In this document: positions 1-64,000 of the stretch, piece by piece
Numbering within the stretch: the stretch's first letter is position 1
How the letters are laid out: every line of letters begins with the position of its first letter
Virus record (IMG/VR): IMGVR_UViG_3300034062_005626
DNA length: 64,000 nucleotides
Reading direction: 5' to 3' (one strand)
From: a virus
Taxonomy: Duplodnaviria; Caudoviricetes
The notes under the pieces: generated by a model
Told to the model about the DNA's origin: nothing
Seen by the model: the letters and a program-made list of their open reading frames with translations, nothing else
The model's database searches: none
Made by a program: the position numbers and the translations under genes

Positions 1-78
1 ATAATCCACAAGGTGATAAATCAATGATTAGAGTTTTAGTTAACGCTAAATTTGATAATGAATAAAAAATAAAAAAAT

Positions 79-714
79 ATGTCATCAGCAGAAGAATTAA
101 TGCAAAGATTGGCCGTGTCCAAAAAAATTATGGACAGACAGAGCACAATAAAAAGAGGTGAAATGCCACAAAATATTAATGCAGCACCAATGTTAGAGAG
201 TTTTAATACTCCTCAAGCAACATATAACTTACCTCAAGAATTTTTGTCTGAAAGCCCATCGACAAGTCAAAAATCAAATTATGACCCAACAAAACCGATT
301 GAAGAATCAAAAATTTTAAATTCAAAATTACCAGATGAAATTAAAAAATTAATGATTGAAAGACCTATAGTACAACCTAATACTATGTCAAGTGCGTCTA
401 TATCTGATGATATAATCGAGGGGGCACAAAGGTTAATGAAAATGGAGAATAAAAACTCACAACCATCCGAATCATTACCAAAATCAAACACCAAAACAAC
501 AACTCAAAACACACAATCACAATTCAACATGAATGAAATGAGAACAATGATTAGAGATGTTGTAAGAGATGTTGTAAGAGATGTTATTAGAGAAGAATTA
601 CAAGATGCGGGTGTCATTAGTGAATCATCTGAAGATGCTAACGAATCAATCCAATTTAAAGTTGGTAAGCACATATTTTTAGGTAGAGTTACAAAAATTC
701 AAAAGGTAAAATAA
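79..714 (+). CDS. hypothetical phage protein
   Basis: 211-aa ORF followed by a hairpin terminator; contains an RDVV-RDVV-RDVI-REE repeat helix. Confidence 0.8.
   Translation: MSSAEELMQRLAVSKKIMDRQSTIKRGEMPQNINAAPMLESFNTPQATYNLPQEFLSESPSTSQKSNYDPTKPIEESKILNSKLPDEIKKLMIERPIVQPNTMSSASISDDIIEGAQRLMKMENKNSQPSESLPKSNTKTTTQNTQSQFNMNEMRTMIRDVVRDVVRDVIREELQDAGVISESSEDANESIQFKVGKHIFLGRVTKIQKVK
553..592 (+). repeat. 12-bp tandem repeat (AGAGATGTTGTA x2, AGAGATGTTATT) encoding RDVV repeats
   Basis: read directly from sequence. Confidence 0.85.
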
Positions 715-737
715 CTTTAAACAAAATCAAAAAATGC

Positions 738-764
738 AATCCACCTATTTTAGGTGGATTTTTT
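738..764 (+). terminator. intrinsic terminator
   Basis: AATCCACCTA-TTT-TAGGTGGATT followed by a T run. Confidence 0.85.
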
Positions 765-792
765 ATTTTATTACCTTTTGATAGGTCGGGAC

Positions 793-799
793 TATTTAT
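793..799 (+). promoter_or_regulatory. putative phage late promoter TATTTAT (homing endonuclease)
   Basis: recurrent motif, 6 nt before ATG 806 and downstream of a terminator. Confidence 0.6.
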
Positions 800-805
800 C
801 ATATT

Positions 806-1753
806 ATGGGGAAAAAAATTCAATTAGACGAAGAAGAAGTAGTCAAACAATATCTTAATGGTAAAAGTAGTTCAATTGTTGCGACAGAATTTAAAGTCTC
901 CAAACCAAAAATACTCAGTATTTTAAAAAAACACAACGTAATAAGAAAAAAAGACAGATGTAAAAGTTTGAATTATAAATTAATCAACGAGTATTACGTT
1001 GTTGAAAGAATTTGCCCAACATGTAAGGAAATAATTCAAACTAAGTCAAAAAATAAAATTATTGCGTGTAGAAATCACTTTGTTAAAATTGACAAAAATT
1101 GTGATTGTAAAAATTGTTCATTAAAAAAACAAATAGGTAAAGGAAATCCGTTTTACGGAAAAAAACACGATGAAAAAACAAAAAATAAAATTTCAAAAAG
1201 TAGAAAGGGGAAGGCAAAAGGTTTTGAAAATGGAATGTCAAATCCTGACAATAAAAAAAGAGCTCACGATAATTTAAAACAAAAGTGGAATAATGGTGAA
1301 ATGGAACATGTTAGAAAAATGTTTTCAGAAACTATGAAAAATACTAGAAGGATGGGAAAAATAAAATCAATTAATAGGTCTAAAAAAGAGAAAGAAATAT
1401 TGGAAGAAATAAAAAATATGGGTTACCAAGTAAAACATTCATTAAAAATTGACACAAAAATATGTGACATATATATACCTAAATTAAATTTAATTATTGA
1501 ATATAATGGAGATTATTGGCATTGTAACCCAAAAAAATACGACGCAAGTTATTATCACCAAGTAAAGAAAAAAACCGCACAAGAATTATGGGAATATGAT
1601 AATAATAAAATTGACTTAATAAAAAGTAATGGTTATTTTTTTGAAGTGGTGTGGGAGTCTGAATTGAAATCAAACCCACAAATAATAAATAACTTAATAA
1701 AAAAACATGAATCAAGAGAGCAATCCAACTCCAGACGTTCGCAAAAAAATTAG
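806..1753 (+). mobile_element. free-standing homing endonuclease (HTH + Cys-rich + NUMOD3 + Vsr/DUF559-like EDxHD nuclease domain)
   Basis: N-terminal HTH-like segment; CPTC..CKNC; NUMOD3 GNPFYGKKHDEKTKNKISKSRKG; C-terminal DIYIPKLNLIIEYNGDYWH...VVWESE. Confidence 0.8.
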
Positions 1754-2967
1754 GGTTCTATGCGTCCCTAGCGACCGTACTGGAGTTGGCTGAATTTAAA
1801 GGAAAATTTAGGTCTGTAGACCCCCACGTAATGTTACAAAATAATCACTCAGATGAATTTCACGTAGATATAGATTACGACCCAAAAATTAATGATTATA
1901 ACTATTGGAAACAATATGACATTGTCCATTTCCATAGGTCAATTGGTCAAGATTTTGACCAAGCGAATAAGTTAATTCAAACATTAAATTCTATTGGTGT
2001 AATTACAATTATGGATTTGGACGACTATTGGTTGCCAACTAAAGAACACCCAATCCATCAACTAATCATACAGAATAAAATAAATGAAAAGATAGTTGCA
2101 AACCTAAAAGTGGCCGCACACGTCACAACAACAACATCTTTATTTGCATCAGAAATATCTAAAATTAATAAAAACGTATACGTTCTTCCAAACGCAATTA
2201 ATCCAAAAGAACCTCAATTCAATCATGAAACAAAACCTTCAGATAAACTTCGTTTTGGATGGTTGGGTGGTTCTTCTCACTTACATGATTTAAAATTATT
2301 AAACGGTGTAACAAATAAATTAAAAGATAGTCATGACAAATTTTCATTGTATCTATGTGGTTTCGATACAAGAGGAAGTGTTACTGAAATTAATAAAGAA
2401 ACGGGGGAACAAAAACAAAGGCCGATAAGGCCAGAAGAAACCGTATGGGCACGTTATGAAGAAATTTTTACTGACAATTATAAGTTAGTTTCTCCCCAAC
2501 ATCTTGAATACCTGAAAAAATTTGAGGATTCTGAATATATTATGGAGTCTGAACCTTTTTACAATCGAGTTTGGACAAAACCTGTTACAAGTTACGCTTC
2601 AAATTATAGATTATTTGATGTTTCATTATCACCGATTGTGAATCATATTTTTAACCGAGTTAAGTCACAATTAAAAGTTATTGAAGCAGGTTTTTATAAA
2701 AAAGCAATTATCGCTTCAAATGTTGGACCATATACCATTGATTTAAAACATGCATTAAAAAATGGTCAGTTCTCTGACGGAAACGCACTTTTAGTTGATG
2801 AAGTAAAAAATCATAGTGATTGGGCTAAAAACATGAAAAAATTAATTGATAATCCTAACTTTGCTTATGACTTGGGACAACGATTGTATGAAACGGTGAA
2901 AGACACATATGATTTGAATATGGTCACAAAAAATAGAGCGGAACTTTATAAATCTTTAATAAAATGA
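1707..2967 (+). CDS. GT-B (GT4-like) glycosyltransferase interrupted by a 13-nt insertion (1791-1803)
   Basis: ATG 1707 gives MNQESNPTPDVRKKIRVLCVPSDRTGVG then TGA 1791; the +1 frame continues (G)KFRSVDPHVMLQ... to 2967; removing 13 nt restores SDRTGVGKFRSVDP; C-terminal GT4 motif KSQLKVIEAGFYKKAIIASNVGPY. Confidence 0.8.
1725..1789 (+). other. GC-rich RNA stem-loop immediately 5' of the interruption
   Basis: CCAACTCCAG (1725-1734) is the perfect reverse complement of CTGGAGTTGG (1780-1789); extends via ACG/CGT with a 1-nt bulge; inner hairpin TAGGG (1751-55)/CCCTA (1766-70). Confidence 0.75.
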
Positions 2968-3692
2968 TAAACATACCTATTAACAAAATTTTATTTATCG
3001 ACATTGAAACTGTTGGTATATGTAAGGATTGGCGGACTTGTCAAGAAAATCACCCAAAAATTGCTGAACAATTTGTTAAATACTTTGATTGGTTTTTAAA
3101 GAGATTTCCTGAAGATGATGTTGAGACAAATGGTCTTGAAGAAGAACTTCAAAAAATGAATGATGTTTATTCTTCAAGAGCGGCACTTGTTCCGGAGTTT
3201 GCTAAAATTGTTTGCGTATCAATGGCATTTGTTTTAGAAAACGGTGAAGTAAAAAAACAAACTTTTAAAAATGACAGCGAAGAGGATTTATTGTTGGAAG
3301 TTAGAAATTTATTAGACCGTTGTCACAAATTAGATTTTTATTTGTGTGGTCATAATTTAAAAAACTTTGACATCCCTATGTTGGCAAAACGTATGATTAT
3401 TAACAATATTATGCCATCAAAAATACTCCCGTCATACGACACTAAACCGTGGGAAGTAAAAGCAATTGACACAAAAGAAATTTGGCAATACGGTTCGTAT
3501 AGTTCAATTGGTTCTTTAGATTTAATGTGTTCTTGTTTAGATATTCCAACACCAAAAGATGGTGAAATAAATGGGGGTATGGTTCATCAGGCATATTGGA
3601 ATCAGAACAGACTTGATGAAATTGCAAAATATTGCGAAAAAGACGTTGATGTTTTGATTGAATCAATAAAAAAATTAAAAAGTTTAAAATAA
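2964..3692 (+). CDS. predicted 3'-5' exonuclease (PolB-exo/DnaQ-like)
   Basis: DEDD motifs FIDIET, GHNLKNFDIP, YCEKDV. Confidence 0.85.
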   Translation: MINIPINKILFIDIETVGICKDWRTCQENHPKIAEQFVKYFDWFLKRFPEDDVETNGLEEELQKMNDVYSSRAALVPEFAKIVCVSMAFVLENGEVKKQTFKNDSEEDLLLEVRNLLDRCHKLDFYLCGHNLKNFDIPMLAKRMIINNIMPSKILPSYDTKPWEVKAIDTKEIWQYGSYSSIGSLDLMCSCLDIPTPKDGEINGGMVHQAYWNQNRLDEIAKYCEKDVDVLIESIKKLKSLK

Positions 3693-4294
3693 TGTTTGAA
3701 AATATAAAAGATTTAAAAAATAGCATGAAAGCTTTAAAAGAGCTTCAATCTCAGTTTGGTAATGTTGACATGACAAACCCTGAAAGTATGTTGAAATCCA
3801 TGGGACTTAATGTTGATGAAATCAATCAACATTTTGAAGGTCAATTTACATCAGAAGTTAATTTAAATTTTGTAAATAATAGTGAAAATCAAAATCCTGA
3901 ATACGCATATAAAGGTGATTCGGGATTTGATTTAAGAGCTTCGGAAGAAAAATGGATTTTTCCAAACTCAAGAGTTTTAATACCTACAGGTTTAAAATTT
4001 GACATTCCTGATGGTTATGAAATACAAGTAAGGTCTAAAAGTGGATTAGCCTTAAATCAAGGATTATTTGTTTTAAATTCACCTGGCACGGTTGATAGTG
4101 GATACTTAGGTGAAATACAAGTTATTTTATTTAACACAACAACAGAAAAAGTTAAAATAGAAAAGGGTCAAAAAATTGCACAAGCGGTTCTTTGTCCTGT
4201 TGTTAATGGCAAATGGGTTAATTTAACGCAAATTTCAAATTTAGGCTCAAAAGACCGAAATGATAATGGATTTGGTTCAACAGGTTTAGTATGA
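3692..4294 (+). CDS. dut: trimeric dUTPase with N-terminal extension
   Basis: motifs SGFDL, RSKSGLA, GTVDSGYLGEI, RNDNGFGSTG. Confidence 0.95.
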   Translation: MFENIKDLKNSMKALKELQSQFGNVDMTNPESMLKSMGLNVDEINQHFEGQFTSEVNLNFVNNSENQNPEYAYKGDSGFDLRASEEKWIFPNSRVLIPTGLKFDIPDGYEIQVRSKSGLALNQGLFVLNSPGTVDSGYLGEIQVILFNTTTEKVKIEKGQKIAQAVLCPVVNGKWVNLTQISNLGSKDRNDNGFGSTGLV

Positions 4295-5931
4295 TTACAG
4301 TAGGATTTTCAACAAGAAAAATAGATGACAATTTTGTCTCGATGTTAAAAAAAACATCAGGAGTAAGTAAATTGGAAATAATACCAATCGAAAACAATGG
4401 TGTATATTCTCTTAGTGAAGCTTACAATAAAATTTTAAATGACTCCACTAATGACATTGTTGTATTGATGCATGACGACATTTATTTTGACAGTAAAAAT
4501 TGGGCGTCAAAAGTTTTAAATTATTTTAAAAGAAATTCTGACTACGGCATTCTTGGAGTTGCAGGTTCAACATCATTACCTTCTTCTGGTAAATGGTGGG
4601 AAGATTTTTCAAAACTTAAAGGAATTGTTAATCATGAACATGAAGGAAAAAAATGGGAGTCAAAATATTCACCAAGCAAAGGTAATCAGTTAGATGACGT
4701 ATTGTTAGTAGATGGGTTATTTATAGCAATTAATAAAAAAAATATTAAACACAACTTTAACGAAGAAGTTAAAGGGTTTCACTTTTACGATGTAGATTTT
4801 TCTTTTAGAAATTATTTAGAAGATGTTAAAATAGGTGTTATGTATGATGTTAGAGTCACACATAAATCGATTGGTATGACTAATGAACAATGGGAAAAAA
4901 ATAGAGAGGAATTTGCAGAAAAATATAAAGATGTTTTACCCGTTAAAATAAAAAGAAATCTTACAATCGATTCACCTTTAAAGGTATTATTATCTTGTTT
5001 ATTTTTTAAAACTTTTACAGGTTCAGAAATGTATGTTTATGAATTAGCAAGAGGATTAAAAAAATTAAATTGTGATGTTACGGTACTATCAGATATTAAT
5101 GGGCCTTTATCTCAATTAGCAAAACAACAAGGAATCAAAGTTGTTTCATTTCAAGATGCTCCTGGTTACAAAATGGGAGATGGAAAGTGGGGATTTAATA
5201 CACCACAAGGGTTTCAACCGACACAACCAAATGTAATGTATAAAATTGGTGATGTTAATTATGATATTATACATACCCAACATACTCCAGTTTCAAATCA
5301 AATGTGTCAGATGTATCCAAACATCGATAAAATATCAACAATACATTCTGAAGTCATAGAATTAGAAAATCCAATTATTAACGATTCAATTAAAAAATAT
5401 ATTTGCATTCGTCCTGAGATACAAAACCATATTGTCGAAAAATTTAATATTGATAAAAATAATACTGAAGTAATTTATAATCCAATCGACACAAAAAGAT
5501 TCAATTCAAACAATATTAAAGATGATAATTATGTTTTGTTTGTTGGTACAATTGATTATTTAAGAGAAAATACAATAAGAGATTTAGTAACATACTCCTC
5601 TGAAATTAATAAAGAATTATGGTTAGTTGGTGAAAACAAATCAAATTACTTGGATGATTTATTAAAAAATCCACACGTAAAACATTTTAACTCAACAAGT
5701 AAAGTTGAACAGTATGTTAAAAACTGTTCTGAAACTGCGGGTATTCTTTTGGGAAGAACGACTATTGAAGGTTGGATGTGTAATAAATCTGGGTGGATTT
5801 ACAATGTTGAAAGTAGTGGTTATATTTTAGATAAAAAATTACATACCCCGCCGACAGATGTTAGTAAATTCGACTCAATTGAAGTGGCAAAAAAAATAAA
5901 AGAAGAATATATTAAAGTTTTAAATGATTAA
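4291..5931 (+). CDS. two-domain glycosyltransferase (GT2-like + GT4-like)
   Basis: LMHDDIYF and FHFYDVDFS in the N-half; TGSEMYVYELARGL in the GT-B C-half. Confidence 0.8.
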   Translation: MITVGFSTRKIDDNFVSMLKKTSGVSKLEIIPIENNGVYSLSEAYNKILNDSTNDIVVLMHDDIYFDSKNWASKVLNYFKRNSDYGILGVAGSTSLPSSGKWWEDFSKLKGIVNHEHEGKKWESKYSPSKGNQLDDVLLVDGLFIAINKKNIKHNFNEEVKGFHFYDVDFSFRNYLEDVKIGVMYDVRVTHKSIGMTNEQWEKNREEFAEKYKDVLPVKIKRNLTIDSPLKVLLSCLFFKTFTGSEMYVYELARGLKKLNCDVTVLSDINGPLSQLAKQQGIKVVSFQDAPGYKMGDGKWGFNTPQGFQPTQPNVMYKIGDVNYDIIHTQHTPVSNQMCQMYPNIDKISTIHSEVIELENPIINDSIKKYICIRPEIQNHIVEKFNIDKNNTEVIYNPIDTKRFNSNNIKDDNYVLFVGTIDYLRENTIRDLVTYSSEINKELWLVGENKSNYLDDLLKNPHVKHFNSTSKVEQYVKNCSETAGILLGRTTIEGWMCNKSGWIYNVESSGYILDKKLHTPPTDVSKFDSIEVAKKIKEEYIKVLND

Positions 5932-6661
5932 AGTTGTAAGTTGTTTTTGGAATGTTGAAAACTACATTGAAAAATGTATTAATTCGGTTAAATCTCAAAC
6001 TTATCGGGACTTTAAAATGTATTTAATTGATGATATGTCTAATGACAATACAAATCAAATCATAGAAAAATTAATAGAGGGTGATGAAAGATTTGTTCAT
6101 ATCAAAAACACTGAAAAAAAGTTCAAATTAAAAAATTTAGATGACTTATTGATGGATGAATCATTAATTGATGATGAAGATATTATTGTTGAGTTGGATG
6201 GTGATGATTGGTTTTATAATGAATTAGTTTTACAAAAAGTTTTTGATAGATATTCTAAAAACAAAAATCTTTGGATTACTAACGGTAGTTTTATATATTC
6301 TGATGGAAGAATGGGGTTTTCGGCAAAGGTGAATCCTAACACAATAAGACGTGACTTATTTGTTTTTTCCCATTTAAGAACTTGGAAAGCCCATTTATGG
6401 AGAAGCATAGATGAAGAAATGTTTTTAGATGAAAATAAAAATTATTTTAAATCAGGTGCCGACGTTGCGTACTCATTTCCTATGGTTGAAATGTCAGGTG
6501 AAAGTCATTATGAATTTATACCCGACATACTATTAGTTTATAATGAAGAAAACCCATATAATGACCACAAACAAGGTAGTGCTAGTGGTTCTAATCTTGA
6601 ACAGATAAAAGTATCAAACATGGTTAGAAATAAACAAAAATTAAATAAGTTAGTTAAATGA
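5924..6661 (+). CDS. GT2 family glycosyltransferase
   Basis: CINSVKSQTY, LIDDMSNDNT, ELDGDDW. Confidence 0.85.
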   Translation: MIKVVSCFWNVENYIEKCINSVKSQTYRDFKMYLIDDMSNDNTNQIIEKLIEGDERFVHIKNTEKKFKLKNLDDLLMDESLIDDEDIIVELDGDDWFYNELVLQKVFDRYSKNKNLWITNGSFIYSDGRMGFSAKVNPNTIRRDLFVFSHLRTWKAHLWRSIDEEMFLDENKNYFKSGADVAYSFPMVEMSGESHYEFIPDILLVYNEENPYNDHKQGSASGSNLEQIKVSNMVRNKQKLNKLVK

Positions 6662-7470
6662 ATAATTTAATCTCGTGTAATTTAATGGGTGGTTTAGGTA
6701 ATCAATTATTTCAAGCGGCTCACGCATTGGCACAAGGAATAAAACACAATAGAGAAGTAGTTTTTGTACCTAAATCATGGACACCAATGCAAGGTAGACA
6801 AACTTCAAACTATATTAATAACGTTTTTAGAAATTTAAAATTTGTTGAGTCTATTGATGGATTTGAAAAAGTCGTTGAAGGTCCTTGGGAATATTCTGAA
6901 GTAAATCCAAAAACTAATAGTACAGTCTTTGAAGGGTATTTCCAAAGTAGTAAAAACTTTTTGGGGTATGATGAACAAATTAGAAATATTTTTTTTCCGA
7001 CTGAAGACTTTATAAATAATATGTATGATAAATATCCGCAATTAAAACAAGATAATACTTTATCCATACACACACGTAGGGGGGATTGTTTTTTTAATTT
7101 AGATATTCACCCTATTGCAAACGAAAAATATATTGAAAAATCGTTAAATGTTGTTGGGGAATACAAACATGTTTTTATTTTTGGAGATGATAAAGAATGG
7201 GTAAAAAATAACATTAAATTAAAAAATTCTACGTTTATCGAAAACCTTGAGGATTATGAAGAAATGTGGTTAATGTCTCTTTGTAATCACAACATAATAG
7301 TAAACTCAACTTTTTCTTGGTGGTCATCGTTTTTAAATAAAAACCCAAATAAAAAAATATTAGCACCTTCAATTTGGTTTGGTCCAAGAGGTCCTAAAAA
7401 TTACAAAGACATATACGAAGATTATTGGAAAATTATTGATGTGTCTTATAAAAATGGTTTTTTAGAATAA
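6658..7470 (+). CDS. GT11 alpha-1,2-fucosyltransferase-like
   Basis: GGLGNQLFQ, EGYFQS, SIHTRRGD, NSTFSWWSSFL. Confidence 0.9.
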   Translation: MNNLISCNLMGGLGNQLFQAAHALAQGIKHNREVVFVPKSWTPMQGRQTSNYINNVFRNLKFVESIDGFEKVVEGPWEYSEVNPKTNSTVFEGYFQSSKNFLGYDEQIRNIFFPTEDFINNMYDKYPQLKQDNTLSIHTRRGDCFFNLDIHPIANEKYIEKSLNVVGEYKHVFIFGDDKEWVKNNIKLKNSTFIENLEDYEEMWLMSLCNHNIIVNSTFSWWSSFLNKNPNKKILAPSIWFGPRGPKNYKDIYEDYWKIIDVSYKNGFLE

Positions 7471-7473
7471 CAT

Positions 7474-8235
7474 ATGGAATACTATTACACAAGATATGAC
7501 GGTAATGACGAAGAAGGTTTAGGTTCAATTTTACAGTCACAACTTCACTTATATGCGTATTGTAGGGTCAATAATAAGAAAATGTTTTTCCCTGGTTTAC
7601 AGAACATATCACATTACCAATATGTTGGAGAAGAAAAAGAAATTTTTAATAAAAAACTAAATGATTTTTTTAATATCCCATCAGAAGGGGAAGTTGGGAC
7701 AAACTATATTGAACCATCATATCTATTAAAAAATTGGGGTGAGTCTGAAAATTCTATAAAACAAAAATATATTCCTGAGTTATTTGAAAAAATAAAATAC
7801 ACAGGAATAAATTATTTTGATAAAAATAAAAAAACTTTATCCGTACATATAAGGAATATTAATCCTCAAGATGTTTGTTTTGATTATAACAGGGAATATT
7901 ATTCAGAAAATAAAAAAAATTATTTTATAAATTTAATTACAAACATACATAAGATTCACGGAAAAAATTTAGATGTTCATATTTTTTCTCAAGGTAAAGA
8001 TGAAGATTTTGAAATATTTGAAAAAAAATTTAATGCAAAAACACATTTGAATGGTGATATAGTAACAACATTATATCATTTAATTACAAGTGAAATATTA
8101 GTAACTTCGAATAGTTCTTTTAGTTGGGTTTCTCATCTTTATGGTCAAAATAAATATGTCTATTCACGTAACAATTTTTTTCATTCTTGGTACTCATCAA
8201 CTTTTTTAGTTGACAATTATGGTAATATAATTTAA
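7474..8235 (+). CDS. fucosyltransferase-fold (GT11/NodZ-like) protein
   Basis: GLGS..Q, SVHIRN, LVTSNSSFSW. Confidence 0.6.
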   Translation: MEYYYTRYDGNDEEGLGSILQSQLHLYAYCRVNNKKMFFPGLQNISHYQYVGEEKEIFNKKLNDFFNIPSEGEVGTNYIEPSYLLKNWGESENSIKQKYIPELFEKIKYTGINYFDKNKKTLSVHIRNINPQDVCFDYNREYYSENKKNYFINLITNIHKIHGKNLDVHIFSQGKDEDFEIFEKKFNAKTHLNGDIVTTLYHLITSEILVTSNSSFSWVSHLYGQNKYVYSRNNFFHSWYSSTFLVDNYGNII

Positions 8236-8244
8236 GTTTATAAC

Positions 8245-9324
8245 ATGAAAAATAATATATCAATTATAGGTGTCGGTAAATTAGGTTTATGTTTATCGTT
8301 AAATTTAGAAAGAAAAGGATTTAATATAGTAGGGGTTGACGTTTCTGAGTCATATGTTAGTTCATTAAATAATAAAAGTTTTAAAAGTACAGAACCATAC
8401 GTTAATGAATTTTTACAAAGTTCAAAAAATATTTTTTTTACAACTTCTCTTGAATTAGCATTAAAAAATGATGTAATATTTGTTGTAGTAAAAACCCCAT
8501 CAACACCAGAATGGAAATACGACCACACCCAAATAGATAATATAGTTGATGAGTTAATTAAAATCGGAAAACAAAATACCCGTAAAGATTTAATTATAAA
8601 TTCAACAACTTTTCCAGGATACTGTGACACAATCCAAAAAAGATTGTCAGATTTAAATTATTTTGTGTCTTATAATCCAGAATTTATTGCTCAAGGTAGT
8701 ATTATTATGGACCAATTAAATTGTGATAGTGTGTTAATAGGTGAGTCAGACAAAACGGCAGGAGATACAATTGAACACATATATAAAGTAATGTGTGATT
8801 CTAACCCAATAATAAATCGCATGTCAAGAACAGAATCTGAATTAACAAAATTGTCAGTTAACTGTTTTCTCACAACTAAAATAAGTTTTGCAAACATGAT
8901 AGGTGACATATCTGAAAGGATGAATTGTAATCCTAATGTTATTTTGAATGCCGTTGGTTCAGATAGTAGAATTGGAAATAAATACCTTAAACCTGGATTT
9001 GGTTTTGGAGGACCTTGTTTCCCGAGAGATAATCGCGCATTATCTAAATGTGCAGAAGAAGTTGGTATTGACGCAGTAATTTCAAAATCTACGGACATAA
9101 TGAATGAAAAACATTTAGAATATCAAATTCAAAATTTTGTTAAAAACAATCCCGATATGACTAAAAAAGTTGTAATACCATACGTTACATATAAAAAAGA
9201 AAGTACCTTAATTGAAGAGTCCCAACAACTTAAATTTGCTTTAAGTTTAAAAAATATGGGATATAATGTTGTAGTATCTGACGACAGAGAAGAAGTAATC
9301 GAACAAATAAAAAATATATTATAA
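8245..9324 (+). CDS. UDP-glucose/GDP-mannose dehydrogenase family
   Basis: IIGVGKLG Rossmann motif, YNPEFIAQG, KLSVNCFLTTKISFAN, GFGFGGPCFPRD. Confidence 0.9.
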   Translation: MKNNISIIGVGKLGLCLSLNLERKGFNIVGVDVSESYVSSLNNKSFKSTEPYVNEFLQSSKNIFFTTSLELALKNDVIFVVVKTPSTPEWKYDHTQIDNIVDELIKIGKQNTRKDLIINSTTFPGYCDTIQKRLSDLNYFVSYNPEFIAQGSIIMDQLNCDSVLIGESDKTAGDTIEHIYKVMCDSNPIINRMSRTESELTKLSVNCFLTTKISFANMIGDISERMNCNPNVILNAVGSDSRIGNKYLKPGFGFGGPCFPRDNRALSKCAEEVGIDAVISKSTDIMNEKHLEYQIQNFVKNNPDMTKKVVIPYVTYKKESTLIEESQQLKFALSLKNMGYNVVVSDDREEVIEQIKNIL

Positions 9325-9325
9325 T

Positions 9326-9988
9326 ATGTCAGCATTTAATTCAGACCCCCAAGTTGAAAATGAAATTTTAAAATTAAAAAAATTATTCAATGTAGAAACG
9401 GTTATAGAAACAGGTACTTATATTGGAGAAACCACTAAATTTTTCTGTGAAAATTTTAAAGATGTTTACGGTATCGAAATAAGTGAAAATTATTACACAA
9501 AAACAAAAGATACGTGTATCGAAAAAAATAATTTAAATCTTATTTTAAACTCATCTACAAATTTTTTAAATGACAACCTTTTAGAAATTGGTAAAGATAA
9601 AGAAGTAATTTTATTTTATTTAGATGCTCACTGGGATAATTATTGGCCATTAAAAGATGAAATTGACGCAATATCAAAAAATTATTTTAATAGGGCGATA
9701 ATTGTTATTGACGACTTTTATGTCCCAAATAGAGATTTTCAATTTGATACATATAATAACAATGTATGTAACTATGATTACATTAAAAATAATATTGAAA
9801 ATTGTTATGATGGATTTCAATATTATTTTTTGAACAAAACTCAAAGAAATTTACCAATAAGAAATGGAAATATAGGTGGGGTTGGTAAAATTTTTATTAT
9901 ACCAAACTTATTAATTAAAAAAAATAACATAAAAAACGAAACTATTTTTTTTGAAGAGAGAGGTAGTTTTTATTCAACAACCGAGTAA
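9326..9988 (+). CDS. class I SAM-dependent methyltransferase-like
   Basis: VIETGTYIGET, FYLDAHW, IVIDDF. Confidence 0.7.
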   Translation: MSAFNSDPQVENEILKLKKLFNVETVIETGTYIGETTKFFCENFKDVYGIEISENYYTKTKDTCIEKNNLNLILNSSTNFLNDNLLEIGKDKEVILFYLDAHWDNYWPLKDEIDAISKNYFNRAIIVIDDFYVPNRDFQFDTYNNNVCNYDYIKNNIENCYDGFQYYFLNKTQRNLPIRNGNIGGVGKIFIIPNLLIKKNNIKNETIFFEERGSFYSTTE

Positions 9989-9989
9989 T

Positions 9990-10715
9990 ATGATAGACGA
10001 AAAAACAAATTTTGGATTAAAAAAATATTCTGAAAAAATATATTCTCAATACTATGAGGATGGTATGATTAGAGAAGCGTTAGAATCTGTAAATAGCATA
10101 AACAAAGGGTTTTTTGTTGATGTCGGGTCTTGGGACGGTGTTTATTTAAGTAACACATATAGACTAATTAGGGACTTTGGGTTTAAAGGAATATGTATTG
10201 AGTCAAACGAGGAAAAACATAATCAGGCGGTTGAAAACTTCCAAAATATGGGGATTACCTGTATTAATACATTGCTATCGACAGAAAAGGATAATAGTTT
10301 AGATTATATTTTAAATAAAAATAATTGTCCTAAAGATTTTGATTTTTTATCAATAGACATTGACGGGATTGATTGGTGGGTATGGCATTCATTAAAGGAT
10401 TTTTCCCCTAAAGTAGTCATAATGGAGTATAACGCTAACCACAATAATTGTTCAATCGTTAGATATGACAAAAACTATGTGCACACAAATAATATAAATT
10501 ATTATGGTGCAACCCCACCAGCACTTTATTTGTTAGGTGAATATAAAAATTATGATTTAGTTGGGATGAACAGATTAAATATGATTTTTATTAGAAAGGA
10601 TTTAAACACATTACCTGTACTTAAATCCGAAGATATACCTTGGTATTCTCCTTGGGCTAATGGTTGCGATACGCCAATGTTGGACATAGATTACGATTAT
10701 ATAAAAAATTTATGA
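9990..10715 (+). CDS. FkbM-like methyltransferase
   Basis: YSQYYEDG, FVDVGSWDG, SIDIDGIDWWVW; start moved to ATG 9990. Confidence 0.8.
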   Translation: MIDEKTNFGLKKYSEKIYSQYYEDGMIREALESVNSINKGFFVDVGSWDGVYLSNTYRLIRDFGFKGICIESNEEKHNQAVENFQNMGITCINTLLSTEKDNSLDYILNKNNCPKDFDFLSIDIDGIDWWVWHSLKDFSPKVVIMEYNANHNNCSIVRYDKNYVHTNNINYYGATPPALYLLGEYKNYDLVGMNRLNMIFIRKDLNTLPVLKSEDIPWYSPWANGCDTPMLDIDYDYIKNL

Positions 10716-11800
10716 TAATAAAAAATATAAAAAGTTTATCTGAGTTAGATACATATCTAACATCTTTACAAACCAAAGAACTTAACTTAATAAATTATGT
10801 TTGGTTAGAATATGGGTTTTATCCAATTTTATTTAATGAATTGTTTTTACCATTCATAAATCAAACTAAAGGAAAAAAAATAGGTCTATGTTTTCCAGGT
10901 CACGAAGTTTTTTATGAACCTCATGTTGATTATCTTATTGTTTTAGAAAATTTTATAGACACCTCTAAAGCATACAAGGATAATAATGAGACTGACCTGT
11001 TATTAAATAATTTTTTAAAGTTTAAAGATAGGGGAGTTGCCTTTTGGTTTACTGTTAGAAATTTTGATGAAGACCAATATTGGTCCGTAATAAGCAAATA
11101 TGAATTTAGAAACATAATTTTCCCAATAGGAAAAGAGAAGGCGTGGGAAAATGACCTATTTATTCTTAAACCAGGGTACTGTTATGGTTCCGGTAAAGAC
11201 GGGGAATGGAATTTAGGTATGAATAAATGGTATTCAACAAATACTTTAGGGTGGGAGATTGAAACATGGAATCCGACATTTAATAAAAAATCTCACTTAA
11301 ACATAAAAAAATACAATACCTTTTTTGTTAAGAACTCATGGAAAAGTAGAGATTATTCATCCAACAATATAAATGATTTTTTAGTTGGTAAAAACGCAAC
11401 TGACGGTAAAAAAGGATATGGATTTGTTGACCATTCATTTTATAACGATGTGATAAATTACCATATAAATAATAAACTAGAAATTTTGGTGATAAATGAC
11501 CTTTGTTCTTTTCCTAAAATTGAAAGTGAATATGTCCATTATTTAGATATGGTCTCTTTTTTTGACACCAAATTGTTTTTGACTGTAATAGATAATTCTG
11601 AAAACTTTATTAGTACCTCAACATCACCTATAGATTTATCAACTTACTACTGTAATACAAATTTGGTTTTATTAGACGATAAACAAAATAAAATAAACTT
11701 TGTAAAAAAAATTCAAGACATTAAAAAAAAACAATGTATGTCGTTTAACGTTGGGGTTGATGACAATAATAAATTATATAACTTTTTAAAATGGAATTAG
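10712..11800 (+). CDS. hypothetical protein in glycan cluster
   Basis: ORF coupled to both neighbours; start moved to ATG 10712. Confidence 0.7.
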   Translation: MIIKNIKSLSELDTYLTSLQTKELNLINYVWLEYGFYPILFNELFLPFINQTKGKKIGLCFPGHEVFYEPHVDYLIVLENFIDTSKAYKDNNETDLLLNNFLKFKDRGVAFWFTVRNFDEDQYWSVISKYEFRNIIFPIGKEKAWENDLFILKPGYCYGSGKDGEWNLGMNKWYSTNTLGWEIETWNPTFNKKSHLNIKKYNTFFVKNSWKSRDYSSNNINDFLVGKNATDGKKGYGFVDHSFYNDVINYHINNKLEILVINDLCSFPKIESEYVHYLDMVSFFDTKLFLTVIDNSENFISTSTSPIDLSTYYCNTNLVLLDDKQNKINFVKKIQDIKKKQCMSFNVGVDDNNKLYNFLKWN

Positions 11801-12531
11801 AAAAAAAAATATCTTCTTGGATTACTAACTATTTAGACAACACAAACTTAAGTAGTTTAATTGTTGGTGTTAGTGGCGGTATAGATTCGGCTTTGACCTC
11901 TACGTTATGTGCTATGTCAAATAAAAAAACAATTGTGGTTAGTATACCAATATTTCAAAATGAATCTCAACTAAATTTAGCAAAAAAACATATTGAATGG
12001 TTGAAAAGTAATTTTAATAATGTAATTTCAATAGAAATTGATATGTCTGATGTTTTTAGTATGTTTGAGAAAAAATTTGACTCTTATCACAATCTTTCTT
12101 CAGCTAATTCAAAATCAAGATTACGTATGGTTACATTATATCACATATCATCATTAAATAATGGAATAGTTGTGGGTACAGGAAACAAAGTTGAGGATTT
12201 TGGTATTGGTTTTTTTACTAAATATGGGGACGGAGGAGTTGATATATCACCAATAGCAGATTTAACAAAAACTGAAGTAAGGGAATTAGCATCAAATTTA
12301 GGAATTATAGAAGAAATAATTCAAGCGGAGCCCACCGATGGTCTTTGGGACGACGATAGAACCGATGAACAACAAATTGGGGCAACTTATTCAGAGTTGG
12401 AATGGGCAATGTCTTTTGATGGAAATTTGAGCGACCTCACCGAAAAAGAAATTGATGTACTTCAAATATATAAAAAATTCAATAAAATGAACGCCCATAA
12501 AATGACTACTATACCAATTTTTAAAAAATGA
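11791..12531 (+). CDS. nadE: NH3-dependent NAD+ synthetase
   Basis: GVSGGIDSA, NSKSRLRMVTLY, GTGNKVE..GFFTKYGDGG, PTDGLW..RTDEQQIGATY. Confidence 0.92.
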   Translation: MELEKKISSWITNYLDNTNLSSLIVGVSGGIDSALTSTLCAMSNKKTIVVSIPIFQNESQLNLAKKHIEWLKSNFNNVISIEIDMSDVFSMFEKKFDSYHNLSSANSKSRLRMVTLYHISSLNNGIVVGTGNKVEDFGIGFFTKYGDGGVDISPIADLTKTEVRELASNLGIIEEIIQAEPTDGLWDDDRTDEQQIGATYSELEWAMSFDGNLSDLTEKEIDVLQIYKKFNKMNAHKMTTIPIFKK

Positions 12532-13244
12532 ATACATCACAAAAAGAATTGATAAGAGGTAAAGAAGTCCTTTTAGATAATAGAAGTTTTGAATATGGGG
12601 GTTCTTGGGGTAAAGATGGTACTAACGACCCTCTTTTTCTTGAAGAGTGTATGAAAATTATTGAAGAAAAAAATCATAAAGTAATTTTTGATATTGGTTC
12701 TAATACTGGCCAATTTATTTTTTTTTACCTTTTTAAATCCGATATTGAAACGTATTGTTTTGAACCATTAAAACCTGTATACGACACACTAAATAGTAAT
12801 ATTTTGTTAAATGATATAAAAAATGCCAACACATATAACTTCGCTTTGTGTAATGAGGATGGTGAAAGTTATATTTACAGGCCAGAAAATATGATTGCTT
12901 GTGGTATGTCTACCATGGGAGAAAAAGCATTAAGATTTAAAAACGAATTTGGGGTTGTAAAAGAAAAAATACAATGTAAAAAATTAGATACTTTTGTATT
13001 GGAAAAAAAATTAAAAAAAATTGACTTTATAAAAATAGATACAGAAGGATTTGAATATTTTGTTTTACTTGGTGGTTTTAATACTTTACAAAAACACAAA
13101 CCAGACTTAGTAATTGAGTATCAAAAACTTAACATGTCTCAGTGTGGTGTTGAAGAAGATAAACTTAAAACCCTATTAGAAAGTATTGGGTATAATTATT
13201 TTAAATTTTTAAGCGGAGAAGATTTATATTGTAGTTATGTATAA
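12528..13244 (+). CDS. FkbM family methyltransferase
   Basis: FDIGSNTG, CFEP, IDFIKIDTEGFE. Confidence 0.88.
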   Translation: MNTSQKELIRGKEVLLDNRSFEYGGSWGKDGTNDPLFLEECMKIIEEKNHKVIFDIGSNTGQFIFFYLFKSDIETYCFEPLKPVYDTLNSNILLNDIKNANTYNFALCNEDGESYIYRPENMIACGMSTMGEKALRFKNEFGVVKEKIQCKKLDTFVLEKKLKKIDFIKIDTEGFEYFVLLGGFNTLQKHKPDLVIEYQKLNMSQCGVEEDKLKTLLESIGYNYFKFLSGEDLYCSYV

Positions 13245-14142
13245 TTTAATTATTTCAAATGCGGCGGGAACTTTCAGTACAATATTGAAGTACATTTCTT
13301 GGATGTGCGTACAAGAAAAAAATAGAGATACAATAAACTTATTTTTTGATTTTAGAAATAAAACAAAGGTTTCAGGTAACACTTTATTAAATTATGGTAC
13401 TTCAGATTTAAATTTAATTAATTTTTCACAAACAAGTGAAAACATTTTTGATATGTTTTTTAATATTAAAAATGTTGGTTTATACCCATATAACTCTAAA
13501 TATGTTGAGCAATACCCTTATGAAATTAAAAACATTATAAAAAATTATCCAGAACATTTAATTAAATATGAGGGTAGGGGTTGTGATGTAAAACAATATT
13601 TTGACGATTCAGAAATTAAAAAAATTAGGTCTGAATTTAATAAACAGTGGGAAAGGTTAGATTTATCACCAAACTTAAAAAAAAGAATCAATGTAGAAGT
13701 CGACCCATTTTTTAGAAATAATCATAGAATTTTATGTGCTATGATTAGGTATTCAGACCATTATGTTGGTGATTTTTCGTATGAAAAAATTTTTGAAGAG
13801 ATTGATGATAAAATGAAAAATTTTGATAAATTATTGTTAATAACACAATTATTACCTGTTGTGGAAATTCTTAAAGAAAAATATGGAAATAATTTAATTT
13901 ATTTTGAGAATAGACATAGAGTTAATGATTATAAAACTGATTGGGATGGGGGTAGGAATATAAGTATGAGTGATGAATCATTTATACGTGAAACCGAAGA
14001 TTGTATAATAGATGTCATAGCGGCTAGTAAAAGCCATTTTGTTTTAGGAGGTGCTAGTAATATGTTTTTAGGAGCACTTTCTATTAATAAAGATTTAAAT
14101 TATAAAATTTTCGACGTATTAATAAACAATATAGGTAGATAA
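13237..14142 (+). CDS. putative O-fucosyltransferase/NodZ-like glycosyltransferase
   Basis: G.FS near the N-terminus, AMIRYSD, IIDVIAASKSHFVLGGASN. Confidence 0.55.
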   Translation: MYNLIISNAAGTFSTILKYISWMCVQEKNRDTINLFFDFRNKTKVSGNTLLNYGTSDLNLINFSQTSENIFDMFFNIKNVGLYPYNSKYVEQYPYEIKNIIKNYPEHLIKYEGRGCDVKQYFDDSEIKKIRSEFNKQWERLDLSPNLKKRINVEVDPFFRNNHRILCAMIRYSDHYVGDFSYEKIFEEIDDKMKNFDKLLLITQLLPVVEILKEKYGNNLIYFENRHRVNDYKTDWDGGRNISMSDESFIRETEDCIIDVIAASKSHFVLGGASNMFLGALSINKDLNYKIFDVLINNIGR

Positions 14143-14146
14143 AAAA

Positions 14147-15154
14147 ATGAAAAAAATTGTAGTTTTAGGTGGCGGTGGATTCATAGGTGGACATTTAGCC
14201 AAAAGTTTAAAAGAAAAAGGTAATCATGTTAGAATATGTGATATAAAAAAACACGAATATTTCAAACACGAAGAAATATGTAATGAATTTGTTTTAGGTG
14301 ACTTAAGAGACCCTAACGTTGTCCAATTAGTTATTGAAGAAGGAGTTGATGAAGTTTATCAATTGGCTGCAGATATGGGTGGTGCGGGATATATTTTTAC
14401 AGGAGAAAATGATGCGAATGTTATGCATAATTCGGCATTAATTAATTTAAATGTAGTTCATGAGTGTGTTAAAAAACAAGTTAAAAAAGTTTTTTATTCT
14501 TCTTCAGCTTGTATGTACCCCGAACACAACCAATTAGACCCATTAAACCCAAATTGCGAAGAATCTTCAGCGTATCCCGCAAATCCAGATTCCGAATATG
14601 GGTGGGAAAAATTATTTAGTGAGAGGTTATATTTAGCATTCAATAGAAACTATGGGTTAGATGTTAGAATCGCCAGATTTCACAATATTTTCGGTCCTTT
14701 TGGTACGTGGGTTGGGGGTAAAGAAAAGGCTCCCGCGGCTATGTGTAGAAAGGCCTGTGAATCAAAAAATGGTGACCAAATTGAGGTATGGGGTGACGGT
14801 CAACAAACACGTTCATTTCTTTACATTGATGAGTGTTTAGAGGCGGTTTTTAAACTTATGGAAAGTAATTTTACAAACCCGGTTAATATTGGTTCTGAAG
14901 AAAAAGTTACAATAAATGAATTAGCACAAATGGCAATTAACATCTCAGGTAAGGATATAAAAATTAAAAATATTTTTGGTGATGAATTTATTAAAAAATA
15001 TGGATTCAAATGTCCTATAGGTGTTAGAGGTAGGACATCCGACAACAGTCTTTATGAAAAAACCGTTGGGTGGAAGGTTTCTAAACCACTTAAAGATGGT
15101 TTAGAAAAAACCTTACACTGGATTGATAATCAAATCAAAATTAAAAATGTATAA
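14147..15154 (+). CDS. GDP-mannose 3,5-epimerase-like SDR
   Basis: GGGGFIGGHL, QLAADMGGAGYI, SSACMYP, PDSEYGWEKL, KEKAPAAMCRK. Confidence 0.85.
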   Translation: MKKIVVLGGGGFIGGHLAKSLKEKGNHVRICDIKKHEYFKHEEICNEFVLGDLRDPNVVQLVIEEGVDEVYQLAADMGGAGYIFTGENDANVMHNSALINLNVVHECVKKQVKKVFYSSSACMYPEHNQLDPLNPNCEESSAYPANPDSEYGWEKLFSERLYLAFNRNYGLDVRIARFHNIFGPFGTWVGGKEKAPAAMCRKACESKNGDQIEVWGDGQQTRSFLYIDECLEAVFKLMESNFTNPVNIGSEEKVTINELAQMAINISGKDIKIKNIFGDEFIKKYGFKCPIGVRGRTSDNSLYEKTVGWKVSKPLKDGLEKTLHWIDNQIKIKNV

Positions 15155-16130
15155 AAAAAAAGTTTTAATAACAGGTATAAATGGTCAAGATGGTTCATAT
15201 TTGACTGAATTTTTATTAGATAAAAGTTATGAAGTGTGGGGGATGGTAAAAAGAAATTCAGTACCAGAAACACAATCATCAAGAATTGAACACTTGAGGG
15301 AAAATAAAATTATAAATTTGGAGTACGGTGATTTAACAGATATGGCTTCTTTGGTAAATATTATTCAAAAAGTCCAACCTGACGAAATTTATAACTTAGC
15401 CGCTCAATCACATGTTCGAGTTAGTTTTGACCAACCAATATACACAACAAACACAACTGGTTTAGGGACTTTAAATTTATTAGAAGCGGTCAGAATGGTG
15501 TCACCACATTCAAAAATTTATCAAGCATCATCTTCTGAAATGTTTGGTAATATGGTAGACGAAGACGGGTTCCAAAGAGAAACGACCCCTATGAACCCCG
15601 TTTCACCTTATGGTTGTGCAAAAGTATTTTCTTATAATATATGTAGAAATTATAGAAATTCATATAACATGAAAATATGGAACGGCATACTTTTTAATCA
15701 CGAATCACCAAGACGAGGAACTAATTTTGTAACTAATAAAGTGGTAAAGGGTGCCGTAAGAATTAAACTTGGTTTACAAAATAAATTAAGTTTAGGTAAT
15801 TTACAAGCCAGTAGAGATTGGGGGCATGCTAAAGATTATGTAAGGGCTATGTGGTTAATGCTACAAACAGAAACACCAGACGATTATGTATGCGCCACAG
15901 GAGTATCACATTCTGTAAAAGACTTGTGCGAATACACTTTTTCAAAACTTAATTTAAATTACAAAGATTATGTTGTGGTAGATGAGAAAAATTTTAGACC
16001 GGAAGAATTACATAATTTAAAAGGAGATTCATCCAAAATGAAGTCAAAAATAAATTGGGAACCTGAATACACATTCGAGTCAATGTTAGATGAAATGATT
16101 CAATACTGGTTAAATTATTATGATAAGTAA
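15147..16130 (+). CDS. gmd: GDP-mannose 4,6-dehydratase
   Basis: TGINGQDGSYL, NLAAQSHV, QASSSEMFG, SPYGCAK, NHESPRRG, RDWGHAKDYV. Confidence 0.95.
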   Translation: MYKKKVLITGINGQDGSYLTEFLLDKSYEVWGMVKRNSVPETQSSRIEHLRENKIINLEYGDLTDMASLVNIIQKVQPDEIYNLAAQSHVRVSFDQPIYTTNTTGLGTLNLLEAVRMVSPHSKIYQASSSEMFGNMVDEDGFQRETTPMNPVSPYGCAKVFSYNICRNYRNSYNMKIWNGILFNHESPRRGTNFVTNKVVKGAVRIKLGLQNKLSLGNLQASRDWGHAKDYVRAMWLMLQTETPDDYVCATGVSHSVKDLCEYTFSKLNLNYKDYVVVDEKNFRPEELHNLKGDSSKMKSKINWEPEYTFESMLDEMIQYWLNYYDK

Positions 16131-17031
16131 GATATTAGTTACAGGTGGTAATGGTTTAGTGGGTTCTGAGTTTGTTGGTGAAAAATATTATAAGCCAACG
16201 TCCAAAGAATATAATCTCAAAAATACGGATGACGCGAATCGTTTAATGTTGAAAAGGTTTGAAAGTGTAATTCACACCGCAGGTAGAGTGGGAGGATTGG
16301 GTAGTAATATAAATCACAAGGGAGAATTTTTTTATGAAAATATTATGATAAATACAAATGTGATTGAATCGGCAAGAATTAGTGGTGTTAAAAATTTAGT
16401 ATCTTTTTTGTCAACATGTATTTTTCCTGATAGTACGGAATACCCATTAACTGAAAAAAAAATACACATGGGTCCACCTCATTTTTCAAATGACGCTTAC
16501 GCTTACGCAAAACGTATGGTTGATGTCCAAATACGTGCATATAAAGAACAATACGGTTTAAATTATAAATCAGTTATACCTACTAATATTTATGGCCCAA
16601 ACGATAATTATGACATCAAAAATGGTCACGTAATTCCTTCACTAATTCATAAATGTTATTTAGCAAGAGAACATAAAACACCACTAACTATTTGGGGTAG
16701 TGGGAATCCACTAAGAGAGTTTATTTTTAGTAGAGATGTTGCTAAATTAACCGAGTGGGTTCTTTTTAACTATGACGAAAACGAACCAATAATACTTTCT
16801 ACCTCGGACGAGATTTCAATAAAAGAAGTTGTGGGTATAATAGTTGAAATTATGAATTTTAAAGGTGAAGTTAAGTTTGATACAACAAAACCTGACGGAC
16901 AATATAGAAAACCTTCAGACAACTCCAAAATTAAAAGTTATTTACCTGACTTTAATTTTACAAACCTTTTTGATGGATTAAAAGAAACTATTGAATATTT
17001 TGAAAAATACTATAATGTTGTAAGAAAATAA
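16120..17031 (+). CDS. fcl: GDP-L-fucose synthase
   Basis: VGGLGSN, FLSTCIFP, YAYAKR, PTNIYGPNDNY, HVIPSLI, WGSGNPLREF, KPDG. Confidence 0.92.
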   Translation: MISKILVTGGNGLVGSEFVGEKYYKPTSKEYNLKNTDDANRLMLKRFESVIHTAGRVGGLGSNINHKGEFFYENIMINTNVIESARISGVKNLVSFLSTCIFPDSTEYPLTEKKIHMGPPHFSNDAYAYAKRMVDVQIRAYKEQYGLNYKSVIPTNIYGPNDNYDIKNGHVIPSLIHKCYLAREHKTPLTIWGSGNPLREFIFSRDVAKLTEWVLFNYDENEPIILSTSDEISIKEVVGIIVEIMNFKGEVKFDTTKPDGQYRKPSDNSKIKSYLPDFNFTNLFDGLKETIEYFEKYYNVVRK

Positions 17032-17035
17032 TCAA

Positions 17036-17770
17036 ATGACAAGAAAAAAAATAACAACAGAAGAACCTGTAATTCCACAAACATTTTCAAAAAAAGATTT
17101 CATAAATGCAACAATCAAAAGAAAACAAAAAAGTAAATTTTTATCTGACAACCAAAAAGACTACTACGATATTTTATTAAGTAATCAAATTACAATCTGT
17201 TCAGGACCTGCGGGTGTTGGTAAAAGTTACATTTCTATGAAAGCAGCTGTCGATTTATTAATTGACCCATCGAACTCATATGAAAAAATAATTATTGTAA
17301 GACCTGCAGTTGAGGCTGAAGAAAAATTGGGTTCCTTACCCGGTAATTTAGAAGAGAAATTAGACCCTTATATTTTTCCATCTTATTATTTATTAAATAA
17401 AATTATTGGTAAGGATGCCAGAGAAAAACTAAAAGAGTCGGAAATAATTGAAGTTTTTGCTTTAGCATATATGAGAGGTATGAATATTGATAATTCTATT
17501 TTAATATTTGAGGAAGCTCAAAACGCAACTCCAAATCAAATTAAATTACTATTGACAAGAATCGGTTTTAATAGTAAATTTTTCATATCTGGTGACTTGG
17601 AGCAAACTGACAGATATAAGGATAAAAAACAATCAGGACTATACGACGCCCTTCAAAGATTTCAAAATGTAAACGATATTGGAATTTATGATTTTAGAAA
17701 TGCAAAAAACGTAAGAAACCCATTAATTGGTAAAATTTTAGAAAGATACGATGAAGAAAATAGGAATTGA
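17036..17770 (+). CDS. phoH: PhoH family ATPase
   Basis: GPAGVGKS, RPAVEAEEKLGSLPG, YMRG, EEAQN, SGDLEQTD. Confidence 0.93.
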   Translation: MTRKKITTEEPVIPQTFSKKDFINATIKRKQKSKFLSDNQKDYYDILLSNQITICSGPAGVGKSYISMKAAVDLLIDPSNSYEKIIIVRPAVEAEEKLGSLPGNLEEKLDPYIFPSYYLLNKIIGKDAREKLKESEIIEVFALAYMRGMNIDNSILIFEEAQNATPNQIKLLLTRIGFNSKFFISGDLEQTDRYKDKKQSGLYDALQRFQNVNDIGIYDFRNAKNVRNPLIGKILERYDEENRN

Positions 17771-18398
17771 AGTTAATGGCGTGTTAAGAAATACCTTGGG
17801 TAAAATTCAACAAACTTATGAAAAGTTTTTGATTGAAAACAACTCAACAGAAAAAACTTATATTTTGGATGAGTCAGGTAATACTGAATCAATTATACAG
17901 GAAGAAGAGTTTGAATACGAGGTGTTAGGTAATATTGACAGCCTTAATTTATTAAACCATTTTAAGTTTAAGTCTGATGATGAACTTTATGAGTTTTTAT
18001 ATCAAGAATTTGCGATGCAAATATTTGGTCATGCTGAATCTTCAGAGATGCACACATTTCATACCTTAAATGACATTTATTTAAAATATCGAAGTACAAA
18101 TGATATTGTAATTATATCTGATGAAATTGGTAAATCTAAACCGGCCACATTATTTTTTTTATCAAAGTTTGGTTGTCAAATTGAAAAAATTAAATTTTAT
18201 TCAGACACCACTAAAAACTCAATTTGGGATGAGGTTGATGTTTTAGTTAGTGCAAATCCAAGTTTAATTGAAGACCATCCAGAAAACAAAGTTGTTATAA
18301 AGTTCAATACTCAGTATAACAAAACAAATAAATCTGAACACGAAATCAGTTCACTTAAAGAATTAGATGAATGTTTACAAAAATTAGGAATATGTTAG
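17751..18398 (+). CDS. hypothetical, possibly degenerate HAD/5'-nucleotidase fold
   Basis: IGIEVNGVLRN resembles HAD motif I. Confidence 0.6.
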   Translation: MKKIGIEVNGVLRNTLGKIQQTYEKFLIENNSTEKTYILDESGNTESIIQEEEFEYEVLGNIDSLNLLNHFKFKSDDELYEFLYQEFAMQIFGHAESSEMHTFHTLNDIYLKYRSTNDIVIISDEIGKSKPATLFFLSKFGCQIEKIKFYSDTTKNSIWDEVDVLVSANPSLIEDHPENKVVIKFNTQYNKTNKSEHEISSLKELDECLQKLGIC

Positions 18399-18676
18399 AA
18401 TTTTTAGGTGAAAGATATTATATCGACGTACAGGAGATAGAAAATAAAATTGCAATTGCCAACCCCACTTTAGAATCAACTGAAGTTGATGGTCAAATTG
18501 AACCACACATAAGTGTTTCAAAATGGGAAGTATATAAAAATTTAGTAGATGTTATATTATCCGAAAGAGAAGAGCTTGATGAAAATTTAGGTATACATAG
18601 TGCCAAAAATTTATCAATCCCTTTTAAATTCGCATTCAATACTTTACTAATAAACAACATAATAAAAAAGTTATAA
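18392..18676 (+). CDS. hypothetical protein
   Basis: ORF in operon; start moved to ATG 18392. Confidence 0.7.
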   Translation: MLEFLGERYYIDVQEIENKIAIANPTLESTEVDGQIEPHISVSKWEVYKNLVDVILSEREELDENLGIHSAKNLSIPFKFAFNTLLINNIIKKL

Positions 18677-18680
18677 TAAA

Positions 18681-19745
18681 ATGGAATTAGACAAAATTAA
18701 AAAAATTGAAACGTCAGTTGAAAAACTTGGAAATAAAACCGCAAGAATTTATTTTTTAGTTCAAGACACAAAAGGAAACCCAAAGGCGGGTGTTTCTTAC
18801 ATTTATCAAATGGCAATGTCCTTGTTGAAAAAAGGATTTAACGTAAAAATGATTCACGAAACAAATGATTACCAAGGAGTTGGTGATTGGTTAGGTAAAG
18901 AATATATGGAAATTGAACATATCGCAATTGAAGGTCAGAATCTTCCTATTTCACCTGAAGATTTTGTTGTTATTCCTGAATTGTACGCGCACGTTATGGA
19001 GCAACTTAAAAATTATCCATGTGGTAAATTGGTGTTGTGTCAAGCATATGATTACATGTTAGAAACTTTACCTCCAGGTATTTCATGGGCTAATTATGGA
19101 TTTTTAAAAAGTATTAGTACTTCTGAATTTCAAAAAGAATATATCAAATCAGTTTTTAAAAATGTAAGTGTTGACGTTGTTGAACCTCTTATCTCTGAAG
19201 TATTCAGTAAAAAAGACAAACCATCAAAGCCAATTGTTTCTATTCACTGTAGAGAACCAAGAGACACTGCAAAAATTATCAAAAGTTTCTATTTGAAATA
19301 TCCTCAGTATCGTTGGTTTACTTTTAGAGACATGAAAAACATTAGTCAAACAGACTTTTCAAAGTTTTTAAAAGAATCTTTTGTTTCGGTTTGGGTTGAT
19401 AGAGAGTCTGGATTTGGTACATTCCCAATCGAAAGTATGATTTCAAACACTCCAGTAATTGGTGTGGTTCCTAATTTAAAACCTGATTGGATGAATGAAA
19501 ATAACGGTATTTGGACATATTCTTTTAACGAAATTATAGACGTTTTAGCAAATTTTGCACAAAATTGGTTAGAAGACAACATCAACGAAGAGTTGTATAC
19601 TAAAATGTCTGAAACAGGTGAAAAATATCAAAATAAAGAATTATTTGATAATAAAATTGAATCTTTGTTTGTTGATTATTTCAACGTAAGAAAAGAAATG
19701 TTTAGTCAACAATTAGAAAAATTAAAAATAACTGAAGAAAAATAA
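18681..19745 (+). CDS. GT-B glycosyltransferase-like
   Basis: GVSYIYQMA, ESGFGTFPIESM, context. Confidence 0.7.
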   Translation: MELDKIKKIETSVEKLGNKTARIYFLVQDTKGNPKAGVSYIYQMAMSLLKKGFNVKMIHETNDYQGVGDWLGKEYMEIEHIAIEGQNLPISPEDFVVIPELYAHVMEQLKNYPCGKLVLCQAYDYMLETLPPGISWANYGFLKSISTSEFQKEYIKSVFKNVSVDVVEPLISEVFSKKDKPSKPIVSIHCREPRDTAKIIKSFYLKYPQYRWFTFRDMKNISQTDFSKFLKESFVSVWVDRESGFGTFPIESMISNTPVIGVVPNLKPDWMNENNGIWTYSFNEIIDVLANFAQNWLEDNINEELYTKMSETGEKYQNKELFDNKIESLFVDYFNVRKEMFSQQLEKLKITEEK

Positions 19746-19749
19746 TATT

Positions 19750-20562
19750 ATGGAAAACTTAGAAAAATTAGATGTATCGGTAATTCTACCAATTGATTCG
19801 GCAAATAATATCATGTTCGAAGATTTATTCAACAGAGCAATTACATCGATTCAAACACAAACCAAACCTATTAATGAATTAGTAATTGTTCATTCAGGTG
19901 AAGAGTTATTAAAAAATAAATTAGATAATTACGACTTTAGTGGTCTAACAGTTACTATGGTAGAAAATCAAAATGAATTTGATTTTTGTTCTCAAGTAAA
20001 TATTGGTGTAAAACATGCCAAAAGTACTTGGATTTCTATTTTAGAATTTGATGATGAATATTCTACAATTTGGTTTAAAAATTTTGATAGATATAGTAAA
20101 TCATATTCTGAAGTTGATGCATTTTTACCTATTGTTGTTGATACTGACGAAAAAGGAGTTTTTGTTGGGTTTACTAATGAAGCCACATTCGCAGTAAGTA
20201 TGAACTCAGAAATTGGTTACTTAAATAATGATACACTTTTAAATTATCAAAATTTTCAATCAAGTGGAATTGTTATTAAAAAGTCAGTTTATGAAGAAAA
20301 CGGCGGGCTTAAATCAAGTATGAAATTAACTTTTGTATATGAGTTCTTATTAAGATTAACTTACAATTCTGTTAAAATTATGACAATTCCAAGAATTGGT
20401 TATAAACACATGAATTTAAGACCAGGTTCTATATTTTGGAATTATAAAAATGGGGAAAGTAAGATTACAGATGATGAGGTTTCTTTTTGGATTGAATCAG
20501 CAAAAAAAGAACATTTTTTTACAACTGATAGGAACATAAAATACGAACCACAAAATGTATAA
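19750..20562 (+). CDS. GT2 family glycosyltransferase
   Basis: VSVILPI, ILEFDDEY, YEFLLRL. Confidence 0.8.
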   Translation: MENLEKLDVSVILPIDSANNIMFEDLFNRAITSIQTQTKPINELVIVHSGEELLKNKLDNYDFSGLTVTMVENQNEFDFCSQVNIGVKHAKSTWISILEFDDEYSTIWFKNFDRYSKSYSEVDAFLPIVVDTDEKGVFVGFTNEATFAVSMNSEIGYLNNDTLLNYQNFQSSGIVIKKSVYEENGGLKSSMKLTFVYEFLLRLTYNSVKIMTIPRIGYKHMNLRPGSIFWNYKNGESKITDDEVSFWIESAKKEHFFTTDRNIKYEPQNV

Positions 20563-21305
20563 TGTTTTTAGAGGAGTCAAACCCTGAACATTTAGACGAA
20601 AAGAAAAAGACAGAAAAAAAAAGTAAAAATTATTTTGATGTGAGAGAGGAAGAGGCGGTGAAAGATTATATCACCGCCGAAACTCAAATAGAAAAAGAAG
20701 AGATTTATAATAAATTTCTTAAAGAACCGTTAGATAAGATGATTGAATCAATCATAAGACGCTACAAACTTTATAGAAAAGATATGGAGTATCGAGATTT
20801 ACATACTGATACACATTCTTTTTTAATGACAAAGGTTGATAAATTTAAACCAGCCAAAAACAAAAAAGCATATTCTTATTTTGGTACGATTTGTAAGAAC
20901 TATTTGATGGGTCAAATACAAAAAGACCAAAAAGAAACAAATAGAAAAGTGTCTTATGAAGATATTTCACAAGCATTGGAGAACAGACCTGACATGGTTT
21001 ATTATTTAGAGTTTGAAAAAATTGATGCTGAAAAAATAATAGATATATTTTTAAAAGACTTAAAAGACCACGTTAAAACTACATCAATGGCAGATGGAGA
21101 ATTTAAACTTGGAAATGCCTTGATTGAGTTATTTGAAAATTATGGTAATATTTTTATTGGAAATGACAACAATAAGTTTAATAAAAATATAGTTTTACTT
21201 TCACTTCGAGAAATGACAAATTTATCAACAAAAGAAATAAGAACATATCTAAAAAAATATAAAATTCTTTATTTGAATACTATTAGAAGAATAAATAATA
21301 ATTAA
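20562..21305 (+). CDS. phage late sigma factor (T4 gp55-like)
   Basis: sigma region-2-like KFKPAKNKKAYSYFGTICKNYL; 247 aa; no recognisable region 4. Confidence 0.6.
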   Translation: MFLEESNPEHLDEKKKTEKKSKNYFDVREEEAVKDYITAETQIEKEEIYNKFLKEPLDKMIESIIRRYKLYRKDMEYRDLHTDTHSFLMTKVDKFKPAKNKKAYSYFGTICKNYLMGQIQKDQKETNRKVSYEDISQALENRPDMVYYLEFEKIDAEKIIDIFLKDLKDHVKTTSMADGEFKLGNALIELFENYGNIFIGNDNNKFNKNIVLLSLREMTNLSTKEIRTYLKKYKILYLNTIRRINNN

Positions 21306-21313
21306 AATTTATC

Positions 21314-21320
21314 TATTTAT
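21314..21320 (+). promoter_or_regulatory. putative late promoter TATTTAT
   Basis: 5 nt before ATG 21326. Confidence 0.6.
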
Positions 21321-21325
21321 TGAGT

Positions 21326-21700
21326 ATGGATAGAAAGAGAAAAAAAGAAATCGCGTTAAACAAAGATTCAGTATTAGGTTTAATGCAAGAGATATACAAC
21401 GAATTAGTTGAACAAAGGTCAACGGCCATTAGGATTCAAAATAAAATGTTAGCTCTTCTTAAAGATGCTGAAGATATGACTGTTATTGGTCCTGTTATAA
21501 AAGAACAACAAAAAATCATCAACGACACTATTGAAAAAAAGTTGAGTCTTTCTAAACTTCAATCTACAATTTGGGAAAAATCTAACAGTTCTAAAGAAGA
21601 AAATTTTTCATTGTCTGATATGGATGAAACAGTTCTTCAAAGTTTAATTCAAAAAGACATTAGTCAAAATAACGACAATAATTTTACACTTGAAAAATAA
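21326..21700 (+). CDS. hypothetical coiled-coil protein
   Basis: ORF; ATG 21326 preferred over TTG 21320. Confidence 0.75.
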   Translation: MDRKRKKEIALNKDSVLGLMQEIYNELVEQRSTAIRIQNKMLALLKDAEDMTVIGPVIKEQQKIINDTIEKKLSLSKLQSTIWEKSNSSKEENFSLSDMDETVLQSLIQKDISQNNDNNFTLEK

Positions 21701-23688
21701 TGGCAAATTTAGACATCAATCAAGGGTATTCACAAGCTAAAAGTAAAATTAGTGCTTACCAAACTGTAAAACAAAGTAAGGAAGACGACAAAAAACAACA
21801 AAAAGAAAAAACAAAGGCTAGTACTGATAAGAAAAAAAGCGAAGTTCAAAAATCAATCAATGATTTAAAAAAAGGTGGTCAAGACAAAAAAAATCAAATA
21901 AAAAATGAAATAAAAAGTCAGTTAGAACAACTTTTAGAGTTATTCAAAGCAACTCTACCAAGTGGTGGTGGGTCATCTTTAAAACTTTTAACTAACGTTT
22001 TTTTACAAGCGGCAACAAACACAAAATCAAAAATACAAGAAACATTAGTAAGTGAAATAGTTTCAACAATTGGTTGTTCTGAAGAACAATCATATGGTAG
22101 TGTCGCTAACCAACCAATTTATATAAAAGTTAATCAAGTGGATTTATTTAAAATATTAAAAAATTCACCTGATGACGAAAATTTCAAATATCAATACGAA
22201 AAAAATACAACAAATAATGGTTCATTCCCATATGCAATGAATCAACAACTTTATAAAAGATTACAAAACCCATCACAATCCTTTTTGCAAGATAATACGG
22301 GAGGTAATGGTCAAACATATCAAGGAGCATCACAGTCCCAAATTTTTGATATACAATACGTACAAAATTATTTAGGTCCAAACAACTTACAAGTTACTGG
22401 TGATTTTTTCAAAGTAACCTTAAATAATCAAGCTAATAATAGAACGTCAGTTACTGATTTTTTACAAGATTATTATAGTAGTATAGACATTATGCCTTTT
22501 GATAATTTATCAGTAAACTTAAAAAATTTACTTACAGGTTCTTTTGATTTTTCTGCCGGTTTAAGTAGTGATGAATTAAAAGAGCAGAGCAAATTTATGA
22601 CTGTTTTAAAAAGAATCATGGGAATTTGCGAAGACCCGAACAAAAAAATTGATGTCGCGGGGACATCAAAACTTAGTGACGTTGATGAAATAGATGATTC
22701 TTTTTTTGATGTTACAAACCAAGAATTATTGGTTATTGAGCAAGAAGTTAATAATACCATTGATGGGGTCGTTGAATTTGAAGGTTGTGAAGGAATTAAA
22801 TTACCAATAGACGTTTTAGCGGATAGGAAATCTCAAGATGAAATTATTAATGAAAATTCAAACAATTCTAAAATAGAAAAATTTGAAAAATCATTAGAAG
22901 ATATTGCAAATGACCCGAAATGGAAATCTTTGATTCCTGGTCTTGGTTTAGATTTAAACTTATTAGCTTCACTTCAAAGTAATATTATTTTAGGTCTTCC
23001 AAGGATGATTTTAAAAACAATATTATCACCTAAAGTTATGTTAGGTTTTTTAATAATGGTTAAAGCGATAAAAAATGAAATATCAGAAAAATTAGACGAC
23101 TTGTTTGATGATTTAACAAACTTCATGAAAACTTTCAAAAAGTTTATTTTGAATTTTATGAAAAAAATTACATCTATTTTTGTTGAAGAATTGTTTAAGA
23201 TTCTAAAAAAACAAATTAAAGTTTTGGTCGAAACAATTTTATTGGAGGTCGTTAAGGAAGCAAAAAATAAACAAATTCGTATGTATGCATCGATAGTGTA
23301 TATTTTATTAGTTGTTGGTCAGGCGGTTGTGGATTTTAGAAATTGTAAAAGTGTTATAGACGAAATATTGAAACTTTTAAATTTAGGTCTTTCACAATTA
23401 AGTTTAGGGTTGCCTCAGTTTATATTGGCAGGGTCATCACTACTAGGTGGGGTTTCTGATACAAGAGCATTTTCAAATGTAATTGAAAACCTTCAAAAAC
23501 AAGGATTACCCACAGGAGCCGCACCCGATGGTGGACCTAACCTTATGAATATGTCCATGATGTCAATGGTCAAGGGTATGAATCAAGAACAAGCTGAAAA
23601 CGGAAAAACGGAAGTTTTTATTCCACCATTGACTATAACCCCAGCCGGCATTACATTACCATCAAAAGGATTTGGAAAATCATACTAA
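21700..23688 (+). CDS. hypothetical, probably virion structural protein
   Basis: 662-aa ORF in late operon. Confidence 0.7.
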   Translation: MANLDINQGYSQAKSKISAYQTVKQSKEDDKKQQKEKTKASTDKKKSEVQKSINDLKKGGQDKKNQIKNEIKSQLEQLLELFKATLPSGGGSSLKLLTNVFLQAATNTKSKIQETLVSEIVSTIGCSEEQSYGSVANQPIYIKVNQVDLFKILKNSPDDENFKYQYEKNTTNNGSFPYAMNQQLYKRLQNPSQSFLQDNTGGNGQTYQGASQSQIFDIQYVQNYLGPNNLQVTGDFFKVTLNNQANNRTSVTDFLQDYYSSIDIMPFDNLSVNLKNLLTGSFDFSAGLSSDELKEQSKFMTVLKRIMGICEDPNKKIDVAGTSKLSDVDEIDDSFFDVTNQELLVIEQEVNNTIDGVVEFEGCEGIKLPIDVLADRKSQDEIINENSNNSKIEKFEKSLEDIANDPKWKSLIPGLGLDLNLLASLQSNIILGLPRMILKTILSPKVMLGFLIMVKAIKNEISEKLDDLFDDLTNFMKTFKKFILNFMKKITSIFVEELFKILKKQIKVLVETILLEVVKEAKNKQIRMYASIVYILLVVGQAVVDFRNCKSVIDEILKLLNLGLSQLSLGLPQFILAGSSLLGGVSDTRAFSNVIENLQKQGLPTGAAPDGGPNLMNMSMMSMVKGMNQEQAENGKTEVFIPPLTITPAGITLPSKGFGKSY

Positions 23689-23893
23689 AATATCACCCGA
23701 AAAAGTTTTGGAAGTTTTATCTGAGTATAAAAAAAGACCCAATAAAGAATTAATTGAGGTTTTGGGGTTCTTATATCAAGATTTTGAAAAAACAAAGGAT
23801 TTAATACTCAAATTAACTCATCATTTGGACACAACTGAAGATAGTTATAACAAAATTTTAGAAGAAATAAACAAAAGAACAAATAATATATAA
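23672..23893 (+). CDS. hypothetical protein
   Basis: ORF overlapping both neighbours. Confidence 0.7.
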   Translation: MENHTKISPEKVLEVLSEYKKRPNKELIEVLGFLYQDFEKTKDLILKLTHHLDTTEDSYNKILEEINKRTNNI

Positions 23894-25482
23894 TGCCTGA
23901 AAACCAACCTTTAGAGGATAGTCAGATAATATTTTTTGGTGTCTGTGTTGACAATCAAGACCCATTAATGCTTGGAAGAATACGATGTAAGCCCATACAA
24001 GAAAATATTCAAGCAATGGAAAGGGCAAAACAAGGGTTTGACGAAAATAGTAAAAGTACTTTGAATGGTCCTTGGGGTGAAAAAGACCCTTTTATATTTT
24101 TACCTTTTTTACCTTATTTTGTTAATCAAGTTCCAAAAGTAGATGAGGCAGTTATGATTATTTACTTTAATAATAAACTAACTAAAGGTAAAAATAGATT
24201 TTATATTCTTGCACCATACTCATCACCAACAACAATTTTTAAAGAAGACTATAGGTCTTTTAGAACCCATACAGATATGGGTAATTCTAATTCAAGAGTA
24301 AATTTACCAAATATTAAAGACCCGTACTCTAAAACATACCCGAATAATAATAATACCGGAGTATTTCCTGAACCTGAAGATATATCAATTAATGGAAGAG
24401 GAACTTCCGATATGATAATAAAAAATAATGATTTATTATTAAGAGCAGGAAAACACAAACCATTTAAAACAGGTGAAATACCAGATTATGATGATAATAG
24501 AGCCTTTGTTCAATTATCAAAATTTACAAGTAAATTAAAATATGGTACACCCAAGTCTTATATTAGATTACAAAGAAATGAACAACAAATAAAATATCTT
24601 TTAGAGTATGATGTTTATAACCCTGAAAGTGCTCCACAAGTTTTTCAAGGGGATGTAACAATCTATCAACTACCTGATAGAGAATCTAAGGCGACAAAAA
24701 CAAACCAATTTGAGTGGGACACTGAAATAACAGGAACAACTTTATCTAAAGTAAGAATTATAAAAATTGATTCACCATTGGGTATTGATGATTTTGCGAA
24801 GTTTGTTTCAGACCAAGTTGTAGCACTAAAAGATAATCCAAGTATTTTAATATCAAATATACCAACTAACGCTAATGTAGGTTCAAATAATAATTCAAGT
24901 AACGAACTACAATTTCCTTTTTATTATAGACCCTCAAAAAGAATTAGAAATATCATAAAATCACTACCCGACCAAAATAACATAACCGATTTTACAAATA
25001 TGAATCAGTTATTATCAAAAGTATTAATAACTACAACAGATATTAGTCCTGGTTATGGTTTGGTATTAGACAGAAAGGTTAGTCCTGAATTACCATTTTT
25101 ACCATCAAGAGAAGTTTTTACACCAATTGATACTGAAGAAATAGATAATACTGTTGGGTTGATTGGGGCGTCTCAGTTATATTTACTTTCACATGATTCA
25201 GAAAATTCACAAGGTAAAATTACTTTATCAGGTTCTGTTGGAGGGATTAGTCCTGAACAAGTTTTTGATGAAATAGAACCTAAAACATCATCAATGGTTA
25301 GAGGAGAAGAATTGTTGGAACTTTTGGAATCAATTGTTGGGTTTTTAGTTAGTCACGTACATCCGTACCCGTTATTACCACCATCTGGAGTTTCTTATGA
25401 TGGTACAAGTATAGACGAATTGACCAAAAAAATGTTAGAAGCATATCAAAAAGTTTTAAACAGTAATATTCGGATTAACTAA
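23893..25482 (+). CDS. baseplate hub/spike protein (gp5-like OB-fold N-terminus)
   Basis: GVCVDNQDPLMLGRIRCKP..PFLPYFVNQVPKVDEAV; C-terminal HVHPYP. Confidence 0.65.
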   Translation: MPENQPLEDSQIIFFGVCVDNQDPLMLGRIRCKPIQENIQAMERAKQGFDENSKSTLNGPWGEKDPFIFLPFLPYFVNQVPKVDEAVMIIYFNNKLTKGKNRFYILAPYSSPTTIFKEDYRSFRTHTDMGNSNSRVNLPNIKDPYSKTYPNNNNTGVFPEPEDISINGRGTSDMIIKNNDLLLRAGKHKPFKTGEIPDYDDNRAFVQLSKFTSKLKYGTPKSYIRLQRNEQQIKYLLEYDVYNPESAPQVFQGDVTIYQLPDRESKATKTNQFEWDTEITGTTLSKVRIIKIDSPLGIDDFAKFVSDQVVALKDNPSILISNIPTNANVGSNNNSSNELQFPFYYRPSKRIRNIIKSLPDQNNITDFTNMNQLLSKVLITTTDISPGYGLVLDRKVSPELPFLPSREVFTPIDTEEIDNTVGLIGASQLYLLSHDSENSQGKITLSGSVGGISPEQVFDEIEPKTSSMVRGEELLELLESIVGFLVSHVHPYPLLPPSGVSYDGTSIDELTKKMLEAYQKVLNSNIRIN

Positions 25483-25483
25483 C

Positions 25484-25490
25484 TATTTAT
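25484..25490 (+). promoter_or_regulatory. putative late promoter TATTTAT
   Basis: 15 nt before ATG 25506. Confidence 0.6.
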
Positions 25491-25505
25491 ATATAAAATA
25501 GTTTA

Positions 25506-26987
25506 ATGTCAATTTACAGGTCATATTTCGATAAAAGTAATACTCTAATACAAAATAGTTACACCAACACAGGTAGAAACCCTATTGTTGAGTTGTTCTA
25601 CGGTCGTGTTGATAATTTTAATGCGCCAATAGGGTTTAGTAGATATATTTTTGACTTAGATTTAACAGATTTACAGTCAAGAATTTCAGATAAAATTATC
25701 ACTTCAGGATGTGGAACAAACTTTACCCACACTTTAAGAATGACAAATACGTCATATTTTGATGAAAATCTTTTAAATTCAACAACATCACAAGGAAGAA
25801 GAAGAGCAACATCTTTTGACTTAGTTCTATTTAGAATACCAAAAACTTTAGGAAACTCAGGTGTTCCTCAAAATTGGGACAGTGGTGTTGGATATGATTA
25901 CTATGATTATCAAGTAACAAACTTAAATGATAGGTCATATTCGCAAAGAGCGTCCAATTGGTTCGAAACAACAACGGTAAGTGGTTGGAGTGTTAATGGT
26001 ATATATGATAATACCAACTCAAAAATTGGTTCATTATCGGGATTAAATTATTCGGCATTAACAATCGTAGCAACACAACATTTTGAATTTGGTAATGAAG
26101 ATATTGAATTTAACATGACAAATGAAATAAATAACATTTTAAATGGTACATTAACAGGTGTCACAGGATGGGGAATTGCATTTTATCCTAATGTTGAAAA
26201 TATTAGTGGTTTAACTGAAAATTATTCAGTAGGGTTTTTCTCCCCTCACACTCAAACTTTTTATGAACCGTTTTTAGAAACTAATTATAACGATTTAATT
26301 ATTGATGATAGAAACAAATTTTATTCAGGTAATAATAATGAATTGTATTTGTATGTGTATGAAAACGGAAATGCTGTTAATTTAGATAATTTACCAACGG
26401 TTGATATATTTGACTTGAATGGTGTTGCAGTACCAGGGTTTACGGGATTATCTACTTGCCAAGTAACTAAAGGAGTTTACAAGTGTTCGGTAAACAATCT
26501 AACAGCATCGACAATACCTTGTTTATATTATGATGTTTGGAAGGGATTGTCAGTAAGTTCTACGTCAATTTCTAACGTGACTTTAGAATTTGCATTATTG
26601 GCTAAAAATGGAAACTTCCAAATAGGTTCTGTTACTCAACAACCAAAAATTTATGGTTTCGAATTTAATGGGATTAGACAAAACGAAAAAGTATTAAATA
26701 CTGATATAAGAAAAGTCAACGTAATTATAAAACAAGCGTATTCAACAAACACACCACTAACAACAGTAGAGGCATATTATAGAATTTATGTAAGAGAAGG
26801 TGCAAGTACTGAGGTTCAAGTACAAGATTGGACAAGAGTCAATGAAGTTCCTGATGGGTTTTATTTTATTTTTGACACCACAGATAAAATACCAAATGAA
26901 TATTTTGTTGATATTAAAGTTGTAAGTGATAGAAATGTTGATACTTATAAAAGAGAATTACAGTTTCAAATTGTAAATAAAAAATAA
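25506..26987 (+). CDS. putative virion structural protein
   Basis: 493-aa beta-rich ORF with late motif. Confidence 0.65.
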   Translation: MSIYRSYFDKSNTLIQNSYTNTGRNPIVELFYGRVDNFNAPIGFSRYIFDLDLTDLQSRISDKIITSGCGTNFTHTLRMTNTSYFDENLLNSTTSQGRRRATSFDLVLFRIPKTLGNSGVPQNWDSGVGYDYYDYQVTNLNDRSYSQRASNWFETTTVSGWSVNGIYDNTNSKIGSLSGLNYSALTIVATQHFEFGNEDIEFNMTNEINNILNGTLTGVTGWGIAFYPNVENISGLTENYSVGFFSPHTQTFYEPFLETNYNDLIIDDRNKFYSGNNNELYLYVYENGNAVNLDNLPTVDIFDLNGVAVPGFTGLSTCQVTKGVYKCSVNNLTASTIPCLYYDVWKGLSVSSTSISNVTLEFALLAKNGNFQIGSVTQQPKIYGFEFNGIRQNEKVLNTDIRKVNVIIKQAYSTNTPLTTVEAYYRIYVREGASTEVQVQDWTRVNEVPDGFYFIFDTTDKIPNEYFVDIKVVSDRNVDTYKRELQFQIVNKK

Positions 26988-26992
26988 ACGTA

Positions 26993-26999
26993 TATTTAT
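26993..26999 (+). promoter_or_regulatory. putative late promoter TATTTAT
   Basis: 8 nt before ATG 27008. Confidence 0.6.
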
Positions 27000-27007
27000 A
27001 AAATAAA

Positions 27008-27190
27008 ATGGCAACTACAAGCGCAAATACCGAAGTCACAATATGTGAATATATATGTACAACAGGAGGAACAGGGAGTTCTGTTGTTGTTGTGAAACCA
27101 CCACACCCTAATTATAGTGATGTAACAGGAGGAACTGTTGTTCAGTTGAATATGGTAACTATTGGTGGATTTAACGGATTAAATTCTTAA
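27008..27190 (+). CDS. small hypothetical late protein
   Basis: 60-aa ORF with late motif. Confidence 0.7.
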   Translation: MATTSANTEVTICEYICTTGGTGSSVVVVKPPHPNYSDVTGGTVVQLNMVTIGGFNGLNS

Positions 27191-27194
27191 AAAA

Positions 27195-27662
27195 ATGAAA
27201 AATTTAGATTATATTATTAAAAAAGTAATTAGAGAGACACAAGAAGAAAATTCTTCAAGATATATGTTCTTTTCTAATTTACAACAAATGAGAAGACAAT
27301 GTGATATGTTGTTAGAGATGGACCATTCTATGATAGAAAACATTTTAGAAAATGGTCACGATTGGGCTCAAGACCATATTGCCGAAGCAAAAAATAACAT
27401 GGACCAAGTATTTGACTTTTTAATGAATGAAACTAAAAAAGACAATATGAACATGTCTATGAATTTTGACAACGAAGATATAATGATGTCAGAAGGTAGA
27501 AAAAAAACCGGAACTAAATTATGTGCTCGTGGTAAGGCATCTGCAAAGGCAAAGTATGACGTGTACCCCTCAGCTTACGCAAATGGCCACGCAATACAAG
27601 TATGTAAAGGTAAAGTAAAAGGGTTAGACGGTAAAAAAAGGTGTTCACCACCTTATTGTTAA
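27195..27662 (+). CDS. hypothetical protein with basic Cys-containing YPSAYAN C-terminal module
   Basis: acidic N-half; after MMSE, KLCARGKASAKAKYDVYPSAYANGHAIQVCKG. Confidence 0.75.
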   Translation: MKNLDYIIKKVIRETQEENSSRYMFFSNLQQMRRQCDMLLEMDHSMIENILENGHDWAQDHIAEAKNNMDQVFDFLMNETKKDNMNMSMNFDNEDIMMSEGRKKTGTKLCARGKASAKAKYDVYPSAYANGHAIQVCKGKVKGLDGKKRCSPPYC

Positions 27663-28372
27663 ATATTATTCAATATACGATTAATAATAATATCTAAGGA
27701 CTCATTTTGGGTCCTTTTCTTTTTTGGTTTGTATGAAGTCATAATAGGTTTTTGACCTTTACCTGTTTGTGTGTCTTTGGACTCCGCCTTTCTTTTTTGT
27801 TGACAAGCCGCTCTTTTTTCTGAATCACTCATTTTACCCGCAACTCCAGCTGCTCTACATTTTGGGTATGCCCCTTTATTTGTATCAGGTCTACCACAAG
27901 GAGGATGTTTACCGTCGACTTTTCTACAAATATTAACCCATGGACCTTTTGGTTGGGATGAACCTTTTGGTTTTTTCTTTTTACCAAACCATACGGCCAA
28001 ATCTTCATTAAGTGTAATTTTATCTAATTCTACCCATTCTTTTATGGGTACTATTTTTTTGTTTCTACCTGGTGTAGGATTGATTGGACCGCCTTCTTCA
28101 TCACTAGGACGTGTATGTGTTTTATTATATTTATTTATTTTTTTTGATTTTTGTTCTAATCTTTTAATTTTATTTTTACTTGATTCCATAGAACCGTCGT
28201 AACTATCATATTCTAAATCAGCATTGTAATATTTTGATACTTTTTTAGTAAATGGGCCAAGTTCATCATCATCCCAATCCATTTCACCCATTGTGAGAGG
28301 GCCATTATAATAACCTCCATATCTACTTGTACTGGCCTCTAATAATATTTTCTTTACAATTTTTTTAATCAT
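27659..28372 (-). CDS. hypothetical basic Cys-containing protein (EDL.VWF..PCGR..YPKCR module)
   Basis: ORF with late motif; multiple L/I-x-E sites. Confidence 0.75.
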   Translation of the reverse strand: MIKKIVKKILLEASTSRYGGYYNGPLTMGEMDWDDDELGPFTKKVSKYYNADLEYDSYDGSMESSKNKIKRLEQKSKKINKYNKTHTRPSDEEGGPINPTPGRNKKIVPIKEWVELDKITLNEDLAVWFGKKKKPKGSSQPKGPWVNICRKVDGKHPPCGRPDTNKGAYPKCRAAGVAGKMSDSEKRAACQQKRKAESKDTQTGKGQKPIMTSYKPKKKRTQNESLDIIINRILNNI

Positions 28373-28376
28373 ATTA

Positions 28377-28383
28377 ATAAATA
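28377..28383 (-). promoter_or_regulatory. putative late promoter TATTTAT
   Basis: ATAAATA on plus strand, 4 nt before start 28372. Confidence 0.6.
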
Positions 28384-28393
28384 TTTGTTTAAT

Positions 28394-28423
28394 AAAAAAA
28401 GGTCAGATTAATCTGACCTTTTT
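28394..28423. terminator. intrinsic terminator after major capsid gene (bidirectional shape)
   Basis: A7-GGTCAGA-TTAA-TCTGACC-T5. Confidence 0.85.
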
Positions 28424-28445
28424 CTTATATTAACCTTTAAATTGA

Positions 28446-30317
28446 TTATCTCAATTCGTTTAAGTCAAATGAACGAACTCCATCAACTGTGATACGTCCG
28501 TAGAAACGGTTATTAACCATTTTCTTAGCGTATCTTGTCATAATACCTTTGATAGGTGTAAAGTTGAATGGGTTGTACATTGTAGGTGTTAATTGTAGAG
28601 GTACATATGGTGCGTAAACGTAACCTGTATCTAACAATGACGTTCCTTTGTGTCCTAACAATACTTGGTTTGCTGGGAAGTAAGGGTCACGGTATACTTG
28701 GTAACGACCTGCTAATGTACCAACTCTTTCAATACCCATATTGTATTGGTCTTGCTCAGGAGATGCGTTAGATACGTGGAAGTATTCTAAGTCATCAAAG
28801 ATTGCAGAAACCTCAGAAGAAACAACAATCCAGTTTGCTCCACCTCTCAAAGTAGATTTGTGGATTTGTGCAGACAATTGGTTGATTGCCGTAATTAAAG
28901 TTTGGTTCCAGTCTTTTTGAGTATAAGAAGTTGTGTTAGACAATCTTCTCCATCCGTTGTAATCCCAACGTAAGTTCCAAGCCGCTCCTTTACGTAAGTC
29001 ACGAAGAATTTCACGGTCAATCTCTGCAGCCACTTGCTCAGATAATAAAGCTGTTAATTCAGCCTCAGCGTCGATGTTATGGAATGCAGAAACGTCTTGT
29101 GCCAATTCAGGAGACCATTGTGCTCTTAGTTTTCTTTCTGTAACTGATACAGTAACTGACTCAAGGTCAAAAGAAACCTCACCAATTTGGTCTTCAAATT
29201 CTAATTCTTTGTAACGTCTCCAAGCGGCCATAATAATTGTGTTACCTTGAGTTCCTGACCAAGAAGATGCGGTTAAAGTTGCTCCTGAATATCCGTCGAT
29301 TGTAGCTGCGTTAGTACAAGAAACACATACGGGTACTTGTGCGTCGATTTCTAAGTAGATAAATCCTGTTTGAGAACAAACGTTGTCATAGTAACCACCA
29401 TTACCACCTGTAGATGATGTACCAAAAGGGGCTTGTGTTAAAGTTGAAGTAGGTCCTACGATTCCTTGTCCATACTTCTGAGTAACAACTCTATAAAGTA
29501 GTGGTGTGAAAGTAGACGTACCAAGGTTTGAAGCCGCTGTAGAATTTGGAGTATAAAGTACAAGATTAGATAAGAAGGATTCTGTATCCATTTCTTGTCC
29601 ATCAGGTCCAATAAGTTTTCCAAGACCAGCATTTGTAAATCCAGATAATGCAACTAAGATTTTTCTGTATTCTAAGTTACTAGATGTTGTATAAGCTGAA
29701 GCAACTAATGCTCCGCCAGACCAAGCAACTGTAGGTGTAAAACCTGTTACAGTTACGAATTGACCTTTTGAGTAATCAAACAAACCTGCTGGGTTTAATC
29801 CTGGTTCTGCTCCTTCATAAAATAAATCATAAAGATTTTTTTGGTACGTTGAATTGTAGTCACCAGTTCCTGTTGAGTATCCAGCTTGTGTGTTAGTGGA
29901 CGGGTTACTTGGCGAACCAATAGGTGCATAATGGTCACCTGAAACAACTCCTACAGTGTTTGTAATAACACCACCAGAATATCCTTGGATTTTAGGGATA
30001 AAGTAGAACAATTTACCGATAGGTAAGTTCATTGCTTGTACCGATACTAAATCATTAGCCAATAATTTAGAGAATACACGTCTAACGATAGGGAAAACTA
30101 CAGTTTCGAAAGAACCTGAACTATCTGAAGACGCAGCTTCGTTAATTAGGTGAGACGCTTGGTTTTCATATAACTGTGCCATGTTCTCTTTGATGTGTCC
30201 TTTAAGACCGTCTAGGAATCCTAATCTATCCCATTTGTTAATTGTATCTTCTTTGATAACTTTAAGGTGTTTTAACCCGATGTTACCAACAAGACCTGAT
30301 TCTAATAATGCTCCCAT
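28446..30317 (-). CDS. major capsid protein (T4 gp23-like)
   Basis: VSVQAMNLPIGKLFY, RKLRAQWSPELAQDVSAFHNIDAEAELTALLSEQVAAEIDREI, YAPYVPL, GIMTRYA. Confidence 0.96.
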   Translation of the reverse strand: MGALLESGLVGNIGLKHLKVIKEDTINKWDRLGFLDGLKGHIKENMAQLYENQASHLINEAASSDSSGSFETVVFPIVRRVFSKLLANDLVSVQAMNLPIGKLFYFIPKIQGYSGGVITNTVGVVSGDHYAPIGSPSNPSTNTQAGYSTGTGDYNSTYQKNLYDLFYEGAEPGLNPAGLFDYSKGQFVTVTGFTPTVAWSGGALVASAYTTSSNLEYRKILVALSGFTNAGLGKLIGPDGQEMDTESFLSNLVLYTPNSTAASNLGTSTFTPLLYRVVTQKYGQGIVGPTSTLTQAPFGTSSTGGNGGYYDNVCSQTGFIYLEIDAQVPVCVSCTNAATIDGYSGATLTASSWSGTQGNTIIMAAWRRYKELEFEDQIGEVSFDLESVTVSVTERKLRAQWSPELAQDVSAFHNIDAEAELTALLSEQVAAEIDREILRDLRKGAAWNLRWDYNGWRRLSNTTSYTQKDWNQTLITAINQLSAQIHKSTLRGGANWIVVSSEVSAIFDDLEYFHVSNASPEQDQYNMGIERVGTLAGRYQVYRDPYFPANQVLLGHKGTSLLDTGYVYAPYVPLQLTPTMYNPFNFTPIKGIMTRYAKKMVNNRFYGRITVDGVRSFDLNELR

Positions 30318-30350
30318 TTTTTAATTTTTTTTAGAGTTTATTTTTATTTT

Positions 30351-31763
30351 TTATTTTATTTTGTTCATTAAATCCTTCATTCTCATAAATTGAGGATTTT
30401 CATAAGCTTTAGATTCAATCAAGTTTGATGCTGAACCATTACTTGGAGTTTTAACAACTTTTTGTGCAATTGATTCGTTCATCATAGAACTTGGTGACTC
30501 ACCAATTTCTTCTTTGATTGTTCTGTAAAGTGATTTTGATTCTTTCAAAGATTCAACAGTGTCAAATCTTCTTAAGATGTTGATTTTTTCTTGTTTTGTT
30601 GTTGAGTGTTCTGTAAACAATCTAGTAGCGTAAGCCAAATTAGAATTGAAAATTGCAACTTCATTTAATTTATTTCTAAAAAAGTCTAATGCTTTTCTAT
30701 ACTCTTCATTTTTTTCTCTTAAAGATTCCAATTCACGAGATTCAAACGTTAAATTTCTGTTTGGTGTGATTCCCTTTCTTAAACCTCTACCTTTTTTAGA
30801 ACCATTTCCATAAGTTCTAGCAGCTTCAGTTGCTTCAACGTCATCATCTTCCTCTTCGTCCATCCATCCGTCTGAAATTTCATCTTCGCCTGTTTCAGTA
30901 ACACCGTGTTTCAATTTTGAAGGATAAATATTGGTTTTAAGTTTTCCAATTTTACCTTTCGCTTTAAACGCCTCAACAACATTTTCAAGTGATTCTTGGT
31001 CGATTTCATAAACTTCTTCATCCATGCCCATATCTTCGTTATAGTCCATTTCATCCATGTACGTTTCATCCATGCCCATTTCTTCGTTATAGTCCATTTC
31101 ATCCATGTACGTTTCATCCATGCCCATTTCTTCGTTATAGTCCATTTCATCCATGTACGTTTCATCCATGCCCATATCTTCGTTATAGTCCATTTCATTC
31201 GACATCGAATCGTCTTCAAAAACCAACTCATATGTTGTATTTTCAGCCATGTTTTCGACAGGTTGTTCTGTTGGCATTTCAGGTTCGTCAACTTCCATAC
31301 TGATTAGATATTCGGTATTTGCTTTACCGTCTTTCAAGTGAACATAGTTTCCATCTTTTTGAATGATAAAACCGTCCTCATCTCCCATCGCTTTGAAAAC
31401 TTTCATAACGTCGGACATTGGTGATTTTGTCATATCAAGTGGAGGTAGTTCTTCAGTTGGACCTTCAGGAGCTCCTTCCATACCATTATCAGTACTTGGT
31501 GCCGGTAGTGCTTCCACTTCCTCTTCACCTGATACTTCTACTTCTTCTCCTTCTTCTTCTGAACCTTGTGGTTGTTCACCACCTTGTGCTTGTTCTTTTA
31601 AGGATTTTTTGGAACCCATTATAGATTCCCTTACTAATTCGCCGATTTCTTGTTTCATGGTTGAAGCAAGTATTCCTTTTGCATTTTCACTAATCGCCTC
31701 TTCGATAGACTTCATTTGTAATAAAGCCTCCTCTACTAACGATTCTGATTTTCTGTTACTCAT
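30351..31763 (-). CDS. prohead core scaffold protein (gp22-like)
   Basis: highly acidic; directly upstream of the major capsid gene; coiled-coil C-terminus NEVAIFNSNLAYATRLF. Confidence 0.8.
   Translation of the reverse strand: MSNRKSESLVEEALLQMKSIEEAISENAKGILASTMKQEIGELVRESIMGSKKSLKEQAQGGEQPQGSEEEGEEVEVSGEEEVEALPAPSTDNGMEGAPEGPTEELPPLDMTKSPMSDVMKVFKAMGDEDGFIIQKDGNYVHLKDGKANTEYLISMEVDEPEMPTEQPVENMAENTTYELVFEDDSMSNEMDYNEDMGMDETYMDEMDYNEEMGMDETYMDEMDYNEEMGMDETYMDEMDYNEDMGMDEEVYEIDQESLENVVEAFKAKGKIGKLKTNIYPSKLKHGVTETGEDEISDGWMDEEEDDDVEATEAARTYGNGSKKGRGLRKGITPNRNLTFESRELESLREKNEEYRKALDFFRNKLNEVAIFNSNLAYATRLFTEHSTTKQEKINILRRFDTVESLKESKSLYRTIKEEIGESPSSMMNESIAQKVVKTPSNGSASNLIESKAYENPQFMRMKDLMNKIK
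31021..31198 (-). repeat. 48-bp tandem repeat, about 3.7 copies (MDEMDYNE[D/E]MGMDETY)
   Basis: units start at 31021, 31069, 31117, 31165 and differ at one position. Confidence 0.95.
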
Positions 31764-31798
31764 TTAAAAAAGCATATAATTTTGCGTTTATTTTTATA

Positions 31799-31805
31799 AT
31801 AAATA
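31799..31805 (-). promoter_or_regulatory. putative late promoter TATTTAT
   Basis: upstream of scaffold/capsid, just downstream of a terminator. Confidence 0.6.
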
Positions 31806-31855
31806 TATCTATATTCCAAAAAGTTTGTTTTTTATATGAAAAACCGTTAAAAAAT

Positions 31856-31881
31856 AAAAAAGGTCCCTTTTGGGGACCTTT
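31856..31881 (-). terminator. intrinsic terminator
   Basis: minus strand AGGTCCC-CAAAA-GGGACCT followed by a T run. Confidence 0.8.
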
Positions 31882-31902
31882 ATAAAAATGTTAAGAATTT
31901 TT

Positions 31903-32112
31903 TTATTCAATAACTTCGTCAATTTTACTTTCAACTATTGCAGTGATTCTCCAATCCATTGAGTAACTTTCATAAGCTTTAGTTACTTTAGCCTCAACGT
32001 CTGTTGGTGAAAAACCTTTAACCAATTTTTCTTCTCTCATTTTTTTGATTTTACCTGTGTTGTCATCAACCATATCAGTTGTGATTTTTGCTACAAAATA
32101 CTTTTCGTCCAT
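31903..32112 (-). CDS. small hypothetical protein
   Basis: 69-aa ORF in head operon. Confidence 0.75.
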   Translation of the reverse strand: MDEKYFVAKITTDMVDDNTGKIKKMREEKLVKGFSPTDVEAKVTKAYESYSMDWRITAIVESKIDEVIE

Positions 32113-32124
32113 AATTTAATTTTT

Positions 32125-32835
32125 TTACTTTCCTAAATAATCGGACAATCTTTTCATTAAGTCAACAGATTTTTCTAATCCACCACCACTAACTGAAGTA
32201 TTATCATGTTCTGCCAATTTTTCTTCATATCTTGGTCTATCTTCAGCGTTCAAATAAAGATAAGCTCCTGGTGTAGATGGTGATGATACAAGGTCAAAAC
32301 AAATTAATTCAAAATCCTCCTGTACCTCATTTTGGTCTCCTTTTTTTACTAAAGACCCGACCCCACGAGAAGATACTCCCATAGTGACTCCTTGTCTCAT
32401 AAGATTTGCTGCAACATCTCCCTTAGATGTTACAATTCCTCTTTCGTGAAAACCGGGACTTGTTAATAATTTAATTTTTCCCATCAATACATTTCCTTCC
32501 CACCACGTTTCAGTTATAAGGTGAGAAACTCTATCTAAATCCACTAAAGAAGATTCGGGGTGATTTAATTCAGAAATTGACATTCCTTTTTTAATGACCT
32601 CTTGATATTTTTCAGCCTCTCTTTTTAATATTTTTTCAGGGTATACTCTACCGTTTCTATTTGGAACTCCCCATTTTTGAAGTGTTGCATAAAAAACAAA
32701 CGGTTTAGAATGGTCTAACTGACCATAAGATTCTCTAATCAAATTTTGGTTTCTTGGTTCATTTGGATTTATAATACCAGCATCCCATTCAACTAGAATC
32801 CCTTTACCCGTGTCTTTTGGTCCTAAAATTTTCAT
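32125..32835 (-). CDS. prohead core protease (T4 gp21-like)
   Basis: NRNGRVYP, SELNHPE, DRVSH, GVSSRGVGS, FDLVSSPSTPGA. Confidence 0.92.
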   Translation of the reverse strand: MKILGPKDTGKGILVEWDAGIINPNEPRNQNLIRESYGQLDHSKPFVFYATLQKWGVPNRNGRVYPEKILKREAEKYQEVIKKGMSISELNHPESSLVDLDRVSHLITETWWEGNVLMGKIKLLTSPGFHERGIVTSKGDVAANLMRQGVTMGVSSRGVGSLVKKGDQNEVQEDFELICFDLVSSPSTPGAYLYLNAEDRPRYEEKLAEHDNTSVSGGGLEKSVDLMKRLSDYLGK

Positions 32836-32848
32836 AATATTTTTATTG

Positions 32849-32855
32849 ATAAATA
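32849..32855 (-). promoter_or_regulatory. putative late promoter TATTTAT
   Basis: 13 nt before start 32835. Confidence 0.6.
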
Positions 32856-33305
32856 TTATATTTCTTCTATTTGTGCTGATTTAGTTTTACTTAATGTGAA
32901 ATAAAGTGAATTTTTTAAGTCATCCACATATATTGATTGGAAAATATTTTTTATTTTTGACCTTAAAAGAATTGATTTGAAATCGTATGATTGGTTGTGA
33001 ATAAACAATGTAATTTCTAAATTCAAAAAACTTTTTTTATTTTTTTGTAATCCACTTGTTCTTAAATCTAAGTCAACTATACACTTCTTTTCAAAAATTT
33101 TGTGGTCAACAACTTCTAACAGTGTGTGTAGAATTTGTCTTTTTATACTACCTGTAATTGATGTCCAATTACTGTAATCATCTTTTGGTTCGACCCATGT
33201 TTGTAAAATTAAATAAATTGATTTGAAATTTTTGGAATCGACTGTTCCGTACTGACATTTTGCATCATCAAAAATGTTTAATTTTGATGTTTTTCCTTTC
33301 TTCAT
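32856..33305 (-). CDS. hypothetical protein
   Basis: 149-aa ORF. Confidence 0.75.
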   Translation of the reverse strand: MKKGKTSKLNIFDDAKCQYGTVDSKNFKSIYLILQTWVEPKDDYSNWTSITGSIKRQILHTLLEVVDHKIFEKKCIVDLDLRTSGLQKNKKSFLNLEITLFIHNQSYDFKSILLRSKIKNIFQSIYVDDLKNSLYFTLSKTKSAQIEEI

Positions 33306-33335
33306 TGTTCATATGTAAGAGGTTTATTTTTTTTA

Positions 33336-33364
33336 ATTATAACAATTATAAAAGAATTTGTCAA
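33336..33364 (-). promoter_or_regulatory. perfect sigma70 consensus TTGACA-N17-TATAAT
   Basis: minus strand TTGACA aattcttttataattgt TATAAT, 30 nt upstream of start 33305. Confidence 0.6.
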
Positions 33365-33382
33365 AACATAAAAAAATTAGTA

Positions 33383-33389
33383 TATTTAT
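33383..33389 (+). promoter_or_regulatory. putative late promoter TATTTAT (rpsU)
   Basis: 20 nt before ATG 33410. Confidence 0.6.
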
Positions 33390-33409
33390 TTTAAAAAAAG
33401 AAAAAAAAT

Positions 33410-33601
33410 ATGATTATTATCGAAGTTAAAAAAAATAATATTGAGCAAGCATTAAAACAATATAAACTCAAGATATACAAAACAAAACAACTTGAGCATT
33501 TAAGAGACAGACAAGAATTTGAGAAAAAGTCCGTTAAGTCGAGAAAGAAAAAAATAAAGGCGGTTTATATACAAAAAATTAAAAATCAACTTTCTTCTTG
33601 A
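33410..33601 (+). CDS. rpsU: phage-encoded ribosomal protein bS21
   Basis: IEV..NIEQALKQYK.K...LRDRQEFEKKSVKSRKKK; 63 aa basic; lies in head module. Confidence 0.85.
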   Translation: MIIIEVKKNNIEQALKQYKLKIYKTKQLEHLRDRQEFEKKSVKSRKKKIKAVYIQKIKNQLSS

Positions 33602-33834
33602 TTTTTATTATCCTTTTTTTTGTTGGTAAAAAAATCTACGGATGTCAATCCTAAAGTCCCAAACGCTAATAATCCAATTGTTTCTATTAAAATTTCAGGA
33701 GCCTCATATCTTCCACAACTAAATAAAGAAACGAATAAAGATATTATTAAAGAAAAAGTACATAATAGACCAATAAATCTTTTAGAGGATATGCCACCGT
33801 TTGCCCCCTCCATCATGTTTTTAAAAAATTTCAT
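33586..33834 (-). CDS. small two-TM membrane protein (holin-like)
   Basis: ISSKRFIGLLCTFSLIISLFVSLF and IGLLAFGTLGLTSVDFF, then charged tail. Confidence 0.6.
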   Translation of the reverse strand: MKFFKNMMEGANGGISSKRFIGLLCTFSLIISLFVSLFSCGRYEAPEILIETIGLLAFGTLGLTSVDFFTNKKKDNKNQEES

Positions 33835-34571
33835 TATAAACCTTCTTGGAGTTGTCTTAACTTATAGTAATTGTAAAAATCAACAGGTGAGTTTTGTATT
33901 TTGGTTACAGTTTTTTCAATTGTATTTTTTAAATCACTTTCAGTAGACTCGTTTATTTTTACTTTTAAGTTTTCAATAATACATTCCTTTAAGTTTTCCA
34001 TTCTATTTTCTAACTCAGTTTTAGATAGAGAAACTATTTCTTTAATATCATTTTTTTCACTTTCTGACAAATTAGTAATTTCATCATTAAGTTTTGAGTT
34101 TGCAACTTTCAACATAGTCTCTAAAGGTAAGTTGATAGATTCTTTGATGGTTACTTCTTTTTTAGGTGTAGATAAAGTTTTAGATATTTGTTTTTTTGAT
34201 TCTAAAATATTTTCAAGATTTTTAATAGAATTGTTATAAATCACATTATCGATTGTTTCGTAAATATTTTTTACATCCCCATGTAAATTGATTCTATTAA
34301 TCCATGAATTAATTCTACTTAATTCTTTATTATTATTTTCAACCAAAATTTGTGAGTACTCTACAGACTCATTAATATAGTCATTAACTAAGTCTACTGA
34401 TATACCTTTATTTTCTGTCAAATCATTATAGATATAATAAAGTTCCGCAATGTCTTTATTTTCCAAAACAATCTTTTTGAATTGATTGCTGAAAAATTTA
34501 AACTCATCCTTACCATATAAGTTAATGAAAGTTTCGTCTATTTTAGTTTTTATTTCACCAAAAGTTGCCAT
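33834..34571 (-). CDS. hypothetical head-module protein
   Basis: 245-aa ORF with late motif. Confidence 0.75.
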   Translation of the reverse strand: MATFGEIKTKIDETFINLYGKDEFKFFSNQFKKIVLENKDIAELYYIYNDLTENKGISVDLVNDYINESVEYSQILVENNNKELSRINSWINRINLHGDVKNIYETIDNVIYNNSIKNLENILESKKQISKTLSTPKKEVTIKESINLPLETMLKVANSKLNDEITNLSESEKNDIKEIVSLSKTELENRMENLKECIIENLKVKINESTESDLKNTIEKTVTKIQNSPVDFYNYYKLRQLQEGL

Positions 34572-34585
34572 ATCTATTTTTTTAG

Positions 34586-34592
34586 ATAAATA
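34586..34592 (-). promoter_or_regulatory. putative late promoter TATTTAT
   Basis: 14 nt before start 34571. Confidence 0.6.
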
Positions 34593-34593
34593 C

Positions 34594-36423
34594 TTACTTG
34601 TTTAATAATTTATTTATTTTGTCATCAATTTCATTGATAGATAATCTACCTTTTGATAAATCTAATGTATTATCTCTATCAAAAAGTGTGTTTTCCAAAA
34701 TTAAATTTAAATCATTTCTGTTAAAATTTTCAGGAGTTACTGCCCCACCTTCTGCGGGTGGTGGTGGTGGTGCTCCACCTCCAGCTTCAGGAGGTGCTCC
34801 TCCTTCTTCAGGTGGCATTCCTCCACCTTCAGGTGCTGCTCCACCTTCAGCAGGTGCTCCACCTGCTGACGCTTCATCTTTTTTACCATAAAGTGAATCA
34901 AGAGTATCGAATAAACCTGTTTTAGTTATAACTTCTGCTGTTTTACCAAGTTCTGCAGATACAGCTCTTTCAATTCTTTGTTGTTGTAAATCAAGTCTAA
35001 TTTCATCATCAGAAAATCCAAGAATATGTTTTTTGGCCCATGATGCCGATACAGGGGCAACACTATCTTGAATTGGCGCAACCGCATCTTTAAATAATGT
35101 TATTTTTTCTTTCCATAATTCTATACCTAATAAATCAGATTGTTTAGATGGGTTGGTTAATCCAAGTGTAAAATTGGTTAATTCATCTTCGAACCCTAAT
35201 AGAAACAAATGAATGATTGCGATTTTATTTAATTCTGCAATCATAGATTTTTGAATCCTATTGATTGTTCTAGCAAATCTAATATCTAATAGTGATAAAT
35301 TTTTACCATCACCAACAGCCTCTTCAAATCCTAAATACGCTTTAGGTATTCTTAATGCCGTAACAAGTTTCTTTTGGATATATTCAATATCAGCAATTTC
35401 CGCTAAGTTTTTAGCCCCATCTAATGTTTCAATAGGATTAGTTGCTGCTGGGTCTCTAACAGGGATAAAATAATCTTGGTCTACCGCCATTTGATTAAAT
35501 CTCATGTCAACATTTCCTGTTTTTTGGTCTACAATTTGGTCTCTTTTGAATTTATTAGCAACTCTTTGTACGTAAGCATCCACATCTTTGTCATCCATAT
35601 TACCCACAAATACTTTAAACACCCGTCTTTCAGGTGCTCTTGACACTCGGTAAATTAACATCGCATCTTCAGATAAAAGTAATTGTTTCCAAATACGACG
35701 AGCTTTTTCTAACATTGATGTACCATACGGTAATTTTCTATCGTCACCTAATATTCTAAAGTGACCTATCTCCCATGTGTTAAATTCCATGTTTTTTTCT
35801 TTCCATGTGAATTTAAGAGCGTCATTTTCAATTTCTGCTGAATATTTTTCAGGTTGAAATTTCATCCCTTTTTCTAATCTTTCTATTTGGATATTGGGTA
35901 ATTGTTGACAACCTACAACTCCTCTTTCGGGGTCTAATTTTAAATAAACAAAATTATCACCAAACTTACAAGTGTTTCTAATCCACATTGGTAAGTTTGT
36001 ATTAATATCCAATTTGTTATTAAACAAATCGGTTAAAACTGATTTAATTCTTTTTGATTCAGAATAGATTTGTAAAATGTGCCCGTCTTTATCAGGTGTT
36101 GTCGACTCTTCAGCATAAATGTCTAATGCTGCTGAAATTTCGGGGGTATATTCCATGGATTCATAATCATAATATGATGCCATTCTTGTTGGTTCATAAT
36201 AAACCGCCTGTTGATAAAGATTACTTTCTACTTTTTGCCACTGTTGACCAATATACATGGTCTGTTGAGCTTGAAGTTTTTCTTTTTCAAATTCTTGTTT
36301 GTTTGGTGTTTTTAATAATTCTTTTTTATCGAATTTAAAAACGGGTGATTGTTGGTCAATTGTTGAATTAGGTCCAAAAACTCTACCTAATCTTTGCCAA
36401 ACTGTATATTTTTCTTCTGCCAT
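34594..36423 (-). CDS. portal vertex protein (T4 gp20-like)
   Basis: PEISAALDIYAEE, LPYGTSMLEKARRIWKQL.L.EDAMLIYRVSRAPERRVF, DYFIPVR. Confidence 0.95.
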   Translation of the reverse strand: MAEEKYTVWQRLGRVFGPNSTIDQQSPVFKFDKKELLKTPNKQEFEKEKLQAQQTMYIGQQWQKVESNLYQQAVYYEPTRMASYYDYESMEYTPEISAALDIYAEESTTPDKDGHILQIYSESKRIKSVLTDLFNNKLDINTNLPMWIRNTCKFGDNFVYLKLDPERGVVGCQQLPNIQIERLEKGMKFQPEKYSAEIENDALKFTWKEKNMEFNTWEIGHFRILGDDRKLPYGTSMLEKARRIWKQLLLSEDAMLIYRVSRAPERRVFKVFVGNMDDKDVDAYVQRVANKFKRDQIVDQKTGNVDMRFNQMAVDQDYFIPVRDPAATNPIETLDGAKNLAEIADIEYIQKKLVTALRIPKAYLGFEEAVGDGKNLSLLDIRFARTINRIQKSMIAELNKIAIIHLFLLGFEDELTNFTLGLTNPSKQSDLLGIELWKEKITLFKDAVAPIQDSVAPVSASWAKKHILGFSDDEIRLDLQQQRIERAVSAELGKTAEVITKTGLFDTLDSLYGKKDEASAGGAPAEGGAAPEGGGMPPEEGGAPPEAGGGAPPPPPAEGGAVTPENFNRNDLNLILENTLFDRDNTLDLSKGRLSINEIDDKINKLLNK

Positions 36424-36456
36424 TTTATTTTTTAAAATAGTTCATTTTATAATATT

Positions 36457-38232
36457 CTAAACTCTTCTTCCTCCAAATAACCAAGAATAATTTTCATAGT
36501 CACTTTTAGTTGGTCCAGTATATGTTCTATTACTATACATATCATTTTGAACCGGAATTGATGGATTAAAATTTTGTGACGAATCTTTAAACATAGTTTT
36601 GTCTGTTGTCCAAGATTCAATCATCGCTTTTGCTTGTTCTGTTGCCTTTTCTAATTTAGAAAAAGATGACTCCCCAACATAAATAGCCATTGCCATTGCC
36701 ATAATTAAATCGTCGTGTTGACCTTTTTGGTGGTCAGGTCTTCCGTTTACATAAACAAAAGTATTAAGTTCATTAAAAAGTCTTTGGGACCTAACTGCGA
36801 ACCCAAACCTTAAAGCTTCTTCGAACGCTTGAACAATTAAAACTCGTTTTGAGTTAAAATTTATTCCTGGTATTTTATCTTCTTGTTTTGGGTCCCATTT
36901 CCATTTGTCCGCGGGATTTACACCATCAACATACAAATTTTTATATCCAAGTTCTTGAAGTTTTCTAGAAGTTGCAACACCCATACCACCTGTAATATCG
37001 GTTACAATAAATGCGTTATACATTATTGCCCATTTATATGCTATTTCCGCCACAATATCAGGTGGAACTTTTGCAATATATTCTAAGACTTGTTCTCTTT
37101 CATCAAAATCAATTATAATAAAAGTTGTAAAATCTTCACTGTCCCCTCTCGAAACGTCCATTCCCATAATATATCTATGACCAACAATCGGTTCTTTCCA
37201 TTGCCAAAGAACACCACCCATAAATTTGTTTTCAGGTTCTTTAATATGGTTTTCTTTTATTTTTTTCATAGTTTCAGGAGGAATAACATTATCCCCTGAC
37301 CCTAAAAAGTTACATTCTAATTCTTGTGATATTTTACGTTTATCAAATTTTAATTTTTTTGACATCGCCTCAAACCACGATGAATATGCCTTGTATCCGT
37401 TTTCAATTTTTTGTTTAATATCCTCAAAATCCCTATCCGATACTTTTATATTTGAATAATCGATAGTAATTTCATCATCCTTATAGTCAGCTCTATTTAA
37501 CATGTAATGTATTATATCATCACACTTGATTAGTTTTAAGTCTTTGGAGTATCTAGGGTCTCTAAACCAAAACATCTCAGTAATTTTAAAGTCATTCATT
37601 CCTTTTACTGCCTGAGTATAAATTGAGTAGTAAATTGGGTCGAATCCGTTGGGTGTTGAAATAACAATTACTTTACCACCCGTTGAAAGGGATGCCATAC
37701 ACGCTGACCAAAAATCTTCATCAGCATCAATGTATGCCGCCTCATCAAAAATAAGAATAGTTGGTGTATACCCACGAAGTGCATCTTTTGATGTTGCAAC
37801 GGCTTTAACTTCACAACCGTTTGTTAATTTAAAATGTCTTGCTGCATTTTTTTCAGAAGAAAATCCAACACCTAACCAATTTGGCCATTGTTCAACAAAT
37901 GAACGTACTTTGTTTGCCATCTCAACAGCAGTATCAAGTTTGTTTGCAATAATTAGAATTTTTTCAGGTTTTGATTTTTTTGCAAAAACTAATCTTTTTG
38001 ATGCCCATGCAGATGTTACGGTCGATACACCCGCTTGACGATATTTAAGTGCTATATTTTCTTCAGCAGTATCGTAATCTTTTACCAAAGTGACTTGGTC
38101 ATTAAATAGTTCTAGCGGTACGTATTTTGATTGTGTGTTGTCGTAAGTTTGCAAATATGTTTTTAGTGCGTAAGGTGTGTCGTTTACACATTTAGCATAT
38201 TCTAATAATATTTGTTCTTTTGAAAGCGACAT
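36457..38232 (-). CDS. terminase large subunit (T4 gp17-like)
   Basis: KYRQAGVST, Walker B IFDEAA, ISTPNG, GMDVSRGDSED, HDDLIMA. Confidence 0.95.
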   Translation of the reverse strand: MSLSKEQILLEYAKCVNDTPYALKTYLQTYDNTQSKYVPLELFNDQVTLVKDYDTAEENIALKYRQAGVSTVTSAWASKRLVFAKKSKPEKILIIANKLDTAVEMANKVRSFVEQWPNWLGVGFSSEKNAARHFKLTNGCEVKAVATSKDALRGYTPTILIFDEAAYIDADEDFWSACMASLSTGGKVIVISTPNGFDPIYYSIYTQAVKGMNDFKITEMFWFRDPRYSKDLKLIKCDDIIHYMLNRADYKDDEITIDYSNIKVSDRDFEDIKQKIENGYKAYSSWFEAMSKKLKFDKRKISQELECNFLGSGDNVIPPETMKKIKENHIKEPENKFMGGVLWQWKEPIVGHRYIMGMDVSRGDSEDFTTFIIIDFDEREQVLEYIAKVPPDIVAEIAYKWAIMYNAFIVTDITGGMGVATSRKLQELGYKNLYVDGVNPADKWKWDPKQEDKIPGINFNSKRVLIVQAFEEALRFGFAVRSQRLFNELNTFVYVNGRPDHQKGQHDDLIMAMAMAIYVGESSFSKLEKATEQAKAMIESWTTDKTMFKDSSQNFNPSIPVQNDMYSNRTYTGPTKSDYENYSWLFGGRRV

Positions 38233-38238
38233 TCATTT

Positions 38239-38871
38239 TTAAATTCTACTTCTAAAATTTCTTAAAAGTTCTCCTTTTGTAAAGTGAGTTGGTATATGTT
38301 TTTGTACTATTGATAAAATACTTTCTTCTAATTTTTTTACATCATCCTCTTCAACTCTTTTTGGTAGACCTTTGTGTTTTGTGGATGCAAAATCTTCTAA
38401 TTCTTTTTTAGACATTTCTTTTGCCATGTTTTGAACTTTTTTAGAAACCTTGGATTTTGGAGTATCCCCTTTTTTAACAGAAAGAGCTAATCCCATAATT
38501 TTTTGTTGTTGTCTAGAGACCGCTTTTTCTTCAAGTTCTCCTTCAATCGACATTCCGTCATATTCATCACCAAATCCATCATCTGAACCAGGTCCAGAAT
38601 AATTATCACCCGTTTCATATGGGTCGTTTCCTGCCATTCTATTTAATGCGAAGTCATCTTCTTCAAGTTCTTCTTCATAAGTAACAAATGATTTACCGGC
38701 AGATTTGGCCTTAGCCTCTTCAGGGGAACCTTTTTTAACATTAAGTGTCCCTTCTTGCTCCATAATTCTACGGTATAAAGAAGATAATTGTTTTTCTGAT
38801 AGATTTTCTAATGTTTTAATAGAAAACCCTTCATGAAGTAATTTTTGAAGTTTATAATTCATGTGTTTCAT
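38239..38871 (-). CDS. hypothetical protein with DUF3008-like module
   Basis: EKAVSRQQQKIMGLALSVKKG...MSKKELEDFASTKHKGLPKRV; true start may be 38862. Confidence 0.6.
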   Translation of the reverse strand: MKHMNYKLQKLLHEGFSIKTLENLSEKQLSSLYRRIMEQEGTLNVKKGSPEEAKAKSAGKSFVTYEEELEEDDFALNRMAGNDPYETGDNYSGPGSDDGFGDEYDGMSIEGELEEKAVSRQQQKIMGLALSVKKGDTPKSKVSKKVQNMAKEMSKKELEDFASTKHKGLPKRVEEDDVKKLEESILSIVQKHIPTHFTKGELLRNFRSRI

Positions 38872-39271
38872 TTAGCATCAAATTTTTTTCCCAATTTAAT
38901 ACGACATCTCTTTCGTATAATTTACTTTCAACATTTTCAATACTTTCTCCGTATTGAAAAACTAATCGTTTCTTTTTATATACAATTATTTCATCTGAAT
39001 CCGATTTTTCCCATCCTAATGAAATAACGCCATCAACAGCATCATAAACACAAAAAAAGTCTGAATTTTGAACTAATTCTAATTCTATGTCTGAGTTTTT
39101 TAAAATACCAACTTTTTTGATAAATTCAATTTTTGGTGGTTGTGGTCGGCCAGCTGCCGGTTCAATATCCCAATCTTCACCATACGAGTCATCAACGTCT
39201 GAAAAAATAAATTCATAAATATTGTCTCCTCTAAAGTTTGGTCCTAACTCATTTATATAAATTAAATTCAT
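38852..39271 (-). CDS. hypothetical protein
   Basis: 139-aa ORF in operon. Confidence 0.75.
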   Translation of the reverse strand: MNLIYINELGPNFRGDNIYEFIFSDVDDSYGEDWDIEPAAGRPQPPKIEFIKKVGILKNSDIELELVQNSDFFCVYDAVDGVISLGWEKSDSDEIIVYKKKRLVFQYGESIENVESKLYERDVVLNWEKNLMLNETHEL

Positions 39272-40581
39272 ATAATATTTCCTCTTGTGTCTATTTTAAT
39301 TTGTTTACCTTTTTTATTAAAAATTAAATTATCTAAATTTGTTTTACCTACAAATTGTGCTCCTTCAGATAAAAGTCTATTTGCTCTTTCCAACTGACGA
39401 TTAGTTTCTGATAAATTTTGCAACTCTTGTTTTACTTTTATCTGTGTTAATTTGTTTTTAATATAATCTTTTTGTTTTTTTTCTTCTAAAATTGGAGCTT
39501 CTTCTTTTGTTACTACAAAATATTTTTTCAAAACATTTTCAACTCTTGATTCTCCAAAAACATTTTCTGTTGGCTCTTGTGGCATTGGTTCTTCACCACC
39601 CATAGGAGCTCCGCCCATTGGTTCTCCTCCAAATTCCTCACCACCAAAATTGACATCTTCTTCACCACTAAAATCTAAACTTTCTGGTCCTTCATCGCCG
39701 TACATATCAATTTCTTCAAATTTAGATAAAATGTCTTCTTTATCATCCTCGTCCAACTTTTCTAAATCTAAAGCCGATAAAACCATGTTTATAACATATT
39801 TAATATCCTGTGAATCCAATCCGTCTTCATCTTGATTGTTATATGCTCTTAATTTTTGTGATAATTTACCTGTAAGTCTTTGAATAGTTTTGAATCCTCC
39901 ACCTTCTTCAGTCTCACCGCCCATTGGTTCTCCACCCATAGGCTCACCGCCCATTGGTTCTCCACCCATAGGCTCACCACCCATTTGTTCTCCACCCATC
40001 ATTTCATCACCCATAGGTTCTCCTCCCATAGGTTCTCCACCCATCATTTCATCACCCATTGGCTCACCACCTTCTTCAGGTGCTGGTGGTGCAGGAGTTT
40101 CTTCAGGAGCAGGAGCAGGTGACGATTCAGGTGCTGGCGGTGCAGGTGCAGGTGCTGGCGCTGCGTCAGGAGTTGGTTCCGTTGCGGGTTTAGGTGTTTT
40201 TAAAACAAATTTTTTTTTTGAAGCGGTTTGCTCGCCAATTAAAGGAATCTCCTCGTCATTCTCATGAATACGATTTAATTCTTTAGCGTGAAGATTCAAC
40301 TTTTTCATCGCCTGAGAATACGAATCAAAATATTTTCTTTGTCTAATTGGGTCTGAATAATCTAAAACAGATTCATTAATCCCTTTTTTAATTATATAAC
40401 CTAACTTTTCTTTAACAATACCGTAAGTGTAACCATCGGCTAATTGAATGGTATAGTTCAAAGTTTCGTTTTCGTTAAGTTGTGATTTTGGTTTTTCATT
40501 ATAATGTGCAATTTCTAAGATACGTCTAATTTTGTCCATACCTTCTAATTTTTCACTTCCAAGTGGTTTCAAATCTGCCAT
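39268..40581 (-). CDS. hypothetical acidic protein with Pro-Ala and GGEPM low-complexity repeats
   Basis: ORF with late motif. Confidence 0.75.
   Translation of the reverse strand: MADLKPLGSEKLEGMDKIRRILEIAHYNEKPKSQLNENETLNYTIQLADGYTYGIVKEKLGYIIKKGINESVLDYSDPIRQRKYFDSYSQAMKKLNLHAKELNRIHENDEEIPLIGEQTASKKKFVLKTPKPATEPTPDAAPAPAPAPPAPESSPAPAPEETPAPPAPEEGGEPMGDEMMGGEPMGGEPMGDEMMGGEQMGGEPMGGEPMGGEPMGGEPMGGETEEGGGFKTIQRLTGKLSQKLRAYNNQDEDGLDSQDIKYVINMVLSALDLEKLDEDDKEDILSKFEEIDMYGDEGPESLDFSGEEDVNFGGEEFGGEPMGGAPMGGEEPMPQEPTENVFGESRVENVLKKYFVVTKEEAPILEEKKQKDYIKNKLTQIKVKQELQNLSETNRQLERANRLLSEGAQFVGKTNLDNLIFNKKGKQIKIDTRGNII
39905..40075 (-). repeat. 15/30-bp tandem repeats encoding (G-G-E-P/Q/M-M)n
   Basis: identical 30-mers at 39913-39942 and 39943-39972 plus degenerate copies. 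Confidence 0.9.
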
Positions 40582-40612
40582 TTTGTGTTTTTCTTAATAT
40601 GTTATTTTTAAT

Positions 40613-40619
40613 ATAAATA
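40613..40619 (-). promoter_or_regulatory. putative late promoter TATTTAT
   Basis: 31 nt before start 40581; second copy at 40645-40651. Confidence 0.55.
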
Positions 40620-40676
40620 TCCAAAAGGATAGTTTAACTCAATAATAAATATATTGTTAATAGATAAATTGACTAA

Positions 40677-41450
40677 TTATTCAATATTTAAGTTTTCTAA
40701 TGATAATTTTTTATCAGTAATCTTGTTTTTGAAGTCTTCAAGTTTTTTTATATAACCTGTTCTTCTTAAAAACTTAAACACCAAATTTTCATATGAATAC
40801 TCCCCTTCTTTTGTTAATCCACAAGTTCTGTATTTTCTTAACTTTTCTTTATATTTCTTAACAAGGTCAATTGCGTCTTTTAAATCTTCATCTTCTGCGT
40901 TTTCTAAAACACCATCTATAATATCCATCCATTGTTGTGCCTTTTCTTTAATCTTTTTCTCATCGACTTCAAAATTTTCTTTTTCTGGTTTTCTAATCCA
41001 TGTATCAGAAACCAAAGAATAAGACCCCATACTTTTTTCTTTTTCGTTTGAGTCTTGAATAAAAACTTCAACTTCATAACCTTTAATTCTAATGTCATGA
41101 GATGCGTTAAACAATGTTTTTTTTAGGTGAAAAAGTTCTTCATATAATTCTTTATTTTCACCGGCTTCATTAAAATCATATAATAAATGAACGTCAAAAT
41201 CAGAAAACTCAGACCAATTATAACCAGTTAAAGAACCAATTAGTATAATGTCTTGAATAAAAATGTCTTGGTCGATTGTTTTTAAAAAAACGTCAGCAAC
41301 TTGTAAAAGTTTTTTTCTAATTTCAGGTTTTAATTTATAGAATTGGGCGTCTTTGTTACCCATATATTTTTCATTGGGTAATTCCCAAACTTCAGGATTA
41401 AGTTTGTCTTGTAAATAAAAGCTGTTTATAACTTTTTTAAATTCCTTCAT
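40677..41450 (-). CDS. Pol-beta superfamily nucleotidyltransferase
   Basis: LIGSLTGYNWSEFSDFDVHL (hGS..DxD) plus YEVEVFIQD. Confidence 0.75.
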   Translation of the reverse strand: MKEFKKVINSFYLQDKLNPEVWELPNEKYMGNKDAQFYKLKPEIRKKLLQVADVFLKTIDQDIFIQDIILIGSLTGYNWSEFSDFDVHLLYDFNEAGENKELYEELFHLKKTLFNASHDIRIKGYEVEVFIQDSNEKEKSMGSYSLVSDTWIRKPEKENFEVDEKKIKEKAQQWMDIIDGVLENAEDEDLKDAIDLVKKYKEKLRKYRTCGLTKEGEYSYENLVFKFLRRTGYIKKLEDFKNKITDKKLSLENLNIE

Positions 41451-41454
41451 ATTA

Positions 41455-41461
41455 ATAAATA
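41455..41461 (-). promoter_or_regulatory. putative late promoter TATTTAT
   Basis: 4 nt before start 41450. Confidence 0.6.
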
Positions 41462-41478
41462 CATTATCAATATGATTT

Positions 41479-41721
41479 TCAAAGTTTTTTGTATTTGAAT
41501 TTTTTTGCTATGTTTTGATTGAAATATTTTCCTTGGGAGTCAGATAATCTAAATTGAGAATATATTGAATGTGGAACTTCTTCATATTCATATAACATTT
41601 CGTTGTTAAAAGTGATTTTTAATGTTTTATTTTCAATATCATATTCACTTCTTTTTAAATTAGAAGATGTTATTTCACAAATAATTTTGTTTCCTTCTAT
41701 GTCTGTTCTAGTTATTGCCAT
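41479..41721 (-). CDS. KTSC domain protein
   Basis: SSNLKRSEYD....LKITFNN..LYEYEEVP...SDSQGKYFNQNI; start moved to ATG 41721. Confidence 0.8.
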   Translation of the reverse strand: MAITRTDIEGNKIICEITSSNLKRSEYDIENKTLKITFNNEMLYEYEEVPHSIYSQFRLSDSQGKYFNQNIAKKFKYKKL

Positions 41722-41777
41722 GTTAATATATTTTTCAAAAAAATAGTAAAAATTATAAAAGTAGTAAACACACAAAT

Positions 41778-41802
41778 AAAAAATCCACCCGAAGGTGGAT
41801 TT
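41778..41802 (-). terminator. intrinsic terminator after dnaK (C-UUCG-G loop)
   Basis: minus strand AAATCCACC-TTCG-GGTGGATTT-TTT. Confidence 0.9.
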
Positions 41803-41823
41803 AAAATTTACAATCTTGGGAGA

Positions 41824-43680
41824 TTATTTTACCTCTTCAAAATCTACATTTGTAACTTCTTCTTCATTATCAGAACTTTCTGAAGCTTGGTTATACAAAT
41901 TTTGACTTATTTTTTGAAACTCGTTATTTACCTCATCCATTAACGATTTAATATTTTCAATATTTTTTTCGTTATATGCAGTTTTTAGATTTTCAATTTT
42001 AGAAGTGATATTTTCTTTATCTTCATCTGAAATTTTATTTTTTAAATCTTCCAAAGACTTTGAAACTTGAAAAATCATAGAATCTGCCGAATTTAATGTG
42101 TCAGCATCCTCTTTTAATTTTTTGTCAATTTCGGCATTTTGTTCTGCATCCATTTTCATTTTTTCAATTTCTTCTTTGGATAATCCTGATGAAGACTCAA
42201 TTCTAATTGATTGAGTTTTATTTGTTGCTTTGTCTAATGCTGATACATTTATAATACCATTAGCGTCAATGTCAAAAGTAACTTCAATTTGAGGAACACC
42301 TCTTCTTGATGGTGGGAATCCGTCCAAATGGAACTTTCCGATAGTTTTATTGTCTTTAGCCATAGACCTTTCTCCTTGCAATACATGAATTTCTACGGAA
42401 GGTTGATTATCGACTGCGGTTGAAAATACTTCAGATTTTTTTGTTGGGATTGTTGTGTTTGCACTTATTAGTTTAGTAAAAACACCCCCCATAGTTTCAA
42501 TACCCAAAGATAGTGGTGTTACGTCCAATAATAATACATCTGTCACATCCCCACCTAATACACCACCTTGGATTGCTGCCCCTAACGCAACCACCTCATC
42601 AGGGTTTACACCTTTTGATGGGTCTTTACCAAAAAACTTCTTAACCGCCTCTTGAATTGCGGGGATTCTAGTTGAACCACCGACCAAAATAATTTCGTCA
42701 ATATCTGAAGGTTTTAATCCCGCATTTTTAAGTGCTGATTCACATGGTTTGATAGTACGTTTTACTAAATCTTCAGTTAATTGGTCAAATTTAGATTTTG
42801 TAATTTTTAAAACTAAATGTTTTGGTCCTGTTGAATCGGCAGTAAGATAAGGTAGATTGATGTCAGTTGAAGGTGAAGATGACAACTCAATTTTAGCTTT
42901 TTCTGCTGATTCTTTTAATCTTTGAATCGCCATAGGGTCTTTTGTGATGTCGATACTTGTTTCGTTTTTAAATTCACTAACCATGTAATCAATTAAAACT
43001 TGGTCAAAATCATCTCCACCTAAATGAGTATCTCCGTCTGTAGATAAAACTTCAAATACACCGTCACCAAGTTCCAAAATCGAAACGTCATGAGTACCAC
43101 CTCCACAGTCAAAAACAACAATTTTCATTTCTTTTGACATTTTATCTAATCCGTATGCTAAAGCCGCTGCGGTTGGTTCGTTTATAATTCTTCTAACCGT
43201 TAATCCCGCAATTTCACCAGCTTCTTTTGTTGCTTGTCTTTGAGCGTCATTAAAATATGCGGGTACGGTGATGACCGCCTCAGTTACTTTTTCACCTAAG
43301 TAGTCTTCAGCTGTTTGTTTCATTTTTTGTAAAATAGTTGCTGAAATTTCTTGAGGTGAAAATTTCTTATCGTCAATAAGAACTCTTGGATTATTTTTTT
43401 CACTCACAACTTTATAAGGTACTTTTTTGATTTCACTTTTTGTTTCATCAAAACTTGTACCCATAAATCTTTTAATTGAGTATATTGTTTTTTCAGGATT
43501 TGTCACCGCCTGTCTTTTTGCGGGGTCTCCAATTTTTCTCTCACCGTCTTTAACAAATCCAACAACTGATGGTGTTGTTCTTTTTCCTTCGCTGTTTGTA
43601 ATTACTACCGGCTCACGACCTTCCATTACTGCTACACAAGAATTAGTTGTTCCTAAGTCTATACCAATAATTTTTCCCAT
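41824..43680 (-). CDS. dnaK: Hsp70 chaperone DnaK
   Basis: [62 protein letters not shown]. Confidence 0.97.
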
Positions 43681-43724
43681 TTTTTGTTTAACATTTTTTA
43701 TAGTTTATTTTTTTTGTTTATTTT

Positions 43725-43800
43725 ATTCAACAAATTTGTGCCACAATTAAAAGTATGACAAAATGTCAGTATCGTCAACATATGTCAAGACATAATGTCA
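43725..43800. promoter_or_regulatory. dnaK/clpC divergent control region with TGACA-N3-TGTCA palindromes and a sigma54-like TGGCAC element
   Basis: TGACAaaaTGTCA 43756-68; AGACAtaaTGTCA 43788-800; TGTCA 43783-87; minus-strand TGGCAC 43738-43. Confidence 0.5.
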
Positions 43801-43859
43801 AAAATGTATTTTTTAATTGATTATTAATAAAGTTAGTTATACTTTTTAAAAAAAACAAT

Positions 43860-45902
43860 ATGATTGAATCAGCAGACAACAACGAAAAAGACAAAGGAAA
43901 AAAAACTGAAACCACAGGTAAAACACCCGTGTTGGATAATTTTTCAAGAGATTTAATAAAAGCGGCAGAAGAGGGTAAATTGGACCCTATTATTGGAAGA
44001 GAACAAGAAATTAACAGGATTGCACAAATTCTATCAAGAAGAAAAAAGAATAACCCAATTATTATTGGTGAACCTGGTTGTGGAAAAACTGCTATTGTGG
44101 AAGGATTAGCCAAAAAAATATTTGAAGGGGATTGTCCTCAGAATTTAGTTAGTAAAAGAATTGTCTCTTTAGATTTAACCTCTGTAGTTGCAGGAACAAA
44201 GTATAGAGGTCAGTTTGAAGAAAGAATGAAAGTTATAATTGAAGAATTATACGCAAATCCTGACATCATTATTTTTATAGATGAAATCCACACTATGATT
44301 GGTGCCGGAAATGCATCAGGTTCCATGGATGCGTCAAATATATTTAAACCAGCGTTGTCAAGAGGAGAAATTCAATGTATTGGTGCAACCACATTAGAAG
44401 AATATAGAAAAAATATTGAAAAGGATGGGGCTCTTGAAAGAAGGTTTCAAAAAGTTGTTGTAGACCCATCAACCAAAGAAGAAACTTTAGAAATACTAAA
44501 ACAATCCAAAGACCGTTACGAAAAACACCATAAAGTTAGATATAGTGAAGATATTTTGAAACTATGTGTTGAATTGGCCGATAGATATATTACCGACAGA
44601 GAATTTCCTGATAAGGCGTTTGATATACTTGATGAGGTTGGAGCAAGAAGTCAGGTGGAAATCAAATTACCTGAATCTATTGAAAAACTAAAAAAAGAAG
44701 CTCAAGAAATAAAAGAACAAAAAATAGAAGTAATTAATAAACAAAGGTACGAAGAGGCTGCAAATTTAAGAGATAGAGAAAGAAAAGTTTTATCAGAACT
44801 TCAAAAAGAAAAAGAAGATTTTGAAAAAAACAGAGACCTTTACCGAAAAGAAGTTACAGAAGAAATTGTTTATGATGTTACTTCTTTGATGACAAAAATT
44901 CCTATTAATAAAATCACAACTGATGAATCAATTCAATTAGCATCATTACATGAAGTATTAAACACAAGAGTAATTGGTCAAAATGAGGCGGTTTCCAAAA
45001 TTGCAAGAGCAATACAAAGAAATAAAGTTGGTTTAAATGACCCTAAAAAACCAATATTTAGCGGATTATTAATTGGTAATTCAGGTGTTGGTAAAACTGA
45101 ATTAGCAAAACAGTTGGCAAAACATATGTTTAATAGTGAAGACGCACTTATTAGGTTGGATATGAGTGAATTTTCAGATAAAGTTGCAACATCAAAATTA
45201 ACAGGAACATCACCAGGTTATGTTGGGTATGAAGATGGTTCACCATTTTTGAACAAAATTAAAAACAAACCTTATTCTGTTATTTTATTGGATGAAATAG
45301 AAAAGGCTCACCCAGAAATTTTTAATGTATTTTTACAAATGTTAGATGAAGGGTTTTTAACCGATGGTCACGGTAGAAAAATTAACTTTAAAAATTGTAT
45401 TATCCTTATGACATCAAATGTTGGAACAAGAGTTGTTCAACAATTTGGTACAGGTGTTGGGTTTTCAACATCACATAAAGAAGAAACAAAAGATGAAGAA
45501 ATAAAATCTTTATTGGAAAAAGAACTTTTTAAAAAGTTTGCACCTGAGTTTATCAATAGATTTGATGATATTGTATACTTTAAAGACTTGAATGACAATG
45601 ATTTAATGAAGATTTTGAATTTAGAACTTGAAAAATTATATACAAGAGTTTCAAATCTTGAATTTAATGTTGAAGTTGATGAATCACTAAAAAATCACTT
45701 AATTAAAGTGGGTACGGACACTAGATTTGGAGCTCGTATTTTGAAAAGAACGGTTCAAAAGTGGGTGGATGATGCGATTACAGAAAAAGTACTTTCAGAT
45801 AAGCCAGATAAAAACTCTACATTTTTACTGTCGTATGATGAAAAAAATAATAAAACAGAAGTTAAAATAAAAAAACCAACAAAAAGAAAAGGTAAGGTTT
45901 AA
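43860..45902 (+). CDS. clpC: ClpC-type AAA+ unfoldase lacking the N-terminal domain
   Basis: GEPGCGKT, FIDEIHT, UVR-like YEEAANLRDRE, GNSGVGKT, LLDEIEKAH, ClpP-docking-like GVGF loop. Confidence 0.85.
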   Translation: MIESADNNEKDKGKKTETTGKTPVLDNFSRDLIKAAEEGKLDPIIGREQEINRIAQILSRRKKNNPIIIGEPGCGKTAIVEGLAKKIFEGDCPQNLVSKRIVSLDLTSVVAGTKYRGQFEERMKVIIEELYANPDIIIFIDEIHTMIGAGNASGSMDASNIFKPALSRGEIQCIGATTLEEYRKNIEKDGALERRFQKVVVDPSTKEETLEILKQSKDRYEKHHKVRYSEDILKLCVELADRYITDREFPDKAFDILDEVGARSQVEIKLPESIEKLKKEAQEIKEQKIEVINKQRYEEAANLRDRERKVLSELQKEKEDFEKNRDLYRKEVTEEIVYDVTSLMTKIPINKITTDESIQLASLHEVLNTRVIGQNEAVSKIARAIQRNKVGLNDPKKPIFSGLLIGNSGVGKTELAKQLAKHMFNSEDALIRLDMSEFSDKVATSKLTGTSPGYVGYEDGSPFLNKIKNKPYSVILLDEIEKAHPEIFNVFLQMLDEGFLTDGHGRKINFKNCIILMTSNVGTRVVQQFGTGVGFSTSHKEETKDEEIKSLLEKELFKKFAPEFINRFDDIVYFKDLNDNDLMKILNLELEKLYTRVSNLEFNVEVDESLKNHLIKVGTDTRFGARILKRTVQKWVDDAITEKVLSDKPDKNSTFLLSYDEKNNKTEVKIKKPTKRKGKV

Positions 45903-45911
45903 TATTATTTA

Positions 45912-46565
45912 TTAGTATTTTCTTTCGCAAGCAAGTTTTTTTCCTTCATACGTAACCCCGTTATTTTTAAAATCTTTAGCTTTGGTAATTGCGTTTTGTA
46001 TGTTATTTGAACCTTGGGTATATGTACCAGCTGGAAAATTTTTGTTAAAGCAAACAGAACCGACACTTGTGTTAAAAATACTCACGTAAGCTCCGTCTTT
46101 TTTGAAAACATTAGGTTTTTTAGTTTTTTCAAAACCCTTACTCAATAACTCTTTAGTGAGTTCAGGGTCTGAAGAAAAGGTTGGGTCTTTTTTTGTTTGA
46201 ATTTTTTTAAGAGCCTCATTATACGACACTTCCACCTGTTGGTAAAATTGACAATTCTTTAAAAGTTCAGGGGTTATGTTTAATGTACCACTATATAAAA
46301 CCTTAGAATTATAATCAGTAATAGTCAATGATGCTTTATTTTTATTGTCTTGTGAGCGTATTGTTAAAATTAATGATACAATTGAACTTATGATTTTTTC
46401 TTTTTGAAGCATATATCTATATTTTCCACCTGTGTCTACAGATTTGTAACCCTTATTTTTTAAACAACTTATTAATTGTGAGTCCAATGTATTTTTTTCT
46501 TCATTAATAACTCTTCTTACAATTTTAGCCAAATCTGACTCAGTTAATCTTACAATTCTTTTCAT
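45912..46565 (-). CDS. LTESDL-leader protein 1 (putative internal head protein)
   Basis: true start 46565 gives MKRIVRLTESDLAKIVRRVINE. Confidence 0.75.
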   Translation of the reverse strand: MKRIVRLTESDLAKIVRRVINEEKNTLDSQLISCLKNKGYKSVDTGGKYRYMLQKEKIISSIVSLILTIRSQDNKNKASLTITDYNSKVLYSGTLNITPELLKNCQFYQQVEVSYNEALKKIQTKKDPTFSSDPELTKELLSKGFEKTKKPNVFKKDGAYVSIFNTSVGSVCFNKNFPAGTYTQGSNNIQNAITKAKDFKNNGVTYEGKKLACERKY

Positions 46566-46585
46566 AATTAATTTTATTATATACA

Positions 46586-46592
46586 ATAAATA
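46586..46592 (-). promoter_or_regulatory. putative late promoter TATTTAT
   Basis: 20 nt before start 46565. Confidence 0.6.
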
Positions 46593-46595
46593 TAT

Positions 46596-46603
46596 TATAT
46601 TTG
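46596..46603 (+). promoter_or_regulatory. Bacteroidota-type -7 element TAnnTTTG
   Basis: TATATTTG 14 nt before ATG 46618; -33 TTTG not evident. Confidence 0.45.
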
Positions 46604-46617
46604 TAAAAAACAAAATA

Positions 46618-47679
46618 ATGGACCTACAAAAATTTAAAGAACTCCTTTCAGTACCATCGAAAACATATCAAGAAGAAGATATGGTAGAATATATTTGTGA
46701 TGAGTTGGAAAAAATTCATGGAGTTACGTTTTATCGTGATAATATGATGAACATATACGCAACAAAGGGTACATTAGAAGAAGGTGAATTTTATCCCATG
46801 TTTATTGCTCACACTGATACGGTTCACAACAAAATAGATAAGATTGTTGTTAAAGAAGAAAAATTAAAACGACCATACACTTTTGGTAAAAATTTTCACG
46901 ATAATCTTGTTGACGTATTGAAAGCTTACGATGTTAATGATTTACCGACAGGCATTGGGGGTGATGACAAATGTGGTATTTTTATTTGTTTAGAATTACT
47001 TAAACAATTAGACAAAGTAAAAATTGGTTTATTTGTAAGTGAAGAAACGGGTTGTCACGGTTCATCAAAATGTGATGAAACTTTTTTGCAAGATGTAGGT
47101 TATATCACACAATACGATGCACCTGGCAACCATTTAATTACCGAGATTTGCTCGGGAGTTCGTTTATTTGAACGGGATAGTGAATTTTTTACAAAAACAT
47201 CAAAAGTTATTACCGAATCTTTTGGAAATGAAATGTTAGTTCAATCACATCCTTATACTGATATTTCACAGTTAAAGAAAAAAATTGATGTGTCTTGCAT
47301 CAACATGTCTTGCGGTTATTACAATATGCATTCACCACAAGAGTTTATTTCAATTGAAGATGTAAAATGTGCAATTGAAGCTGGAAAAAACATGGTTAAA
47401 GAATTGGGGTTAAAAAAATATGAATATCAATATAAACCGATAGTTTATACACCTACAACCGTTATGAACTCATTTGTTGAAGAATTTGATGATGATTTAG
47501 ATATTTTTGAAGTACAAGAAATAGAAAGTCATCATCGTTTACAAACTATTGATGTATATGAGGAAAAAGATGGAATCACACTAACTGATGTTTACGATGA
47601 TGGTTTTATGTTTATTCCTGATGAGGATTTGGCAAATTTATATGAAATTATTAGAGAAAGATTAATTAAAAAATATTAA
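46618..47679 (+). CDS. M20/M28-clan zinc peptidase-like protein
   Basis: IAHTDTVH, GIGGDDKCG, FVSEETGC, GYYNMHS. Confidence 0.8.
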   Translation: MDLQKFKELLSVPSKTYQEEDMVEYICDELEKIHGVTFYRDNMMNIYATKGTLEEGEFYPMFIAHTDTVHNKIDKIVVKEEKLKRPYTFGKNFHDNLVDVLKAYDVNDLPTGIGGDDKCGIFICLELLKQLDKVKIGLFVSEETGCHGSSKCDETFLQDVGYITQYDAPGNHLITEICSGVRLFERDSEFFTKTSKVITESFGNEMLVQSHPYTDISQLKKKIDVSCINMSCGYYNMHSPQEFISIEDVKCAIEAGKNMVKELGLKKYEYQYKPIVYTPTTVMNSFVEEFDDDLDIFEVQEIESHHRLQTIDVYEEKDGITLTDVYDDGFMFIPDEDLANLYEIIRERLIKKY

Positions 47680-48821
47680 TCAACATAAGGTATTAAGGGT
47701 TCGGTATTCAACATATTTAAAATATATTTTAATGGTGCCGAACCTTTTTTGAGTGGATTCCACGAACTTCTTTTACGTATACCATAATTAACCATCAAAC
47801 TATCTTTATCAACATTTAATATTCTTATTTCGTAGTCTCCTGGTATTTGTTTAAATGTGTTAAATCCAATTTTATCATTTATAATATTAATTATTTGAAA
47901 GTATTTTTTCATTTTTTCTTCTCCACCCTCTTCAATCATACTTTCCAATTCTTCTTCTAATCCTTCCAAAACTCTTACACTTCTTTTATTAAATTCACTA
48001 TAAAAAACATCAGCATCCCAAGCCTCATATTGAACTTCATAATATTCAGGAACGTGTGTTCTAACTTCTTTTTCTATCGCCTTAAATAATATATCCATCA
48101 AACAATCGTCAGGTGTTCCATATCTTACAAATAACATAATCGCATCTCCCCAATTTAAAAAATACTTCCAATAACAATTACTTGATTGGTTTTCGATTCC
48201 AACAACAGATAAACAATTACAATATATATCATCAATATATTTAGGTACTGCCGCGTCTGTTGCCATTTCACTCGCATATGAATACGATTCAATTAAATCA
48301 TCTTTTGTTCTATTACTTACAGATTCAATAAAGTCTGATATTTTATCTGACTCTTTATTTTTTTTCCATTCGATTTGGTCATTAACCACTTCAAATTCTT
48401 TTAATAAGTTTGGTTGATATATTTTTAATATGTTATATAAAACTTTTAATGATTCACCCTTTAATCCGTCTAACACATATCCTTCATCCCAATCATCATT
48501 TGCTCTATCCCAATAATCCCATTCCCATGAACCTCTACGCATAGAATCTAAGTATCCCGCTTCATACCAACCGTCACTACCTTCTTCACCATAAGTTTCT
48601 TTGAAAAAAAATCTTAGATAGTCTTCTAATCCTTCATGGAAAGTAAAAGTTATACCATCATAACCTACTTCATAAAAGTCTGAATAATCTTCACCATCGC
48701 ACCCATCAAAATCAGTATCATATGGGTCAATCTTTCTTTTGTTAAGAGCAAGAATTTTTTGATAGTCAGTTAATTCAACATCGTCATCCTCTTCTTCAAA
48801 AATTTTTGAAAATTTATTCAT
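47676..48821 (-). CDS. hypothetical acidic protein
   Basis: 381-aa ORF with late motif at 48828-48834. Confidence 0.75.
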   Translation of the reverse strand: MNKFSKIFEEEDDDVELTDYQKILALNKRKIDPYDTDFDGCDGEDYSDFYEVGYDGITFTFHEGLEDYLRFFFKETYGEEGSDGWYEAGYLDSMRRGSWEWDYWDRANDDWDEGYVLDGLKGESLKVLYNILKIYQPNLLKEFEVVNDQIEWKKNKESDKISDFIESVSNRTKDDLIESYSYASEMATDAAVPKYIDDIYCNCLSVVGIENQSSNCYWKYFLNWGDAIMLFVRYGTPDDCLMDILFKAIEKEVRTHVPEYYEVQYEAWDADVFYSEFNKRSVRVLEGLEEELESMIEEGGEEKMKKYFQIINIINDKIGFNTFKQIPGDYEIRILNVDKDSLMVNYGIRKRSSWNPLKKGSAPLKYILNMLNTEPLIPYVD

Positions 48822-48836
48822 ATATTTATAAATATA
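48821..48836. promoter_or_regulatory. perfect 16-bp palindrome TATATTTATAAATATA containing two back-to-back late motifs
   Basis: TATTTAT at 48823-29 (+) and 48828-34 (-). Confidence 0.55.
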
Positions 48837-48886
48837 TTGTGAAATATAAATATTTGTATTATATTTGTTTTATAGTTCTTTGAAAA
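48837..48886 (+). promoter_or_regulatory. Bacteroidota-type promoter plus boxA-like element upstream of tmRNA
   Basis: TTG 48837-39, N20, TATATTTG 48860-67; GTTCTTTGAAAA 48875-86. Confidence 0.55.
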
Positions 48887-48904
48887 TAGTCATTTAAGAT
48901 ATAT

Positions 48905-49292
48905 GGGCCTATATTGGAATTGACGGGCGTTGGTTGAATAAAAGAAGCATGTCGGGACTGAATTAATCTCGTTAAAAACTGATTCAAAAAACAACTGGCA
49001 ATGTGCTAAACAACCTTGAGACTTTGGGACTTATCTCAACTCAAGAAGTTACTGTAGCTTAATTAAGATACGGAAACGGGGGGTCGGCAGACATATAACC
49101 TAGCAACAGAAGTCGTAGTTGTGGTGGATTACTATTGAACCCTAAATCGAATGGTGACCATTGGTTGTTGATTTACGATGGTGAAGAACAAATCAACTAT
49201 TTTGGAATATTAGAAAATATTAACCTAAACGTGTAGTTGTCTTTTAGACAAAACGAGCCGGACGAGGGAGTCGGAGCCCTCTAGGTCCACCA
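48905..49292 (+). ncRNA. ssrA: tmRNA; predicted tag (A)GNVLNNLETLGLISTQEVTVA
   Basis: acceptor stem GGGCCTA/TAGGTCC-A-CCA with G3:U70; TTGGAATTGAC D-like loop; PK1 CGGGA/TCTCG plus GAATT/GATTC; GCATG/CGTGT helix 2; tag ORF 48997-49062 whose stop lies in a hairpin; T-stem GAGGG/CCCTC. Confidence 0.93.
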
Positions 49293-49296
49293 ACTA

Positions 49297-49329
49297 ATCC
49301 CACTATTTAATTATGGTGGGATTTTTTTT
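49297..49329 (+). terminator. intrinsic terminator after tmRNA
   Basis: ATCCCAC...GTGGGAT followed by T8. Confidence 0.85.
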
Positions 49330-49348
49330 AATATTTTTTTCAAAAAAA

Positions 49349-49379
49349 TTTGGAGATATATAAAAAACGTGTATCTTTG
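49349..49379 (+). promoter_or_regulatory. Bacteroidota housekeeping promoter TTTG-N19-TAnnTTTG
   Basis: TTTG 49349-52, 19-nt spacer, TATCTTTG 49372-79, ATG 49419. Confidence 0.75.
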
Positions 49380-49418
49380 TATTGTAATCAGTTATTAACC
49401 ATCTAAAAAATCAAAATT

Positions 49419-50015
49419 ATGAAAAAATTGTTTTTTGTCTCTACATTATTTATGTCTTTTTTCTTTTCATCTCAAGTTAAGTATACGTTAAAAAAGTACC
49501 CAATGTACTCTAAAATATGGGAAAAAAAATATGACAAAACTGAAAAAGATGAAGATGGGTTGCCTTTAATTGTTTTTTCACCAAAAGGTTACAACACGTT
49601 TGGAGACAATACCTCAACTTTTAAAAATGTAAGTCAAACTAAAGTACAATCATATTTGATTTCAGAATTAAATAAATTTAGAAAGGACTACAAAAAAAAT
49701 TCGATTTCTAAGAGTGGTGTTTTAACAAGTAAAAGTATCAATGATGCAAAAAATATATCGACGGTTAAAGATTACAATATTTCTAAAGAAAAAAATGTCA
49801 AAATTGTTTACGACTTTATTCCTGTAGATTTTTTCTCTCGTGTGGACGTAAAAAAATATGAAATTGAAAAAATTATTGCAGAGTCTGTTTTCGATTGGTT
49901 TGTTGCAAACGATGAAGGAATGTCTTTGTTGTTGACTGAAAAAAGAAAAGAATTTGGACTTGGCGTTTATATTAGTGAAACCAAAGGAGTTACAATTGTG
50001 ATTCGAGGAAAATAA
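49419..50015 (+). CDS. secreted protein, possible CAP/SCP-like fold
   Basis: signal peptide MKKLFFVSTLFMSFFFSSQ; LISELNKFRK...EFGLGV. Confidence 0.55.
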   Translation: MKKLFFVSTLFMSFFFSSQVKYTLKKYPMYSKIWEKKYDKTEKDEDGLPLIVFSPKGYNTFGDNTSTFKNVSQTKVQSYLISELNKFRKDYKKNSISKSGVLTSKSINDAKNISTVKDYNISKEKNVKIVYDFIPVDFFSRVDVKKYEIEKIIAESVFDWFVANDEGMSLLLTEKRKEFGLGVYISETKGVTIVIRGK

Positions 50016-50043
50016 AAAAAGGGGTTAATAAACCCCTTTTTTT
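50016..50043. terminator. bidirectional terminator between convergent genes
   Basis: A run-GGGGTT-AATA-AACCCC-T run. Confidence 0.85.
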
Positions 50044-50071
50044 ATTTCTTATTACAACTTAAATGTTGGTA

Positions 50072-50620
50072 TTAAACTTCAAAAGCCGAAGCTAAGTCTT
50101 TTTGTGAAGACATACCACAAATTTTTTCTTGGAAAAATTGTCTAGTATCTGAAAATTTTGTAGTTCTTGCTGTTCCCGCAGTGGCAGGGAAACTGATTGC
50201 ATCAAAAGTTATTTTCTTACTATCATAAAAAGTATAAAAAGTTCCAGTTGAACAATCAAAATATATTGTTTTAGATATTGATTGACCAGCAATAGCTTTA
50301 GCTGACTCTGCTCCCGCCATATCACCAGTATCTACTTTAGAACCAGCCTTTGAACCATCTTTTCTAAAATAAAGTAAACCTGGCATAGTACATTGTGTGT
50401 TGCTGGTTTTTGTAACTTTTGCTCCTCCTTTAATAATTAAATTTACACTTGGAAGCCAAGATTCAACAGGTTGATTACTATTATCCACAACTCTTCCAAC
50501 TGGACTGTCCGCAATTCCAAAACCTAAATTTGCAGGAATAGTCATATCCTCACTTTCTTTAATCACCCTTCTTACAATTCGAGCCAAATCTGACTCAGTT
50601 AATCTAACAATTCTTTTCAT
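50072..50620 (-). CDS. LTESDL-leader protein 2
   Basis: MKRIVRLTESDLARIVRRVIKE. Confidence 0.8.
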   Translation of the reverse strand: MKRIVRLTESDLARIVRRVIKESEDMTIPANLGFGIADSPVGRVVDNSNQPVESWLPSVNLIIKGGAKVTKTSNTQCTMPGLLYFRKDGSKAGSKVDTGDMAGAESAKAIAGQSISKTIYFDCSTGTFYTFYDSKKITFDAISFPATAGTARTTKFSDTRQFFQEKICGMSSQKDLASAFEV

Positions 50621-50637
50621 AATTTTTTTGTTATAAG

Positions 50638-50671
50638 TTAATTTTTTTATTATCTTTGTTTAATAAATATA
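50638..50671. repeat. 34-bp exact direct repeat, copy 1 (contains late motif)
   Basis: TTAATTTTTTTATTATCTTTGTTTAATAAATATA identical to 51158-51191. Confidence 0.9.
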
Positions 50672-50707
50672 CATTCAATTATAAAAATTCATTTTATGTG
50701 AACTTTT

Positions 50708-51142
50708 TTAATTAATGTCTTTAAATGGTTTATTTTTTGGACTTTTCTCGGTTCTTCCGTATGATGTTCCTTTTGTGTCCGCTGAAGAAACTTTTTCACT
50801 AGAATTAAATTGACCCAAGTGACGCTCAACCTCATCAACGATGTCATTTTGTTCATCATATAACCCACCAATGTTAGAACCATATGGTACATATTCCATA
50901 TCTGTAGATATGTAAGCACCAATAGTTTTGTATCCAAGTTTTTTTACTGCAGCTAACGCCTCTTCATAGTCCGTTTTATTTTTAATTGAGTAGACCGCTC
51001 TTTGAATTGCTCTTTCGTCAGTACCTAATCCAGACATTGCCTTAGTAATTGATTTAATTGCGTTTTCACCATTACCCTCACTAATAACCCGTCTAACAAT
51101 ACGTGCTAAGTCTGATTCTGTAAGTCTTATAATTCTTTTCAT
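50708..51142 (-). CDS. LTESDL-leader protein 3 with single annexin-like repeat
   Basis: leader ending ISE, then ITKAMSGLGTDERAIQRAV...GYKTIGAYISTD. Confidence 0.7.
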   Translation of the reverse strand: MKRIIRLTESDLARIVRRVISEGNGENAIKSITKAMSGLGTDERAIQRAVYSIKNKTDYEEALAAVKKLGYKTIGAYISTDMEYVPYGSNIGGLYDEQNDIVDEVERHLGQFNSSEKVSSADTKGTSYGRTEKSPKNKPFKDIN

Positions 51143-51157
51143 AATTTTTTAATTATT

Positions 51158-51191
51158 TTAATTTTTTTATTATCTTTGTTTAATAAATATA
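51158..51191. repeat. 34-bp exact direct repeat, copy 2
   Basis: identical to 50638-50671. Confidence 0.9.
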
Positions 51192-51210
51192 TTGTAATTC
51201 AAAAAAAGTT

Positions 51211-51714
51211 ATGCAAACTTTTCTCCCCTATTCAGATTTTAGAAAATCATTAGAGTCTTTAGATAATAAACGTCTTGGTAAACAACGTGTTGAGGCGTAT
51301 CAAATTATATCTGCGATTACTGGTCGTACACGTAAAGATGGTAAACCTTATAAAGGATGGTTAAATCACCCGTGTTCTGTCATGTGGAAAGATTATGTTA
51401 ATGCTCTAAAACAATACTATAATGATTGTATTGATGTTTGGGTTGAACGTGGTTTTAAAAACACTATGGAACACGAACATATTGAAGGTGATTTTGTTTT
51501 ACCTCATTGGTTGGGTACAGAAGAGTTTCATTCTTCACATAGAGCAAACTTATTACGTAAAGATGGTGAATACTATTCAAAACATGGTTGGACTGAAAAC
51601 CCTGATGACCCATACGTATGGATGGATGATAAAGGATTGTGGTATAAACAAATTGTTGGTAGTAAAGAAAGGGTATTTTTTACGCCTGATGTTCTACAAT
51701 TGTGTAGTGAATAA
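51211..51714 (+). CDS. pyrimidine-dimer DNA glycosylase family protein (DenV/MSMEG_6728-like)
   Basis: MQTFLPY, LDNKRLGKQRVEAYQI, NHPCSVMW, SHRANLLRKD. Confidence 0.85.
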   Translation: MQTFLPYSDFRKSLESLDNKRLGKQRVEAYQIISAITGRTRKDGKPYKGWLNHPCSVMWKDYVNALKQYYNDCIDVWVERGFKNTMEHEHIEGDFVLPHWLGTEEFHSSHRANLLRKDGEYYSKHGWTENPDDPYVWMDDKGLWYKQIVGSKERVFFTPDVLQLCSE

Positions 51715-51759
51715 TATCGCCGTAAGTTTCAATCCAATTTATACAATTAATAAATACTT

Positions 51760-52701
51760 CTATATAAGTTCCATAATTTTTCTATATACCTGTAATACGT
51801 TTGGATGACATTCAAAAGTTTTTTTATTTTCTAAACAATTCACTAAAGATGGTATACCTTGTATTGAACCCCACTCTTTTACCCCATGTTTCATGTCTGA
51901 TGCGCACATCAAATCACAGCCCCCACTAATGTAATTATATTTGTAATTTTGACTACCATTTCTATATGGGGCTCTAAATTCAGGATTAATTGAACTACCT
52001 AATTGAATAATTTCACAATCTGTGGTTCCTGCTAAGTGTAATAAACCTGAATCCATTGTAACAAAACATGAACTATAATTTATTAAATGCCATGTTTCGT
52101 CAATTGAAGTTTTATTCATTAAATTAATTCCTTTTTCTATTTCAAAGTCAAACACAGGTTTATCAACATTTGAACCTCCAATTTCTGACGAGTTTTTTCC
52201 TATTGATACAACAAAAATTCCTTGTTCATTTAAAAGTTTTGTCAAGATTTTCCAATTATCAATCGACCAAGTTCTTGAGTTCCAATTTTGAACAGGGTGA
52301 ATTAAAACATATTTTCTTGGAAAATTTTTCATTATTGAAACTTTGTTTGGAATAAAATCCAACTTCATTTCTTCTTTTGTCAACATAAACCCCAAAGAAA
52401 TTGCATGAATTTGTCTAATGTCCATTACATTATGTTTATTACAAACCCCATTTGGTTTGTAAAAAACATCAAAAGAATTAAAAATTTCATATTCATTTTT
52501 TTCTTCATCAGTTATTGGGTTAAATAATTCACTATAAACTTTATCCACATATGGATTATTTAAAAACAAATATGGGTGATGTGTAATCACCGAAATTTTT
52601 TGACCATAAGAATTATATAATTTTCTAATTGTAGGTGTTGAACATAATGTATCGCCTAAAGCTCTACTTTCAGTTAAATCTAAACAAATTTTTTTCATCA
52701 A
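51760..52701 (-). CDS. GT9 (heptosyltransferase-fold) glycosyltransferase
   Basis: ALGDTLCSTPTIRKL, RTWSIDNW, FVTMDSGLLHLAG; C-terminal four-Cys cluster. Confidence 0.8.
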   Translation of the reverse strand: MMKKICLDLTESRALGDTLCSTPTIRKLYNSYGQKISVITHHPYLFLNNPYVDKVYSELFNPITDEEKNEYEIFNSFDVFYKPNGVCNKHNVMDIRQIHAISLGFMLTKEEMKLDFIPNKVSIMKNFPRKYVLIHPVQNWNSRTWSIDNWKILTKLLNEQGIFVVSIGKNSSEIGGSNVDKPVFDFEIEKGINLMNKTSIDETWHLINYSSCFVTMDSGLLHLAGTTDCEIIQLGSSINPEFRAPYRNGSQNYKYNYISGGCDLMCASDMKHGVKEWGSIQGIPSLVNCLENKKTFECHPNVLQVYRKIMELI

Positions 52702-52752
52702 TTAAAATATAGGATACTTCACAAATAATATGAATAAATTATTTTTTTAATT

Positions 52753-55662
52753 ATGAAATTAAAATTAATGTATGTGGTTCCTCATTTATCAACAGGAGGA
52801 ATGCCACAATTCGTATTAAAAAGAATTGAATCTTTATTGGAATATAAAAATGAAATTGAAGTTTTTCTTGTAGAATACTCACAATTTAGCGACACATATA
52901 TTGTTCAAAGAAATAAGATAATAGAATTACTGGATGTTGGTCATTTTTTTTCATTAGGTTGGTTTACAGAGCCTGAAAAAAAATATCAACTAATTGATAT
53001 TATAAAAGAAAACAAGATTGATATTGTCCATATTGAAGAAATACCTGAAGGGTTTGAAAGTTTCAATAAAATTCCTTTGGATATACTTAATCAACTTTAT
53101 GATAATAATAGAACGTGGAAAATTGTTGAAAGTTGTCACAATATTTGGTTTGATGGTAATTCAAATAAAAAGTTACATCCTGACTATTACTCTTTTGTTA
53201 CTCCATACCATTTAAGCTCACAGTTTAATAAACTTAATACTCCAAAAAAAGTTTGGGAATACCCCATAGAAAATAAAGTAAGTGATATATTAAAAGAGTA
53301 TTCAATTTATGACAAATCACATAGAGTTCCAACATTAAAAAAAATAATTGAGAGGGAAAACTTACAAATTTCTATGACAAAAACACACATTTTAAATGTG
53401 GGTCTTTGGACTGAAGGTAAAAATCAAAAAGAAGGTATTGAAGTCGCAAGATTACTTGAAAATACACACCCTGATTTACATTTTCATTTTATTGGAAATC
53501 AAGCATCAAATTTTGAAAACTATTGGGGTCCAATTATGAATAACTTACCAAAAAATGTTACAGTATGGGGGGAAAGAGAAGATGTTGATACATTTATGAA
53601 AGCCTGTGATGTTTTGATGTTTAATTCAACTTGGGAATGTAACCCTTTGGTGGTTAGAGAGGCTATTAACTATGGAATGAAGATAATGACAAGAAATCTT
53701 CCTCAATATATGGGAATGTTTGATGAATATATAACACCAATTAAATCAAACAACTACGAAGACATCAAAAATACCTTACTTGAATTATTAAATTCAAATA
53801 AGACTTATGAAATAAATACAAAAAGAGATTTCAAAAAAGAATTATTAGATTTTTATAAAGAAGTTAATAACGTTTCAAAAACTTTAAACAATCCAATAAC
53901 AAAAACATATAAGGTAAATAATCATTTTGTTGTTAATCCATTTATTGAAATATCGGGCGAAGAAGAAACGAACTTTGAAATAACTTTTATTGATGAAGGT
54001 GGAAATGTAATTTATCAAAATAATATACCCATAAATTCTTGGGTAAAATTGAATAGGGAATATTACACAAAATGGACAATTAGAGTTAAAGAAGATAATA
54101 GTGTAATTTTTTCTAACATTTTAAATTTAGAAAATAGAAGAGTTTACATTTCTTTTGGTTCAAAATCCCTTGGAGATTCTTTGGCTTGGATTCCGTACTG
54201 CGAAGAATTTAGAAAAAAACATAATTGCGAATTAATTGTGTCAACATTTTTAAATGATTTATTCAAAGACCAATACCCAAATATTGAATTTGTTGAGCCA
54301 GGTGAAACTGTATATGATATATATGCTCAATACCAACTTGGTTGGTTTTATAATGAAAATGGTGAATTTGATTCAAATAAACATCCCTTTGATTTTAAAA
54401 AACAACCACTACAAAAAACGGCAACAGATATTTTAGGTTTAGATTATGTTGAAATTAGACCTGAATTAAAATTGCCAAACATTACAAAAAAGAAAAAAGT
54501 GGGCATTGGGTTTCATTCAACAGCACAAGCAAAATATTGGAATAACCCTGATGGTTGGCAGGTGGTTATAGATTATTTAGATTCATTAGGTTATGAATGT
54601 ATGATATACTCAAAAGAGGGTAATGGTTATATGAATAATTTTTATCCAAAAGGGGTTACGATTTATAAAGGTGGAAACCTTCAAGAAGTAATTGATGATT
54701 TATCCGCCTGTGAGTTTTTTGTAGGTTTAGGTTCAGGATTATCTTGGTTGGCGTGGGCATGTAAAATACCCGTAGTTTTGGTTTCAGGATTTAGTGAAAA
54801 ATGGGCTGAGACAACCTTAGACACATATAGAGTTATAAATGAAAATGTATGTCATGGATGTTTTAATAATGATAGATTAAATGCTGGAGATTGGAATTGG
54901 TGTCCGTTACATAAAGGAACTAACAGACAATTTGAATGTACAAAAGAAATAAGTTCTGATATGGTCATAAAAGAAATAAATAAAATAATTAACAAAGAAA
55001 TGATAGAAGATAAACAATTTGATTGGGGTAAAAAAAGTGAATGGTATGTAAGTCAAGCAACAAAAGAAATTTTTGAAGATGATGCTTATGAAAGATTTTT
55101 TGAAGTTGAAGAGGGGGATATAGTTGTCGATTTGGGGGCATCGATTGGTCCTTTTACCTATAAAATTTTACCTAAAAACCCAAAACAATGTTATGTTGTT
55201 GAACCTTTATCTTATCATATAAATGTTTTACATAAAAACGTAGGAGAAGATAATGTTAAAATTATTCAAGGAGCAATTACGGATAAAAAGAATATAGAAA
55301 TAACATGGGACGGTATAACAGAAAGTGTTCCTACATTTTCATTCAGAGAATTTTTAAATGAAAATAAAATAAATAAAATAGATTTTTTAAAGTGTGATTG
55401 TGAAGGTGGTGAGTATGATGTATTTCAACCGTCCAATATAGATTTTTTAAAAACAATACCAAAAATTGTAACAGAATTTCATTTAGTAAATGATGAAAAC
55501 TTCCACGAATGTAAGTTTAGATGGTTCAGAGATAATATACTACCAAAATTTGAAAATTATAAAGTGTATTCTTACGATGGTGTTGATATAAAATGGGATT
55601 TATGGAATGACCATTTTATTGAATATTATAATGAAGTTATTATCTATATAGATAATAGATAA
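52753..55662 (+). CDS. fusion: GT4-like + TibC/AAH-type autotransporter O-heptosyltransferase + FkbM methyltransferase
   Basis: PHLSTGGMPQF..ECNPLVVREA (GT4); SWVKLNREYYTKWTIRV, SKSLGDSLAW, FVGLGSGLSWLAWA, CHGC..WCPLHKGTNRQFEC (TibC/AAH); VDLGASIG, KCDCEGGEY (FkbM). Confidence 0.8.
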   Translation: MKLKLMYVVPHLSTGGMPQFVLKRIESLLEYKNEIEVFLVEYSQFSDTYIVQRNKIIELLDVGHFFSLGWFTEPEKKYQLIDIIKENKIDIVHIEEIPEGFESFNKIPLDILNQLYDNNRTWKIVESCHNIWFDGNSNKKLHPDYYSFVTPYHLSSQFNKLNTPKKVWEYPIENKVSDILKEYSIYDKSHRVPTLKKIIERENLQISMTKTHILNVGLWTEGKNQKEGIEVARLLENTHPDLHFHFIGNQASNFENYWGPIMNNLPKNVTVWGEREDVDTFMKACDVLMFNSTWECNPLVVREAINYGMKIMTRNLPQYMGMFDEYITPIKSNNYEDIKNTLLELLNSNKTYEINTKRDFKKELLDFYKEVNNVSKTLNNPITKTYKVNNHFVVNPFIEISGEEETNFEITFIDEGGNVIYQNNIPINSWVKLNREYYTKWTIRVKEDNSVIFSNILNLENRRVYISFGSKSLGDSLAWIPYCEEFRKKHNCELIVSTFLNDLFKDQYPNIEFVEPGETVYDIYAQYQLGWFYNENGEFDSNKHPFDFKKQPLQKTATDILGLDYVEIRPELKLPNITKKKKVGIGFHSTAQAKYWNNPDGWQVVIDYLDSLGYECMIYSKEGNGYMNNFYPKGVTIYKGGNLQEVIDDLSACEFFVGLGSGLSWLAWACKIPVVLVSGFSEKWAETTLDTYRVINENVCHGCFNNDRLNAGDWNWCPLHKGTNRQFECTKEISSDMVIKEINKIINKEMIEDKQFDWGKKSEWYVSQATKEIFEDDAYERFFEVEEGDIVVDLGASIGPFTYKILPKNPKQCYVVEPLSYHINVLHKNVGEDNVKIIQGAITDKKNIEITWDGITESVPTFSFREFLNENKINKIDFLKCDCEGGEYDVFQPSNIDFLKTIPKIVTEFHLVNDENFHECKFRWFRDNILPKFENYKVYSYDGVDIKWDLWNDHFIEYYNEVIIYIDNR

Positions 55663-56256
55663 TTAACCACAAGGACCGATGGGTTCCCATGACCAAACTC
55701 TTCCATCCATATACCACCTATATATCATTGTCCCATCAACATAAAATCCTTCAGGGGCATAATTACCACCACATCCACCATAAGGGTATAGTAAATTATT
55801 TGTAGAATCGAAACTATAAAACGATGCACTTCCATTACATGCAACGTCAAGGAACTTCCCATAGGAAAGGGACTTGTCATCACAAGTAGGGGTCGGTGTA
55901 CAACTACCAAAAAATGACCAAGTCCATCCCATAGTAGTCTCTTGCCAATTATATATATTACCAAAAGTATCAACATAAAATCCCTCTGGCGCATAATTTA
56001 ATACGTCGTCACAATAACCAAACTGAAACAATTGTTGAGTTGTCATATTAAAACTATAAAGACCTGACGATTCAGAACAAGCAATTCCGGGTATTGGCCC
56101 AAACTGATAACTTAAATCAACACACGATGTTGGGTCACTTCCAGGCCATCCGGGTATTTCTCTTGTATCTATTCCTCCTATATATTTTATACTTGAGGAT
56201 GTAATTCCACCTATTTTAGTAATTAATTCAACATTTACGCCTGATACTGTTCCCAT
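55663..56256 (-). CDS. small fibre-associated protein with duplicated Cys-containing module
   Basis: two copies of C..YSF...C..NYAPEGFYVD...IY.W. Confidence 0.7.
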   Translation of the reverse strand: MGTVSGVNVELITKIGGITSSSIKYIGGIDTREIPGWPGSDPTSCVDLSYQFGPIPGIACSESSGLYSFNMTTQQLFQFGYCDDVLNYAPEGFYVDTFGNIYNWQETTMGWTWSFFGSCTPTPTCDDKSLSYGKFLDVACNGSASFYSFDSTNNLLYPYGGCGGNYAPEGFYVDGTMIYRWYMDGRVWSWEPIGPCG

Positions 56257-56260
56257 GTTA

Positions 56261-59200
56261 TTATATTTCTACCCAAGTATTATCAGGATTGAAATAAATT
56301 GTTTCAGTAGTCCCATCTAAACTATACCCTATGATTCTTATTATATCACCAGTTCCTGAAGGTGCTGTTGTTGTTATACCACCCGTGCTTGTTGAAACGT
56401 ATAAAATATCTCCCGTGGTTGTAGAAAATCCTGCATCTCCTGAATTTCTAATATACCCTCTTATTAACATACCTTTTGACGGTTGCGTATCCAGTGCGAA
56501 GGCTAATAATCCTGTTGCTCCTGATGCTGCGTTCGCGTCAGTTGCAACCCAAGCTCCTGAACTATTATAATAGTATAAATTACCTGCGGTTGTTGAACCC
56601 GTTCCAAAGGTTACTATGTCACCATATCCACTTACGGAAGTTGTTAATTCTGTTGTTGGGTCATGATAAAATGAATAATCGCCATTAACATGTAATCTTC
56701 TTACGGGTACAATTGTACCGATTCCAACATTGTCAGTTGATGCATCAGCATAAAATAATCCATCTGTACCTCCTCCTTTAATTTGAAAATGAGATACGGC
56801 ATTTTGAGTATTATTAAATATTGAAGTTCCCTCGTCTGTAAAAATTGCGTAATTAGTAGTTGCTCCCGCCGAACTAACTCTAACACCATAATTTTCTAAA
56901 GCATCATTTGATACAGAAACATTTAAACCGTATTTAACACTTGTGCTTGGTGATGCAGTACCATTAACAATAAAACTACCACCCGTTTGAGTATCAGAAC
57001 CTAATGAATTTGTATTACTATTTGAAACTTTTATACCATTACTGTCACCGGTAGTACCATTAATTCTTGCTGAAAACGCATCGTTTGATATTGTTCCACC
57101 AAATACAGTGACATCATGACCTACAGTAGTATAACAATTACCAAAAACATTAAAAATAGTTCCAGTTTTACCCCCCACCCCATTTCCGTGGTCCCCAAAT
57201 ACGCTCCCCTCAATACCTAGTTGGTATGACGAATCTTTTAATGAATGATTTGTAATTCTAATACCTACATTTTCTCCATATATAGTACCATTACCTACTG
57301 TGACAACGGACCCGACATTTTCAACCGTTGCATCATATACTAAAATATCATGACCTGTTAAACCAGAAACAATAGCTTGCCCTTGACCTGTAACTTTTGA
57401 AACAGAATATCCAAAACTTTGACTGGTTTGTGTCGATGTAACATGTAATCCAAAAGTGTCGTTTCCTATTGAATCTAAAATAAATTGATGTCCCTGAACC
57501 GCCAATCTTTGAGTTCCTCCGTTGAATATTAAATTATTATCTGAAACTATACCTCCCGCACCATCTGAGCGTAAAACTTGGTATGTTGACCCACTAACAC
57601 TTGGCGATGTTCCACTACTTCCTGACGTTCCATTTGTACCACTGGTGCCGTTAGTTCCTGAAGTTCCATTTGCCCCTGAACTACCTGATGTACCATTTGT
57701 TCCTGATGAGCCCGAAGTACCGTTAGTACCTGATGTTCCATTCGTTCCACTTGTTCCATTTGTTCCCGAACTACCTGATGTTCCGTTAGTTCCGTCTGTA
57801 CCTGATGTTCCATTAGTACCACTTGAACCCGAGGTTCCATTAGTACCTGATGTACCGTTTGTACCGCTACTACCGCTTGTTCCGTTGGTTCCACTTGTAC
57901 CATTAGTTCCACTCGTGCCGTTTGTGCCTGATGTTCCGTTTGTGCCGCTCGAACCTGAAGTGCCGTTAGTACCTGAGCTTCCACTAGTACCGTTAGTGCC
58001 AGATGTTCCGTTAGTACCACTACTTCCTGAAGTTCCATTTGTTCCTGACGTTCCATTTGTTCCCGATGTTCCGGCAGCCGTTAATAAATTTGTCCCAACA
58101 CCCGCAGCACAGGCTGTTATGTCTATAAAGGCACCTCTTGCAGAGCCCCCTTGTTCAAAAAATCTAACTCTATTTTGCCACACGTCAAAAGTAACTCCAG
58201 TACCTGATATTGACGTGTTTGTTGCAGGTTTGTTTAATAATATTTCTCCACCTTCATCACCAGCTTGATACAATACACTTAATTTTGTACCGTCAAAAGT
58301 TAAAAGAGATTCCGCAACTATTGCTCCCGAACCGTTTGAAGTTAATATTTGGTCATTTGACCCTGGTACTGTTGGTGATGTCCCGCTACTTCCTGATGTA
58401 CCGTTTGTTCCTGAACTTCCACTCGTTCCGTTTGTCCCGCTCGTTCCATTTGTACCTGAGCTTCCACTAGTGCCGTTAGTTCCTGACGAACCACTAGTTC
58501 CACTACTACCTGATGTTCCATTTGTACCCGAACTTCCACTAGTACCATTCGTCCCGCTAGTTCCATTTGTACCTGAAGTTCCGTTAGTTCCTGATGTGCC
58601 ATTCGTACCAGATGAACCACTAGTTCCGTTTGTACCACTACTACCGCTAGTTCCGTTAGTACCACTAGTTCCGTTAGTACCACTCGAACCTGAAGTCCCA
58701 TCTGTACCTGAACTACCGCTGGTACCGTTTGTTCCGTTAGTTCCCGATGTCCCATTTGTACCTGAGGTTCCGTTTGTGCCATTCGTTCCCGATGTACCAT
58801 TTGTTCCTGACGTTCCATTCGTTCCCGATGTACCATTTGTTCCTGACGTTCCATTTGTTCCCGATGTTCCATTTGTTCCGTTTGTACCTGATGTTCCATT
58901 CGTTCCTGAGGTTCCATTTGTTCCACTAGTACCGTTTGTTCCATTCGTTCCTGAGGTTCCATTCGTTCCGCTAGTACCGTTTGTTCCATTCGTTCCGCTA
59001 GTACCATTAGTTCCTGAAGTTCCATTGGTTCCGTTAGTGCCTGATGTACCATTCGTACCAGATGAACCACTAGTTCCGTTTGTACCACTACTACCACTAC
59101 TACCACTTGTGCCATTTGTACCGCTAGTTCCGTTTGTCCCTGATGTTCCATCCGTACCTGAACTACCTGAAGTTCCGTTTGTCCCTGAAGACCCCGATGT

Positions 59201-61270
59201 GCCATTAGTACCATTTGTACCGCTAGTCCCATTTGTTCCTGAAGTTCCGTTGGTCCCACTACTTCCACTCGTACCATTTGTACCACTTGAACCCGAAGTT
59301 CCATTCGTACCGCTAGTACCATTAGTTCCACTCGAACCTGATGTCCCTGAAGAACCACTACTTCCATTTGTTCCGTTTGTTCCTGAAGAGCCGCTAGTCC
59401 CATTTGTACCACTACTACCACTTGTACCATTTGTACCTGAAGAGCCGTTGGTTCCGTTAGTGCCGCTACTACCACTGGTCCCATTTGTACCCGATGTACC
59501 ATTTGTTCCACTACTTCCTGACGTACCATTCGTACCACTAGTTCCATTTGTTCCCGAACTACCTGAAGTTCCGTTAGTGCCACTTGTTCCAGAAGACCCT
59601 GCAGGTCCTGGAGCACCCGCTAAATTAATGTCCCAAGTGGCATACGTACCCGTTCCTGTATTATTGGTACTTGAGATTACAAATGCCCCCGTAGATGAAT
59701 TATAGGATGATATTGTACCTTCAAATCTATTGGATAAATTGTGAGCAACAATTACTGTTTGACCCACAGTATATGAAAGTCCAGTACCTCCCGTTAAATT
59801 AACTGTCGTTGGGTGTACAGTTGGAATAGCTATTGATGTAGTGGATGTTGTTGAATAAATATCCCCGTCTTGACCGCTAGTGCCGTCAGTTCCTGAAGTA
59901 CCACTACTTCCTGAAGTCCCGTTTGTTCCTGAACTACCTGAAGTTCCATTTGTCCCGTTTGTTCCCGAAGTACCATTCGTTCCGGATGAACCCGAAGTGC
60001 CGTTAGTACCACTTGTACCATTAGTTCCACTTGTTCCGTTAGTTCCTGATGTTCCATTAGTTCCACTTGTACCATTAGTTCCACTTGTACCATTAGTACC
60101 GTTGGTTCCACTAGTCCCATTCGTTCCTGAAGTTCCGTTTGTGCCTGAGGAACCACTAGTACCATTTGTTCCATTTGTCCCTGAAGACCCTGATGTTCCG
60201 TTAGTACCACTTGAACCGTTTGTCCCTGAAGAACCACTAGTTCCATTTGTACCACTAGAACCTGAAGAGCCGTCCGTTCCACTTGAACCCGAGGTTCCAT
60301 TAGTGCCTGAAGACCCACTTGTTCCACTTGAACCTGAAGAACCGTTTGTTCCATTAGTACCGCTTGAACCCGATGTTCCATTTGTGCCCGATGTTCCATT
60401 TGTTCCCGATGTTCCATTTGTGCCCGATGTTCCATTAGTACCCGATGTTCCGTTAGTTCCGCTTGAACCCGATGTTCCGTTAGTACCCGATGTTCCGTTA
60501 GTTCCGCTTGAACCAGATGTCCCATTAGTACCTGAAGAACCACTAGTTCCATTAGTACCTGACGTTCCATTAGTTCCGCTACTACCACTTGAACCATCCG
60601 TACCATCGACTCCCGATATTCCACTTGTACCGTTTGTTCCTGATGTCCCACTACTACCTGAAGTGCCAGAACCTCCACCCGTAGTAAACCCTGTCACACT
60701 CACAGTTTGACCATCAGTTCTTGTTAGTTGTAAAGTTGTTGTTCCTGAATTATAGGTTCCACCTGTAACATATATGTCGGTAAATCCTGTTAAAAATCCA
60801 TTAACATTAAAAGTCCCTCCTGTATTGTTTGTAAATGTTGCAACACCATTATTTGGATTATATGTTCCTCCTGTTACAAATATTTCTGGAGGTAATCCTA
60901 AATATGTTGACGCAGATATTGTAAATGCACTTAAAGATTGTGTGAATAATGTATTTCCACTCACAGTTCCACCACTTAATGGTAGATATTCACCTGTGGC
61001 TGAACCACTATTAAAAATACTCCAATCAGTTATAGTATTTGACCATGGAGCGACATTTAACTTATAATAAGTTGTACCACCACTCACACCAACTACCATC
61101 CCCGCTCTTCTTCTTAAAGTTGGTATAGCGTTTAAATCACTTATAGTATTGACGTTTCTTAAACCATCAATACCATAAATTGGGTCAATTACCGGATATA
61201 CATCACTAGTGTCGCTTGGGGATATAAACCCAAAAACTTCAACACCACCTGATAGACTAAATGAACTCAT
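56261..61270 (-). CDS. long tail/head fibre-like protein with three Gly-(T/S)-(S/N) triplet blocks
   Basis: 1669 aa; strict Gly every third residue in three blocks separated by globular domains; beta-rich C-terminus. Confidence 0.8.
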   Translation of the reverse strand: MSSFSLSGGVEVFGFISPSDTSDVYPVIDPIYGIDGLRNVNTISDLNAIPTLRRRAGMVVGVSGGTTYYKLNVAPWSNTITDWSIFNSGSATGEYLPLSGGTVSGNTLFTQSLSAFTISASTYLGLPPEIFVTGGTYNPNNGVATFTNNTGGTFNVNGFLTGFTDIYVTGGTYNSGTTTLQLTRTDGQTVSVTGFTTGGGSGTSGSSGTSGTNGTSGISGVDGTDGSSGSSGTNGTSGTNGTSGSSGTNGTSGSSGTNGTSGTNGTSGSSGTNGTSGTNGTSGTNGTSGTNGTSGTNGTSGSSGTNGTNGSSGSSGTSGSSGTNGTSGSSGTDGSSGSSGTNGTSGSSGTNGSSGTNGTSGSSGTNGTNGTSGSSGTNGTSGTNGTSGTNGTNGTSGTNGTSGTNGTSGTNGTSGTNGTSGTNGTSGSSGTNGTSGTNGTNGTSGSSGTNGTSGSSGTSGTDGTSGQDGDIYSTTSTTSIAIPTVHPTTVNLTGGTGLSYTVGQTVIVAHNLSNRFEGTISSYNSSTGAFVISSTNNTGTGTYATWDINLAGAPGPAGSSGTSGTNGTSGSSGTNGTSGTNGTSGSSGTNGTSGTNGTSGSSGTNGTNGSSGTNGTSGSSGTNGTSGSSGTNGTNGSSGSSGTSGSSGTNGTSGTNGTSGSSGTNGTSGSSGTNGTSGTNGTSGTNGTNGTSGSSGTNGTSGSSGTDGTSGTNGTSGTNGTSGSSGSSGTNGTSGSSGTNGTSGTNGTNGTSGTNGTSGTNGTNGTSGTNGTSGTNGTNGTSGTNGTSGTNGTSGTNGTNGTSGTNGTSGTNGTSGTNGTSGTNGTSGTNGTNGTSGTNGTSGTNGTNGTSGSSGTDGTSGSSGTNGTSGTNGTSGSSGTNGTSGSSGTNGTSGTNGTSGTNGTSGTNGTSGSSGTNGTSGSSGTSGSSGTNGTSGSSGTNGTSGTNGTSGSSGTNGTSGSSGTSPTVPGSNDQILTSNGSGAIVAESLLTFDGTKLSVLYQAGDEGGEILLNKPATNTSISGTGVTFDVWQNRVRFFEQGGSARGAFIDITACAAGVGTNLLTAAGTSGTNGTSGTNGTSGSSGTNGTSGTNGTSGSSGTNGTSGSSGTNGTSGTNGTSGTNGTSGTNGTSGSSGTNGTSGTNGTSGSSGTNGTSGTDGTNGTSGSSGTNGTSGTNGTSGTNGTSGSSGTNGTSGSSGANGTSGTNGTSGTNGTSGSSGTSPSVSGSTYQVLRSDGAGGIVSDNNLIFNGGTQRLAVQGHQFILDSIGNDTFGLHVTSTQTSQSFGYSVSKVTGQGQAIVSGLTGHDILVYDATVENVGSVVTVGNGTIYGENVGIRITNHSLKDSSYQLGIEGSVFGDHGNGVGGKTGTIFNVFGNCYTTVGHDVTVFGGTISNDAFSARINGTTGDSNGIKVSNSNTNSLGSDTQTGGSFIVNGTASPSTSVKYGLNVSVSNDALENYGVRVSSAGATTNYAIFTDEGTSIFNNTQNAVSHFQIKGGGTDGLFYADASTDNVGIGTIVPVRRLHVNGDYSFYHDPTTELTTSVSGYGDIVTFGTGSTTAGNLYYYNSSGAWVATDANAASGATGLLAFALDTQPSKGMLIRGYIRNSGDAGFSTTTGDILYVSTSTGGITTTAPSGTGDIIRIIGYSLDGTTETIYFNPDNTWVEI
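57605..58075 (-). repeat. 9-bp-period Gly-X-Y repeat block 3 (GTN/GTS/GSS)
   Basis: read from sequence; synonymous codons vary between units. Confidence 0.9.
58375..59600 (-). repeat. 9-bp-period Gly-X-Y repeat block 2
   Basis: read from sequence; longest block. Confidence 0.9.
59865..60680 (-). repeat. 9-bp-period Gly-X-Y repeat block 1
   Basis: read from sequence. Confidence 0.9.
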
Positions 61271-61271
61271 A

Positions 61272-62042
61272 TTAACTACACATCCATATATTCAAATTAC
61301 TTGCGGCTTGATAGAATGTTCTATAAATATTGTAAACCACAGGGAATCCGTTTAAATCGTTTATTGTCACTTGTCCTATGTTATTCATAGGTACTACTAA
61401 TCCATCACAACCATTCGTACTTGAAACAAATCCTGACGGTTGTTGTAATGAAGTAGGAATCAATATATAACTATATGCAGAACCAAAACCAATACTTACG
61501 TAGTTGTTAATTGCTGGTGAAAGATATATAAATGTTAAATTACTAACCACCTGACCACTCGTCACAGTAGTACCTGTAAATTTACCATAGTAAACACCCA
61601 AAGGTAATGGTGTAGGACTTGGTGTAGGAGTCGGTGTCGGTGTAGGTGTTGGAGTAGGTGTTGGAACAATTACAGGTATTGTTCTTGGACCACAACAAAA
61701 ATCAGTATTTGATATAGATTCTGTAATATTAATATAAAGTCTTTCTTTCAATGGTATTTGAATTGACCCTTGACTATTTGTTACAAAAAAAGACCCTTCG
61801 TATCTTCCAACATCACTTGTGTTTCTTTTTGTAAATTGATAATATATCATTTCGTTTGTAGAATCATAAGTACAATTACCTCTTGCAACTTTATAAATAC
61901 CCGTTTCTTCATTGGTCATGTAAAACAAAATGGTGGAGCCACTCAAAGAAGAATCTTTAAGATTAAAACTTGTCCTTCCATTTTTGAAAATATCAAGACC
62001 TAAAACAGGTAAGGTTGCATTTTTTCTGATAAAAAACTCCAT
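61272..62042 (-). CDS. putative structural protein with (Pro-Thr)n linker
   Basis: start moved to 62042 (MEFFIRK); PTPTPTPTPTPTPSPTP. Confidence 0.7.
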   Translation of the reverse strand: MEFFIRKNATLPVLGLDIFKNGRTSFNLKDSSLSGSTILFYMTNEETGIYKVARGNCTYDSTNEMIYYQFTKRNTSDVGRYEGSFFVTNSQGSIQIPLKERLYINITESISNTDFCCGPRTIPVIVPTPTPTPTPTPTPTPSPTPLPLGVYYGKFTGTTVTSGQVVSNLTFIYLSPAINNYVSIGFGSAYSYILIPTSLQQPSGFVSSTNGCDGLVVPMNNIGQVTINDLNGFPVVYNIYRTFYQAASNLNIWMCS

Positions 62043-62046
62043 ATTG

Positions 62047-62053
62047 ATAAATA
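62047..62053 (-). promoter_or_regulatory. putative late promoter TATTTAT
   Basis: 4 nt before start 62042, just downstream of a terminator. Confidence 0.6.
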
Positions 62054-62061
62054 GTCCATAC

Positions 62062-62088
62062 AAGAAAAGGTGTCCTCTCGGACACCTT
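62062..62088 (-). terminator. intrinsic terminator (GAGA loop)
   Basis: minus strand AAGGTGTCC-GAGA-GGACACCTT-TTCTT. Confidence 0.85.
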
Positions 62089-62195
62089 CCTTAGATACGA
62101 AACACCCCCTTTTCTTTAAAAGTTTATGAAATCCATTTCTATTTAGATTTCTAATTGTTGTTTTTATTTGATTGTGACAACAAACACAATATTTT

Positions 62196-64000
62196 TTAAA
62201 AGAATGTATTCATTACATTTAAGAATGAATCCTGAACAATTAAACTATCGTATCCTAGTTCAATCATTTTATTTTTTTCTGTCTGTAATTCTCTTATAAA
62301 TTTTATATCTGAAATATTATTTTGACTTATTAAAGATTCAATAATAAAATCAAATCTTTTTTCAACTAATCTTTTTTCAACTAACATACTTGATTTCATT
62401 TCTTTTTGTTCTTTGATAATATTTTTAATTCTATTGTCTAAATTTGTTGTTCTACTATAAATATTTTCATTTTCATTAACTTGCAAAGTTATTTCCATAA
62501 ATTCTATTGATGGTGAAACATTTGTTAATTGTTTTATGTAATCCAAACTTTTTCTAGATAATTTATTTCTAAGTGTGGTATGACAACCAACAATTTTTTG
62601 TTTGTCTTTTTTTAATTGTGTTTTATCTATTGAGTCAGCAGAAATAGTTTTTCTATATAATGACACATAAGTTTGATAATATTGTTCAATTATATTTTCA
62701 CAACTTTTTAAATCAGAAAGTTTTTTTGGTTCTTTTTCAGGTCCAATTTTTGTTAATTCAAACTCAAAATTATTATTTTCCTTATTTGAAACTAATTTCA
62801 ATCTTTCTGTTTTTAATTCATACCCATCTTTTTCAAGGGTAATAAAAACAATTTTATTATTTTCAGGTTCAGATTTTCTGTTTAATCCTCTTTTTATTTT
62901 TCCACCCTGAAAAGGTATTACACCCTCTATTGATTTTTTTGGGTTGTTTCTATCTTCAATGATTGCAAATTCCACACCATCGATTGTTTTATTATCTTGG
63001 TCAACAACTTTAAGTAAATTGAATTTAAAAAATGCGTCATTTTTGTCAAGTTTGATATAAAATTCATTTTCACCTCTTTTTTTAATTTTTAATTTACCTT
63101 TTTCTGTGTCATACCCTTCATTTGATATTTCGTAATAAACTTCCGATGTTTCAAAATTTCTTGGTCTTCTGTCTAATTTAATAAAGTCCTCTACAGACCC
63201 TTTACCTGAAGTTAAAAGTTCTTTTTTACTACTATCTGAATAAACCATAATACTAGCATCAGACAAAGGCATATTATTTTCTGAGTCAGACGCAAGTATT
63301 GAGTATTGAAATTGTGTATTGATTGATACTTCAAAAATATTTGACGAAGACATGTCGTAAGAATCTGTTTTTATTCTACTTACTATTTTTTTTTCTTTTT
63401 TTCCATTGAATACACAAAGTTCAAATTCTTTTGGGGTTCCCTTTTTACCTTTAAAACTTGCAACAATCTGAACTTTTGTTTTTTCTTCACAAGGTAAATC
63501 TTTATTTTTTTTAAATTTATCGTTATAAGGTATTACAAAATTTGATAATTTTCCATTATTGTCGGTTTTACTTCTTGCTATTATTTCATTGCCAATTAAA
63601 AAAGATACGTCAGCGTTAGAAATATTTTCACCATCTTCATCTAAAACTGTTACATCAACAACACACACCTGTTCAGTTTTAACTATTCTTTTTGTTGCGA
63701 CCTCCTTTTTATCTAAAGATTTAAACTTATAATTTTTTTGAATTTTTGTGTTTGAAGTTATTTCTAAATTTTCTGTTTCCGTTGAACCGTAGTCCATGTG
63801 AAAAAATTTTAATTTATACGAACCAATAGGTACGTTTAGAATTTCATAGTTCCCTTCACCATCAGAAATAGCCCCATAACTTTTACCTGCGGTTGATAAT
63901 GTTACTTTTGCACCTGATAGAGGATTATCGGTTGAGTCTGTAATTTTACCAAAAACTGTTGCAGAATTGTCATCCTCATTTAGATAATATTTTTCAAAAT
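62196..64000 (-). CDS. large protein with CarboxypepD_reg-like/transthyretin-like repeats, 5' end outside window
   Basis: frame stays open from 63797 to the window edge: VFGKITDSTDNPLSGAKV..ISDGEGNYEILNVPIGSYKLKF; further repeats such as VLDEDGENISNADV..TDNNG. Confidence 0.7.
   Translation of the reverse strand, partial: FEKYYLNEDDNSATVFGKITDSTDNPLSGAKVTLSTAGKSYGAISDGEGNYEILNVPIGSYKLKFFHMDYGSTETENLEITSNTKIQKNYKFKSLDKKEVATKRIVKTEQVCVVDVTVLDEDGENISNADVSFLIGNEIIARSKTDNNGKLSNFVIPYNDKFKKNKDLPCEEKTKVQIVASFKGKKGTPKEFELCVFNGKKEKKIVSRIKTDSYDMSSSNIFEVSINTQFQYSILASDSENNMPLSDASIMVYSDSSKKELLTSGKGSVEDFIKLDRRPRNFETSEVYYEISNEGYDTEKGKLKIKKRGENEFYIKLDKNDAFFKFNLLKVVDQDNKTIDGVEFAIIEDRNNPKKSIEGVIPFQGGKIKRGLNRKSEPENNKIVFITLEKDGYELKTERLKLVSNKENNNFEFELTKIGPEKEPKKLSDLKSCENIIEQYYQTYVSLYRKTISADSIDKTQLKKDKQKIVGCHTTLRNKLSRKSLDYIKQLTNVSPSIEFMEITLQVNENENIYSRTTNLDNRIKNIIKEQKEMKSSMLVEKRLVEKRFDFIIESLISQNNISDIKFIRELQTEKNKMIELGYDSLIVQDSFLNVMNTFF

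What the first reader, a model, noticed from the sequence alone, without database searches (positions are those of the whole stretch)
1707..1812. 13-nt stop-containing insertion splits a glycosyltransferase: candidate miniature ribosomal bypass (hop)
Seen: the annotated ORF (TTG 1786) lacks the first GT-B beta-strand. An upstream ATG (1707) encodes it as ...KIRVLCVPSDRTGVG, ending at GGC (1788-90) followed at once by TGA (1791-93). The body resumes in the +1 frame after GGA (1801-03) with KFRSVDPH. Skipping exactly TGAATTTAAAGGA gives SDRTGVGKFRSVDP, a DxxGxGxxRxxxP motif typical of these enzymes. Geometry: Gly take-off codon, immediate stop, short gap, Gly landing codon. Established: T4 gene 60 uses Gly take-off, stop, 50-nt gap and Gly landing. 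An SD-like GGAG (1782-85) lies 2 nt before the take-off codon, similar to the prfB recoding site. Inference: a new, much shorter programmed bypass. The GGC/GGA third-base mismatch is a weakness. Alternatives are a +1 frameshift (giving GVGEFKGKFR) or a split enzyme re-initiating at TTG.
Basis: partly seen in the sequence, partly recalled or inferred. Interest (0 to 1): 0.92.

Follow-up and report, generated by a model that had tools for sequence, protein, structure and literature searches.

The report
Natural ribosome-hop site in phage glycosyltransferase
A glycosyltransferase gene of an uncultured freshwater jumbo phage is broken by 13 untranslatable bases that ribosomes most likely hop over; related phages carry gaps of every length from 5 to 13 bases at the same codon, each behind a conserved RNA hairpin, which would make this a natural family of short translational bypass sites.

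Summary
ATG 1707 opens a 28-codon ORF ending GGC (1788-90) TGA (1791-93). The body resumes at AAA 1804, after GGA (1801-03). Thousands of uninterrupted homologues read ...SDRTGVG|KFRSVDPH, the sequence obtained by skipping the 13 nt.

Among related phage contigs I found 43 distinct interrupted alleles and 68 intact ones. Gaps of 5, 6, 7, 8, 9, 10, 11, 12 and 13 nt all occur at this codon, in all three frame relations. Each starts with a stop codon. Each ends with a codon matching the take-off codon: Gly..Gly or, in GVS lineages, Ser..Ser.

Every interrupted allele keeps an ATG-started 26-29 codon ORF1 under purifying selection and a full ORF2 (dN/dS 0.03-0.2). Every one also has a ~65-nt hairpin whose 3' arm ends at the take-off codon. 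No intact allele has this hairpin, including about 30 that sit beside the same homing endonuclease.

Best reading: short translational bypassing (a stop-hop) driven by an upstream refolding hairpin, carried on a mobile homing-endonuclease cassette. This works like T4 mobA/gene 60 but is not homologous to it. No protein-level proof exists. This scan has noted similar candidate hops in other phage genes on other DNA.

The parts
806..1753 (+). Free-standing homing-endonuclease gene (315 aa): N-terminal HTH-like region, Cys-rich region, NUMOD3 motif and C-terminal Vsr-like (PD-(D/E)xK) nuclease. Its 3' end overlaps the start of the glycosyltransferase ORF1.
   Evidence: Pfam gives NUMOD3 at E 6e-6 and REase_MTES_1575 at 3e-4, below the cutoff. 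PHROG 3339 'homing endonuclease' scores 1e-12. A profile hit to the I-TevI DNA-binding domain 1i3j scores E 0.003. Presence/absence polymorphism at this fixed site is shown.
1707..1790 (+). Glycosyltransferase ORF1: ATG plus 27 codons (MNQESNPTPDVRKKIRVLCVPSDRTGVG). It encodes an 11-residue cassette-specific extension, strand beta-1, the loop, and the N-cap of helix alpha-1.
   Evidence: Searches give the sequence. The amino-acid profile is the same as in intact alleles, with many synonymous codons. The AF2 model of intact P0001 places beta-1 at residues 4-9 and alpha-1 at 15-31.
1725..1789 (+). 65-nt imperfect hairpin inside ORF1. Its 3' arm (CGUACUGGAGUUGG) ends on the second base of the take-off codon. 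Proposed driver of forward mRNA movement.
   Evidence: Folding gives z -3.5 for the 151-nt context. All 43 interrupted alleles fold at -23 to -35 kcal/mol over 72 nt, against -16.8 at best for 68 intact alleles. For 27 distinct alleles, z is -4.5 against dinucleotide shuffles and -5.5 against synonymous recodings. Covariation is shown. The helix ends at -2 to +1 of the take-off codon in 43/43.
1788..1790 (+). Take-off codon GGC (Gly17 of the mature enzyme).
   Evidence: The take-off codon is GGY or AGY in 43/43 interrupted alleles, against GGY in 36/68 intact ones.
1791..1793 (+). Stop codon TGA in the A site at take-off.
   Evidence: A stop immediately follows the take-off codon in all 43 alleles recognised: TGA 23, TAA 19, TAG 1. 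The search motif required this stop, so alleles with a sense codon there would have been missed.
1791..1803 (+). 13-nt coding gap TGAATTTAAAGGA (stop, 7 nt, landing codon), absent from uninterrupted homologues.
   Evidence: L002/L154 has the variant TGAATTAAAAGGA. Gap lengths of 5 to 13 nt occur in relatives.
1801..1803 (+). Landing codon GGA.
   Evidence: The codon before the resume codon belongs to the same family as the take-off codon in 42/43 alleles. Gly/Ser take-off against GGN/AGY landing gives Fisher p 6e-6.
1804..2967 (+). Glycosyltransferase ORF2 (387 codons plus stop), beginning with resume codon AAA (KFRSVDPH...). GT-B fold, GT4-like.
   Evidence: tblastn of P0001 aligns residues 17-404 to 1801-2964. 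dN/dS is 0.03-0.2 among interrupted alleles. Foldseek matches GlgM, PglA, MshA, BshA and PimA.

Best explanation
The window holds a mobile cassette. It consists of a homing-endonuclease gene, a rebuilt 5' end of the neighbouring glycosyltransferase gene that folds into a hairpin, and a 13-nt stop-containing gap. The glycosyltransferase is most likely made as one polypeptide by short translational bypassing.

Inferred mechanism: ribosomes start at ATG 1707 and translate 28 codons, melting the hairpin at 1725-1789. They pause with peptidyl-tRNA-Gly on GGC (1788-90) in the P site and TGA in the A site. The apical and middle helices have already refolded behind the ribosome. Zipping of the basal helix, whose 3' strand is still inside the ribosome, pulls the mRNA forward. 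The tRNA anticodon lets go, re-pairs 13 nt downstream on GGA (1801-03), and decoding resumes at AAA 1804. The product reads ...SDRTGVG-KFRSVDPH..., as in uninterrupted homologues.

Shown here: the anatomy, its conservation, the codon covariation, the structure covariation, selection on both ORF parts, the link to the endonuclease, and a sharp recombination boundary at the gap.

Inferred: the hop itself, its efficiency, the driving role of the hairpin, and the idea that the gap arose at or protects the endonuclease's target site.
For: 1. Skipping the 13 nt reproduces the sequence of thousands of intact homologues.

2. Across 43 distinct interrupted alleles the gap is 5, 6, 7, 8, 9, 10, 11, 12 or 13 nt long, so all three frame relations occur. 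Close relatives sharing nearly the same ORF1 differ between 11 nt (L221) and 12 nt (L214, L220). The interior of the gap varies freely.

3. The gap always begins with a stop codon (required by the search motif). The codon before the resume codon matches the take-off codon: GGY to GGN in the 37 Gly take-off alleles of the census and in L253/L256, and AGY to AGC in 5 of 6 GVS alleles. The exception is AGT to GGC, which tRNA-Ser(GCU) could pair through a G.U pair. Fisher p is 6e-6. Landing identity was not a search criterion.

4. ORF1 is ATG-started, 26-29 codons long and intact in 43/43 alleles. ORF2 is full-length wherever the contig allows. ORF1 residues I, L, S, D, G, V, G are invariant while codons vary synonymously: five Leu codons, and both AGY and TCN for Ser. 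ORF2 dN/dS is 0.03-0.2, including clades that are wholly interrupted.

5. A hairpin of 18-27 bp ends at -2 to +1 of the take-off codon in 43/43 alleles. Its MFE does not overlap that of intact alleles. It is far more stable than synonymous recodings. It covaries at Gly1 nt3 (A-U, G-C, C-G), at Val nt3 (all four Watson-Crick pair types, with 12 of 43 unpaired in the MFE fold) and at other pairs.

6. The hairpin tracks the gap, not the endonuclease. About 30 endonuclease-bearing alleles with intact junctions lack both hairpin and extension. Interrupted alleles whose endonuclease has decayed or been deleted keep both.

7. In 76 diverse homologues the spacing from G15 to the invariant R20 is 6 residues in 76/76. 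Products with 1-4 extra residues would therefore be anomalous.

8. The 13 nt are present in DNA contigs of many runs and in one RNA-seq contig.

9. There is mechanistic precedent. Synthetic stop-hops are known, and pairing of mRNA as it exits the ribosome has been proposed as the forward driver in T4 gene 60 (PMC5009743; bioRxiv 10.1101/2024.12.09.627546).
Against: There is no protein, reporter or ribosome-profiling evidence, so efficiency is unknown.

The host and its tRNAs are unknown. No tRNA gene lies in the window or in the nearest held fragment.

In the window itself the take-off codon GGC and landing codon GGA differ at the wobble base.

Nothing obvious blocks release factor at the stop, unlike the A-site stem-loop of gene 60.

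A 28-residue nascent chain is short, so drop-off could be high.

RNAalifold finds no column-consistent consensus structure on MAFFT alignments because helix registers shift between lineages. The structure evidence therefore rests on per-sequence folding, controls and within-family covariation.

Alleles are related by descent and by recombination, so counts overstate the number of independent events.

The RNA-seq contig could come from carried-over DNA.
Confidence: 0.8

Rival explanations
1. Conventional recoding that differs by allele. In the window this is a +1 frameshift at GGC-TGA giving GVG-EFKG-KFR. In 6-, 9- and 12-nt alleles it is stop-codon readthrough. In 5-, 8- and 11-nt alleles it is a -1 or +2 shift. 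The extra residues would stay in the protein.
For: The body frame is open back to TTG 1786. An upstream refolding hairpin and a stop codon could also favour small forward slips. A G-rich, SD-like stretch lies 2 nt before the P-site codon, loosely as in prfB.
Against: It needs three or more different mechanisms at one codon, without slippery sequences; GGC cannot re-pair on GCU. It does not explain why the codon before the resume codon switches to AGC when the take-off codon is AGY. Near-identical alleles differ between 11- and 12-nt gaps. In the window the zero frame holds a second stop (TAA 1797-99). The G15-R20 spacing is invariant in 76/76 homologues.
Confidence: 0.06
2. Split or truncated enzyme. 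Translation ends at TGA 1791. A separate product starts at TTG 1786, or at the ATG of VMLQNN. The enzyme then works without strand beta-1, or with the 28-residue peptide supplied in trans.
For: Gene callers annotate it this way: 393-aa and 378-aa products. SD-like purines lie near the landing site.
Against: TTG 1786 abuts GGAG with no spacer, is base-paired in the hairpin, and is out of frame with the body in most other gap classes. The downstream Met is not conserved; several alleles have I-K-L or V-K-L there. No in-frame start codon follows the gap. Beta-1 is the central strand of the N-terminal Rossmann domain. This reading does not explain the matched codons.
Confidence: 0.06
3. The gene was inactivated by an endonuclease-linked indel and is a young pseudogene in each lineage, kept open only because each invasion is recent.
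For: Interrupted alleles are scattered over the glycosyltransferase tree, with at least 10 changes. There is a sharp identity break at the gap. Many downstream parts therefore have a recent history as intact genes.
Against: The cassette's own ORF1 copy has diverged widely yet stays open, with conserved residues and synonymous change. The linked endonucleases have diverged to 44-67% identity or decayed while the gap, the hairpin and both ORFs persist. Wholly interrupted clades with dS of 0.9-2 show dN/dS of about 0.08-0.09. None of the 80 loci retrieved by the enzyme body alone shows a second lesion or a lost N-terminal motif, except two cut by contig ends.
Confidence: 0.05
4. The 13 nt are removed or changed at the RNA level (a micro-intron or editing), or they are an assembly artefact.
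For: None found.
Against: The same insert appears in independent assemblies and in 18 runs from 18 studies. No indel appears in the contigs laid on the stretch. An RNA-seq contig spans 1665-1826 with the 13 nt present. Gaps of 5-6 nt are too short for any known splicing.
Confidence: 0.02

Closest known systems
Phage T4 gene 60 50-nt translational bypass with the MobA homing-endonuclease cassette (Huang 1988; Bonocora 2011; Manning & Atkins, bioRxiv 10.1101/2022.08.31.505936)
   Same: A phage gene is interrupted by an untranslated gap. Take-off is at a Gly codon followed at once by a stop. Landing is on a matched Gly codon. [quoted passage not shown] The gap travels with a homing-endonuclease gene as a mobile cassette.
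   Different: The two are not homologous. The endonuclease here is NUMOD3 plus a Vsr-like nuclease, not HNH MobA. The host gene is a glycosyltransferase, not topoisomerase. The gap is 5-13 nt rather than 50 nt, so there is no room for a take-off or A-site stem-loop, a gap SD or a forward barrier. The hairpin abuts the take-off codon instead of ending 9 nt before it. Take-off is at codon 26-29, and no gene 60-like nascent-peptide signal is evident. Many endonuclease-bearing alleles have no gap.
Synthetic 'stop-hops' in E. coli, where 9 nt specify one amino acid (+6 and +5 hops; Weiss et al. 1987, as summarised in PMC5009743)
   Same: Matched codons flank a stop codon and the P-site tRNA re-pairs 5-6 nt downstream. 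This is exactly the geometry of the 6-nt alleles (GGY-stop-GGN) and the 5-nt alleles (AGC-UG-AGC, GGU-UA-GGU).
   Different: Those are artificial, low-efficiency events without stimulators. The 2016 review states that no natural in-frame stop-hop is known. Here the site is natural, conserved and coupled to a dedicated hairpin, and it extends to 13 nt.
Candidate 10-nt bypass in the large terminase of Streptomyces phage phiHau3 (PMC10732093)
   Same: A short gap of about 10 nt in a phage gene. Take-off is after a Gly codon (GWG). The A-site codon is slow to decode. A stem-loop and an SD-like sequence are proposed 5' of the gap. The junction peptide was seen by mass spectrometry in E. coli for a UAA variant.
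   Different: The A-site codon there is the rare sense codon UUA and a regulatory role is proposed. No homing-endonuclease link is described in the parts read here, and no series of gap lengths at one site.
Magnusiomyces capitatus mitochondrial byps (Lang 2014; Nosek 2015, as cited in PMC5009743 and bioRxiv 10.1101/2022.08.31.505936)
   Same: [quoted passage not shown]
   Different: Those are 27-55 nt GC-cluster-like inserts at 81 sites. They depend on special mitochondrial translation and have an unassigned sense codon in the A site.
prfB (RF2) programmed +1 frameshift
   Same: A stop codon in the A site and a G-rich, SD-like stretch a few nt upstream of the P-site codon.
   Different: prfB slips one base on CUU-U. 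Here no re-pairing in the +1 frame is possible, and most gap lengths cannot be corrected by a +1 shift.

Membership tests
Translational bypassing (hop) site | Two ORF segments on one mRNA together encode a protein collinear with uninterrupted homologues once the gap is skipped | tested here: met
   ORF1 ends ...SDRTGVG and ORF2 starts KFRSVDPH. Intact homologues read ...SDRTGVGKFRSVDPH.
Translational bypassing (hop) site | Take-off and landing codons can pair with the same peptidyl-tRNA | tested here: met
   Across 43 alleles the pairs are: GGT to GGT 14, GGC to GGT 13, GGT to GGC 3, AGC to AGC 4, AGT to AGC 1, GGY to GGA 7, AGT to GGC 1. The Gly/Ser switch covaries. The window's own pair, GGC to GGA, matches in two of three bases.
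Translational bypassing (hop) site | A slow-to-decode codon (stop or rare codon) sits in the A site at take-off | tested here: met
   TGA at 1791-93. A stop directly follows the take-off codon in 43/43 alleles recognised; the search motif required it.
Translational bypassing (hop) site | The gap is not decoded: its length and sequence are free of frame and coding constraint | tested here: met
   Gap lengths of 5-13 nt in all three frames. Alleles with near-identical ORF1 have 11 or 12 nt. The interior varies: CTAAA, ATCAA, ATAAA, CCAACA, CAAAAC, ATTTAAA, ATTAAAA.
Translational bypassing (hop) site | A junction peptide or full-length product is demonstrated | not testable with these tools
   Needs a reporter expression assay and mass spectrometry.
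T4 gene 60 / MobA cassette (homologous family) | HNH MobA endonuclease inserted in the topoisomerase II large-subunit gene | tested here: not met
   The endonuclease has NUMOD3 plus a Vsr-like nuclease. The gene is a GT-B glycosyltransferase.
T4 gene 60 / MobA cassette (homologous family) | About 50-nt gap with the take-off codon in the 5' side of a take-off/A-site stem-loop | tested here: not met
   The gap is 13 nt here and 5-13 nt in relatives. The take-off codon lies at the 3' end of an upstream hairpin.
prfB-type +1 programmed frameshift | The P-site tRNA can re-pair in the +1 frame, and one +1 shift restores the frame in all members | tested here: not met
   GGC to GCU cannot re-pair. 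Gaps of 5, 6, 8, 9, 11 and 12 nt are not corrected by a +1 shift.
GT-B fold, GT4-like glycosyltransferase | Two Rossmann-like domains, with an N-terminal beta-1, Gly-rich loop and alpha-1 | tested here: met
   The AF2 model of intact homologue P0001 has pLDDT 96.9. Foldseek matches GlgM, PglA, MshA, BshA and PimA at E 1e-14 to 1e-10. Pfam Glyco_trans_1_4 scores below its cutoff. PHROG 7162 'glycosyltransferase' scores 2e-45.
Free-standing homing endonuclease | A nuclease gene with DNA-binding modules, present or absent at one fixed intergenic site among close relatives, with flanking sequence co-converted | tested here: met
   The gene lies between the 211-aa upstream gene and the glycosyltransferase in some contigs and is absent in close relatives. 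Identity falls from 0.89 just after the gap to 0.68 just before it in 8 close pairs.
Free-standing homing endonuclease | Cleaves the endonuclease-less allele near its insertion site, while its own allele is immune | not testable with these tools
   Needs a cleavage assay. About 30 endonuclease-bearing alleles have no gap, so the gap is not required for immunity of every variant.

The most novel reading that the evidence does not exclude
This is a minimal, portable bypass module. [quoted passage not shown] On ordinary bacterial ribosomes this is enough to make them hop 5-13 nt efficiently and independently of frame. It would be the first natural family of stop-hops, and direct natural evidence that refolding of mRNA at the ribosome exit drives forward bypassing. 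The module rides on a homing-endonuclease cassette, where the gap may mark and protect the cleavage site. Similar candidates noted by this scan in other phage genes suggest the strategy may be widespread in phages.
Probability: 0.5. Interest if true: 0.95.

Novelty: new variant of a known kind. Interest (0 to 1): 0.9.

Why it matters
Programmed translational bypassing has essentially one well-studied natural example in bacteria and phages, T4 gene 60. The field has long expected shorter counterparts. The 2016 recoding review states that no natural in-frame stop-hop is known (PMC5009743). The 2022 preprint on gene 60 homologues says no similar bypassing had been reported in other phages.

This locus offers a natural allelic series: gaps of every length from 5 to 13 nt, two take-off tRNAs and many hairpin variants. 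That amounts to a ready-made mutational analysis of how far, and with what pairing, a ribosome can slide.

It also bears on a current mechanistic proposal, that pairing of mRNA leaving the ribosome pulls it forward. The only conserved stimulator here is such a hairpin, placed exactly at the take-off codon.

There are practical consequences. Gene callers truncate these genes, giving 393- and 378-aa products. The case also adds a second, non-homologous link between homing endonucleases and bypass gaps.

Tried and rejected
- **GenBank phages.** A megablast search with the window's stretch 700-3000 found no match. The nearest protein match is only 36% identical, so no annotated relative could be used.
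- **Own assembly.** The window's own assembly is not held. The nearest record, G001, is a 63-kb fragment about 20% complete, with no tRNA. The window has no tRNA either. Whether the phage supplies a special tRNA-Gly or tRNA-Ser could not be tested.
- **RNAalifold.** On MAFFT alignments of 173 and 75 columns it gave almost nothing. The helix register shifts between lineages in a codon-constrained alignment. I used per-sequence folding with two kinds of control, and within-family pair counts, instead.
- **GGGG...CCCC pairing.** A possible pairing of GGGG (Gly1) with CCCC of GAC-CCC downstream, enclosing the gap, has only 3 weak pairs and was dropped.
- **Small hairpin in the gap.** A hairpin within the window's gap (1791-1810, UGAAUUU/AAAUUUA with the landing codon in the loop) is not kept in the L002/L154 variant, so it was not counted as part of the element.
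- **SD-like GGAG as a prfB-type stimulator.** Not supported as general. It is GGCG in L214, L220 and L221, and it is always base-paired in the hairpin.
- **Alternative genetic code.** Rejected. TGA, TAA and TAG all end ordinary genes in the window, and frame-breaking gaps cannot be cured by reassigning a stop codon.
- **Variable-gap pattern scans.** Scans starting GGGG or GGAG returned mostly chance hits. Only the 11-nt and 13-nt classes were glycosyltransferase hits.
- **Paralogue check.** No second copy of the glycosyltransferase or the endonuclease lies in the window.
Full report
**1. The observation**

ATG 1707 opens MNQESNPTPDVRKKIRVLCVPSDRTGVG. The last codon is GGC (1788-1790), followed at once by TGA (1791-1793). 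The long ORF is in the +1 frame. After GGA (1801-1803) it reads AAA TTT AGG... = KFRSVDPH and runs to the stop at 2965-2967. The 'annotated' TTG start at 1786 is simply the first start codon in that frame.

Upstream, ORF 806-1753 overlaps ATG 1707. It is a modular homing endonuclease:
- NUMOD3, with a Vsr-like nuclease domain scoring below the Pfam cutoff.
- PHROG 'homing endonuclease'.
- A weak profile hit to the I-TevI DNA-binding domain.

**2. What uninterrupted relatives look like**

The protein family is very large, with more than 7,900 hits in one search. Full-length members of about 404 aa begin MKKIKVLVLASDRTGVGKFRSVDPH.... P0001 is one of them: one search lists it as 100% identical to the window's body, and tblastn gives 99.7% over residues 17-404. 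Skipping exactly 1791-1803 therefore reproduces the family sequence.

The same database holds many products truncated by gene callers. They begin LAEFKGKFR (393 aa) or MLQNN (378 aa) and come from other assemblies.

**3. The insert is not an artefact**

- The 13-nt insert is in IMG/VR contigs L001, L194 and, with one substitution (TGAATTAAAAGGA), L002.
- The stretch 1500-2300 is held by 18 lake or freshwater DNA runs from 18 studies dated 2016-2024.
- Contigs of two of those runs cover it without any difference.
- A 162-nt contig of a metatranscriptome run covers 1665-1826 with no difference and no gap. DNA carry-over in that library cannot be excluded.

**4. A series of gaps at the same codon**

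I retrieved loci in three ways:
- By the enzyme body.
- By degenerate junction patterns.
- By the endonuclease, which is blind to the junction.

A census of all held loci gives 43 distinct interrupted alleles and 68 distinct intact ones. The census recognised an interrupted allele by an N-terminal motif ending directly in a stop codon. The stop is therefore part of the definition, and alleles with a sense codon there would have been missed.

| Gap (nt) | Sequence: take-off codon, gap, resume codon | Loci |
|---|---|---|
| 5 | AGC TGAGC\|AAA | L245 |
| 5 | GGT TAGGT\|AAA | L252 |
| 5 | AGT TGAGC\|TAT | L232 |
| 6 | GGY TGA/TAA GGN | 27 alleles |
| 6 | AGT TAA GGC | L247 |
| 7 | AGC TGAAAGC\|TAC | L268 |
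| 8 | AGC TGACAAGC\|TAC | L258 |
| 9 | AGC TGACTAAGC\|TTT | L227 |
| 10 | GGC TGAATTAGGT\|TAT | L246 |
| 11 | GGT TAACTAAAGGT | L118, L124, L135 |
| 11 | GGT TAAATCAAGGT | L221 |
| 11 | GGT TGAATAAAGGT\|GCT | L253, L256 (a 46%-identical clade) |
| 12 | GGT TAACCAACAGGT | L214 |
| 12 | GGT TAACAAAACGGT | L220 |
| 13 | GGC TGAATTTAAAGGA | the window |

- Every gap starts with a stop codon: TGA 23, TAA 19, TAG 1.
- The codon just before the resume codon was not a search criterion. It belongs to the take-off codon's family in 42 of 43 alleles.
- When the motif is GVS instead of GVG, the landing codon is AGC. Fisher p is 6e-6.
- The exception, AGT to GGC, could still pair with tRNA-Ser(GCU) through a G.U pair.
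- Intact GVS alleles exist (L234, L235), so Ser at this position is functional.
- L214 and L220 (12 nt, in frame) and L221 (11 nt, out of frame) share nearly the same ORF1.

One mechanism covers all of these: the P-site peptidyl-tRNA leaves its codon at a stop and re-pairs on the next matching codon. Frameshifting or readthrough would require a different event for each class. Neither explains the Gly/Ser switch.

**5. Both halves of the gene are maintained**

- All 43 alleles have an ATG-started ORF1 of 26-29 codons. ORF2 is full-length wherever the contig allows; 6 alleles run off their contig.
- In ORF1 the residues I, L, S, D, G, V, G are invariant in the 31 alleles held at that point. Codons vary synonymously, with five Leu codons and both AGY and TCN for Ser. 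This is the same profile as in intact alleles.
- ORF2 dN/dS among interrupted alleles is 0.03-0.2. This includes clades in which every member is interrupted: the 11-nt trio with dS 0.9-2.0, and the 13-nt clade with dS 0.13-0.63.
- In a 76-sequence alignment of diverse homologues (30-53% identity), R20 is invariant. The G15-R20 segment is six residues long in 76/76.
- The AF2 model of P0001 (pLDDT 96.9) puts strand beta-1 at residues 4-9. The junction G17|K18 lies at the N-cap of helix alpha-1.
- The fold is GT-B, GT4-like.

A product lacking ORF1 would lose the central strand of the N-terminal domain. A product with 1-4 extra residues would shift the invariant Arg.

**6. A hairpin that ends at the take-off codon**

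Folding the window's 1700-1850 gives a 65-nt hairpin at 1725-1789. Its 3' arm ends on the second base of GGC (z -3.5).

- Over the 72 nt up to the take-off codon, every interrupted allele folds at -23.1 to -35.4 kcal/mol (mean -29.2).
- The 68 intact alleles reach -16.8 at best (mean -7.8). The two sets do not overlap.
- For 27 distinct sequences the mean z is -4.5 against dinucleotide shuffles and -5.5 against random synonymous recodings. In 26 of them none of 100 recodings was as stable as the natural sequence; in L086 one was.
- The helix has 18-27 pairs. Its last pair lies at -2 to +1 of the take-off codon's first base in 43/43 alleles.

Covariation is clear:
- Gly1 third base: A-U 6, G-C 34, C-G 3.
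- Val third base: U-A 25, A-U 2, G-C 2, C-G 1, U-G 1. It is unpaired in 12 MFE folds.
- Ser/Thr wobble base at -7: six different pair types.

Within three sub-families that share a register, 92-99% of cells are paired, against 26-54% when partners are slid. Compensatory pairs occur in each sub-family.

RNAalifold on MAFFT alignments fails because the register shifts between lineages.

The hairpin follows the gap, not the endonuclease. About 30 endonuclease-bearing alleles with intact junctions have neither the hairpin nor the N-terminal extension that carries its 5' arm (MFE -4 to -8). Interrupted alleles whose endonuclease is reduced to a remnant or deleted keep hairpin, gap and both ORFs.

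**7. The mobile-element context**

- In the first 31 interrupted alleles, 27 have the endonuclease (44-100% identical to the window's) or a remnant of it directly upstream. Among 49 intact alleles retrieved by the enzyme body, 3 do.
- Interrupted alleles are scattered over the glycosyltransferase tree; at least 10 changes are forced.
- In the 8 closest interrupted/intact pairs, identity is 0.89 in the 42 nt after the gap and 0.68 in the 42 nt before it.

The endonuclease, the rebuilt 5' end and the gap therefore move as one unit, with its right boundary at the gap.

[quoted passage not shown] Here that role is only an inference. Many endonuclease-bearing alleles do without a gap.

**8. Proposed mechanism (inferred)**

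With GGC in the P site and TGA in the A site, about the last ten nucleotides of the hairpin's 3' arm are still inside the ribosome. The apical and middle helices have already refolded outside it. Zipping of the basal helix would pull the mRNA forward. The peptidyl-tRNA would then re-pair at the next GGN or AGY codon, 5-13 nt on.

This is the 'pairing of exiting mRNA as forward driver' idea proposed for the gene 60 5' and extended stem-loops (bioRxiv 10.1101/2024.12.09.627546). The 6- and 5-nt alleles have exactly the geometry of the synthetic +6 and +5 stop-hops (PMC5009743).

It is GGCG in three alleles, so an SD role is unproven.

**9. Novelty**

- The 2016 review states that no natural in-frame stop-hop is known, and that shorter counterparts of gene 60 had long been presumed to exist.
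- The 2022 preprint says no similar bypassing had been reported in other phages apart from gene 60 homologues.
- The nearest published case is the candidate 10-nt bypass in the Streptomyces phage phiHau3 terminase.
- Full-text searches for bypassing together with glycosyltransferase or metagenomic phages found nothing else.

I class this as a new variant of a known kind.

Earlier notes of this scan describe similar candidate hops in other phage genes on other DNA: polymerase, terminase, SNF2 helicase and dnaE. I did not test those.

**10. Limits**

- All evidence is comparative or computational.
- The host is unknown. The phage is an uncultured freshwater phage; the nearest held fragment is rated about 20% complete at 63 kb, which suggests a genome near 300 kb.
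- Efficiency, release-factor competition and drop-off are unknown.
- The window's own pair, GGC to GGA, is a two-of-three match.
- Alleles share descent and recombine, so the counts are not counts of independent events.

Noticed in passing
L232:3257-5596 and L258:3664-5778 (also L227, L236-238, L259, L261, L268): In one clade the same glycosyltransferase also carries an insert of about 380 residues in the conserved WLGGS|SH motif (GGSC...HN|SH). This looks like an intein with its own endonuclease domain. The gene is therefore invaded at two conserved motifs by two kinds of mobile element.
   Followed up: partly
L253 and L256 (HE at 2501-3199 on +, glycosyltransferase on the minus strand from about 2300 to 958): A glycosyltransferase clade 46% identical to P0001 has an 11-nt gap (GGT TGAATAAAGGT|GCT) and the hairpin (-27.5 kcal/mol). 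The endonuclease gene lies upstream in divergent orientation.
   Followed up: partly
L010:2990-3020: An intact allele reads TGVF|KFRSGDP (GGA GTT TTT AAA), with Phe at the take-off position and Gly in place of Val two residues after the Arg. It is an unusual variant of the motif with no gap and no endonuclease.
   Followed up: no
window 1791-1810: The 13-nt gap can pair with the first codons of ORF2 (UGAAUUU/AAAUUUA), leaving the landing codon in the loop. This is not conserved in the L002/L154 variant, so its relevance is doubtful.
   Followed up: partly
window 2964-3692, 3692-4294, 4291-5931: Downstream genes are a PolB-type 3'-5' exonuclease-like protein, an apparent dUTPase, and a GT2-GT4 fusion glycosyltransferase. 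The interrupted gene sits at the head of a large glycan-gene region that other notes of this scan describe.
   Followed up: no
L206, L208, L213, L223-226, L229-231, L239-244, L248-251, L254, L255, L257, L260, L266: Endonuclease-bearing alleles with an intact junction nearly all read GGA GTT GGA AAA at the junction, whereas endonuclease-less alleles mostly read GGT GTT GGT AAA. This could reflect target-site immunity through synonymous changes, or simply shared descent.
   Followed up: no

What the first reader, a model, noticed from the sequence alone, without database searches (positions are those of the whole stretch)
1725..1789. Unusually GC-rich multi-stem RNA structure ending exactly at the take-off codon
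Seen: a perfect 10-bp inverted repeat CCAACTCCAG/CTGGAGTTGG, extendable by 3 bp across a bulge, encloses an inner TAGGG/CCCTA hairpin. The segment is GC-rich and uses codons that are rare in this genome (CTA TGC GTC AGC GAC CGT), and part of it is read in two frames. Its 3' arm contains the GG of the take-off codon, the SD-like GGAG and the alternative TTG start. Inference: a selected recoding signal that refolds behind the ribosome, as the gene 60 5' stem-loop does, or one that blocks internal initiation at TTG.
Basis: partly seen in the sequence, partly recalled or inferred. Interest (0 to 1): 0.7.

Follow-up and report, generated by a model that had tools for sequence, protein, structure and literature searches.

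The report
Conserved hairpin at a ribosome-hop site
A strong RNA hairpin that ends at the last codon read before a tiny stop-containing gap in a lake phage's sugar-transferase gene is conserved, with compensating mutations, in every relative that has the gap and in none that lacks it, so it most likely helps ribosomes hop the gap.

Summary
Window 1725-1789 folds into a three-stem hairpin (-31.1 kcal/mol, z -5.8). Apart from a Gly/Pro-rich coding tract, it is the most stable 76-nt fold in the 64-kb window.

It lies in a 28-codon ORF1 (1707-1790) that encodes the N-terminus of a glycosyltransferase (GT). ORF1 stops at GGC-TGA, and the GT resumes at GGA 1801. About 100 of the 120 listed homologues have a full N-terminus and read ...GVGKFRS... 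across this point without a break.

I found 41 distinct interrupted alleles in metagenomic phage contigs. All break at this site, with inserts of every length from 5 to 13 nt. Each has a take-off codon (GGY or AGY), an immediate stop, a G-poor gap and a landing codon (same amino acid except L190, AGT to GGC). Only a ribosome hop restores the frame in all of them.

All 41 carry the hairpin (mean about -29 kcal/mol, against -12 or weaker without the insert). Its outer stem covaries, including the pairs with the take-off codon itself.

The hairpin tracks the insert, not the adjacent Vsr-like homing endonuclease. It survives endonuclease loss and is absent from endonuclease-bearing, uninterrupted genes.

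The proposed role, refolding behind the ribosome to drive the hop, is inferred and untested. The SD-like GGAG and TTG-masking ideas are not supported. First-stage notes of this scan flagged the same stretch of this genome. No paper in the searched library describes it.

The parts
806..1753 (+). Homing-endonuclease-like gene (315 aa): NUMOD3 motif plus a Vsr/REase_MTES_1575-like C-terminal nuclease. Its last 47 nt overlap ORF1, and its TAG stop (1751-1753) lies in the inner stem.
   Evidence: Pfam, PHROGs homing endonuclease, weak match to the I-TevI DNA-binding domain. 30 of 34 interrupted alleles have it or a remnant, against 2 of 48 uninterrupted.
769..1800 (+). Cassette relative to the nearest uninterrupted allele: endonuclease, ORF1 with the hairpin, take-off codon, stop and gap.
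   Evidence: BLASTN against L005: window 1-768 and 1801-4200 are 92-96% identical to it, while 769-1800 replaces 146 nt. Homology resumes at the landing codon.
1707..1790 (+). ORF1: 28 codons, made of an N-terminal extension plus the recoded GT N-terminus (...KIRVLCVPSDRTGVG).
   Evidence: Translation. Homologues read ...SDRTGVGKFRS.... ORF1 is ATG-initiated and 26-29 codons long in the 34 alleles tabulated.
1725..1737 (+). Outer stem (P1), 5' arm: a 10-bp perfect stretch plus ACG.
   Evidence: Fold. Covariation and arm-swap test.
1776..1789 (+). Outer stem (P1), 3' arm: CGT, bulged A1779, then 10 nt ending on the first two bases of the take-off codon.
   Evidence: Fold. The P1 3' end lies at -2 to +1 relative to the first take-off base in all 34 alleles examined.
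1739..1774 (+). Middle stem (TCGC 1739-1742 with GCGA 1771-1774) and inner stem (TAGGG 1751-1755 with CCCTA 1766-1770).
   Evidence: Fold. The middle helix is about 92% paired across alleles. The inner helix is about 72% paired and differs between groups.
1788..1790 (+). Take-off codon GGC (Gly).
   Evidence: Take-off is GGY in 34 of 34 alleles of the close GT set, and AGY (5) or GGY (2) in the 7 further loci.
1791..1800 (+). Coding gap: TGA stop (1791-1793) plus 7 nt, with a second stop TAA at 1797-1799. The only G is the one inside the stop codon.
   Evidence: In relatives the unread stretch between take-off and landing codon is 2-10 nt, that is, inserts of 5-13 nt.
1801..1803 (+). Landing codon GGA, in the +1 frame relative to ORF1.
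   Evidence: Homology to the uninterrupted allele resumes here.
1804..2967 (+). Rest of the glycosyltransferase gene (KFRSVDPH... to the TGA stop).
   Evidence: dN/dS is 0.04-0.2 among interrupted alleles.

Best explanation
The segment is a selected mRNA hairpin of about 65 nt with three stems. It belongs to a programmed ribosome hop (a short translational bypass) inside a phage glycosyltransferase gene.

How it would work: ribosomes start at ATG 1707 and melt the hairpin while reading 28 codons. They pause with peptidyl-tRNA-Gly on GGC 1788-1790 and the TGA stop in the A site. By then the 5' half of the hairpin has left the ribosome and the inner and middle stems have re-formed at the mRNA exit. 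As the outer stem zips up, its 3' strand, which is the 10-13 nt ending in the first two bases of the take-off codon, is drawn out of the ribosome. This would break the codon-anticodon pairing and slide the mRNA forward until the tRNA re-pairs with GGA 1801-1803. Reading then continues at AAA 1804 and gives the uninterrupted ...GVGKFRS... protein.

The gap was brought in by a homing-endonuclease cassette and probably destroys the enzyme's target site.

Shown here: the structure, its conservation and covariation, its exclusive link to the interruption, and purifying selection on both halves of the gene. Inferred: that a hop occurs, and that hairpin refolding drives it.
For: (1) Structure: -31.1 kcal/mol, z -5.8. 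It is the top non-low-complexity fold of the window.

(2) All 34 distinct interrupted alleles of the close GT set fold the same way, with mean MFE -28.7, against -12.3 for the same 84-nt segment in 50 distinct uninterrupted alleles.

(3) Among endonuclease-adjacent GT genes, 22 interrupted ones average -29.3, while about 10 uninterrupted ones score -5 to -12.

(4) Covariance model R2 finds the window (58.8 bits, E 1e-9) and 7 divergent interrupted loci that were not in its training set. It finds none of 30 uninterrupted loci.

(5) Pair counts on 40 distinct rows:
- 84.6% of cells are paired, against 76.3% when shuffled (0 of 500) and 46% or less when the partner is slid.
- 78 cells show a change on both sides, against 26.6 expected (0 of 500).
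- One P1 pair shows six pair types (AU 13, CG 7, GC 6, UA 6, UG 5, GU 1).
- The pair with the Val third base shows AU, CG, UA, GC and GU.
- The partner of the first take-off base shows UG 18, CG 15 and UA 4.

(6) An alignment-free arm-swap test gives cognate arms -16.9 kcal/mol and permuted arms -12.8 (0 of 20,000 permutations as low).

(7) Many G.U pairs place the selection on the sense-strand RNA.

(8) A hop is required. Inserts of 5, 6, 7, 8, 9, 10, 11, 12 and 13 nt all sit at one site. All have take-off GGY or AGY, an immediate TGA or TAA, and a landing GGN or AGC directly before the next conserved codon.

(9) Both halves are under protein-level selection. dN/dS of the downstream part is 0.04-0.2, including between alleles that share an 11- or 13-nt out-of-frame insert. 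Ser and Arg codons switch between six-fold families on both sides of the gap.

(10) There is no conserved alternative start for the downstream part.

(11) The hairpin persists where the endonuclease is truncated or gone (12 of 34 alleles).

(12) L193 and L201 each carry two copies of the GT 5' end. Only the copy that ends in take-off plus stop has the hairpin (-32.1 and -29.3 against -5.1 and -6.6).

(13) Literature: a refolding upstream hairpin next to the shift site stimulates forward (+1) slippage on 70S ribosomes (PMC6321510). Pairing of mRNA as it leaves the ribosome is proposed as the forward driver in gene 60 (bioRxiv 10.1101/2024.12.09.627546).
Against: - There is no measurement of translation. 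Neither the hop nor the hairpin's effect on it is shown.
- The pair-count alignments were fitted to the model. The two measures that are most robust to relatedness (number of pairs with double changes, further pair types) do not beat the shuffles (129 of 500 and 54 of 500).
- The 3' arm lies in conserved G-rich coding sequence, so its position next to the take-off codon is partly forced.
- In 10 of 34 alleles P1 stops 2 nt before the take-off codon.
- P1 length does not track gap length.
- Landing on GGA after take-off from GGY (8 alleles, this window included) leaves a third-base mismatch for a GCC-anticodon tRNA. The host's tRNA set is unknown.
- The hairpin starts 11-21 nt after the ORF1 ATG, so it could also, or instead, control initiation.
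Confidence: 0.6

Rival explanations
1. The hairpin is selected but acts on something other than the hop. It might throttle initiation at the ORF1 ATG, couple ORF1 translation to the overlapping endonuclease gene, or act as an mRNA processing or stability element. The hop itself would rely on the stop codon and the matched codons alone.
For: P1 begins only 11-21 nt downstream of the ORF1 ATG. The endonuclease stop lies just before or inside the hairpin. In the gene 60 family the 5' stem-loop is not conserved between clades (bioRxiv 10.1101/2022.08.31.505936).
Against: Uninterrupted GT genes, with or without the endonuclease, do without any such hairpin. The hairpin is kept after endonuclease loss. 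The P1 3' end is held within 4 nt of the take-off codon, while its distance from the ATG varies by 10 nt. P1 covaries with the take-off codon's own bases.
Confidence: 0.2
2. The hairpin is a by-product of a G+C-rich foreign co-conversion tract. The interrupted GT would be a decaying pseudogene, or a split gene whose two pieces are made separately.
For: The segment is part of an imported cassette with atypical codons. The endonuclease decays in several alleles.
Against: Compensatory changes keep the pairing across lineages. dN/dS is 0.04-0.2 downstream of out-of-frame inserts, with dS up to saturation. ORF1 residues are conserved through synonymous and six-fold codon switches. There is no start codon for the downstream part in most alleles. 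Matched take-off and landing codons across nine insert lengths have no use in a split gene. The identical interrupted allele stands in lake DNA runs from 2016 and 2024.
Confidence: 0.05
3. The inverted repeat acts at the DNA level, for example as a cruciform or recognition element for the homing endonuclease or for recombination.
For: It lies inside a mobile cassette, about 35 nt from the endonuclease stop.
Against: Numerous G.U pairs (for example UG 18, GU 22, UG 11 at single positions) would be A.C mismatches on the other strand. The structure is absent from endonuclease-bearing uninterrupted alleles and kept without the endonuclease.
Confidence: 0.03
4. The hairpin masks the in-frame TTG (1786) or an SD-like GGAG to prevent internal initiation.
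For: In the window, TTG 1786 opens the downstream frame and GGAG precedes it. Both lie in the 3' arm.
Against: TTG is in the downstream frame only with 13-nt inserts, and 32 of 34 alleles have no upstream start at all. The tetramer is GGGG or GGCG in most alleles. SD-like motifs precede 1 of 55 genes in this window.
Confidence: 0.02

Closest known systems
Phage T4 gene 60 bypass cassette with the MobA homing endonuclease (Topo2L family; Manning & Atkins, bioRxiv 10.1101/2022.08.31.505936)
   Same: A non-coding insert sits at an invariant Gly, with the take-off codon followed by a stop. The landing codon is matched and the gap is free of premature landing triplets. ORF1 has an N-terminal extension. 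The cassette is physically linked to a homing endonuclease and is kept after that enzyme decays. Structure in mRNA leaving the ribosome is proposed as the forward driver.
   Different: The host gene is unrelated (GT, not topoisomerase) and the endonuclease is unrelated (NUMOD3 plus Vsr-like, not HNH MobA). The insert is 5-13 nt (2-10 unread nt before the landing codon), against a 50-nt gap in gene 60. There is no room for a take-off stem-loop in the gap. There is no usable mini-SD, since the phage shows no SD use. ORF1 is 26-29 codons, not 46. Here the 5' hairpin is the conserved, covarying element, whereas the gene 60 5' stem-loop is reported as not conserved between clades.
[quoted passage not shown]
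   Same: A stable hairpin has its 3' edge abutting the E/P-site codons, acts from the mRNA exit side, and works with a stop or slow codon in the A site. This was shown on 70S ribosomes.
   Different: Those hairpins are engineered or viral attenuators giving 1-nt shifts. Here the shift is 5-13 nt, with re-pairing at a matched codon.
prfB (RF2) +1 frameshift with an internal Shine-Dalgarno duplex (from my own knowledge, and as discussed in PMC6321510)
   Same: A stop codon sits in the A site, with a duplex a few nt upstream of the P-site codon that favours forward slippage.
   Different: In prfB the duplex is mRNA with rRNA. Here it is intramolecular, in a phage without SD use.
Mitochondrial 'byp' elements of Magnusiomyces capitatus (as cited in 10.1101/2022.08.31.505936)
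   Same: Bypass is SD-independent, the take-off/landing match tolerates wobble or larger deviations, and many copies have variable gaps.
   Different: The byp gaps are longer (tens of nt, from my own knowledge), the byps are not linked to homing endonucleases, and they are mitochondrial.

Membership tests
Programmed translational bypassing (gene 60 type) | Matched take-off and landing codons for one peptidyl-tRNA | tested here: met
   The pairs are GGY to GGT, GGC or GGA, and AGY to AGC. One is AGT to GGC, which allows a G.U at the first position. This covers 41 alleles and nine insert lengths.
Programmed translational bypassing (gene 60 type) | Stop or slow codon in the A site at take-off | tested here: met
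   TGA or TAA directly follows the take-off codon in every interrupted allele. TGA is a true stop in this phage: it ends the GT gene itself.
Programmed translational bypassing (gene 60 type) | The two ORFs together equal one protein of uninterrupted homologues, and both are under purifying selection | tested here: met
   404-aa homologues read through the junction. dN/dS is 0.04-0.2.
Programmed translational bypassing (gene 60 type) | Take-off stem-loop formed by the start of the gap (A-site structure) | tested here: not met
   The unread stretch between take-off and landing codon is only 2-10 nt and A-rich. No conserved structure is possible there.
Programmed translational bypassing (gene 60 type) | Sequence homology to the gene 60 / Topo2L cassette | tested here: not met
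   The gene and the endonuclease family are different. There was no Rfam hit.
Programmed translational bypassing (gene 60 type) | A single polypeptide made across the gap; a nascent-peptide signal | not testable with these tools
   A conserved N-terminal extension exists, but it overlaps the RNA arms, so the peptide and RNA constraints cannot be separated.
Homing-endonuclease cassette with a self-protecting insert (MobA-like) | The insert co-occurs with the endonuclease gene and outlives it | tested here: met
   Among interrupted alleles, 22 have a full endonuclease, 8 a remnant and 4 none. Among uninterrupted alleles, 2 of 48 have the endonuclease.
Homing-endonuclease cassette with a self-protecting insert (MobA-like) | The insert blocks cleavage of the carrier genome | not testable with these tools
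   There is only a hint: endonuclease-bearing uninterrupted alleles are densely recoded around the site.
Upstream refolding-hairpin stimulators of forward slippage | A stable, evolutionarily maintained hairpin whose 3' edge abuts the P-site codon | tested here: met
Upstream refolding-hairpin stimulators of forward slippage | Disruption lowers recoding and compensation restores it | not testable with these tools
   This needs reporter assays.
Any Rfam family | Match at or near the gathering score | tested here: not met
   cmscan of window 1-6000 at E up to 10 gave nothing at 1700-1830.

The most novel reading that the evidence does not exclude
The hairpin is the principal driver of an efficient, Shine-Dalgarno-independent hop. 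Hairpin, GGY or AGY take-off codon, stop and a matched codon 5-13 nt downstream would then form a minimal, portable bypass module. Its outer stem would compete with the anticodon for the first two bases of the take-off codon and pull the mRNA through the ribosome. Nature has supplied a graded series of gap lengths (every value from 5 to 13 nt) with which to test the 'pairing of exiting mRNA' model.
Probability: 0.35. Interest if true: 0.9.

Novelty: new variant of a known kind. Interest (0 to 1): 0.8.

Why it matters
Translational bypassing has rested on one bacterial-virus family, T4 gene 60 and its homologues. A 2022 survey still called that cassette unique. In that family the role of upstream mRNA pairing is disputed, because the 5' stem-loop is not conserved.

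This is a second, unrelated, endonuclease-borne family. Its only conserved mRNA element is a covarying 5' hairpin that abuts the take-off codon. It comes in a phage without SD use, and with natural gaps of every length from 5 to 13 nt.

That makes an open question directly testable: does refolding of exiting mRNA drive forward sliding? It also shows how a homing endonuclease can place a target-destroying insert in a conserved codon without killing the gene. Finally, it warns that gene callers truncate such genes: among the listed homologues in public collections, 13 are called as 378 aa and one as 393 aa.

Tried and rejected
- Rfam scan: no family.
- BLASTN of 700-3000 against cultured phage records: no match.
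- tRNA scan of the window: none. No whole genome is held for this window, so the tRNA-Gly repertoire could not be read.
- RNAalifold on the plain MAFFT alignment gave no structure, because the 5' arm shifts register between groups. I replaced it with covariance models and an alignment-free arm-swap test.
- Model R1, built from one group only, scored the window at only 16.4 bits (E 0.34). The broader model R2 recovered it.
- The gap=2 class and two other hits of the first pattern scan were unrelated sequences and were dropped.
- Read-laying: one contig of an RNA library (record 18, 1665-1826, no differences) contains the 13-nt insert. It extends only 23 nt past the insert, and DNA carry-over cannot be excluded, so it is not used as evidence. 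The other RNA contigs did not cover the site.
- The AlphaFold model of the uninterrupted GT was poor (mean pLDDT 52.7). It only suggests that the break lies between the Gly-rich loop after strand 1 (residues 4-9) and the first helix (from residue 18). No fold search was run on it.
- Alternative genetic codes (TGA as sense) were rejected. TAA variants and out-of-frame inserts exist, and TGA ends normal genes here.
- Readthrough or a 1-nt frameshift was rejected as a general reading, because no single such event fits all nine insert lengths.
- No correlation was seen between hairpin stability and gap length.
Full report
**What is in the window**

The window is AT-rich (31% GC) and phage-like. 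Gene 79-714 ends in a terminator-like hairpin. Then comes a 315-aa ORF (806-1753) with a NUMOD3 motif and a Vsr/REase_MTES_1575-like C-terminus. PHROGs calls it a homing endonuclease (HEG).

A glycosyltransferase (GT) gene follows. Its first 28 codons (ATG 1707 to GGC 1788-1790) are in one frame and stop at TGA 1791. The rest of the gene (from GGA 1801, then AAA TTT ...) is in the +1 frame.

Of the 120 best database homologues listed, about 100 have a full N-terminus (402-443 aa). One 404-aa protein is 100% identical downstream of the junction. They read ...SD[RK]TGVGKFRS... without a break, apart from two with point substitutions. A further 13 are called as 378 aa and one as 393 aa, the sizes a gene caller gives for an interrupted allele. 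The window therefore carries a 13-nt insert, GG[C TGA ATT TAA AGG]A, at an invariant Gly.

**The observation**

- P1: 10 bp, extended by 3 bp across the bulged A1779.
- P2: TCGC with GCGA.
- P3: TAGGG with CCCTA.

The MFE is -31.1 kcal/mol with z -5.8. In a scan of 25,570 76-nt windows on both strands (mean -8.7, sd 4.1), only a Gly/Pro/Ala-rich tract of the putative portal gene near 34.7 kb is more stable. The rare codons, the high GC and the two-frame overlap are all confirmed. A bare 10-bp inverted repeat is not unusual here.

**Relatives**

Two kinds of search were run on IMG/VR: searches for GT relatives, and two degenerate-pattern scans for 'Gly-Val-Gly, stop, 0-30 nt, Gly-Lys-Phe/Tyr-Arg'. 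Together they gave 34 distinct interrupted alleles. A scan anchored on the HEG added seven more, several of them in a second GT subfamily that reads ...GVS|YFRSTKPH.

All are broken at the same codon. Every insert length from 5 to 13 nt occurs:

| Insert (nt) | Example junction |
|---|---|
| 5 | AGT-TG-AGC |
| 6 | GGC-TGA-GGT, GGT-TAA-GGT |
| 7, 8, 9 | AGC-TGA...-AGC |
| 10 | GGC-TGAATTA-GGT |
| 11, 12 | GGT-TAA...-GGT |
| 13 | this window |

Every allele shares four features:
- The take-off codon is GGY or AGY.
- The next codon is TGA or TAA.
- The spacer is A-rich and has almost no G.
- A landing codon (same amino acid except L190, AGT to GGC) sits directly before the next conserved codon.

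One mechanism fits every length: the peptidyl-tRNA leaves the take-off codon and re-pairs at the landing codon. Readthrough or 1-nt shifts would need a different event for each length and would add 2-4 residues to an invariant loop.

**Is the gene alive?**

- Downstream of the landing codon, dN/dS among interrupted alleles is 0.04-0.2. Examples: window against L096, both with 13-nt inserts, dS 0.54 and omega 0.05; L111 against L129, both with 11-nt inserts, dS 0.62 and omega 0.06. An all-interrupted clade of 11 alleles has a median omega of 0.13.
- ORF1 is always ATG-initiated and 26-29 codons long. Its GT-derived part keeps its residues while Ser and Arg codons switch between six-fold families.
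- Most alleles have no start codon that could open the downstream part.
- The identical interrupted stretch stands in 18 lake and freshwater DNA runs dated 2016-2024.

**The hairpin goes with the interruption**

- Every interrupted allele folds into the same kind of three-stem hairpin. The P1 3' strand ends 2 nt before, or on the first or second base of, the take-off codon.
- Mean MFE of the 84 nt ending at the take-off codon is -28.7 (34 alleles). The same segment scores -12.3 in 50 distinct uninterrupted alleles.
- In the HEG-anchored set the values are -29.3 (22 interrupted) against -5 to -12 (about 10 uninterrupted GT genes that have the HEG next to them).
- Covariance model R2 finds the window (58.8 bits, E 1e-9) and all seven divergent loci that were outside its training set. 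It finds none of 30 uninterrupted loci.
- The HEG is truncated or gone in 12 of 34 interrupted alleles. L001 lacks window 788-1370 and L002 lacks 705-1481. The hairpin and insert remain in all of them.
- L193 and L201 give an internal control. Each keeps the native, AT-rich GT 5' fragment upstream of the HEG, with no hairpin (-5.1 and -6.6). Each also has the cassette's own copy downstream, which ends in take-off plus stop and folds at -32.1 and -29.3.

**Covariation**

On the model-fitted alignment of 41 sequences:
- 84.6% of cells pair, against 76.3% when shuffled (0 of 500) and 46% or less when the partner is slid.
- 78 cells carry changes on both sides, against 26.6 expected (0 of 500).
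- The outer helices are about 92% paired.
- One P1 pair shows six pair types.
- The Val third base pairs as T-A, G-C, C-G and A-T in different lineages.
- Where the take-off codon is AGC instead of GGC, the 5' arm reads CT instead of CC.

The two count-type measures that are most robust to relatedness do not exceed the shuffles, and the alignment is fitted to the model. I therefore added an alignment-free test. Duplex energy of each 5' arm region with its own 3' arm is -16.9 kcal/mol, against -12.8 for permuted partners over 19 distinct 3' arms (0 of 20,000 permutations as low). Frequent G.U pairs place the constraint on the sense RNA, not on duplex DNA.

**The mobile cassette**

Against its uninterrupted near-twin L005, window 769-1800 replaces 146 nt, and homology resumes at the landing codon. 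On the GT tree the interrupted state needs at least 10-14 changes, as expected for repeated homing or recombination.

Some HEG-bearing alleles are uninterrupted (L003/L004, L078, L176 and others). They have no hairpin, but the alleles whose sequence I inspected (L003/L004, L078) are densely recoded around the site. This suggests that recoding and the hop insert are two alternative ways of escaping self-cleavage. That point is inference.

**Mechanism (inferred)**

At take-off, the P1 3' strand and the take-off codon are inside the ribosome, while the 5' arm, P2 and P3 are already outside. Zipping of P1 would draw the mRNA out through the exit and compete with the anticodon for the first two codon bases. 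That favours forward sliding until the tRNA finds the next cognate codon in a gap that offers no earlier landing triplet.

Precedents:
- Refolding upstream hairpins next to the shift site stimulate +1 slippage on 70S ribosomes and mimic the internal SD duplex (PMC3639245, PMC6321510).
- Pairing of exiting mRNA is proposed as the forward driver in gene 60 (10.1101/2024.12.09.627546).

This phage shows no SD use (1 of 55 gene starts).

**Comparison with what is known**

The closest system is the T4 gene 60 / MobA cassette. A 2022 survey found all its homologues in topoisomerase genes, called the cassette unique, and found its 5' stem-loop not conserved. The present family shares the logic: a HEG-borne insert at an invariant Gly, a stop after take-off, a matched landing codon, and retention after HEG loss. 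It differs in several ways:
- It is not homologous in either the host gene or the endonuclease.
- Its inserts are 5-13 nt, against a 50-nt gap in gene 60.
- It has no take-off stem-loop and no mini-SD.
- It has a conserved, covarying 5' hairpin.

Five full-text searches found no description of it. First-stage notes of this scan on the same genome proposed the hop and the cassette. I reached the same reading from the data above.

**Verdict**

The hairpin is real, selected, and specific to the recoding site. Its role as the driver of a ribosome hop is the best-supported explanation (about 0.6) but is untested. The TTG-masking and SD-like sub-claims are not supported.

Noticed in passing
L193:1399-1494 and 2368-2470; L201 about 1360-1470 and 2360-2471: These loci keep the native AT-rich GT 5' fragment (through ...GVS, or GVSYF in L201) upstream of the endonuclease, plus the cassette's own recoded copy downstream. 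The element therefore inserted inside the gene, within a few nt of the hop site, and brought a replacement 5' end. In L193 the endonuclease is split into two ORFs and so is probably frameshifted.
   Followed up: partly
L003:2109-3010 (= L004), L078, L176, L181, L182, L192, L172: A full-length endonuclease sits directly upstream of an uninterrupted GT gene. In the alleles whose sequence was inspected (L003/L004, L078), the first ~25 codons are unusually G+C-rich or recoded, for example CGG/ACC/CGT codons, and K to R in L078. This may be an alternative way of protecting the target site.
   Followed up: partly
L184, L201, L193, L180, L189, L190 (junctions listed): A second GT subfamily (...GVS|YFRSTKPH) uses Ser take-off and landing codons (AGY to AGC) with 5-, 7-, 8- and 9-nt inserts. 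L190 pairs take-off AGT with landing GGC, which would put Ser in place of the usual Gly.
   Followed up: partly
window 34730-34860 (- strand gene 34594-36423): The only fold in the window more stable than the hairpin is a Gly/Pro/Ala-rich low-complexity tract near the C-terminus of a 609-aa protein (putative portal). This is a composition effect, not a structured RNA candidate (z only -2.8).
   Followed up: yes
window, all gene starts: Shine-Dalgarno-like tetramers precede only 1 of 55 long ORFs (background 10%). This points to a host with SD-independent initiation, such as Bacteroidota. No tRNA genes are present in the 64 kb.
   Followed up: partly
window 729-769: A terminator-like hairpin followed by a T-run sits after gene 79-714, just before the left end of the cassette (769).
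   Followed up: no
P0005, P0007-P0017, P0055, P0056: Public gene calls for interrupted alleles start at an internal Met (378 aa) or at TTG (393 aa). The recoded N-terminus is missed by annotation pipelines.
   Followed up: yes
window 1792-1811: In the 13-nt variant the gap and the first downstream codons can form a weak AU-only hairpin with the landing GGA in its loop. It is not conserved in L096 or in other gap classes.
   Followed up: partly

Follow-up and report, generated by a model that had tools for sequence, protein, structure and literature searches.

A mobile homing-endonuclease cassette in a phage glycosyltransferase gene and a probable glycine-to-glycine ribosomal hop across its insert

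To our knowledge, gene 60 of T4 is essentially the only bacterial or phage case of efficient programmed bypassing that has been studied well, and the relatives of that bypass of which we are aware all belong to homologous MobA elements located in a single gene. Bonocora et al. reportedly described the gene 60 bypass together with its MobA homing-endonuclease element in 2011, and the synthetic stop-hops made in E. coli by Weiss et al. in 1987 are said to have reached only about 1%. In gene 60 homologs the take-off and landing codons always form wobble-compatible pairs (Manning and Atkins, bioRxiv 10.1101/2022.08.31.505936). In the synthetic constructs (Weiss et al. [quoted passage not shown] Here we describe a glycosyltransferase (GT) gene in a Caudoviricetes record (IMG/VR IMGVR_UViG_3300034062_005626; the 64,000-nt stretch analyzed is called the window) that is interrupted by a homing-endonuclease cassette, and we argue from sequence comparison that ribosomes probably hop from one Gly codon to another over the insert.

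Reading frames and alleles at the junction

The GT gene begins in two frames on the plus strand of the window. A 28-codon frame from ATG 1707 ends with ACT GGA GTT GGC, the last codon at 1788-1790, and is followed at once by TGA (1791-1793). A 393-codon frame in the +1 phase runs from TTG 1786, includes GGA (1801-1803) and continues with AAA TTT AGG TCT from 1804. This layout is as an earlier note on the DNA had described it, with the body resuming in the +1 frame after GGA. Among intact homologs the nearest is P0001 (404 aa), which matches the 393-aa ORF of the window at 100% identity over 99% of its length and has ...SDRTGVG KFRSVDPH... without an insert. DNA encoding the intact form (L001) runs GGA GTT GGA AAA TTT AGG at the junction, so the window carries exactly 13 surplus bases there. 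The uninterrupted GGN-AAA-TTT-AGG that had been expected of homologous genes is thus present in L001, and removing the 13 nt from the window does restore the GT motif, yielding the TGVG-KFRS junction of intact homologs. The proposed take-off codon is GGC (1788-1790) and the proposed landing codon GGA (1801-1803), the first codon in common with the parental allele. The 10-nt coding gap between them (1791-1800) starts with TGA, contains no GG and is proposed to go undecoded.

The GT body (1804-2967) resumes at AAA, which encodes Lys18 in the intact protein. It matches the glycosyltransferase family phrog_7162 at 2e-45, whereas Pfam Glyco_trans_1_4 scores 18.3 bits, under its cut-off, so that the enzyme is a candidate member of the GT-B type. 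The gene's own stop is TGA (2965-2967), so TGA serves as a normal stop there. No tRNA genes were found within the window, and no suppressor tRNA is among the 19 tRNAs of one complete relative. Sequence search returned no GT homolog of solved structure. An AF2 model of intact P0001, of low overall confidence (mean pLDDT 57.8) and used for N-terminal secondary structure only, assigns beta1 to residues 4-9 and helix 1 to residues 18-31. The TGVGKFRS loop is invariant among the GT sequences compared. ORF and gene callers gave GT products of 393 and 378 aa.

At this one junction, 51 haplotypes from related uncultured phages present 16 distinct take-off/gap/landing strings, with inserts of 6, 9, 11, 12, 13, 14 or 15 nt and all three frame relations. 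All 16 strings share the form GGY, TAA or TGA, 0-9 nt without GG, GGN, and AAR TTY. Take-off is at GGT (35 haplotypes) or GGC (16) and never at GGA or GGG, whereas intact alleles use all four codons. A stop follows directly in every haplotype (TAA 34, TGA 17, TAG 0). The landing codon is GGT in 34, GGC in 6 and GGA in 11, with AAR TTY next every time. Gap length ranges among alleles from 3 to 12 nt, has changed at least five times on the endonuclease tree, and none of the 16 gap sequences contains a GG dinucleotide that could offer a premature landing triplet. Pattern matches in L038, L057 and L062 (2 nt) and in L047 and L052 (8 nt, GC-rich) were left out as chance occurrences in unrelated sequence. 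In a single contig, L083, the insert is 5 nt long and would make AGC the landing triplet.

Take-off and landing are a wobble-compatible GGY pair in 40 of the 51 haplotypes and match in the first two bases only in 11, the GGC-GGA pair of the window among them. The third-base mismatch had been flagged as a weakness, and the pairs of gene 60 homologs are always compatible: the difference in the window lies outside the wobble of tRNA-Gly(GCC) and counts against a hop. P-site re-pairing by two of three bases has been reported to be sufficient.

Purifying selection acts on both sides of the junction. From the landing codon, the downstream frame extends 377-402 codons in all complete insertion alleles (387 in intact alleles), and median pairwise dN/dS is 0.15 over the 44 distinct complete insertion sequences; the body in the window gives 0.03-0.2 against other insertion alleles. 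The codons for KFRSVDPH vary synonymously, with both codon families in use for Arg (AGR, CGN) and for Ser (TCN, AGY). On the upstream side, the stop is preceded by 26-29 codons in every insertion haplotype, compared with 17-18 codons before the junction in intact alleles, including those that carry the endonuclease. At the level of sequence, these comparisons establish an allelic series with coding constraint on both flanks.

A mobile cassette with a homing endonuclease gene

The insert is one end of a larger unit. A cassette at 768-1800 stands in place of 146 nt (L001 3903-4048) of the endonuclease-free allele and contains an endonuclease gene, an N-terminal extension, replacement GT codons 2-17, a stop and a spacer. 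Its borders are sharp: window 1-767 is 97.3% identical to L001 3136-3902 and window 1801-5924 is 97.6% identical to L001, while the interior is alignable solely in the 48 nt preceding the junction, at about 71%. The right border coincides exactly with the landing codon, and a matching mosaic is seen in three further allele pairs. On the left, a terminator-like hairpin of the upstream 211-aa gene (738-765; 10-bp stem, T tail) marks the limit of the sequence common with endonuclease-free relatives.

The gene at 806-1753 encodes 315 aa with a NUMOD3 domain (PF07460, 26.4 bits, above cut-off), a C-terminal restriction-endonuclease-like REase_MTES_1575 domain (PF18741, 21.3 bits, below cut-off) and similarity to homing endonucleases of phrog_3339 (1e-12). 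Homologs adjoin nearly all insertion alleles on the upstream side, and the gene is absent from L001, L002 and L109. These domains, the sporadic presence and the co-conversion of flanking sequence identify it as a predicted free-standing homing endonuclease gene. The earlier note described the insert correctly and overlooked both this upstream gene and the mobile nature of the cassette. Endonuclease paralogs that would mark further cassettes were sought in five related phage records, where only the copy adjoining the GT gene was found. Searches with window 1-6000 against a phage nucleotide collection gave no match, and Rfam on 600-3200 gave no RNA family, with two matches at E about 0.9.

The last 47 nt of the endonuclease gene overlap the 5′ frame of the GT gene, out of frame. 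That frame opens with an N-terminal extension, ATG plus 11 codons in the window (1707-1742). Such an extension, of about 9-12 residues, is found in every insertion allele and is absent from all intact ones; it does not resemble the peptide of gene 60. Next comes a replacement for the first GT beta-strand and Gly loop (1743-1790; KKIRVLCVPSDRTGVG), borne by the cassette and diverged from the parental sequence: it is about 71% identical to L001 at the nucleotide level, compared with 98.5% over the 600 nt past the junction. In alleles of the L003 and L004 types, the endonuclease has decayed through deletions, frameshifts and stops to a remnant of about 80% identity plus indels, and the extension, replacement copy and gap are intact, 94 of 97 nt being identical. 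Carriage of the endonuclease does not require the insert, since endonuclease-bearing alleles that lack one also exist (L007-9, L110-111, L178). The cassette borders and the linkage to the endonuclease are thus evident from these alignments.

A proposed hop and its alternatives

The explanation that we consider probable is that a homing-endonuclease cassette has entered the GT gene and that ribosomes hop from Gly codon to Gly codon over its insert. The cassette would have landed just 5′ of, and within the first codons of, the phage gene, supplying the gene for the endonuclease (806-1753), a new start followed by 11 extra codons (1707-1742), its own version of the first 16 GT codons (1743-1790), and a stop plus 7 nt (1791-1800). 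A ribosome starting at ATG 1707 would come to hold GGC 1788-1790 in the P site and UGA in the A site. If termination is slow, the peptidyl-tRNA-Gly may unpair, the mRNA may slide by 13 nt, and the tRNA may re-pair at GGA 1801-1803, with decoding restarting at AAA 1804. The product would carry exactly the ancestral TGVG-KFRS junction. The N-terminal extension may lengthen or anchor the nascent chain and hold the peptidyl-tRNA during the hop. By analogy with T4 mobA/gene 60, the role of the insert would be to break conserved DNA that the endonuclease recognizes; following the MobA precedent, the enzyme would cut an element-free allele near the insertion point and spare its own. With the recognized DNA broken in this way, the carrier genome would avoid self-cleavage and its protein would be unaltered. 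Hopping of peptidyl-tRNA-Gly is favored over frameshifting, readthrough or a split gene because of the frames kept, the absent starts, a gap with two stops and single-nucleotide gap indels. The short Gly-to-Gly bypass over a stop put forward in the earlier note is accordingly the best-supported reading of the alleles, with 16 strings, seven lengths, selection on the flanks and missing starts in its favor.

Stimulatory signals of the kind known elsewhere were sought around the junction. No take-off hairpin common to all was found in 50 haplotypes, most of which have folding z-scores near 0; strong folding (z -2 to -5) is limited to four alleles (L053, L074, L076, L077), and small hairpins (UUGG UUAA CCAA) are confined to 9-12-nt alleles. 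Nor is there a conserved Shine-Dalgarno element at the junction among insertion alleles. GGAG at 1782-1785 had been likened to the prfB stimulator, an idea that the sequences do not support: it is part of the Gly-Val codons GGA GTT, is present in intact alleles as well, and varies in sequence among insertion alleles, where GGGG, GGCG and GGTG also occur. SD-like 4-mers precede none (0) of the 36 ORFs on the plus strand of the window and 2 of the 26 on its minus strand, against a background of 7%. The lack of a conserved hairpin or Shine-Dalgarno element, the insert-free endonuclease alleles and the AGC of L083 all count against a hop, as does the low efficiency of about 1% that synthetic stop-hops are said to have reached.

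Allele-specific conventional recoding is an unlikely alternative. The window would then use a +1 frameshift at GGC-UGA to give GVG-EFKG-KFR; a -1 (or +2) shift would serve in alleles of 11 and 14 nt, and stop readthrough in those of 6, 9, 12 and 15 nt, with each product gaining 2-5 residues in the Gly loop. The +1 frame is open across the gap in the window (GAA TTT AAA GGA), and a stop codon in the A site stimulates +1 shifts as well, as in prfB. In all alleles but L040, another single-event path, whether readthrough or a +1 or -1 frameshift, is open, and this too counts against the hop. That one allele, with a 15-nt displacement, has two in-frame stops; its cassette flank resembles that of the window (82% over 239 nt, N-terminal peptide near-identical). 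Conventional recoding would also need three mechanisms to evolve repeatedly among close relatives. Displacements of 11 and 12 nt, which differ by a 1-nt gap indel, occur in cassettes that are 88-93% identical over 950 nt and which fall in one clade on the endonuclease tree (support 100/99). The invariant second GGN codon would be left without a reason, tRNA-Gly(GCC) would re-pair poorly on GCU, the phage shows no Shine-Dalgarno use, and the added residues would land in the invariant TGVGKFRS loop.

It is similarly improbable that the cassette simply inactivates a dispensable GT and that the intact-looking frames reflect recent homing into, and recombination with, functional alleles. Homing elements can spread even at a cost, and the histories of cassette and backbone differ, so the backbone dN/dS partly measures time spent as an intact allele. 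On the other hand, none of the 44 distinct complete insertion alleles carries a second lesion, and the GT frame, the extension and the gap outlast decay of the neighboring endonuclease gene. Inactivation also leaves unexplained the invariant GGY-stop...GGN design and the extension linked to the insert.

A split enzyme, which we regard as quite improbable, would release a 28-aa peptide (beta1 plus Gly loop) at TGA and start the body at TTG 1786 or ATG 1831, with the pieces associating or the body acting alone. Phage genes split by endonucleases are known (gene 39/60), the 393-aa and 378-aa products of the gene callers would fit, and the overlap of the in-frame TTG 1786 with the stop region (TTGGCTGA) would permit coupling. 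However, the TTG (1786-1788) that ORF finders picked is a by-product of GTT GGC, in the right frame in 13-nt alleles only, its spacing from GGAG is zero in a phage without Shine-Dalgarno use, and it is probably not a genuine start. Most other alleles have no in-frame start near the junction: outside the 13-nt alleles, the first in-frame ATG, GTG or TTG lies 12 to 639 nt past the landing codon, and more than 20 loci have none for 84-639 nt. KFRSVDPH, just past landing, is nonetheless conserved as protein. An assembly or sequencing artefact, for which the sole argument is that a frameshift seen in one contig is frequently an error, has a negligible probability and is refuted by the recurrence of the identical 13 nt in at least 10 assemblies made independently with different pipelines (JGI, ENA, Logan, IMG/VR) within a structured allelic series.

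Significance and comparison with known systems

A literature search, which reached few subscription journals, returned no prior description of the GT cassette. If confirmed, the hop would represent an independent origin of one evolutionary solution, in which an endonuclease shields its own genome through untranslated bases in its target, and the alleles would provide reporter assays with a naturally graded set of gap lengths (3-12 nt) and with different stops and landing codons. We suggest more tentatively that homing endonuclease and bypass have here been joined in one cassette for a second time, by independent evolution, and that the bypass module is minimal and portable, in which an element-encoded N-terminal peptide and a GGY-stop may give efficient hops of 6-15 nt without mRNA structure or Shine-Dalgarno pairing, in what is probably a Bacteroidota-type, Shine-Dalgarno-independent translation system. 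Were this to be true, these would be the first natural stop-hops, with an allelic series for the rules of take-off, gap length and landing. A confirmed hop would also be a warning for annotation, as gene callers shortened the GT in dozens of metagenomic contigs, to 393 or 378 aa.

Among described systems, the prfB (RF2) +1 frameshift shares with the GT junction an A-site stop and a G-rich stretch just 5′. It differs in being an overlapping-codon shift that needs Shine-Dalgarno/anti-Shine-Dalgarno pairing, whereas the frame relation in the GT gene varies by allele in a phage without SD use. The 'byp' elements of Magnusiomyces capitatus mitochondria (Lang 2014, Nosek 2015 via PMC5009743) are also mobile inserts in coding sequence that are neutralized by bypassing, with imperfect take-off/landing matches tolerated. 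They are 27-55 nt long, mitochondrial, use an unassigned A-site codon, number dozens per genome and have no endonuclease link. The layout of the synthetic stop-hops is that of the 6-nt GT alleles (GGT TAA GGT); those constructs are engineered and inefficient, whereas the GT layout is natural, conserved and diversified. [quoted passage not shown] The earlier note had expected a new, much shorter bypass. The hop itself is supported, and short bypasses already have precedents in the synthetic stop-hops and the 10-nt case of Hau3 (PMC5009743, PMC10732093).

The closest parallel, judged by analogy, is T4 mobA/gene 60, given the homing endonuclease directly upstream of the GT frame and the mobile insert. 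In both systems a single mobile unit comprises an endonuclease gene and, overlapping it out of frame, an N-terminal extension, together with a diverged version of the replaced host codons and a bypass insert (bioRxiv 10.1101/2022.08.31.505936). Both have a Gly take-off, an immediate stop and a Gly landing codon at which the element ends, and in both the bypass outlasts endonuclease decay and near relatives lack the element. The differences are also numerous. Gene 60 has a displacement of 50 nt, compared with 6-15 nt in the GT cassette, and its conserved take-off stem-loop and internal Shine-Dalgarno are missing here. Its take-off codon is GGA rather than GGY, and some GT pairs are wobble-incompatible. 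MobA is an HNH enzyme in a topoisomerase II large-subunit gene, whereas the GT cassette combines NUMOD3 with a restriction-endonuclease-like domain, and its endonuclease gene lies upstream, leaving the target gene not split in two. The two elements have no sequence homology, and on sequence grounds the GT cassette is analogous to MobA/gene 60 in architecture rather than a member of that family.

Interruption of the glycosyltransferase gene

The glycosyltransferase (GT) gene lies in phage DNA of 30.9% GC, with genes for a major head protein, a portal, and a large terminase. The terminase shares 26-28% identity with its counterparts in Flavobacterium phage immuto, in cyanophages, and in huge phages. 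Among related contigs, lengths of up to 308 kb with terminal repeats occur. The GT gene belongs to a cluster that also includes further glycosyltransferases, along with a dUTPase and an exonuclease, and this neighborhood is mosaic: in one relative, an additional 277-aa ORF separates the dUTPase from the GT gene that comes next (L004:6530-7363), and in another, an NAD-dependent epimerase/dehydratase gene follows the GT where the exonuclease gene would otherwise be (L011:3959-5179). The GT body matches the phrog_7162 phage glycosyltransferase family (2e-45) and, weakly, Pfam GT1, and a protein search returned thousands of relatives. In one of these (P0040, 443 aa, NCBI source), a stretch of ~39 residues surrounding the NHIFNRVKSQLKVIEAGF motif is tandemly duplicated within the protein; the duplication is either real or an assembly artifact.

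The claim of the earlier note that a stop-containing 13-nt insertion splits this gene was confirmed. On the plus strand, a 28-codon frame from ATG 1707 ends in ACT GGA GTT GGC (GGC at 1788-90) and runs directly into TGA (1791-93). A 393-codon frame in the +1 phase, for which ORF finders choose TTG 1786 as the start, includes GGA (1801-03) and then AAA TTT AGG TCT GTA GAC. The closest homolog, P0001 (404 aa), matches 99% of the 393-aa window ORF at 100% identity and is uninterrupted at the junction (SDRTGVG KFRSVDPH), as the note had anticipated for homologs. Its DNA, locus L001, reads GGA GTT GGA AAA TTT AGG; relative to it the window carries exactly 13 additional bases, whose removal restores the ancestral protein. 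The interrupted allele also accounts for database entries of 393 aa (first residues LAEFKG) and 378 aa (first residues MLQNN), which gene callers truncated. An assembly artifact is excluded because the identical insert recurs in at least 10 independent assemblies.

The allelic series and its proposed explanation

We searched metagenomes of IMG/VR and JGI for any insert of 1-30 nt between the GTN-GG and AAR-TTY of the junction motif and added a protein-seeded sample of 80 loci, which together yielded 51 distinct haplotypes with an insertion and 38 intact ones. The 16 insertion strings fall into seven length classes. Five are of 6 nt (GGC TGA GGT; GGT TAA followed by GGA, GGC, or GGT; GGT TGA GGA), two of 9 nt (GGC TGA GTA GGT; GGT TAA CCA GGC), three of 11 nt, one of 12 nt, two of 13 nt (that of the window and, in L112, a version differing by one base), one of 14 nt, and two of 15 nt. 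All 16 share one design, namely a GGY codon as proposed take-off, an immediate TAA or TGA, 0-9 bases without GG, a GGN codon as proposed landing, and AAR TTY, while the relation of upstream to downstream frame is 0, +1, or -1 depending on the allele. The stop is TAA in 34 haplotypes, TGA in 17, and TAG in none; take-off GGC is always paired with TGA, and GGT is paired with TAA in all haplotypes except one. One 9-nt allele (L034:268-279, oriented) reads GTG GGC TGA GTA GGT, and this duplication of Val-Gly on either side of the stop suggests that the insert may have originated by tandem duplication of the target, possibly allowing a two-codon match at landing. An insert of 5 nt, GGC TGA GC before AAA, occurs in a single contig (L083:3284-3300, oriented) and would make AGC the landing triplet. 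The endonuclease gene upstream of it carries a frameshift, and the case represents either a copy in decay, an error, or a landing that matches at two of three positions.

Judged by sequence constraint, the flanks on either side of the insert are coding. The upstream frame of insertion alleles always starts with ATG, spans 26-29 residues, and ends in a conserved strand and Gly loop. From the landing site, a frame of 377-402 codons is kept in all complete insertion loci (387 in intact alleles), and the KFRSVDPH codons right after landing show synonymous variation that extends to exchanges between codon families for Arg and for Ser. Median pairwise dN/dS is 0.15 among 44 distinct complete insertion sequences and 0.03-0.05 within the 13-nt group, where synonymous divergence reaches 0.33.

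The allelic series, these coding flanks, and the evidence against its rivals make the Gly-to-Gly bypass over the stop proposed earlier the best-supported reading and a probable one, now set within a homing-endonuclease cassette. The window pair GGC to GGA is not wobble-compatible for tRNA-Gly(GCC), and the same is true of 11 of the 51 haplotypes. The complete relative G004 (308,574 bp, terminal repeats; L105:167-10404, L106:2226-2316), which carries an 11-nt allele, encodes 19 tRNAs, including tRNA-Gly(UCC), tRNA-Lys(UUU), and tRNA-Val(UAC).

Three points count against readthrough or frameshifting by a mechanism that differs between alleles. Such recoding would have to pass two in-frame stops (G*KN*GKF) in L040, a 15-nt displacement whose cassette flank is 82% identical to the window over 239 nt with a near-identical N-terminal peptide. 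It would also have to change repeatedly, as displacements of 11 or 12 nt occur in cassettes 88-93% identical over 950 nt, which form one endonuclease clade (support 100/99) sister to the 6-nt alleles, and the endonuclease tree holds at least five changes of gap length. Finally, it leaves the invariant second Gly codon without a reason. TGA is also the ordinary stop of the window GT itself (2965-67), and no suppressor tRNA was found among the 19 tRNAs of G004. A split enzyme, with the downstream body initiated independently, draws on the in-frame TTG 1786 of the window, but this TTG arises incidentally from GTT GGC, and only in 13-nt alleles does it lie in frame. In more than 20 loci the first ATG, GTG, or TTG of the downstream frame lies 84-639 nt past landing, so independent initiation cannot explain the conserved intervening codons. 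Inactivation of the GT to a pseudogene is countered by the lack of secondary lesions in all 44 insertion alleles and by the L003 type, in which the endonuclease remnant is decayed (~80% identical, with an indel and stops) yet the extension, replacement copy, and gap are kept (94 of 97 nt identical).

The homing-endonuclease cassette and candidate RNA signals

The ORF at 806-1753 is a homing endonuclease, with NUMOD3 above the cut-off, a phrog_3339 match, and a restriction-endonuclease-like C-terminal domain scoring below the cut-off. Homologs 44-67% identical, some full length and others truncated or vestigial, lie directly upstream of nearly all insertion alleles. Identity to L001, which lacks the endonuclease, is 97.3% over window 1-767 and 97.6% over 1801-5924, and window 768-1800 takes the place of 146 nt of L001. 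The left border of this cassette comes after the terminator-like hairpin of the upstream gene (738-765), and its right border is exactly the landing codon. Inside it, a diverged copy supplies the first GT codons, with 71% identity to L001 versus 98.5% in the following 600 nt; the same mosaic occurs in the pairs L048/L110, L070/L167, and L171/L118. An 11-codon N-terminal extension overlaps the 3′ end of the endonuclease gene out of frame and is present in all insertion alleles and no intact allele. Both the endonuclease target and an immunity role of the insert are putative.

Even the intact alleles with a 285-aa endonuclease homolog directly upstream (L007-L009, L110, L111, L178) lack insert and extension; these may have lost the insert or may have gained immunity by substitution instead. 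In L178 the loop Val is replaced by Cys (GGC TGT GGA), and L007 and L110 nest, with weak support, among insert-bearing cassettes on the endonuclease tree. The homolog in G004 (L189, G004:C1:238549-239460) has an internal TAA and may be inactive; the 11-nt gap and GT frame there are still intact.

A prfB-like Shine-Dalgarno stimulator, which the earlier note saw in GGAG, was not supported: GGAG is part of the GGA GTT codons, and other insertion alleles have GGGG, GGCG, or GGTG. Among the 36 plus-strand window ORFs with 120 aa or more, none is preceded by an SD-like 4-mer (background 7%). The sequence ahead of these ORFs is rich in A, which occupies -3 in 72%, and A-rich upstream regions without Shine-Dalgarno motifs are typical of Bacteroidota hosts. 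No mRNA hairpin common to all alleles was found. There is complementarity between the Thr-Gly-Val-Gly codons (N GGN GTN GGN; window 1781-1790) and those for Val-Asp-Pro-His (GTN GAC CCN C; 1816-1825), with pairing at 8.1 of 10 positions in insertion alleles versus 6.5 in intact ones. The first Gly codon is GGG in 29/51 insertion versus 1/38 intact haplotypes, the Pro codon is CCC in 36/51 versus 3/38, and 14-bp hairpins occur in four alleles (z between -2 and -5). This pairing could act as a signal in the RNA, could serve recognition of the DNA by the endonuclease, or could stem from shared descent. The junctions of the 9-12-nt alleles (L015, L024, L033, L065) have the palindrome TTGG TTAA CCAA, including GTTAAC. 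In RNA it would fold into a hairpin of 4 bp whose stem contains the take-off GG and whose loop contains the stop, resembling in miniature the take-off stem-loop of gene 60.

Comparison with known bypass systems

No description of this GT element was found in the literature searched. [quoted passage not shown] The GT cassette has the same architecture but is non-homologous; endonuclease family and host gene both differ, and its gaps measure 3-12 nt rather than ~47 nt. The 6-nt GT alleles have the layout of synthetic stop-hops, of which no natural example was known according to a 2016 review (PMC5009743). Short gaps as such are already precedented, since there is support for a bypass of 10 nt from a Gly take-off codon in the terminase of Streptomyces phage Hau3 (PMC10732093).
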